Position numbers and translations under genes: made by a program
Assembly: GCA_964485695.1 (NCBI GenBank)
Contig: CAZAKZ010000177.1
Coordinates: 1-10,160, forward strand
Direction: 5' to 3'
DNA length: 10,160 nt
Source of the DNA: an uncultured Planctomycetota bacterium
GTDB taxonomy: Bacteria; Planctomycetota; JAFGQW01
The notes under the pieces: model-generated
What the model saw: only the letters and a program-made list of their open reading frames with translations
What the model was told of the DNA's origin: nothing
The model's database searches: none
Shown here: positions 1 to 10,160 of the stretch, one piece after another
How the letters are laid out: every line of letters starts with the position of its first letter
Position numbering within the stretch: the first letter of the stretch is position 1

Positions 1-276
1 GAAATGTCCCGATCCAGGACAAAAAGTATCCGTGAGATCCGCACACGGCTCGTACACGAAAACTGTCGAGACGCGTTCACAGTCGTCTATGTCCGTTGGG
101 TATGGGCACGTTTGCCGCCTTCAGGCGGCTCCAAACATACCGCTTTGAGCGGTTCACCCTTTTCAATACCTCCGGCTCTGCCGGAGGATAAGTTATTCAG
201 GCCGCCAACGAGCCGGATGGATGGGCGGAGAGTCAGTGGATTACTGAAGACATTCGAGGATGGCGCGAAAGATCCC

Positions 277-302
277 CCCGGAGGGGGGCGGCCCCCTCCG
301 GG
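277..302 (-). terminator. GC-rich hairpin 25 nt downstream of the SPFH stop. It has an 11-bp stem (cccggaggggg / ccccctccggg) and a 4-nt loop. It may act as an intrinsic terminator for the SPFH transcript.
   Basis: Perfect inverted repeat seen directly: 277-287 pairs with 292-302. On the minus strand it is followed by 'GGGGAUCUUUCG', which is only a weak U-tract. Confidence 0.35.
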
Positions 303-326
303 ACGATCCGAAAACTAGTGCCCTGT

Positions 327-1433
327 TCACAGCAGCTTGACCACCCGTTCGGCCAGGCCGCCTTCGCCCAGGACCACGTTGAGGTTGGTGGTGGCGGCCA
401 CCTTCTCCAGGACCTCGAGCTCACGCAGACGCATCAGCGTCGGGTTCGCCTCCAGGAGCCTGGCGGTGTTGGCCTGAGAACGCATGGCGGCGGTCTCCTC
501 GCGCCGCGTGATGAGCGACGCTTCGGCGGCCTTCTGCGCCTCGGTCACCTTGTTCATGAGGTCCTTCATCTCACCCGGCAGGATCACGTCCCGGATGCCG
601 AGGGACAGCACCTCGACGCCGAAGTCTGCGGCGCGGCCCTTGAGGATGTCCTCGAGAGCGCTGGCCACCGCATCCTTCCGGCCGAGGATACCGTCCAGGT
701 TCTCGGTGCCGATGACGGCTCGAAACGCGAGCTGAGCCTCACGGTAGAGAGTCTGGCTGTAGTCCTCCACCCGGGTCACGGCCCGGACCGCATCCACCAC
801 CTTGTAGGTCACCACGCCGTTCAAGCGCAGTGCGACCTTGTCGGCGGTCATGATCTCCTGGCCGGACACGTCCAGCACGGATTCGCGAAGGTCCAGGGGC
901 TGGATCGTGACCTTGCCCTCGCCCTTCCAGAAGGCGTGGGTTCCGGGCTCCAGCGTCGCTCGGTATTCCCCGTCGTGGAAGAAGAGGGCGACGTGGCCGG
1001 CCTGGACGGTGTGGGAATCGAGCCACGCGTCGGCATCCTTTGCGTTCAGGATGACGGACAGGCTTCGGTGGTCGAAGCGCACCGCCTGACGGGCGTCGAT
1101 GACTTCCACGTCCACGGTGTGGAACACCGTCCACAGAGCATACAGCCCCGGCCCGAGGATGGTCTCGAACCGTCCGTTGATCCACACCAGGGCTCGCTCG
1201 TTTTCCTTGAGGTCGATGACCCGGGCTTCCCCCTTGAGGGCTCCTGACTTCACGATGACGTCCAGGTCCGGGTGCTTGATCCACGGCGCACGCACCGACA
1301 TGGTGGAGACCCGCACTTTGAAGAGCGGGTCCACAAACCAGTGCCGGCCCGGGCCGAGGATGCCCTTGAACACCCTGTCCTTGAAGGTGAAGCCGCGTTC
1401 GAATTCGCGTACCTTGAACGTTCTTACCACCAT
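327..1433 (-). CDS. SPFH/band-7 family protein (slipin/stomatin-like), 368 aa. The C-terminal half carries the SPFH core followed by a coiled-coil-like Ala/Glu-rich tail. The N-terminal roughly 170 aa is a separate soluble domain with no transmembrane segment.
   Basis: Long ORF with consistent high-GC codon usage. The SPFH region reads 'ADKVALRLNGVVTYKVVDAVRAVTRVEDY...LGIRDVILPGEMKDLMNKVTEAQKAAEA...'. A strong RBS is visible on the minus strand ('GGAGGTG' 5 nt before the ATG at 1433). The stop is TGA at 327-329. Confidence 0.8.
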   Translation of the reverse strand: MVVRTFKVREFERGFTFKDRVFKGILGPGRHWFVDPLFKVRVSTMSVRAPWIKHPDLDVIVKSGALKGEARVIDLKENERALVWINGRFETILGPGLYALWTVFHTVDVEVIDARQAVRFDHRSLSVILNAKDADAWLDSHTVQAGHVALFFHDGEYRATLEPGTHAFWKGEGKVTIQPLDLRESVLDVSGQEIMTADKVALRLNGVVTYKVVDAVRAVTRVEDYSQTLYREAQLAFRAVIGTENLDGILGRKDAVASALEDILKGRAADFGVEVLSLGIRDVILPGEMKDLMNKVTEAQKAAEASLITRREETAAMRSQANTARLLEANPTLMRLRELEVLEKVAATTNLNVVLGEGGLAERVVKLL

Positions 1434-1799
1434 GGTTCACCTCCTTCCGAGGCAAATAGCAACGGGATCATTCCCGTATAAATGTGCGAAAAAGGGCCTT
1501 CGGGAGGCGGACTCCGGGTCCACCACACCTCGGGCGCGGAGCGCTGCTTGAGTCCGGGCCCGGTCCTCGGTTCAATGCCGCGGATTCCCGGTCGCTCGTA
1601 TGCGACCGGGATACCCGCGGAACGTCCCGGAACCGGATCCGGGCGGAATCCGCGCACTGCAGGGCGCCGTCGTGTGCTGCTCTCCGCCGCGGGCCACGTC
1701 TCCTTCGCCGCAGGGGCGAAAGGTTACGACCCGCCGGCCGAGAGCCGGCAACACCGGGCGGCCACCTCCCTCCAGCCGGGTGAGAAACCGTCTCGGTGA

Positions 1800-1873
1800 T
1801 GGTAGCTGACGCAGGAGTCGAACCTGCGACATCGAGTTATCAACTCGTGCTCTACCTCCTGAGCTAGTCAGCG
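1800..1873 (-). tRNA. tRNA-Ile (anticodon GAT) with encoded CCA. It is non-canonical, with a C1.U72 mismatch and an anticodon stem of only 4 bp (or 5 bp with an A.A mismatch).
   Basis: The reverse complement reads 'C-GCTGAC-TA-GCTC-AGGAGGTA-GAGC-A-CGAG-TTGATAA-CTCG-ATGTC-GCAGG-TTCGACT-CCTGC-GTCAGCT-A-CCA'. Conserved U8, the GCTC/GAGC D-stem, the T-loop TTCGA, U33 and A37 are all present, and the anticodon is GAU. Confidence 0.7.
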
Positions 1874-2040
1874 ATAGTGCTGGCCCCGTCGATGCCACTC
1901 ACGGAACACACCGCGCTGATCACGGGGTGAAGCGAGGTGCGCCGCTGGCGAGGCGGTTCACAGTTTATTGTTTGAAAAAACACATCCTCCGGGCGCAAAC
2001 CCGAAGAGGTTCTATTGATCCGTGGTCAAACTCCTGCCTG

Positions 2041-2144
2041 ATTTCATCACGTATGAATGAGTCAAAACCGACTCATTCACCTACCATGAAGCAGTTCATA
2101 CGGTCTGAATGAGCCCGAATCGACTCATTCAATGTCAATGAAAT
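2041..2144. repeat. Nested palindromic array: TTCAT-N6-[TGAATGAGTC-N6-GACTCATTCA]-N6-ATGAA-gcag-TTCAT-N6-[TGAATGAGCC-N5-cGACTCATTCA]-N6-ATGAAAT. It contains two 26-bp inverted repeats with 10-bp arms, spaced 52 bp apart. Each inverted repeat is flanked at 6 bp by inverted TTCAT/ATGAA half-sites. The whole array is a 104-bp imperfect palindrome centred at 2092/2093.
   Basis: Seen directly. IR1 arms are 2054-2063 / 2070-2079 and are perfect. IR2 arms are 2106-2115 / 2122-2131 and match 9/10. The flanking 5-mers are at 2043-2047, 2086-2090, 2095-2099 and 2138-2142. The spacer sequences are not conserved but their lengths are. The array lies in an AT-rich noncoding spacer between the tRNA and mscS. 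Confidence 0.55.
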
Positions 2145-2229
2145 CCGGCGTGAGTTCGGTGTAGACGCACCGTCTCCAGGGACTCGTTGCGAGAGGACTG
2201 CCGGGGAAGTGCCCTTTCTCCTTCAGAGC

Positions 2230-2270
2230 AGAAAAAAAGCCTTCCCGGGCCCGGCCCGGGAAGGCTTTTG
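2230..2270 (-). terminator. Strong rho-independent terminator. It has a perfect 14-bp GC-rich stem (aagccttcccgggc / gcccgggaaggctt) and a 3-nt loop. The plus strand has A7 on one side and T4 on the other, so termination should be strong for minus-strand transcripts and weaker and bidirectional for plus.
   Basis: Seen directly: the stem is 2237-2250 / 2254-2267, the A-run is 2232-2238 and the T-run is 2266-2269. Confidence 0.65.
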
Positions 2271-2288
2271 GATCTTCAGGAAAAAATC

Positions 2289-2396
2289 TCAATCCTTCGA
2301 GGGCGCGCCCCTTTCAATGGATAGACCGTCCAAGGTACCCGTCCGTACGGGCCTGCACGGCTGCATATCTATTGCTTGGTGTCTGAAACCGACCAT
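2289..2396 (-). CDS. Candidate small ORF (35 aa, MVGFRHQAIDMQPCRPVRTGTLDGLSIERGAPSKD). It has its own Shine-Dalgarno site and ends 22 nt before the strong terminator. It may be a real small protein or a chance ORF in the mscS 3' region.
   Basis: ATG at 2396-2394 (minus). It is preceded by 'GGGAGA' with an 8-nt spacer. The stop is at 2291-2289. It is the in-frame tail of a long spurious antisense ORF reported in the track. The peptide has no recognisable motif. Confidence 0.2.
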   Translation of the reverse strand: MVGFRHQAIDMQPCRPVRTGTLDGLSIERGAPSKD

Positions 2397-2482
2397 CAGA
2401 ATTGTCTCCCGAATAACCTTGGAGCGAGATGATAGTTCAATACCTGTAAATGTCAACTGGGAAATCGTAATAAAGAAATCGA

Positions 2483-3523
2483 TCACTCGCGCTTCAGGGT
2501 CACCACCCGCTGCGGGAAGGGGATCTCGATACCCTCGTCGGCCAGGCGTTTGTACAAGGCCGTGTTCAGCTGGTCCACGGCGCGGCCGCGGAGCACCGGC
2601 TGGTCGATCCAGGCCATGACCTGGAAGATGAGGGCGGAATCTCCCAGCTCCCGGAACCGGATCCGCGGCGATGGCTGCCGGCCCAGCAGGTCGCAGCTGT
2701 CGGCCGTCTCCTTGAGCACTGTGCGCACCTGGTCCACGTCGCTCCCGTAGGCCACGCCCACGGTGACGCGGACGCGCCGCTTCTCGTGGGGGCCTCCCGT
2801 TTCGTTGACGATCTTGGTGTTGGCGATGACGTTGTTGGGGATGGTGACCTCGATGTCGTCGCGGGTCAGAATCCGGGTGGACCGGATGCCGATTTCCGTG
2901 ACGCGGCCGCGTTCGCCGGAGCCGAGGAGGATGAAGTCGCCGATCTTGTAGGGCGCGTCGGTGAGGATGAAGATGCCGGCGAAGAGGTTGGCCAGGGTGT
3001 CCTTGGCCGCGAAACCGACGGCGATGCCCACGATACCGGCGGAGGCGAGCCAGGCCGTGATGTTCACGTCCCAGGCGAGAAGGACGATGTAGAGGGCGCC
3101 GCCCCACATGAGGACCCTGTGCAGGATGCCGAACAGCGGCAGGGACCGCGCTTCGATGAACTTGTACCTGTCGGCCTTCCGGGCCAGAGCGTCCAGGACC
3201 AGATCGCCGATGCGTAGCCCCGCCCGGGTCCAAACCATGGCACCGAGGGTCACCCAGACGGAATTGGAGAAACTGAGCAGGCCCGCCTTGAGCGGCGGGT
3301 CGAAGCGGCGAAGTGCCAGGGCGATGCCAAAGAAGACCAGGGTCAGGAAGAGCGGCAGCCGCAGCGATCGGAGGATCTCGTCGTCCATGTCGGTGTGGGT
3401 GCGCCGGGCCAGGCGCAGGAGCACCCGGGTCAACAAGAACTGAAGACAGAACGCGGCGCCGAGGGAGATGAGGAGGATTTCCCACGGAGCAAGGTCCTTC
3501 AGCCAGGCCAGGATTTCATTCAT
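2483..3523 (-). CDS. mscS: Mechanosensitive ion channel, MscS family (small-conductance mechanosensitive channel), about 346 aa.
   Basis: Three N-terminal TM helices are followed by the MscS TM3/beta-domain signature 'IAVGFAAKDTLANLFAGIFILTDAPYKIGDFI...GRVTEIGIRSTRILTRDDIEVTIPNNVIANTKIVNET'. The preferred start is the ATG at 3523 (MNEILAWL...), which has the RBS 'AAGGAAG' 8 nt upstream. The track ORF runs to 3592, but that 23-aa extension has no RBS. Confidence 0.9.
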   Translation of the reverse strand: MNEILAWLKDLAPWEILLISLGAAFCLQFLLTRVLLRLARRTHTDMDDEILRSLRLPLFLTLVFFGIALALRRFDPPLKAGLLSFSNSVWVTLGAMVWTRAGLRIGDLVLDALARKADRYKFIEARSLPLFGILHRVLMWGGALYIVLLAWDVNITAWLASAGIVGIAVGFAAKDTLANLFAGIFILTDAPYKIGDFILLGSGERGRVTEIGIRSTRILTRDDIEVTIPNNVIANTKIVNETGGPHEKRRVRVTVGVAYGSDVDQVRTVLKETADSCDLLGRQPSPRIRFRELGDSALIFQVMAWIDQPVLRGRAVDQLNTALYKRLADEGIEIPFPQRVVTLKRE

Positions 3524-3679
3524 GATGGGATCTTCCTTGGTGGTGGTACGGGTGGAGATTGTAGCACTCCGGGTAGGGGGGTGAAGAGCCAATCCCCGGA
3601 AACGAAGAGAGGCCGATTCCCGGTTGCAAACCGTGCGGATCTTCGTACTCTAGGTGCCGCCCTCAAAACGCCGTGGTGG

Positions 3680-6600
3680 ATGAACATGAAAAAAACAGCG
3701 AAAACACCGGTAGGGCAGGATGTTCCGGCCCTGGTCGCCTCTGCGGCCGCCAAGTTCAGGGCAGGGGGCGATTCCCTGTCCGCCTATTCCCTGAAGAGGC
3801 TCTGCACCGCCCTGGAGGCGTGGCGCGATGCACCGGACCCGGTGGACCTGGAGGACCTTGCCACCCTGGCCGAGGAGATCACGGCCCTCCTGGGTCGGGG
3901 CACTGAAAAAGGCACTGAAAAAGAGACCGAAAAGGTCCGACACTGCGCCTGGCGTCTCCTGGATGGGGTGCGCCTGAGACCCACCCTCCGCCGGATCCAC
4001 AAGGCCGGGGCCGTGGACGCCTGGATGGATCGCATTGTCTCCCTCGTCGATGCTTCGGATTACACGGTGCATCGGTTGTTTCACCAGCGCGTCGAGCACT
4101 ACAGGGCCCGGACCCTCTTTCAAACCCTGGGGCCGGGCCGCGGCAAGCGCTGGTCCTGGTTCAACGTGGCCAGCCGGGTGGAGGCCGTGGCCAGAGGGCT
4201 GGTCGCCCTCCTCGGGGAGGATGGGCGCAAACCCGTGGCGATCCTCTCGGAGAATCGGCCCGAGATGATGTTCGTGGATCTGGCCTGCCTCACCTCGGGC
4301 CTGGTGGATGTCATGGTTCCGACCAGCTCCACCGACGCCGATGTGATATTCATCCTCCAGCACTCCCGGGCCGGCACCCTGGTTGTATCGAGGCGGGAGC
4401 ACCTCGAGAAGATCCTGGGCGAACGCGCCACCTTGCCCGATCTGGACCACATCGTCGTCATGGACGGCGCGGCGGACGACGCCCGGAACGTGCTCACGCT
4501 GCAGGATCTGATGGACCGCGGCCGTTCGGTGAAACCGGGCCGGATCAGCCGCATGGGCGGAGCCGTGTGCAGCCACGACCTGGCCACGGTGATGTACACC
4601 TCGGGAACCACCGGCCAGCCCAAGGGCATCATGTTCTCGGATCACAACATCGTGACCAAGCGATTCGCCCGGGCCCTGGCCCTGCCGGAGATCGGTGAGA
4701 AGGACGCTTTCCTCAGCTATCTGCCTCTCTGCCACACCTTCGGTAGATTCCTGGAGATGATGGGATCGATCTTCTGGGGCGCCACCTACACCTTTGTCGA
4801 GCGCCCGGCCATCGAAGTCATGGTCGAGAACTTGCAGCGGGTCCGGCCGACGGTGTTCATCAGCATTCCCAAGAAGTGGATGCAGCTCCACGAGCGCATC
4901 GCCGCCGAGGTCGACGTCGAGACGGCGCCCGAGGCCGACATCCTGGCGGCCGTCCGGGCGGTGACGGGGGGGCGCCTGCGCTGGGGGCTCTCGGCGGCGG
5001 GCTACCTCGACCCCGATATCTTCCGGTTCTTCCAGCGCCAGGGCATCGAGCTCATGAGTGGATTTGGCATGACCGAGGCCACCGGCGGGATCACCATGAC
5101 CCCCCCGGGCCACTATCGAGACGATTCCCTGGGACCGCCGCTCCCGGGCATCGAGGCCCGCCTGAGCGGGGACGGAGAGCTCATGGTCCGCGGACCGTAC
5201 GTCATGACCGGCTACCTCGATCCCGGCGGAAAATCTTCCGATCTGGACGACGGCTGGCTCAGGACGGGCGATCTCATGGAGCAGGATGCCGGTGGGCATT
5301 TTCGTATCGTCGACCGGAAAAAGGAGATCTACAAGAACGTCCGGGGCGAGACCATCGCCCCGCAACGCGTGGAGAACCTGTTCCGGGATTTCGAGGAGGT
5401 GCGCCGGATTTTTCTGGTGGGAGACCACCGCGAGTACAACACGGCCCTCATCGTTCCAAACCTCGACTACGATGGTGTGGACCTCGCCGGCATGTCTTCC
5501 GATGAGCGGCACGAGTATTTCGGTTCCCATGTGGTGTCCGTCAATCGCTTCCTCGTGCCGTACGAACGCATCATCGATTTCGCCCTCATCGACCGTGACT
5601 TCGAGGAATCTCGAGGAGAGCTCACGAAAAAGGGCACCCTGAGGCGAAGCACCATCGTGAGCCATTTCGAAGAAGTCATCGATGGACTCTACCGCCGTAC
5701 GGACCTCCGCATTCGCGGGGAGAACATCGAGATCCGCGTGGCCCGGCGCCTGCTCCAGACCCTCGGTCTCACCGCGAGTGATTTCACCGTGGAGGAGCAC
5801 GCGGTGGTGCTCCGGTCCACGAACACCCGGCTCACGGTCAAGCGGGTCAAGGACTCGGATCACGACATCGTGTTGGGCTCCTGTCGCTACAGGCTGAACC
5901 GGCCTCTCGTCGACCTGGAGCGGTTTCTGTCGGTACCGGCGCTCTGGCTCGGTAACGAGGCCCTGGTCTCGTTCGTGGACCTCGAGCCGTCCTGGCGCCG
6001 GCGCCGGCTGGGCCACCTCGAGGATGCGGTGTGGCGCGGCCGGGCGCGACCGCTTCCGGAGGCCGCCCGGCTGCGTCGGGATCTCGAGGAGAGGGTGTCG
6101 GCCCGGGATCTGGACCTCATGGACGTCCACCTTGCGGCCATGGCCGTCGAGGGCGGCCGGGACCGGGAGGCGAAGACGGGACTCCGGCTCCTGGAGCGCG
6201 CCTTCACCGATGCCAAGGACTACATGGCCGACCTGACCCTGGAGGTGCTGCGACGGACGTCGTTCTCGAAGTCCTCGGCTGTCCGGCGTCGCGGATTCCA
6301 GATCCTGGCGCCCCACGAGCGGTCCGGGATCTTCGCCGAGACCCTGAAGGCATTTCTTCCCCGCATCGATGACCTGCTGGACCGGGAGACCATCGCCCTG
6401 TTCTGCGGCCGTGGCCTGGAAGACGAGAAATTTCAGGCGTTCCTCGAGGCCGTGGAAGGCGCCTCCCCACCGGAGGGGGAAGAGACCGCAGCGATGAAGC
6501 CCCGGTTCGCGGTGGCCCTGCTTCGCTTTCTGGCGGCGTACGGTTCGAAGCACCCGGCCAAGTTCGAGGACGTGCGTTTCCAGATCATCGAGGCTCAGGT

Positions 6601-8437
6601 CAAGGCTGCATCTCCCAAGATCCGGAAGGAAGCGGGTCGGCTCCTGGATACCCTCATCGACGGTTTCCGCGCCTGGCTCGGAGAGAATCAGGTCATTGCC
6701 GTGGATCCGGAGACGGGAGAGGAATACGGGTGGGAGGACGTCATCACCATCGAGGAAGGTGTGGATCCCGAGGAGGAGCAGCGCCTCAAGGACGCCATCC
6801 GGAGCACGACGCTCATCCGCGAGTCGATCTTCCTTTTCTCCGGCAGAGAGGTGCCGCGTCTCCAGGACATCCCGCCCGGCGGCATCTGGGTGAGCCACCT
6901 CGTCACCAAGCACGGAAGATCCATCTACCGCATCACCGTCTACACGCGCCATCAGGAGTCCTACGATTTTGCGGTGCACCTGAACCGCACCCTGGGCCCC
7001 AAGAACGTCTCGGACGAGCTGAACTGGAAGGTCCTGACCTCCGAACCGCACCCCGAGCACAGTCTGGTGGAGAAGCTGGGGGGATTCTGGCCTGAGTATG
7101 GGCTCTGGACCGATGCCTTCGCGTCGGTGAACACAGTGAAGCGCTCGCTGCGTCACCTGGCCCGACAGCACGGGGAGGAAGGACGCCAGCGTCTTTGCCA
7201 GACGTGGCCCTATCTCGCCTGGAACGGCCTGGCGGCCTACTTCGATTTCTGGGCCAGGACGAATCGCACCTTGCACATCGGCAAGCCCACTCCTTCCAAC
7301 GTCATCGTTCCCGTGCACGACTACCAGACCCATACACGTATCATCTCCATTTCCAACCGACTGCCCTTCAAGGGCCTGATGCCCATGATGACGCTGCTGT
7401 GGACGCGGTTCATCGCCCAGGTGGAGGAGAAGTACGAAGTTCTCCGGGGCCTCATAAAGGGGGGCGTCCTGTTCTCGGCCCTCCTCGAGGTGGTGGGGGA
7501 GGCCGACGGACTGCGGCTGCTCCGGGAGGGCCTGGAGGAGGAACCCTGCGAGGAAGAACCGGCCTGGCTGCGGCCCGCCGTGCGAGACTTTCTGGACAAG
7601 GTGTCCCGGGTCGGATTCCGACCCTTTCGCCTGCATTTCGCGATGAAGCGGTATCGCCGGTGGGCGGCCCTCAATCCCGAGGCCGAGCCCCAGGCCCGGG
7701 CGCGCACCCTCAGGGAGCTCTACGAGGTCTACGGTCTGGAACGCCTCGCCTCCCAGCATCCGGAGGCCCGATTGCGTTTCTTCCGGGACACGGTGTTCCA
7801 GAACGCCCGGCAACCGCTGGCTTACGGCATCGACGGTCTCATCGAGCGCATGCGCGATGACCCTTTGCACAGCGACGAACTCATTGCCCGGATCTCCTCC
7901 CTCAGGGCCGGACCCGACATCGAGGCCGACGAGGACTACTTCCTGACCCGTCTCAGCTATCCCCACCTGCAGCCGGAGGACGCCGCTGATTTCATCTCTT
8001 CCATCGGAACCGGTCGGGCCGAGACCGACATCGTGGTCACCCTCGAGGATGAGCGGGGCGAGACCTTCTTCGTCCGCCGGGCCATGAATCCCAAAGAGGT
8101 CGGGCGCCTGCTCAAGCTGTTCCACGCCGCCAAGCTCGACGTGAGCTTCGGACCCGAGGACCACTACCTCGTGGCGGTGGGGGAGCGGGCGAATCTCATC
8201 GGAGGCATTTACTACGAGATCCGGGATGACGGGGAGTCTGCTCACCTGAAGAAAATCGTGGTGTCCGAGCGGTTCCGGAAAGCGGGCGTGAGCGACGGCC
8301 TCATGACGGAGTTCTTCAACCGCATGCGGGCTGCGGCCGTGAAGACCGTCACCACGGGTTTCTTTCGGCCGGAATACTTCTACGGCTATGGTTTTCGCAT
8401 CGAGCGGCGCTACGCGGGGCTGGTGAAGGTGCTTTGA
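3680..8437 (+). CDS. Very large multidomain protein, about 1585 aa. It has an N-terminal carrier-protein-like segment with a 'GGDSL' motif (about aa 1-75). This is followed by an AMP-binding (ANL) long-chain acyl-CoA-synthetase-like domain (about aa 125-675), then about 770 aa of unknown function, then a C-terminal GNAT-fold acyltransferase (about aa 1445-1585).
   Basis: The ANL core motifs were read directly: A3 'YTSGTTGQPKG' (nt 4595-4627), A5 'SGFGMTEATGG', A7 'LRTGDL', A8 'RIVDRKKEIYKNVRGETIAPQRVEN' and A10 'ELTKKGTLRR'. GNAT motif A is present as 'AHLKKIVVSERFRKAGVSDGLMTEF' (R-x-x-G-x-S). The N-terminus reads 'AAAKFRAGGDSLSAYSL...PVDLEDLATLAEEITALL' and looks PCP/ACP-like. The start is uncertain. 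ATG 3680 and ATG 3686 are both possible, with 'GGTGG' just upstream. An upstream GTG at 3581 is possible only if mscS starts at 3523. The track's 3395 start overlaps mscS and is rejected. The stop is TGA at 8435-8437. Confidence 0.85.
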   Translation: MNMKKTAKTPVGQDVPALVASAAAKFRAGGDSLSAYSLKRLCTALEAWRDAPDPVDLEDLATLAEEITALLGRGTEKGTEKETEKVRHCAWRLLDGVRLRPTLRRIHKAGAVDAWMDRIVSLVDASDYTVHRLFHQRVEHYRARTLFQTLGPGRGKRWSWFNVASRVEAVARGLVALLGEDGRKPVAILSENRPEMMFVDLACLTSGLVDVMVPTSSTDADVIFILQHSRAGTLVVSRREHLEKILGERATLPDLDHIVVMDGAADDARNVLTLQDLMDRGRSVKPGRISRMGGAVCSHDLATVMYTSGTTGQPKGIMFSDHNIVTKRFARALALPEIGEKDAFLSYLPLCHTFGRFLEMMGSIFWGATYTFVERPAIEVMVENLQRVRPTVFISIPKKWMQLHERIAAEVDVETAPEADILAAVRAVTGGRLRWGLSAAGYLDPDIFRFFQRQGIELMSGFGMTEATGGITMTPPGHYRDDSLGPPLPGIEARLSGDGELMVRGPYVMTGYLDPGGKSSDLDDGWLRTGDLMEQDAGGHFRIVDRKKEIYKNVRGETIAPQRVENLFRDFEEVRRIFLVGDHREYNTALIVPNLDYDGVDLAGMSSDERHEYFGSHVVSVNRFLVPYERIIDFALIDRDFEESRGELTKKGTLRRSTIVSHFEEVIDGLYRRTDLRIRGENIEIRVARRLLQTLGLTASDFTVEEHAVVLRSTNTRLTVKRVKDSDHDIVLGSCRYRLNRPLVDLERFLSVPALWLGNEALVSFVDLEPSWRRRRLGHLEDAVWRGRARPLPEAARLRRDLEERVSARDLDLMDVHLAAMAVEGGRDREAKTGLRLLERAFTDAKDYMADLTLEVLRRTSFSKSSAVRRRGFQILAPHERSGIFAETLKAFLPRIDDLLDRETIALFCGRGLEDEKFQAFLEAVEGASPPEGEETAAMKPRFAVALLRFLAAYGSKHPAKFEDVRFQIIEAQVKAASPKIRKEAGRLLDTLIDGFRAWLGENQVIAVDPETGEEYGWEDVITIEEGVDPEEEQRLKDAIRSTTLIRESIFLFSGREVPRLQDIPPGGIWVSHLVTKHGRSIYRITVYTRHQESYDFAVHLNRTLGPKNVSDELNWKVLTSEPHPEHSLVEKLGGFWPEYGLWTDAFASVNTVKRSLRHLARQHGEEGRQRLCQTWPYLAWNGLAAYFDFWARTNRTLHIGKPTPSNVIVPVHDYQTHTRIISISNRLPFKGLMPMMTLLWTRFIAQVEEKYEVLRGLIKGGVLFSALLEVVGEADGLRLLREGLEEEPCEEEPAWLRPAVRDFLDKVSRVGFRPFRLHFAMKRYRRWAALNPEAEPQARARTLRELYEVYGLERLASQHPEARLRFFRDTVFQNARQPLAYGIDGLIERMRDDPLHSDELIARISSLRAGPDIEADEDYFLTRLSYPHLQPEDAADFISSIGTGRAETDIVVTLEDERGETFFVRRAMNPKEVGRLLKLFHAAKLDVSFGPEDHYLVAVGERANLIGGIYYEIRDDGESAHLKKIVVSERFRKAGVSDGLMTEFFNRMRAAAVKTVTTGFFRPEYFYGYGFRIERRYAGLVKVL
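3899..3934 (+). repeat. In-frame 12-bp tandem repeat (ggcactgaaaaa x2 plus a degenerate third copy, gagaccgaaaag). It encodes GTEK-GTEK-ETEK in the linker between the carrier-like segment and the ANL domain.
   Basis: Seen directly. 3899-3910 equals 3911-3922 exactly. It is an AT-rich island inside a roughly 70% GC gene. A unit of 12 bp means copy-number change would stay in frame. Confidence 0.5.
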
Positions 8438-8471
8438 AGAAAGGGATGTTGGAGCCCGCATTACCAGGCGA

Positions 8472-8493
8472 GGGGGGGGGAATTCCGGAATTC
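8472..8493. repeat. Homopolymeric (G)9 tract (8472-8480) immediately abutting a perfect 14-bp palindrome GAATTCCGGAATTC (8480-8493). Both lie in the intergenic region downstream of the large CDS and about 200 bp upstream of the secreted-protein gene.
   Basis: Seen directly in the sequence. Confidence 0.5.
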
Positions 8494-8645
8494 GACGCGG
8501 ATTGACGCTCTGGACGGCATTCCAGGCCCCGGGTTGGACCGGAAATCGTTGTGGACGCACCCGGTTTCAGCGGATACTATTGGGAATGCCGAACCCTGAT
8601 TGAGGGGATCGTACCAAGGGATCCGGGTGCCCTATATTTGACACT

Positions 8646-8673
8646 ATATTGCCAGGATAATATTGCCAGGATA
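8646..8673 (+). promoter_or_regulatory. Two perfect, directly abutting 14-bp direct repeats, ATATTGCCAGGATA x2. They sit 22 bp upstream of the secreted-protein start codon and are preceded by TTGACA (8638-8643) and a duplicated CTATATT. They are a candidate binding site for a direct-repeat-recognising regulator or a promoter element.
   Basis: Seen directly: 8646-8659 equals 8660-8673. The motif 'ATT(N)CCAGG' also occurs at 8460-8468 and 8519-8526, giving four copies in this intergenic region. No clean sigma70 -10 element sits at the right spacing from the TTGACA. Confidence 0.4.
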
Positions 8674-8694
8674 TTCGACTCTGGAGGTCCTTCG

Positions 8695-10101
8695 ATGAAG
8701 AGGTTGATTGTTCTCGTCTGCGTTGCCGCAGTCCTGGGGGCCAGCCCGGGGATTGATACAGCCCCGGGGCAGAACTACCACGATCCCGCGTATCTCTGCG
8801 GTGGGTACCAGGCCCTGAATCCGAGCACAGCCGTTGCCGGCGGCGTCTGGGTGGTCCGCGGCGACGGCTCGGCCACATCCGTGGCGCTTCCCCACTACAA
8901 CCACTATGGATTCTGCATGGACGCGGACAACAAGCACATCGTCGTCGCCACCCGGGGGAACATCAATACCTCCATCAACATGGGTGCCCAGTACGGAATC
9001 TACCGTTTTGACCCCAATACCTTGACCTACCAGACCCTCCACGGTCCGGATACGATGCATTGCTACTCGCTCTACAACCTTCACGTCAACCAGGACGGGG
9101 ATTACCTCTTCAACACCCAGGTGAGGCGATGGACCGGATCTACCAACGTGTTCGACTACCAGGTGATGAAGCTTGCGTACAACGGCACCCTCTCCACGCT
9201 TCTCACCACGTCTCAGCTCGGACGCAATGCCTACCTGTATGGAGCCATCGGTACGAACATCGATAACGGCAAGAACCTCGTGTGCGACTTGATCAGCGGT
9301 ACGGGGTACCGGTATCCGGTCCTCGAGCTGGCCCCCGACGGCACCGTCAATACCTGGAGCACGGGAGGAACCTACGGCTGGTACGGCTACTACCAGGCCC
9401 CTCAGAACCACCTGACCGGCGATATCGAGGGCCCGTACGCCTCCAACGTGTATCAGATCAAGCCAGGGACGACCGCCCGCACCACTCTGTTCACTCTCCG
9501 GGCCGGGTCCGCGATCAGCAACTACCACTACAACTATCAGTTCGATCTCCAGACGGCGCCAGTGCAGCGCTGGGTTGGAACGCCCTATTCCACCACGGGC
9601 GGCAACAAGCAGTGGATCGGATACGTCGATCGCTCCACCGGCGCACTGACCTCCATCCACGTCACCGGCACGGGCGCCAGGTACGCCTATTACTACGACT
9701 TCGATTTCTACCGCGGAAACCACATCCAGACATTGAAGATCGCCAGCAACAAATGGATGTTGCTCCTGAGCTGTCCGCGAAGCCCCGGATATGCCTACGT
9801 TGTTGGGGCGAGCTTCTCGGGAATCCGGCCGGGCATTTCGGTTGCGGGTGGGCGCCGCATCAACATCAACGTGGACAACCTCCTGGTTGCCACGGTACTG
9901 AACCGGTTACCAGGCGTCTGGAACTCCGGGCCGGGGGTATTGAACGCCAGCGGGGAAGCGCGGGGGATGCTGGACCTGAGCTTTCTGAAGGTCCCGCCGG
10001 GCGGTTTCGGCATCCCGCTGTGGATCGCCATGGTGGTGCTTGACCACAAGGCGCCCGGAGGGATCAAGTACATCCCCGATACCTACGTGATACGCATCTG
10101 A
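8695..10101 (+). CDS. Secreted hypothetical protein, 468 aa, with an N-terminal Sec signal peptide (MKRLIVLVCVAAVLGASPG). The mature protein is rich in Tyr/Asn/Gly/Thr (for example YGWYGYYQAPQNH, NYHYNYQFDL, YAYYYDFDFYRGNH) and is probably a beta-rich surface or extracellular protein.
   Basis: Strong RBS 'GGAGG' 7 nt upstream of the ATG at 8695. The N-terminus has a positively charged n-region, a hydrophobic h-region and a small-residue c-region. There is no lipobox. The upstream in-frame extension (track start 8551) spans the promoter repeats and is rejected. GC is about 56% and GC3 about 70%, both clearly lower than the neighbouring genes. Confidence 0.8.
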   Translation: MKRLIVLVCVAAVLGASPGIDTAPGQNYHDPAYLCGGYQALNPSTAVAGGVWVVRGDGSATSVALPHYNHYGFCMDADNKHIVVATRGNINTSINMGAQYGIYRFDPNTLTYQTLHGPDTMHCYSLYNLHVNQDGDYLFNTQVRRWTGSTNVFDYQVMKLAYNGTLSTLLTTSQLGRNAYLYGAIGTNIDNGKNLVCDLISGTGYRYPVLELAPDGTVNTWSTGGTYGWYGYYQAPQNHLTGDIEGPYASNVYQIKPGTTARTTLFTLRAGSAISNYHYNYQFDLQTAPVQRWVGTPYSTTGGNKQWIGYVDRSTGALTSIHVTGTGARYAYYYDFDFYRGNHIQTLKIASNKWMLLLSCPRSPGYAYVVGASFSGIRPGISVAGGRRININVDNLLVATVLNRLPGVWNSGPGVLNASGEARGMLDLSFLKVPPGGFGIPLWIAMVVLDHKAPGGIKYIPDTYVIRI

Positions 10102-10160
10102 GCTTCTAAGTAGTTCCTGTTGCAACAAAGCCGTTTTTTGAGTCCGCACGAGGCGGCTGA

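What the first reader, a model, noticed from the sequence alone, without database searches (positions are those of the whole stretch)
2041..2144. 104-bp nested palindromic array of two 26-bp operator-like inverted repeats with phased TTCAT/ATGAA half-sites, next to the tRNA gene
The array has exact arm conservation (TGAATGAGTC/GACTCATTCA) together with exact conservation of spacer length (6 bp) but not spacer sequence. This is the signature of protein-recognition sites rather than RNA hairpins or random palindromes. The two sites are 52 bp apart, about 5 helical turns, and each is bracketed at a fixed 6-bp distance by inverted TTCAT...ATGAA pentamers. Together they make a higher-order palindrome. 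No regulator gene is visible in the window, and the overlapping 61-aa ORF (1927..2112) looks spurious. The array could be an operator for a distal dimeric/tetrameric repressor, a recombinase or partition-protein binding array, or a copy of a small dispersed palindromic element. It lies in an AT-rich roughly 600-bp spacer flanking a tRNA gene, a typical landing zone for mobile DNA.
Basis: seen in the sequence. Interest (0 to 1): 0.55.

Follow-up and report, generated by a model that had tools for sequence, protein, structure and literature searches.

The report
Lineage-specific nested palindrome of unknown role
The two-unit palindromic array is real and far from random, but it occurs only in this uncultured lineage and no promoter, regulator or second copy could be tied to it, so it is a modest curiosity. 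The "tRNA gene" beside it is more interesting, because it is part of a conserved, undescribed structured RNA leading a slipin gene.

Summary
The array is present as described at 2043-2142. It has two 48-nt units of the form TTCAT-N6-TGAATGAG(T/C)C-N6-GACTCATTCA-N6-ATGAA, 52 bp apart. The dyad symmetry extends to 2029-2156. One base breaks the "exact" arms.

It is not chance: 0 of 200 shuffles give two such sites, and TTCA-N7-TGAA occurs four times against 0.09 expected. Motif blocks are 29/30 identical between the units, while the 6-nt spacers match at 6/18. The blocks are AT-rich in a 65% GC genome. This pattern favours sequence-specific protein recognition.

Against a classical operator:
- No promoter overlaps the array.
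- No regulator gene lies in the window.
- On the transcribed strand the array sits between two terminator-like hairpins.
- It is absent from the orthologous spacers of relatives.
- No copy was found in GTDB genomes, the metagenome set, plasmids or phages. The source genome itself could not be searched.

A selfish palindromic element and RNA hairpins remain live rivals.

The neighbouring "tRNA-Ile" is a tRNA-shaped domain inside a roughly 520-nt structured RNA upstream of a slipin gene. The RNA is supported by covariation, and the anticodon loop differs in every relative.

The parts
2043..2090 (.). Unit 1: TTCAT-N6-TGAATGAGTC-N6-GACTCATTCA-N6-ATGAA
   Evidence: D1, I6
2095..2142 (.). Unit 2: TTCAT-N6-TGAATGAGCC-N6-GACTCATTCA-N6-ATGAA. 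It has one arm mismatch at 2114, which gives G.U on the - strand and C.A on the + strand.
   Evidence: (D1, I10)
2054..2079 (.). Site 1, a 26-bp palindrome with perfect 10-6-10 geometry
2106..2131 (.). Site 2, a 26-bp palindrome with 9/10 arm complementarity
2086..2099 (.). Central mini-palindrome ATGAA-gcag-TTCAT, the apex of the long hairpin when the array folds as one strand
2029..2156 (.). Full extent of the dyad symmetry, a 128-bp nested palindrome. As RNA it folds to -61.4 kcal/mol on the - strand (z -8.8) and -51.2 on the + strand (z -8.5).
   Evidence: (I1)
1976..2007 (-). Terminator-like hairpin plus T-run, 33 nt downstream of the array on the - strand. It is extra relative to L042.
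2228..2269 (-). Strong GC-rich terminator (16 pairs plus T7) upstream of the array on the - strand. Its sequence is about 80% conserved in L042 and L044.
2429..2456 (-). Only sigma-70-like promoter in the spacer (TTGACA-16-TATCAT, 11/12). It would drive a roughly 190-nt RNA ending at the 2269..2228 terminator.
1438..1958 (-). Conserved structured RNA directly downstream of the array on the - strand. It comprises a 5' hairpin (1948..1895), a tRNA-like cloverleaf (1873..1800) and a roughly 300-nt domain closed by long-range helices (1777..1495), running up to the slipin ribosome-binding site.

Best explanation
The array is a lineage-specific module of eight short, AT-rich, sequence-constrained blocks. 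There are four 10-nt arms (TGAATGAGTC and its complement) and four flanking pentamers (TTCAT/ATGAA). They are held at fixed 6-bp gaps and lie roughly on one face of the helix. The most likely reading is a cluster of recognition sites for a dyad-symmetric, oligomerising DNA-binding protein encoded elsewhere in the genome.

Shown: the geometry, its non-randomness, the block-versus-spacer contrast and the lack of conservation in relatives.

Inferred:
- That a protein reads the blocks.
- That the array influences transcription entering or starting at the structured tRNA-like/slipin RNA, whose first conserved bases (1958) lie about 85 bp from the array's edge. It would act as an upstream control or insulation platform, not as a promoter-overlapping operator.
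- That transcription of the array as a long hairpin on the - strand is a by-product.
For: - Two sites share the same arms: 0/200 shuffles.
- All four arm copies and all four TTCA-N7-TGAA dyads in the 10-kb window lie inside the array.
- Blocks match at 29/30 and spacers at 6/18 (p = 3e-6). Spacers are 0/18 self-complementary.
- Blocks are 20-40% GC in a 65% GC genome, whereas the true terminator stem next to it has 10 GC pairs of 16.
- The tetramers are phased at multiples of about 10.5-11 bp.
- The array lies immediately upstream, on the - strand, of a covariation-supported RNA whose promoter has not been located.
Against: - No sigma-70-like promoter lies within about 285 bp, and sigma-54-like matches are at chance level.
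- A terminator-like hairpin (2007..1986) lies between the array and the downstream RNA.
- No DNA-binding protein is encoded in the window.
- The array is absent from the orthologous spacers of L042, L044 and L045-L048.
- No other copy was found in 185,579 species genomes, the metagenome set, plasmids or phages, so no regulon can be shown.
- The - strand RNA fold is about 10 kcal/mol more stable than the + strand fold.
Confidence: 0.35

Rival explanations
1. A selfish palindromic repeat (REP/BIME-like or MITE-like), or its remnant. The conserved blocks would be binding motifs of a transposase or recombinase encoded elsewhere, and the element landed or grew in a tolerant intergenic spacer.
For: - The dyad is 128 bp, with symmetry running 14 nt beyond the motifs (I1).
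- The spacer from terminator 1 to the conserved block is 275 nt here, 125 nt in L042 and 28 nt in L044. The array plus terminator 2 are therefore about 150 nt of extra DNA.
- The location is intergenic, probably transcribed, and follows a terminator.
- Related loci carry unrelated palindromic elements of similar size in equivalent spacers: the L047 family of about 101 nt between tRNAs, an L045 hairpin with 31-nt arms, and an L041 nested palindrome of 78 nt at the MscS stop codon.
- A master-copy design also explains the block pattern.
Against: - No second copy was found in any collection or in the 10-kb window.
- There is no target-site duplication at 2029/2156 (sequence read).
- The arms do not begin with a GTAG-type 5' motif (REP feature recalled from my own knowledge).
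- The two halves are complementary only in the blocks (spacers 2/18 in the inverted view), unlike typical MITEs or the L041 element (96% complementary).
- No transposase gene lies nearby.
Confidence: 0.25
2. An RNA-level element. On the - strand, read-through or locally initiated transcripts fold the array into two 48-nt hairpins or one long hairpin of about 128 nt. This would act as a processing site (RNase III-type), a stability element or a termination aid between the upstream small RNA and the tRNA-like/slipin RNA.
For: - All flanking genes and both terminators are on the - strand.
- The - strand folds better: -61.4 against -51.2 kcal/mol for 2029-2156, and -19.6/-17.5 against -16.6/-10.5 for the units.
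- The one arm mismatch is a G.U on the - strand.
- A terminator-like hairpin follows 33 nt downstream.
- Long palindromic spacers are common in the related tRNA-array loci.
Against: - The stems are identical in sequence in both units, with no covariation, while the loops are randomised.
- The stems are AT-rich in a GC-rich genome.
- The 6x6 internal loops are fully non-complementary.
- Another imperfect position (2035/2150) gives U.G on the + strand, so G.U placement shows no net strand bias (sequence read).
- No T-run follows the array hairpins themselves.
- The array is not conserved in relatives.
- No Rfam match.
Confidence: 0.25
3. An inert by-product of local inverted or tandem duplication, a palindrome formed in situ with no function.
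For: - L042 carries single-copy sequence resembling the outer flank (GAGTT..ACGGATC), which suggests that local sequence was incorporated.
- The array is confined to this lineage.
Against: A neutral duplicate should decay uniformly. Here the blocks are 29/30 identical while the spacers are saturated.
Confidence: 0.1
4. Upstream activating sequences for a sigma-54 enhancer-binding protein.
For: Sigma-54-like GG-N10-GC matches occur at 2214..2200 and 1897..1883 on the - strand.
Against: - Both matches carry 3 mismatches. Such matches are no more frequent than in shuffles (65 observed against 73 expected).
- One lies upstream of the array, which is the wrong side for an activating sequence.
- The other abuts the tRNA-like element.
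- Neither match lies in an invariant stretch of the alignments with relatives.
Confidence: 0.03

Closest known systems
Multi-dimer palindromic operators. Examples recalled from my own knowledge: the 28-bp IR1 bound by two QacR (TetR-family) dimers, LysR-type T-N11-A boxes such as MetR TGAA-N5-TTCA, and the NikR GTATGA-N16-TCATAC operator.
   Same: Dyad-symmetric half-sites, fixed spacer length with free spacer sequence, several sites phased on one helical face, and AT-rich blocks. TTCA-N7-TGAA contains a T-N11-A motif.
   Different: No promoter overlap, no cognate regulator and no conserved or second site. The apparent NikR-like match (GTATGA-N16-TCATTC at 2051-2078) is off-centre from the palindrome axis by 2 bp and is judged coincidental. 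Literature string searches for the motif found nothing.
REP/BIME elements and ERIC- or Correia-type MITEs. From my own knowledge these are imperfect palindromes of about 35-155 bp in transcribed intergenic regions.
   Same: Size class (26-nt palindromes in a pair, 128-bp overall dyad), extragenic position after a terminator, likely transcription as a hairpin, and absence from orthologous sites of relatives.
   Different: No multicopy evidence, no target-site duplication, no GTAG motif, no transposase gene, and halves complementary only in the motif blocks.
Core sites of tyrosine recombinases (from my own knowledge: dif 11-6-11, loxP 13-8-13)
   Same: 10-6-10 geometry with an asymmetric 6-bp central spacer.
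   Different: The two sites have different spacers (AAAACC and CGAATC), so they could not recombine with each other. They are only 52 bp apart, no recombinase gene is present, and the arms do not resemble dif.
Palindromic inter-tRNA spacer elements in the related slipin/tRNA-array locus L047 (GCA_026692735.1)
   Same: Nested palindromes of about 100 nt in the spacers of the same type of locus, upstream of tRNA or tRNA-like genes.
   Different: The sequence is unrelated (GATTGCG-type heptamer arms). In L047 whole elements, including loops, are 70-92% identical between copies, whereas here only the blocks are shared.

Membership tests
Transcription-factor operator | Dyad-symmetric sites with conserved half-sites and fixed spacing | tested here: met
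Transcription-factor operator | Overlaps or adjoins a promoter it controls | tested here: not met
   The only sigma-70-like site in 1700-2600 is at 2456..2429. Sigma-54-like matches are at chance level. The TTGACA at 2138..2133 has no usable -10 element 15-19 nt downstream (sequence read).
Transcription-factor operator | Cognate regulator gene nearby, or a regulon of similar sites | tested here: not met
   No DNA-binding domain among the five window ORFs scanned. No other site in the window or in the public collections. The source genome could not be searched.
Transcription-factor operator | Sites conserved in orthologous regulatory regions | tested here: not met
   Absent from L042, L044 and L045-L049
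Transcription-factor operator | Specific protein binding | not testable with these tools
   Needs EMSA, pull-down or DAP-seq
REP/BIME or MITE | Many copies per genome | not testable with these tools
   The source population exists only as contigs of about 10 kb or less and is absent from both DNA collections. Neither scan returned the window's own locus.
REP/BIME or MITE | Terminal inverted repeats or an imperfect palindrome in extragenic DNA | tested here: met
   (I1, I6, I10)
REP/BIME or MITE | Target-site duplication (MITE) or a conserved GTAG-type 5' motif with a RAYT gene (REP) | tested here: not met
   The flanks GGTCA|AACTC...GAGTT|CGGT show no exact duplication. The arms begin TGAATGAG. 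No transposase in the window.
REP/BIME or MITE | Empty site in relatives | tested here: inconclusive
   About 150 nt are extra relative to L042. However, the nearest relative is only 74% identical in the adjacent protein, and the boundaries are not clean.
Intrinsic terminator or structured RNA motif | Stable hairpin on the transcribed strand | tested here: met
Intrinsic terminator or structured RNA motif | T-run after the stem (terminator) or covariation/conservation (RNA motif) | tested here: not met
   No T-run after either unit. Stems are identical rather than covarying, no homologues exist, and Rfam has no match.
CRISPR mini-array | Identical repeats including their centres, and cas genes or a leader | tested here: not met
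   The repeat centres differ at 3 of 6 positions (AAAACC against CGAATC). No cas genes.
Tyrosine-recombinase core site | Inverted arms around a 6-8 bp spacer, identical spacers in partner sites, and a recombinase gene | tested here: not met
   The geometry is met, but the spacers differ and no recombinase is present.
Canonical tRNA-Ile gene (the neighbour at 1800-1873) | Cloverleaf with a paired acceptor end, and an anticodon kept in orthologues | tested here: not met
   The cloverleaf scores 48.9 bits, but Infernal flags a non-standard pair at the acceptor end (C1.U72) and one in the anticodon stem. Orthologous elements share the same body but have loops reading GAT, TTT, TGG, ATT, ACG, CAT and CAA.

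The most novel reading that the evidence does not exclude
The array is the lineage-specific control platform, bound by an unknown oligomeric DNA-binding protein, for transcription of a previously undescribed structured RNA of about 520 nt. That RNA carries an embedded tRNA-like domain and leads a slipin (SPFH) gene. In relatives it sits at the end of long tRNA arrays.
Probability: 0.12. Interest if true: 0.6.

Novelty: new member of a known kind. Interest (0 to 1): 0.3.

Why it matters
On its own the array matters little. It is one more unassigned palindromic module in an uncultured bacterium, with no conservation, no partner and no second copy. If it proved to be a regulon site or a new REP/MITE family, it would help annotate this poorly sampled lineage, whose best protein matches are 60-74% identical and carry Planctomycetota or Acidobacteriota labels.

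The larger value lies in what the check uncovered. The adjacent "tRNA" is one domain of a conserved structured RNA with strong covariation support, and that RNA has no Rfam family. It links tRNA arrays to a slipin gene across at least two phylum-level labels. This RNA deserves a separate study.

Tried and rejected
- **Sigma-54 activating sequences.** Matches to TGGCAC-N5-TTGC occur at chance frequency.
- **Promoter inside the array.** The TTGACA at 2138..2133 has no -10 element, and the scan found none.
- **CRISPR mini-array, integron attC, dif/Xer site, invertase hix site.** Geometry or defining features are not met and no enzyme gene is present (sequence reading).
- **Known operators recalled from memory.** ARG box TGAAT-N4-ATTCA, HspR HAIR TTGAGT-N7-ACTCAA, CIRCE and NikR GTATGA-N16-TCATAC all fail on spacing or on the symmetry axis. 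None is a test, only a lead.
- **Motif scan of GTDB species genomes.** 11 single hits in unrelated taxa, about the number expected by chance. All are ordinary lone hairpins without the flanking pentamers.
- **Motif scan of the metagenome collection.** 18 single hairpins, none related, and the source locus itself is absent from the collection.
- **blastn against plasmids and phages.** No match.
- **Literature string search for the motifs.** 0 papers.
- **Population variation.** 7 of the 8 contigs fetched from different samples carry an identical spacer (L007 does not contain it), so SNPs give no information.
- **Closest MscS relative (L040, 92% identical).** Synteny breaks exactly at the stop codon, so there is no comparison.
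- **Homology between the L041 nested palindrome and the array.** The L041 element has two TTCA-N7-TGAA dyads 51 bp apart at the stop codon of an MscS homologue. The local alignment score is not above shuffles (87/500 and 47/500 reach it), so this is an analogy only.
- **G.U strand-bias test.** One position favours each strand, so it is uninformative.
- **Searching protein databases with translations of the array.** Considered and not run, because two of three frames are closed by TGA in every arm and the shared peptide words are too short.

Full report
**1. The observation**

There are two 48-nt units, at 2043-2090 and 2095-2142. Each reads TTCAT-N6-[10-nt arm]-N6-[10-nt arm]-N6-ATGAA, and the units are 52 bp apart.

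One correction is needed. The left arm of the second site is TGAATGAGCC, not TGAATGAGTC. The arms are therefore 39/40 conserved rather than exact.

The dyad symmetry extends further than reported, to 2029-2156. Arms of 51 nt are 73% complementary, and the outer flanks match at 11/14.

The pattern is far from chance:
- Two sites with these arms never arise in 200 shuffles.
- All four arm copies in the 10-kb window lie in the array.
- All four TTCA-N7-TGAA dyads lie in the array, against 0.09 expected.

**2. Anatomy**

The most informative internal feature is the contrast between blocks and spacers.
- The 30 block positions are 29/30 identical between units.
- The 18 spacer positions are 6/18 identical, which is at background (Fisher p = 3e-6).
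- Spacers are 0/18 self-complementary within each unit.
- In the inverted comparison of the two units, spacers match at 2/18.

A recent duplication would have kept the spacers. An old neutral one would have lost the blocks. The block sequences themselves are therefore constrained, either by selection in place or by the design of a master copy.

The blocks are also AT-rich. The arms are 40% GC and the pentamers 20%, in a genome of about 65% GC. The bona fide terminator stem next to the array has 10 GC pairs out of 16. This argues against selection for RNA stem stability and for sequence-specific recognition.

The TTCA/TGAA tetramers start at 2043, 2054, 2076, 2087, 2095, 2106, 2128 and 2139. 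They fall roughly on one helical face.

**3. Context**

Every gene around the array is on the - strand. In transcription order the features are:
1. An MscS channel gene (3523..2483).
2. The only sigma-70-like promoter in the spacer (2456..2429, 11/12 match).
3. About 190 nt ending in a strong terminator (2269..2228).
4. The array.
5. A second terminator-like hairpin (2007..1986 plus a T-run).
6. The "tRNA-Ile" (1873..1800).
7. A GC-rich stretch.
8. A Band_7/slipin gene (1433..327).

No promoter overlaps the array. Sigma-54-like matches occur at chance frequency. None of the five window ORFs scanned carries a DNA-binding domain.

As RNA, the - strand folds better than the + strand. The 128-nt palindrome gives -61.4 against -51.2 kcal/mol. 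The array is therefore probably transcribed, and an RNA role cannot be excluded.

**4. Related sequences**

The window comes from an uncultured population known only from contigs of about 10 kb or less. Seven of the eight contigs fetched carry an identical spacer.

Searches for other copies:
- An exact-motif scan of one genome per GTDB species gave 11 lone hairpins in unrelated taxa, roughly the chance expectation. None had the flanking pentamers.
- The metagenome collection gave 18 similar chance hairpins and did not even contain the source locus.
- Plasmids and phages gave nothing.

The motif is therefore not a widespread element. Its copy number in the source genome is untestable with these tools.

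Relatives:
- The closest MscS relative (92% identical) diverges exactly at the stop codon.
- The slipin gene has relatives at 67-74% identity that keep a long gene-free region upstream.
- Using the conserved terminator and a conserved block as landmarks, the spacer holding the array is 275 nt here, 125 nt in L042 and 28 nt in L044. The array plus the second terminator are about 150 nt of lineage-specific extra DNA.
- None of the relatives has the motif.

Palindromes elsewhere in these loci:
- L047 has a family of palindromic spacers of about 101 nt between tRNAs.
- L045 has a hairpin with 31-nt arms between two tRNAs.
- L041 has a 78-nt nested palindrome with two TTCA-N7-TGAA dyads 51 bp apart. 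It starts at the stop codon of an MscS homologue.
- The L041 element is not significantly similar to the array. These cases are analogies, not homologues. They do show that large palindromes are common in such spacers.

**5. Explanation**

I favour a cluster of recognition sites for a dyad-symmetric DNA-binding protein encoded elsewhere (confidence 0.35). It possibly acts on transcription into or at the structured RNA, whose conserved part begins about 85 bp from the array's edge.

What is shown: the geometry, the non-randomness, the sequence constraint and the AT-richness. What is inferred: the protein and the target.

Rivals:
- A selfish REP/BIME/MITE-like palindrome whose blocks are transposase motifs (0.25).
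- RNA hairpins used for processing, stability or termination on the - strand (0.25).
- An inert duplication product (0.1).
- Sigma-54 activating sequences (0.03, effectively rejected).

The decisive test is the genome-wide copy number, followed by strand-specific transcript ends. Both need the source genome or samples.

**6. Comparison with known systems**

The array has operator-like geometry. However, it fails three of the four testable defining features of an operator: promoter proximity, a cognate regulator or regulon, and conservation. It should not be filed as an operator.

It resembles REP/MITE elements in size and position. It lacks a target-site duplication and a GTAG motif, and there is no evidence for multiple copies.

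The 10-6-10 geometry resembles recombinase core sites, but the spacers differ and there is no recombinase gene.

It is best described as a new, unassigned member of the broad class of protein-recognised palindromic arrays.

**7. The side finding**

The "tRNA-Ile(GAT)" scores 48.9 bits but carries two non-standard pairs, one at the acceptor end (C1.U72) and one in the anticodon stem.

At the same position upstream of slipin, seven loci carry the same tRNA body (six are aligned; L048 is read). The shared body consists of:
- D arm TAGCTCA..GG.AGAGCA.
- Anticodon stem CCGAG/CTCGG.
- T arm GC(A/G)GGTTC.A.TCC(T/C)GC.

The anticodon loop differs in each locus:

| Locus | Anticodon read |
|---|---|
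| window | GAT |
| L042 | TTT |
| L044 | TGG |
| L045 | ATT |
| L046 | ACG |
| L047 | CAT |
| L048 | CAA |

The flanks are conserved too. An alignment of six loci gives a consensus structure of 116 pairs.
- 92.7% of cells are paired, against 84.6 ± 0.7 in shuffles and about 40% when the partners are slid.
- 37 pairs show compensatory double changes, against 16.5 ± 2.7 in shuffles (0/500) and 8-12 when slid.

In window coordinates the RNA spans about 1958..1438 on the - strand:
- 5' hairpin, 1948..1895.
- Cloverleaf, 1873..1800.
- A domain of about 300 nt closed by long-range helices, 1777..1495.
- A possible anti-Shine-Dalgarno pairing between 1958..1952 and 1444..1438. This is weak, with only one covarying pair.

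Rfam 15 has nothing there except tRNA. Three literature look-ups found no description.

In L045-L049 this RNA and the slipin gene sit at the end of, or inside, long tRNA arrays. The labels on these loci are Planctomycetota and Vicinamibacteria.

**8. Verdict**

The feature is real and non-random. Its function is unresolved, with protein recognition of DNA the leading reading. It is not conserved and has no demonstrable partners. Interest in the array itself is 0.3. The neighbouring structured RNA is the more valuable lead.

Noticed in passing
window 1438-1958 (- strand); L042 1108-1625, L044 8525-9060, L045 2490-3000, L046 2000-2500, L047 1925-2500, L048 1950-2500: A conserved structured RNA of about 520 nt lies upstream of a slipin (Band_7) gene. 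It comprises a 5' hairpin, a tRNA-shaped domain whose 7-nt anticodon loop differs in every relative (GAT, TTT, TGG, ATT, ACG, CAT, CAA) while the body is kept, and a domain of about 300 nt closed by long-range helices. Covariation is strong: 37 of 116 pairs show double changes, and 0/500 shuffles reach this. There is no Rfam family and no paper was found. The annotated "tRNA-Ile" is therefore probably not an ordinary tRNA gene.
   Followed up: yes
L045 1992-2681; L046 1010-2198; L047 73-2161 and 3740-4890; L048/L049 45-2196: In relatives, the slipin gene and its tRNA-like leader sit at the end of, or inside, long tRNA arrays of 4 to 23 tRNA genes. An RNaseH_like (PF04308) ORF is often embedded, and HNH or Fic genes lie nearby. 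The window lineage, L042 and L044 have lost or never had the array and keep only the terminal tRNA-like element.
   Followed up: partly
window 2228-2456 (- strand): A near-consensus sigma-70 promoter (TTGACA-16-TATCAT) lies 27 nt after the MscS stop. It is followed by about 190 nt and a 16-bp GC-rich bidirectional terminator. This is a candidate small RNA, or possibly a 35-aa ORF reading MVGFRHQAIDMQ.... The terminator sequence is about 80% conserved in L042 and L044 although the body is not alignable. No Rfam match.
   Followed up: partly
L047 1-62, 312-410, 1207-1307, 1365-1465, 1541-1641, 1720-1820: A family of palindromic elements of about 100 nt fills the spacers between consecutive tRNA genes. 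The arms are 26-33 nt, built of GATTGCG-type heptamers, with about 28 nt between them. Copies are 70-92% identical.
   Followed up: partly
L041 11063-11140: A 78-nt nested palindrome begins at the stop codon of an MscS homologue (65% identical to the window's) in a 70-bp convergent intergenic gap. It holds two TTCA-N7-TGAA dyads 51 bp apart. This dyad occurs nowhere else in 94.5 kb of window plus relatives except in the array under study. Overall similarity to the array is not significant.
   Followed up: yes
window 2483 / L040 1444: In the closest MscS relative (92% identical) the DNA diverges completely from the first base after the stop codon. The MscS gene and the small-RNA/array/slipin block are therefore joined at a synteny breakpoint.
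   Followed up: partly
window 3680-8437 (+ strand): A 1585-aa protein has an AMP-binding (acyl/aryl-CoA ligase-type) N-terminal part covering residues 135-674 and about 900 residues of C-terminal sequence without any Pfam match.
   Followed up: no
window 8551-10101 (+ strand): A 516-aa ORF has a hydrophobic, signal-peptide-like stretch near residues 50-65 (by eye from the translation). The gene callers place the start about 48 codons in, giving a 468-aa product. The sequence is rich in Tyr, Gly and Asn and has no Pfam match.
   Followed up: no
window 2163-2183 (- strand) and L042 1035-1055: A short segment, GAGTCC..GG.GACGGTGCGT, lies between terminator 1 and the array and is shared with L042. 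It resembles the 3' half of the conserved 5' hairpin of the leader RNA (…GCG.CGGTG.GT.CCGTG). This suggests that the variable spacer contains a decayed partial duplicate of the leader's 5' end.
   Followed up: no

Follow-up and report, generated by a model that had tools for sequence, protein, structure and literature searches.

We found that a single gene in the window (the whole 10,160-nucleotide stretch of DNA analyzed here, from an uncultured Planctomycetota bacterium) encodes, within one 1,585-residue polypeptide, an AMP-forming acyl-activating (ANL) synthetase module, a four-domain platform that includes a degenerate kinase fold, and a C-terminal GNAT acyltransferase domain. Judged by sequence comparison and the literature searched, the family to which it belongs is an undescribed but widely conserved variant of the multidomain GNAT enzymes. 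It is quite possible, though short of probable, that the product is a soluble, Pat-like protein acyltransferase with a built-in AMP-forming source of acyl-CoA. The features on which this reading draws are as follows.

3680..8437, + strand: whole gene, 1,585 codons plus stop
3650..8560, - strand: antisense ORF of 1,636 codons, a shadow ORF of the high-GC gene and not a gene
3680..4015, + strand: N-terminal extension, aa 1-112, weakly conserved and partly missing in the alignment with homologues
4016..5323, + strand: ANL large N-terminal subdomain, aa 113-548 (PF00501 at aa 135-513, E=2.8e-64)
4595-4627, + strand: A3 motif YTSGTTGQPKG, aa 306-316
5060-5077, + strand: A5 motif GFGMTE, aa 461-466
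5264-5272, + strand: A7 motif TGD, aa 529-531
5312-5377, + strand: A8/FACS signature, aa 545-566, starting within the ANL large subdomain
5324..5701, + strand: ANL small C-terminal subdomain, aa 549-674 (PF23562, AMP-binding_C_3, at aa 554-674, E=3e-10)
5627-5647, + strand: A10 motif KKGTLRR, aa 650-656, with catalytic lysine K651
5702..6049, + strand: beta-rich domain, aa 675-790 (AlphaFold2 model mc387d38fbfe3, pLDDT about 90; conservation)
6062..6679, + strand: all-alpha helical repeat, aa 795-1000, tentatively HEAT-like from the model
6692..7375, + strand: protein-kinase-like (PKL) fold, aa 1005-1232, with a G-loop-like LGxxHGKSVYR, E1113 and D1214
7376..7963, + strand: helical bundle, aa 1233-1428, with the kinase-like fold packed on one side and the GNAT on the other (models and conservation)
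7982..8434, + strand: C-terminal GNAT acyltransferase domain, aa 1435-1585 (GNAT fold)
8240-8263, + strand: GNAT beta4 strand AHLKKIVV
8270-8290, + strand: GNAT CoA pyrophosphate motif RFRKAGV, R1533-x-x-G1536-x-S1538

The gene is a genuine fusion

The + strand is open without a break from 3395 to 8437, so the 4.76-kb uninterrupted frame of the original prediction is borne out, with a product of 1,585 aa that gene callers also predict in three public assemblies. The first ATG lies at 3680; a second, at 3686, is an alternative start that is better spaced from a GGTGG Shine-Dalgarno-like run. GC by codon position is 0.67/0.43/0.835 in the + frame, and a GC3 of 0.835 is a strong coding signature. 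The long antisense ORF has codon-position GC of 0.83/0.44/0.66, a mirror of the + frame, and its translation holds no recognizable motifs, which is why we regard it as a shadow ORF.

The fusion is genuine and not an assembly artifact: at least 3 samples yielded the exact 1,585-aa protein, on 5 contigs that were assembled independently. The alternative, in which two or three genes were joined by a sequencing or assembly error or the gene is a decaying pseudogene, draws on the observation that, of 98 highly conserved positions, 11 are altered in the window protein while the median for the family is 2, and that its substitutions at positions 1202 and 1524 are unique to it. Its closest relative, P0002 (61-63% identical), has 9 deviations, and much of the divergence is common to both, which points to a divergent clade rather than decay. 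Every ANL motif is intact and the coding signature is strong, and hundreds of genomes, closed MAG chromosomes among them, keep the length and domain order. With next to no chance left to it, the artifact reading is effectively refuted already.

A CoA-ligase-like ANL module without a carrier domain

All of the ANL motifs quoted in the original prediction (A3, A5, A7, A8 and A10) are present, and the Pfam search it proposed recovered PF00501 at 217.8 bits in the window protein (gathering score 29.9) and in 30 of 30 family members. Across these 30 members, which are 32-63% identical, S308-G316, G461-E466, D531, D545-K548 and K651 are invariant, as are T649 and R656 on either side of the catalytic lysine. 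The FACS signature of the window protein reads DGWLRTGD...DRKKEIYK. Together with the AMP-binding_C_3 match, this signature suggests an ACSL-type CoA ligase.

The resemblance to ACSL/FadD11 extends to AMP-binding and AMP-binding_C_3 domains, the FACS signature and the A10 lysine. Unlike those enzymes, the window protein adds a 112-aa N-terminal and a 911-aa C-terminal extension, and it scores far under every equivalog cut-off. In NCBIfam it comes nearest to the models for FadD11 and long-chain-fatty-acid--CoA ligase, without reaching the cut-off of any; the best score, for FadD11, is 220 bits against a cut-off of 950, and all 102 NCBIfam models matched by the window protein fall below their curated cut-offs.

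We found no carrier domain ahead of this module. The carrier-like segment originally proposed there does not survive comparison: PP-binding (PF00550) has no match at E<=1 in the window protein and none at E<=10 in 30 members, and the GGDSL at aa 29-33 (nt 3764-3778) is peculiar to the window protein, being absent from all 29 aligned homologues. Because there is no carrier domain, the acyl group is likely to be shuttled on CoA and not on a tethered thiol.

A GCN5-like GNAT domain

Residues 1435-1585 have the GNAT fold. Here the Pfam outcome is divided: in the window protein Acetyltransf_1 reaches 18.7 bits, below the gathering score of 20.7, but GNAT Pfam families are matched at E<=10 in all 30 members (best E = 5.9e-10). 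The pyrophosphate-binding positions of motif A are R or Q in 111 of 116 sequences, G in 100 and A, S or G in 116, the window reading R1533-K-A-G1536-V-S1538. These results support the original proposal of a fusion in cis, in which a large module separates an AMP-forming, long-chain-type ANL from a C-terminal GNAT.

When we compared a profile of the GNAT with the PDB, Tetrahymena GCN5 was the best match (3.4e-10), followed by PCAF, KAT2A and KAT2B (2-6e-4). GCN5/PCAF thus rank top by sequence among the solved GNAT relatives in the 60 best PDB matches, with generic bacterial GNATs scoring near PCAF in the same comparison. Such structural and sequence neighbors discriminate poorly between protein and small-molecule acceptors. 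Motif A and the C-terminal "G-F" motif of GCN5/PCAF (KAT2) align with the family GNAT; the family protein, however, is bacterial, lacks a bromodomain and the PCAF N-terminal region, and has a near-invariant His (H1522; His in 108 of 116) where GCN5 has its catalytic Glu ("FAE"). Two positions past H1522 the residue is acidic (E or D) in 114 of 116 sequences and Lys in the window protein. With this beta4 acidic residue and several kinase-fold invariants substituted, the window's own transferase may be weakened or altered.

The 20 Pfam families matched by the 30 members at E<=10 do not include an OlsB/NAS-type GNAT family (e.g. PF13444). PlsC (PF01553) is not matched in the window protein or the 30 members, nor are the NDP-forming acyl-CoA synthetase families (CoA-binding, ATP-grasp) in the 30 members at E<=10.

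The middle region is a four-domain platform with a degenerate kinase fold

The stretch between synthetase and GNAT had been described as about 770 aa of unknown sequence. That description holds at the level of sequence, where the region (about 760 aa, no Pfam coverage) constitutes at least one new sequence family, and fails at the level of fold: the structure prediction and Foldseek search suggested for it resolve four domains, a kinase-like fold among them. Residues 675-1585 are modelled as one body (pLDDT 92.9, pTM 0.87).

The beta-rich domain is marked by a conserved PNW...LWLGN (LWLGN at 5942-5956). For the helical repeat that follows, Foldseek gave faint matches to PP2A-A and mTOR, and Pfam HEAT and HEAT_2 gave sub-threshold matches in the distant members P0156 and P0139; we tentatively call the modelled repeat HEAT-like. 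The helical bundle at the other end carries the conserved motifs RYxRW, YPExRxRFF and DYFLxRL.

Between them, aa 1005-1232 adopt the bilobal kinase fold that places a domain in the PKL superfamily. Its residue positions were set by secondary structure and motif order, not by superposition. On that footing, the Asp of HDY (D1214; 7313-7324), which is DFG-like, is invariant (117/117), the alphaC Glu (E1113 in the window protein) is kept in 115 of 117 and R1084 in 116 of 117, while the beta3 lysine is found in none of the 117, its position reading N in 85, H in 20, S in 7 and T in 3. The catalytic-loop position 1202 is D in 76, E in 15 and other residues in 26; it is thus acidic in 78% and P, N, R, Q, A or K in 22%, the window protein, with Lys, falling among the latter. 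Position 1207 is N in 78.

The PKL enzymes that we compared (Bud32, Rio, APH/ChoK/homoserine kinase II and the ACAD10/11 kinase domain) share with the family a G-loop-like motif, the alphaC Glu and the DFG-like Asp. They are set apart from it by an identity of about 10%, by the missing beta3 lysine and variable catalytic-loop Asp of the family, and by the embedding of its fold between HEAT-like and helical domains. At the sequence level there is no kinase family match: Pfam kinase, APH, RIO and ABC1 families have no match at E<=10 in 30 members, and a profile of the kinase-like region finds no PDB chain at E<=10. The APH-like domain of ACAD10/11 is able to work on acyl-CoA (PMC12440821).

The platform module occurs only within the ANL-GNAT architecture (306 clusters among 1.84 billion representatives) and stays joined to the ANL and GNAT down to 20% identity. 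HEAT-like repeats and degenerate kinase folds are module types typical of interaction or sensing.

Distribution and gene neighborhood

The same fusion recurs in other genomes, as the original prediction asked: the same domains are found in over 100 homologues, each about 1,500-1,600 aa long and some of them on closed MAG chromosomes, and P0067, which looks like a split gene, is a copy with a frameshift. The roughly 1,500-1,600-aa architecture was traced to 20% identity and is encoded by at least 473 species-level genomes, which belong to about 7 phyla. The family is known from Gemmatimonadota, Acidobacteriota, Planctomycetota, Ignavibacteria and allies. Its hosts number hundreds of species, from soil, sediment and marine phyla that are abundant but poorly cultured. 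Even at 20% identity the order of ANL, degenerate kinase fold and GCN5-like GNAT is strictly kept, which implies a strongly selected, integrated function. The claim that the architecture is undescribed also stands, no curated family or paper having been found for it in Pfam (middle region), NCBIfam (whole protein) or the literature searched.

A citrate synthase gene lies nearby in 37 of 80 loci, mostly about 0.1-0.6 kb off and on either strand; citrate synthase identity runs from 28 to 100%. It adjoins the gene in many Gemmatimonadota and Acidobacteriota and is missing in the window, its Planctomycetota relatives and many Acidobacteriota. The adjacency could be inherited synteny. Malonyl-CoA decarboxylase is also among the neighbors, and lipid-related genes (PEMT/ICMT, PAP2_C) occur occasionally. 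We saw no deacylase near the gene in the neighborhoods examined, and no lipid-biosynthesis, O-acyltransferase, transporter or other biosynthetic neighbor is conserved across loci. PADLOC anti-phage defense models matched 0 families.

Comparison with known systems

Like Pat/PatZ (YfiQ), the window protein is a large (>80 kDa) multidomain protein that joins an acyl-CoA-synthetase-related module to a GNAT (PMC12184503, PMC11254643). Acyl-CoA-synthetase-like domains fused to GNAT lysine acetyltransferases are found in types I/II KATs and PatZ (PMC11254643, PMC12184503), and a single GNAT in a large multidomain protein, here of 1,585 aa, is the class I definition (PMC11254643). A GNAT shaped and regulated by the non-GNAT part, and a tie to acyl-CoA metabolism, would be further points of likeness. 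The extra domain of Pat, however, is a regulatory member of the NDP-forming acyl-CoA synthetase superfamily, whereas that of the window protein is an AMP-forming ANL with intact motifs; the beta/HEAT-like/kinase-like/helical platform (about 760 aa) intervenes, unlike in Pat; and the GNAT profile does not have PatZ in its 60 best sequence matches in the PDB.

In E. coli Aas, too, an ANL is fused to an acyltransferase, and there is a weak match to NF005291 (E=4e-27) confined to the ANL region. Aas is a membrane protein with a PlsC-type O-acyltransferase and uses ACP; the window protein has a GNAT transferase, no PlsC domain and no predicted membrane segment. Drosophila Ebony has an A-T-GNAT-like layout in which the amine-selecting domain is AANAT-like. 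Ebony is reported to combine an adenylating ANL and a GNAT-fold transferase in one polypeptide and to make an amide (Izore et al. 2019, cited in PMC8072286). Its acyl group travels on a phosphopantetheinyl carrier domain, which the window protein lacks, and Ebony has neither a kinase-like nor a HEAT module.

The AcsA-AcuA and Acs-Pat pairs also bring ANL and GNAT together, but as separate polypeptides acting on an acetate-specific Acs, while in the window protein everything is in cis. The window ANL has Gly (GFGMTE) at the position of the Trp of WWQTE, which we take to be the pocket-closing residue of Acs. AcuA or Pat forms a physical complex with the synthetase and acetylates its A10 lysine (PMC11255334), and AcuB is an additional sensor protein that reads the energy charge (PMC13121692).

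Possible functions of the family

If the protein is a Pat-like acyltransferase, three steps can be proposed. The ACSL/FadD-type ANL would adenylate a carboxylic acid, not restricted to acetate, and release it as an acyl-CoA thioester, as its intact catalytic motifs suggest. The GNAT would then N-acylate an amine with acyl-CoA, most economically that from the adjacent ANL; its fold, its CoA-binding motif and its similarity to GCN5/PCAF argue for this step, and the acceptor would most likely be a lysine or the N-terminus of a protein. The roughly 760 residues of beta domain, HEAT-like repeat, kinase-like fold (which is without an ATP-anchoring lysine) and helical bundle would act as a rigid platform that positions the GNAT. 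It would also either offer the protein substrate a docking site or, like the regulatory domains of Pat/PatZ, sense a ligand (a nucleotide or acyl-CoA). Because citrate synthase adjoins the gene in so many genomes, the protein would most likely act in central acyl-CoA metabolism.

The original prediction had ranked synthesis of N-acyl amines or lipoamino acids ahead of a Pat-like acyl-lysine transferase. The evidence tilts to the second, given the GCN5/PCAF relatives, the lack of an OlsB/NAS family match, the HEAT and kinase-fold modules, and the absence of a membrane segment and of a conserved lipid-biosynthesis neighbor. Against the Pat-like reading, the ANL resembles long-chain synthetases while GCN5-type GNATs normally take short acyl-CoAs, a mismatch that would disappear if the ANL took a short or medium substrate or the GNAT had an enlarged pocket. 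The His in place of the catalytic Glu, generic bacterial GNATs that score near PCAF and so leave the acceptor type poorly discriminated, the lack of citrate synthase adjacency in the window and its Planctomycetota relatives, and the lack of a nearby deacylase also weigh against it. N-acyl amide or lipoamino-acid synthesis, in which a free fatty acid activated by the ANL would be passed by the GNAT to an acceptor that the middle module binds (a small amine, an amino acid or a polyamine), seems unlikely to us, although it has points in its favor: long-chain fatty-acid--CoA ligases are the nearest relatives of the ANL, which has the FACS signature, PEMT/ICMT and PAP2_C genes are occasionally nearby, the ANL-carrier-GNAT-like Ebony makes an amide, and GNATs are known to make N-acyl amino acids (PMC11631085). 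It has to be set against an OlsB/NAS-type GNAT signal in 0 of 30 members, histone acetyltransferases as the nearest GNAT sequence relatives, the missing carrier domain, no predicted membrane association and no conserved O-acyltransferase, transporter or biosynthetic neighbor.

A self-regulating acyl-CoA synthetase is a minority possibility of similar weight. Here acyl-CoA would be the product that matters, the GNAT would acylate K651 of its own or a neighboring subunit when acyl-CoA builds up, and the kinase-like/HEAT platform would be an energy or ligand sensor, making the protein an all-in-one version of the Acs-Pat and AcsA-AcuA(-AcuB) circuits. A10-lysine acetylation by Pat/AcuA is the best-established functional link between bacterial ANLs and GNATs, interacting partners commonly become gene fusions, K651 is invariant and the GNAT is protein-KAT-like. 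The retained G-loop-like motif, alphaC Glu and DFG-like Asp fit ligand binding without catalysis, and the neighbors citrate synthase and malonyl-CoA decarboxylase use or make acetyl-CoA. Yet the A10 region (ELTPKGTPRR) lacks PX4GK, the context recognized by Pat-type enzymes, an appendage of 900 aa is a costly means of feedback control, and no deacylase partner was seen nearby. Pat/AcuA-type activity can be tuned by nucleotide or energy sensors (PMC13121692, PMC12184503). On present data, self-regulation and the Pat-like reading are indistinguishable, and they are not mutually exclusive. We consider it very unlikely that the protein is a trifunctional small-molecule enzyme in which the kinase-like fold, active in most members as a non-canonical kinase or ATPase with R1084/R1090 replacing the beta3 lysine, contributes one of three activities applied in sequence to one metabolite. 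The acidic catalytic-loop residue with an Asn five residues on that most members keep, and the near-universal D1214, E1113 and R1084, would fit such an enzyme, and there are precedents in WNK, a kinase with a displaced catalytic lysine, and in AAC(6')-APH(2''), a bifunctional enzyme of GNAT plus kinase. However, the beta3 lysine is missing throughout, the catalytic-loop Asp is lost in over a fifth of members, the window protein included, and the Pfam and PDB searches matched no kinase family at E<=10.

To our knowledge, bacterial lysine acylation has been explained by GNAT types I-V, and neither a kinase-like fold nor an AMP-forming synthetase is found in any of these. Were the protein to fuel its own acyl transfer to proteins, or to be a self-regulating synthetase, it would be a new regulatory architecture in central carbon/acyl-CoA metabolism and a bacterial example of a pseudokinase as enzyme scaffold. 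An amide-forming biosynthetic enzyme would be of interest to biotechnology as a compact catalyst that drives N-acylation with ATP and needs no carrier. It is a distinctly long shot, though worth stating, that the family forms an unrecognized class of protein-acylation writer, taking a free carboxylic acid to target acylation through on-board acyl-CoA and a GCN5-like domain, with gating by the pseudokinase/HEAT modules in response to a nucleotide or acyl-CoA signal. Such a writer would allow metabolite sensing that bypasses the bulk acyl-CoA pool, and its candidate targets would be citrate synthase, other central-metabolism enzymes and possibly the protein itself.

A single reading frame encodes a genuine fusion

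The giant gene lies in a window with a GC content of 0.59-0.69, within a + strand open frame (3395..8437) that offers a first ATG at 3680 and a second at 3686.

3680..8437, + strand, giant gene; 1,585-aa product counted from the ATG at 3680

GC at the three codon positions of this frame is 0.67/0.43/0.835. We considered the antisense 1,636-codon ORF (3650..8560) as an alternative gene and rejected it on its mirror-image codon GC and its featureless, Arg/Gly/Pro-rich translation; it is a shadow ORF.

The original prediction was of an ANL (AMP-forming acyl-CoA synthetase) module and a GNAT joined in one polypeptide. This fusion proved genuine, as the same architecture is found across homologues and the identical protein on five contigs. 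These contigs were independently assembled from at least three samples, and each encodes the exact 1,585-aa protein with identical flanking genes. When residues 675-1585 were used as the sole query, we recovered more than 100 proteins, nearly all of 1,500-1,600 aa and carrying PF00501, PF23562, and PF00583. Among 1.84 billion cluster representatives searched exhaustively with HMMER, 306 are related to the middle module; in complete relatives this module always occupies approximately residues 650-1440 of proteins of ~1,500-1,640 aa. Composition and order are conserved to the extent that the ANL and the GNAT are still at the ends of members with identity down to 20-22%. When one genome per species was scanned, at least 473 proved to encode relatives; among them are closed MAG chromosomes and the cultured "Acidobacteria bacterium Mor1" (CP011806, locus L047), whose copy is consensus-like. 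Among the matches listed, the phyla represented are Planctomycetota, Acidobacteriota, Gemmatimonadota, Eisenbacteria, KSB1, Calditrichia, and Ignavibacteria, with the Planctomycetota relatives being the closest (62%). We regard a fusion created by assembly or sequencing as excluded, and leave it next to no probability.

No natural split version of the gene was found among the homologues examined. The 923-aa homologue P0067 was a candidate, which we rejected since frameshifted ANL fragments precede it, and the remaining short homologues are contig-end fragments. On a 1.68-Mb long-read MAG contig (L003:6005-10772), gene calling breaks the orthologue into three genes of 469, 186, and 923 aa. Frameshift errors are the most likely cause, and calls of this kind can mimic a natural "split" fusion.

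The ANL and GNAT cofactor motifs are intact and no carrier domain is present

The ANL motifs quoted in the original prediction all occur where they had been placed: A3 at aa 306-316, A5 at 461-466, A7 at 529-531, A8 at 545-566, and A10 at 650-656. Pfam recovered AMP-binding at aa 135-513 (E=2.8e-64) and AMP-binding_C_3 at aa 554-674 (E=3e-10), while the predicted GNAT fell just short in the window protein itself, with Acetyltransf_1 scoring 18.7 against a threshold of 20.7 bits. The C-terminal GNAT is nonetheless real, because GNAT families are matched in 30 of 30 aligned members (best E=5.9e-10).

The catalytic residues of the ANL, including the A10 lysine K651, are all invariant among aligned members. 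In NCBIfam, the curated models that come nearest are those of FadD11 and of long-chain-fatty-acid--CoA ligases, and the module scores far under the cut-off of each. It carries a fatty-acyl-CoA-synthetase signature, and has a Gly at the position of the pocket-closing Trp in acetate-specific Acs; together these features argue that it is not an acetate-only enzyme.

The GNAT retains the CoA-pyrophosphate motif R/Q-x-x-G-x-A/S/G, and conservation of its C-terminal tail is extremely high. A search of the PDB with alignment A2 (120 sequences) gave ANL enzymes only, because full-length rows put ANL columns in the profile, so the searches were rerun with domain-only alignments of the kinase-like core (A4) and the GNAT (A5). 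The best solved relative of the GNAT profile is Tetrahymena GCN5 (3.4e-10), followed by PCAF, KAT2A, and KAT2B (2-6e-4); its best 60 PDB matches do not include PatZ, AcuA, or mycobacterial Pat. Where GCN5 has its catalytic Glu, however, the giant-protein family has a near-invariant His (H1522), and the residue two positions further on is Glu or Asp in 114 of 116 family sequences.

The N-terminal segment had been predicted to be carrier-like, which did not hold: none of 30 members has a PP-binding match even at E<=10, and the GGDSL sequence (aa 29-33) is not conserved, being found in 0 of 29 aligned relatives. The N-terminal ~110 residues are the least conserved part of the protein and are missing from several homologues. 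With no carrier domain, the giant protein is without a tethered thiol; if an acyl group passes from the ANL to the GNAT, the shuttle is therefore likely to be CoA, either free or channelled. No membrane segments are predicted in the protein.

The middle region is predicted to fold into a platform with a degenerate kinase-like domain

The ~770 residues described as unknown in the original prediction are indeed so at the level of sequence, but not at the level of fold, where domains could be modelled. We found no Pfam family in this region in any of 30 members and no NCBIfam model, and the kinase-like core profile matched no PDB chain at E<=10. In an AlphaFold2 model built from the 120-sequence alignment, residues 675-1585 form one compact body (mean pLDDT 92.9, pTM 0.87) divided as follows.

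Domains of residues 675-1585 in the AlphaFold2 model
aa 675-790 (nt 5702-6049), + strand, beta-rich domain
aa 795-1000, + strand, all-helical repeat with faint HEAT-like signals
aa 1005-1232, + strand, alpha/beta (kinase-like) domain
aa 1233-1428, + strand, helical bundle
aa 1435-1585, + strand, GNAT

The beta-rich domain directly follows the C-terminal subdomain of the ANL, and its PNW and LWLGN motifs are strongly conserved. PqqD/RRE-like Pfam matches occur here in two members at E=0.35, too weak to count as evidence.

Column statistics over 117 sequences, with kinase equivalences assigned by the order of motifs and by predicted secondary structure rather than by coordinate superposition, show that the beta3 lysine position is occupied by N, H, S, or T and never by K, while the alphaC glutamate E1113 is retained in 115 of 117 sequences, the DFG-like aspartate D1214 ("HDY") in all 117, and R1084 on beta2 in 116. 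At the catalytic-loop position, just 78% of the sequences carry an acidic residue, and the window protein has Lys. This pattern is that of an active site that has selectively degenerated, and we read the alpha/beta domain as a putative pseudokinase or non-canonical ligand-binding module.

The window copy is atypical

Of 98 highly conserved positions, 11 are altered in the window protein, compared with a family median of 2. Two of its substitutions are unique among ~117 sequences: D1202K (nt 7283-7285), in the kinase-like catalytic loop, and E1524K (nt 8249-8251), at the acidic residue of GNAT beta4. Others at near-invariant sites are E1145D and E1146A (7112-7117), R1159H (7154-7156), and G1218H (7331-7333). 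Its closest relative, the Planctomycetota protein P0002 (61-63%), has 9 deviations, and much of the divergence is common to the two, which places the window copy in a divergent clade of Planctomycetota and speaks against a pseudogene. The chemistry of its transferase may nonetheless differ.

Citrate synthase is the only neighbor that recurs in several phyla

Within the window the giant gene stands alone, with the following features around it.

327..1433, - strand, SPFH/Band 7 protein (E=7e-34); upstream, divergent from the giant gene
1800..1873, - strand, tRNA-Ile (anticodon GAT; ARAGORN and Rfam); between the SPFH and MscS genes
2483..3592, - strand, MscS-type mechanosensitive channel with three MS_channel domains; upstream, divergent
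8695..10101, + strand, 468-aa putative secreted protein, 258 nt downstream; signal-peptide-like N-terminal segment (MKRLIVLVCVAAVLGA)

The SPFH/Band 7 and MscS neighbors are the same on all contigs with the identical giant protein. Public gene calls give the MscS gene a later start (346 aa). The 468-aa protein is Gly/Tyr/Thr/Asn-rich and matches no Pfam family. GC falls to 0.51 at 2001-2500, from 0.59-0.69 in the rest of the window; this stretch, between the tRNA and the MscS 3' end, contains no family-matched ORF and no Rfam match.

Across 80 species loci, citrate synthase (PF00285, E ~1e-94) is the sole neighbor that recurs in several phyla. It lies near the giant gene in 37 of the 80. By a tally made from record titles, ~25 of 30 Gemmatimonadota loci have it, as do ~12 loci from Acidobacteriota, Eisenbacteria, and a "Cytophagia" MAG. 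In most cases 60-600 nt separate it from the giant gene's 3' end, and it can be on either strand and is sometimes upstream; identity among the adjoining citrate synthases is 28-100%. Examples, from loci ranging from L006 to L077, are:

L028:9248-10582, - strand, citrate synthase
L053:8694-10148, - strand, citrate synthase
L041:2476-3813, + strand, citrate synthase

Neither the window nor the Planctomycetota relatives L004 and L005 contain one. DUF748-like and DUF2062 proteins, multihaem cytochromes, a 297-aa overlapping ORF, and GlgC were considered as operon partners and rejected as lineage-specific synteny. In the Holophagae locus L089, a family-less 292-aa ORF (12755-13633, +) overlaps the giant-gene stop codon and a malonyl-CoA decarboxylase is divergently upstream (6302-7630, -); a ~297-aa homologue of that ORF overlaps the stop at seven related loci (e.g. 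L079:8679-9572). No conserved lipid-biosynthesis, transporter, or deacylase partner was seen at the loci examined, and we found no defence-system membership for the giant protein.

Proposed function

Automated annotation calls the homologues "AMP-binding protein" or "GNAT family N-acetyltransferase", and none of the curated family models is named for the architecture. The present classification of KATs lacks a type of this kind (PMC11254643), and full-text literature searches yielded analogues only, with no study of this architecture. The component folds are all known; their combination, together with the degenerate kinase platform, is undescribed. A conserved ANL-pseudokinase-GCN5 arrangement would surprise specialists, and it is testable. 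We place the protein among multidomain GNAT acyltransferases coupled to acyl-CoA-synthetase modules, and infer that the ANL would make acyl-CoA, the GNAT would spend an acyl-CoA on an amine, and the platform would dock a macromolecular substrate or sense a ligand.

The account we lean towards, tentatively and short of an even chance, is a Pat-like protein acyltransferase supplied with acyl-CoA by its own AMP-forming module. It is favored by the GCN5/PCAF-like GNAT, the HEAT-like/pseudokinase platform, and the precedent of Pat and PatZ, in which acyl-CoA-synthetase-like domains are fused to lysine acetyltransferases in bacteria (PMC11254643, PMC12184503). Close to this is a rather unlikely variant in which the GNAT would target the protein's own A10 lysine, forming an all-in-one feedback circuit modeled on those of the Acs/AcuA/AcuB type (PMC11255334, PMC13121692). 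The N-acyl-amine or lipoamino-acid synthase of the original prediction seems just as unlikely as that variant: the ANL resembles fatty-acyl-CoA synthetases, but neither the GNAT subfamily, nor the genomic context, nor localisation backs a synthase. Very unlikely, in our estimate, is an active non-canonical kinase inside a trifunctional small-molecule enzyme, for which the near-universal E1113 and invariant D1214 must be set beside the replaced beta3 lysine.
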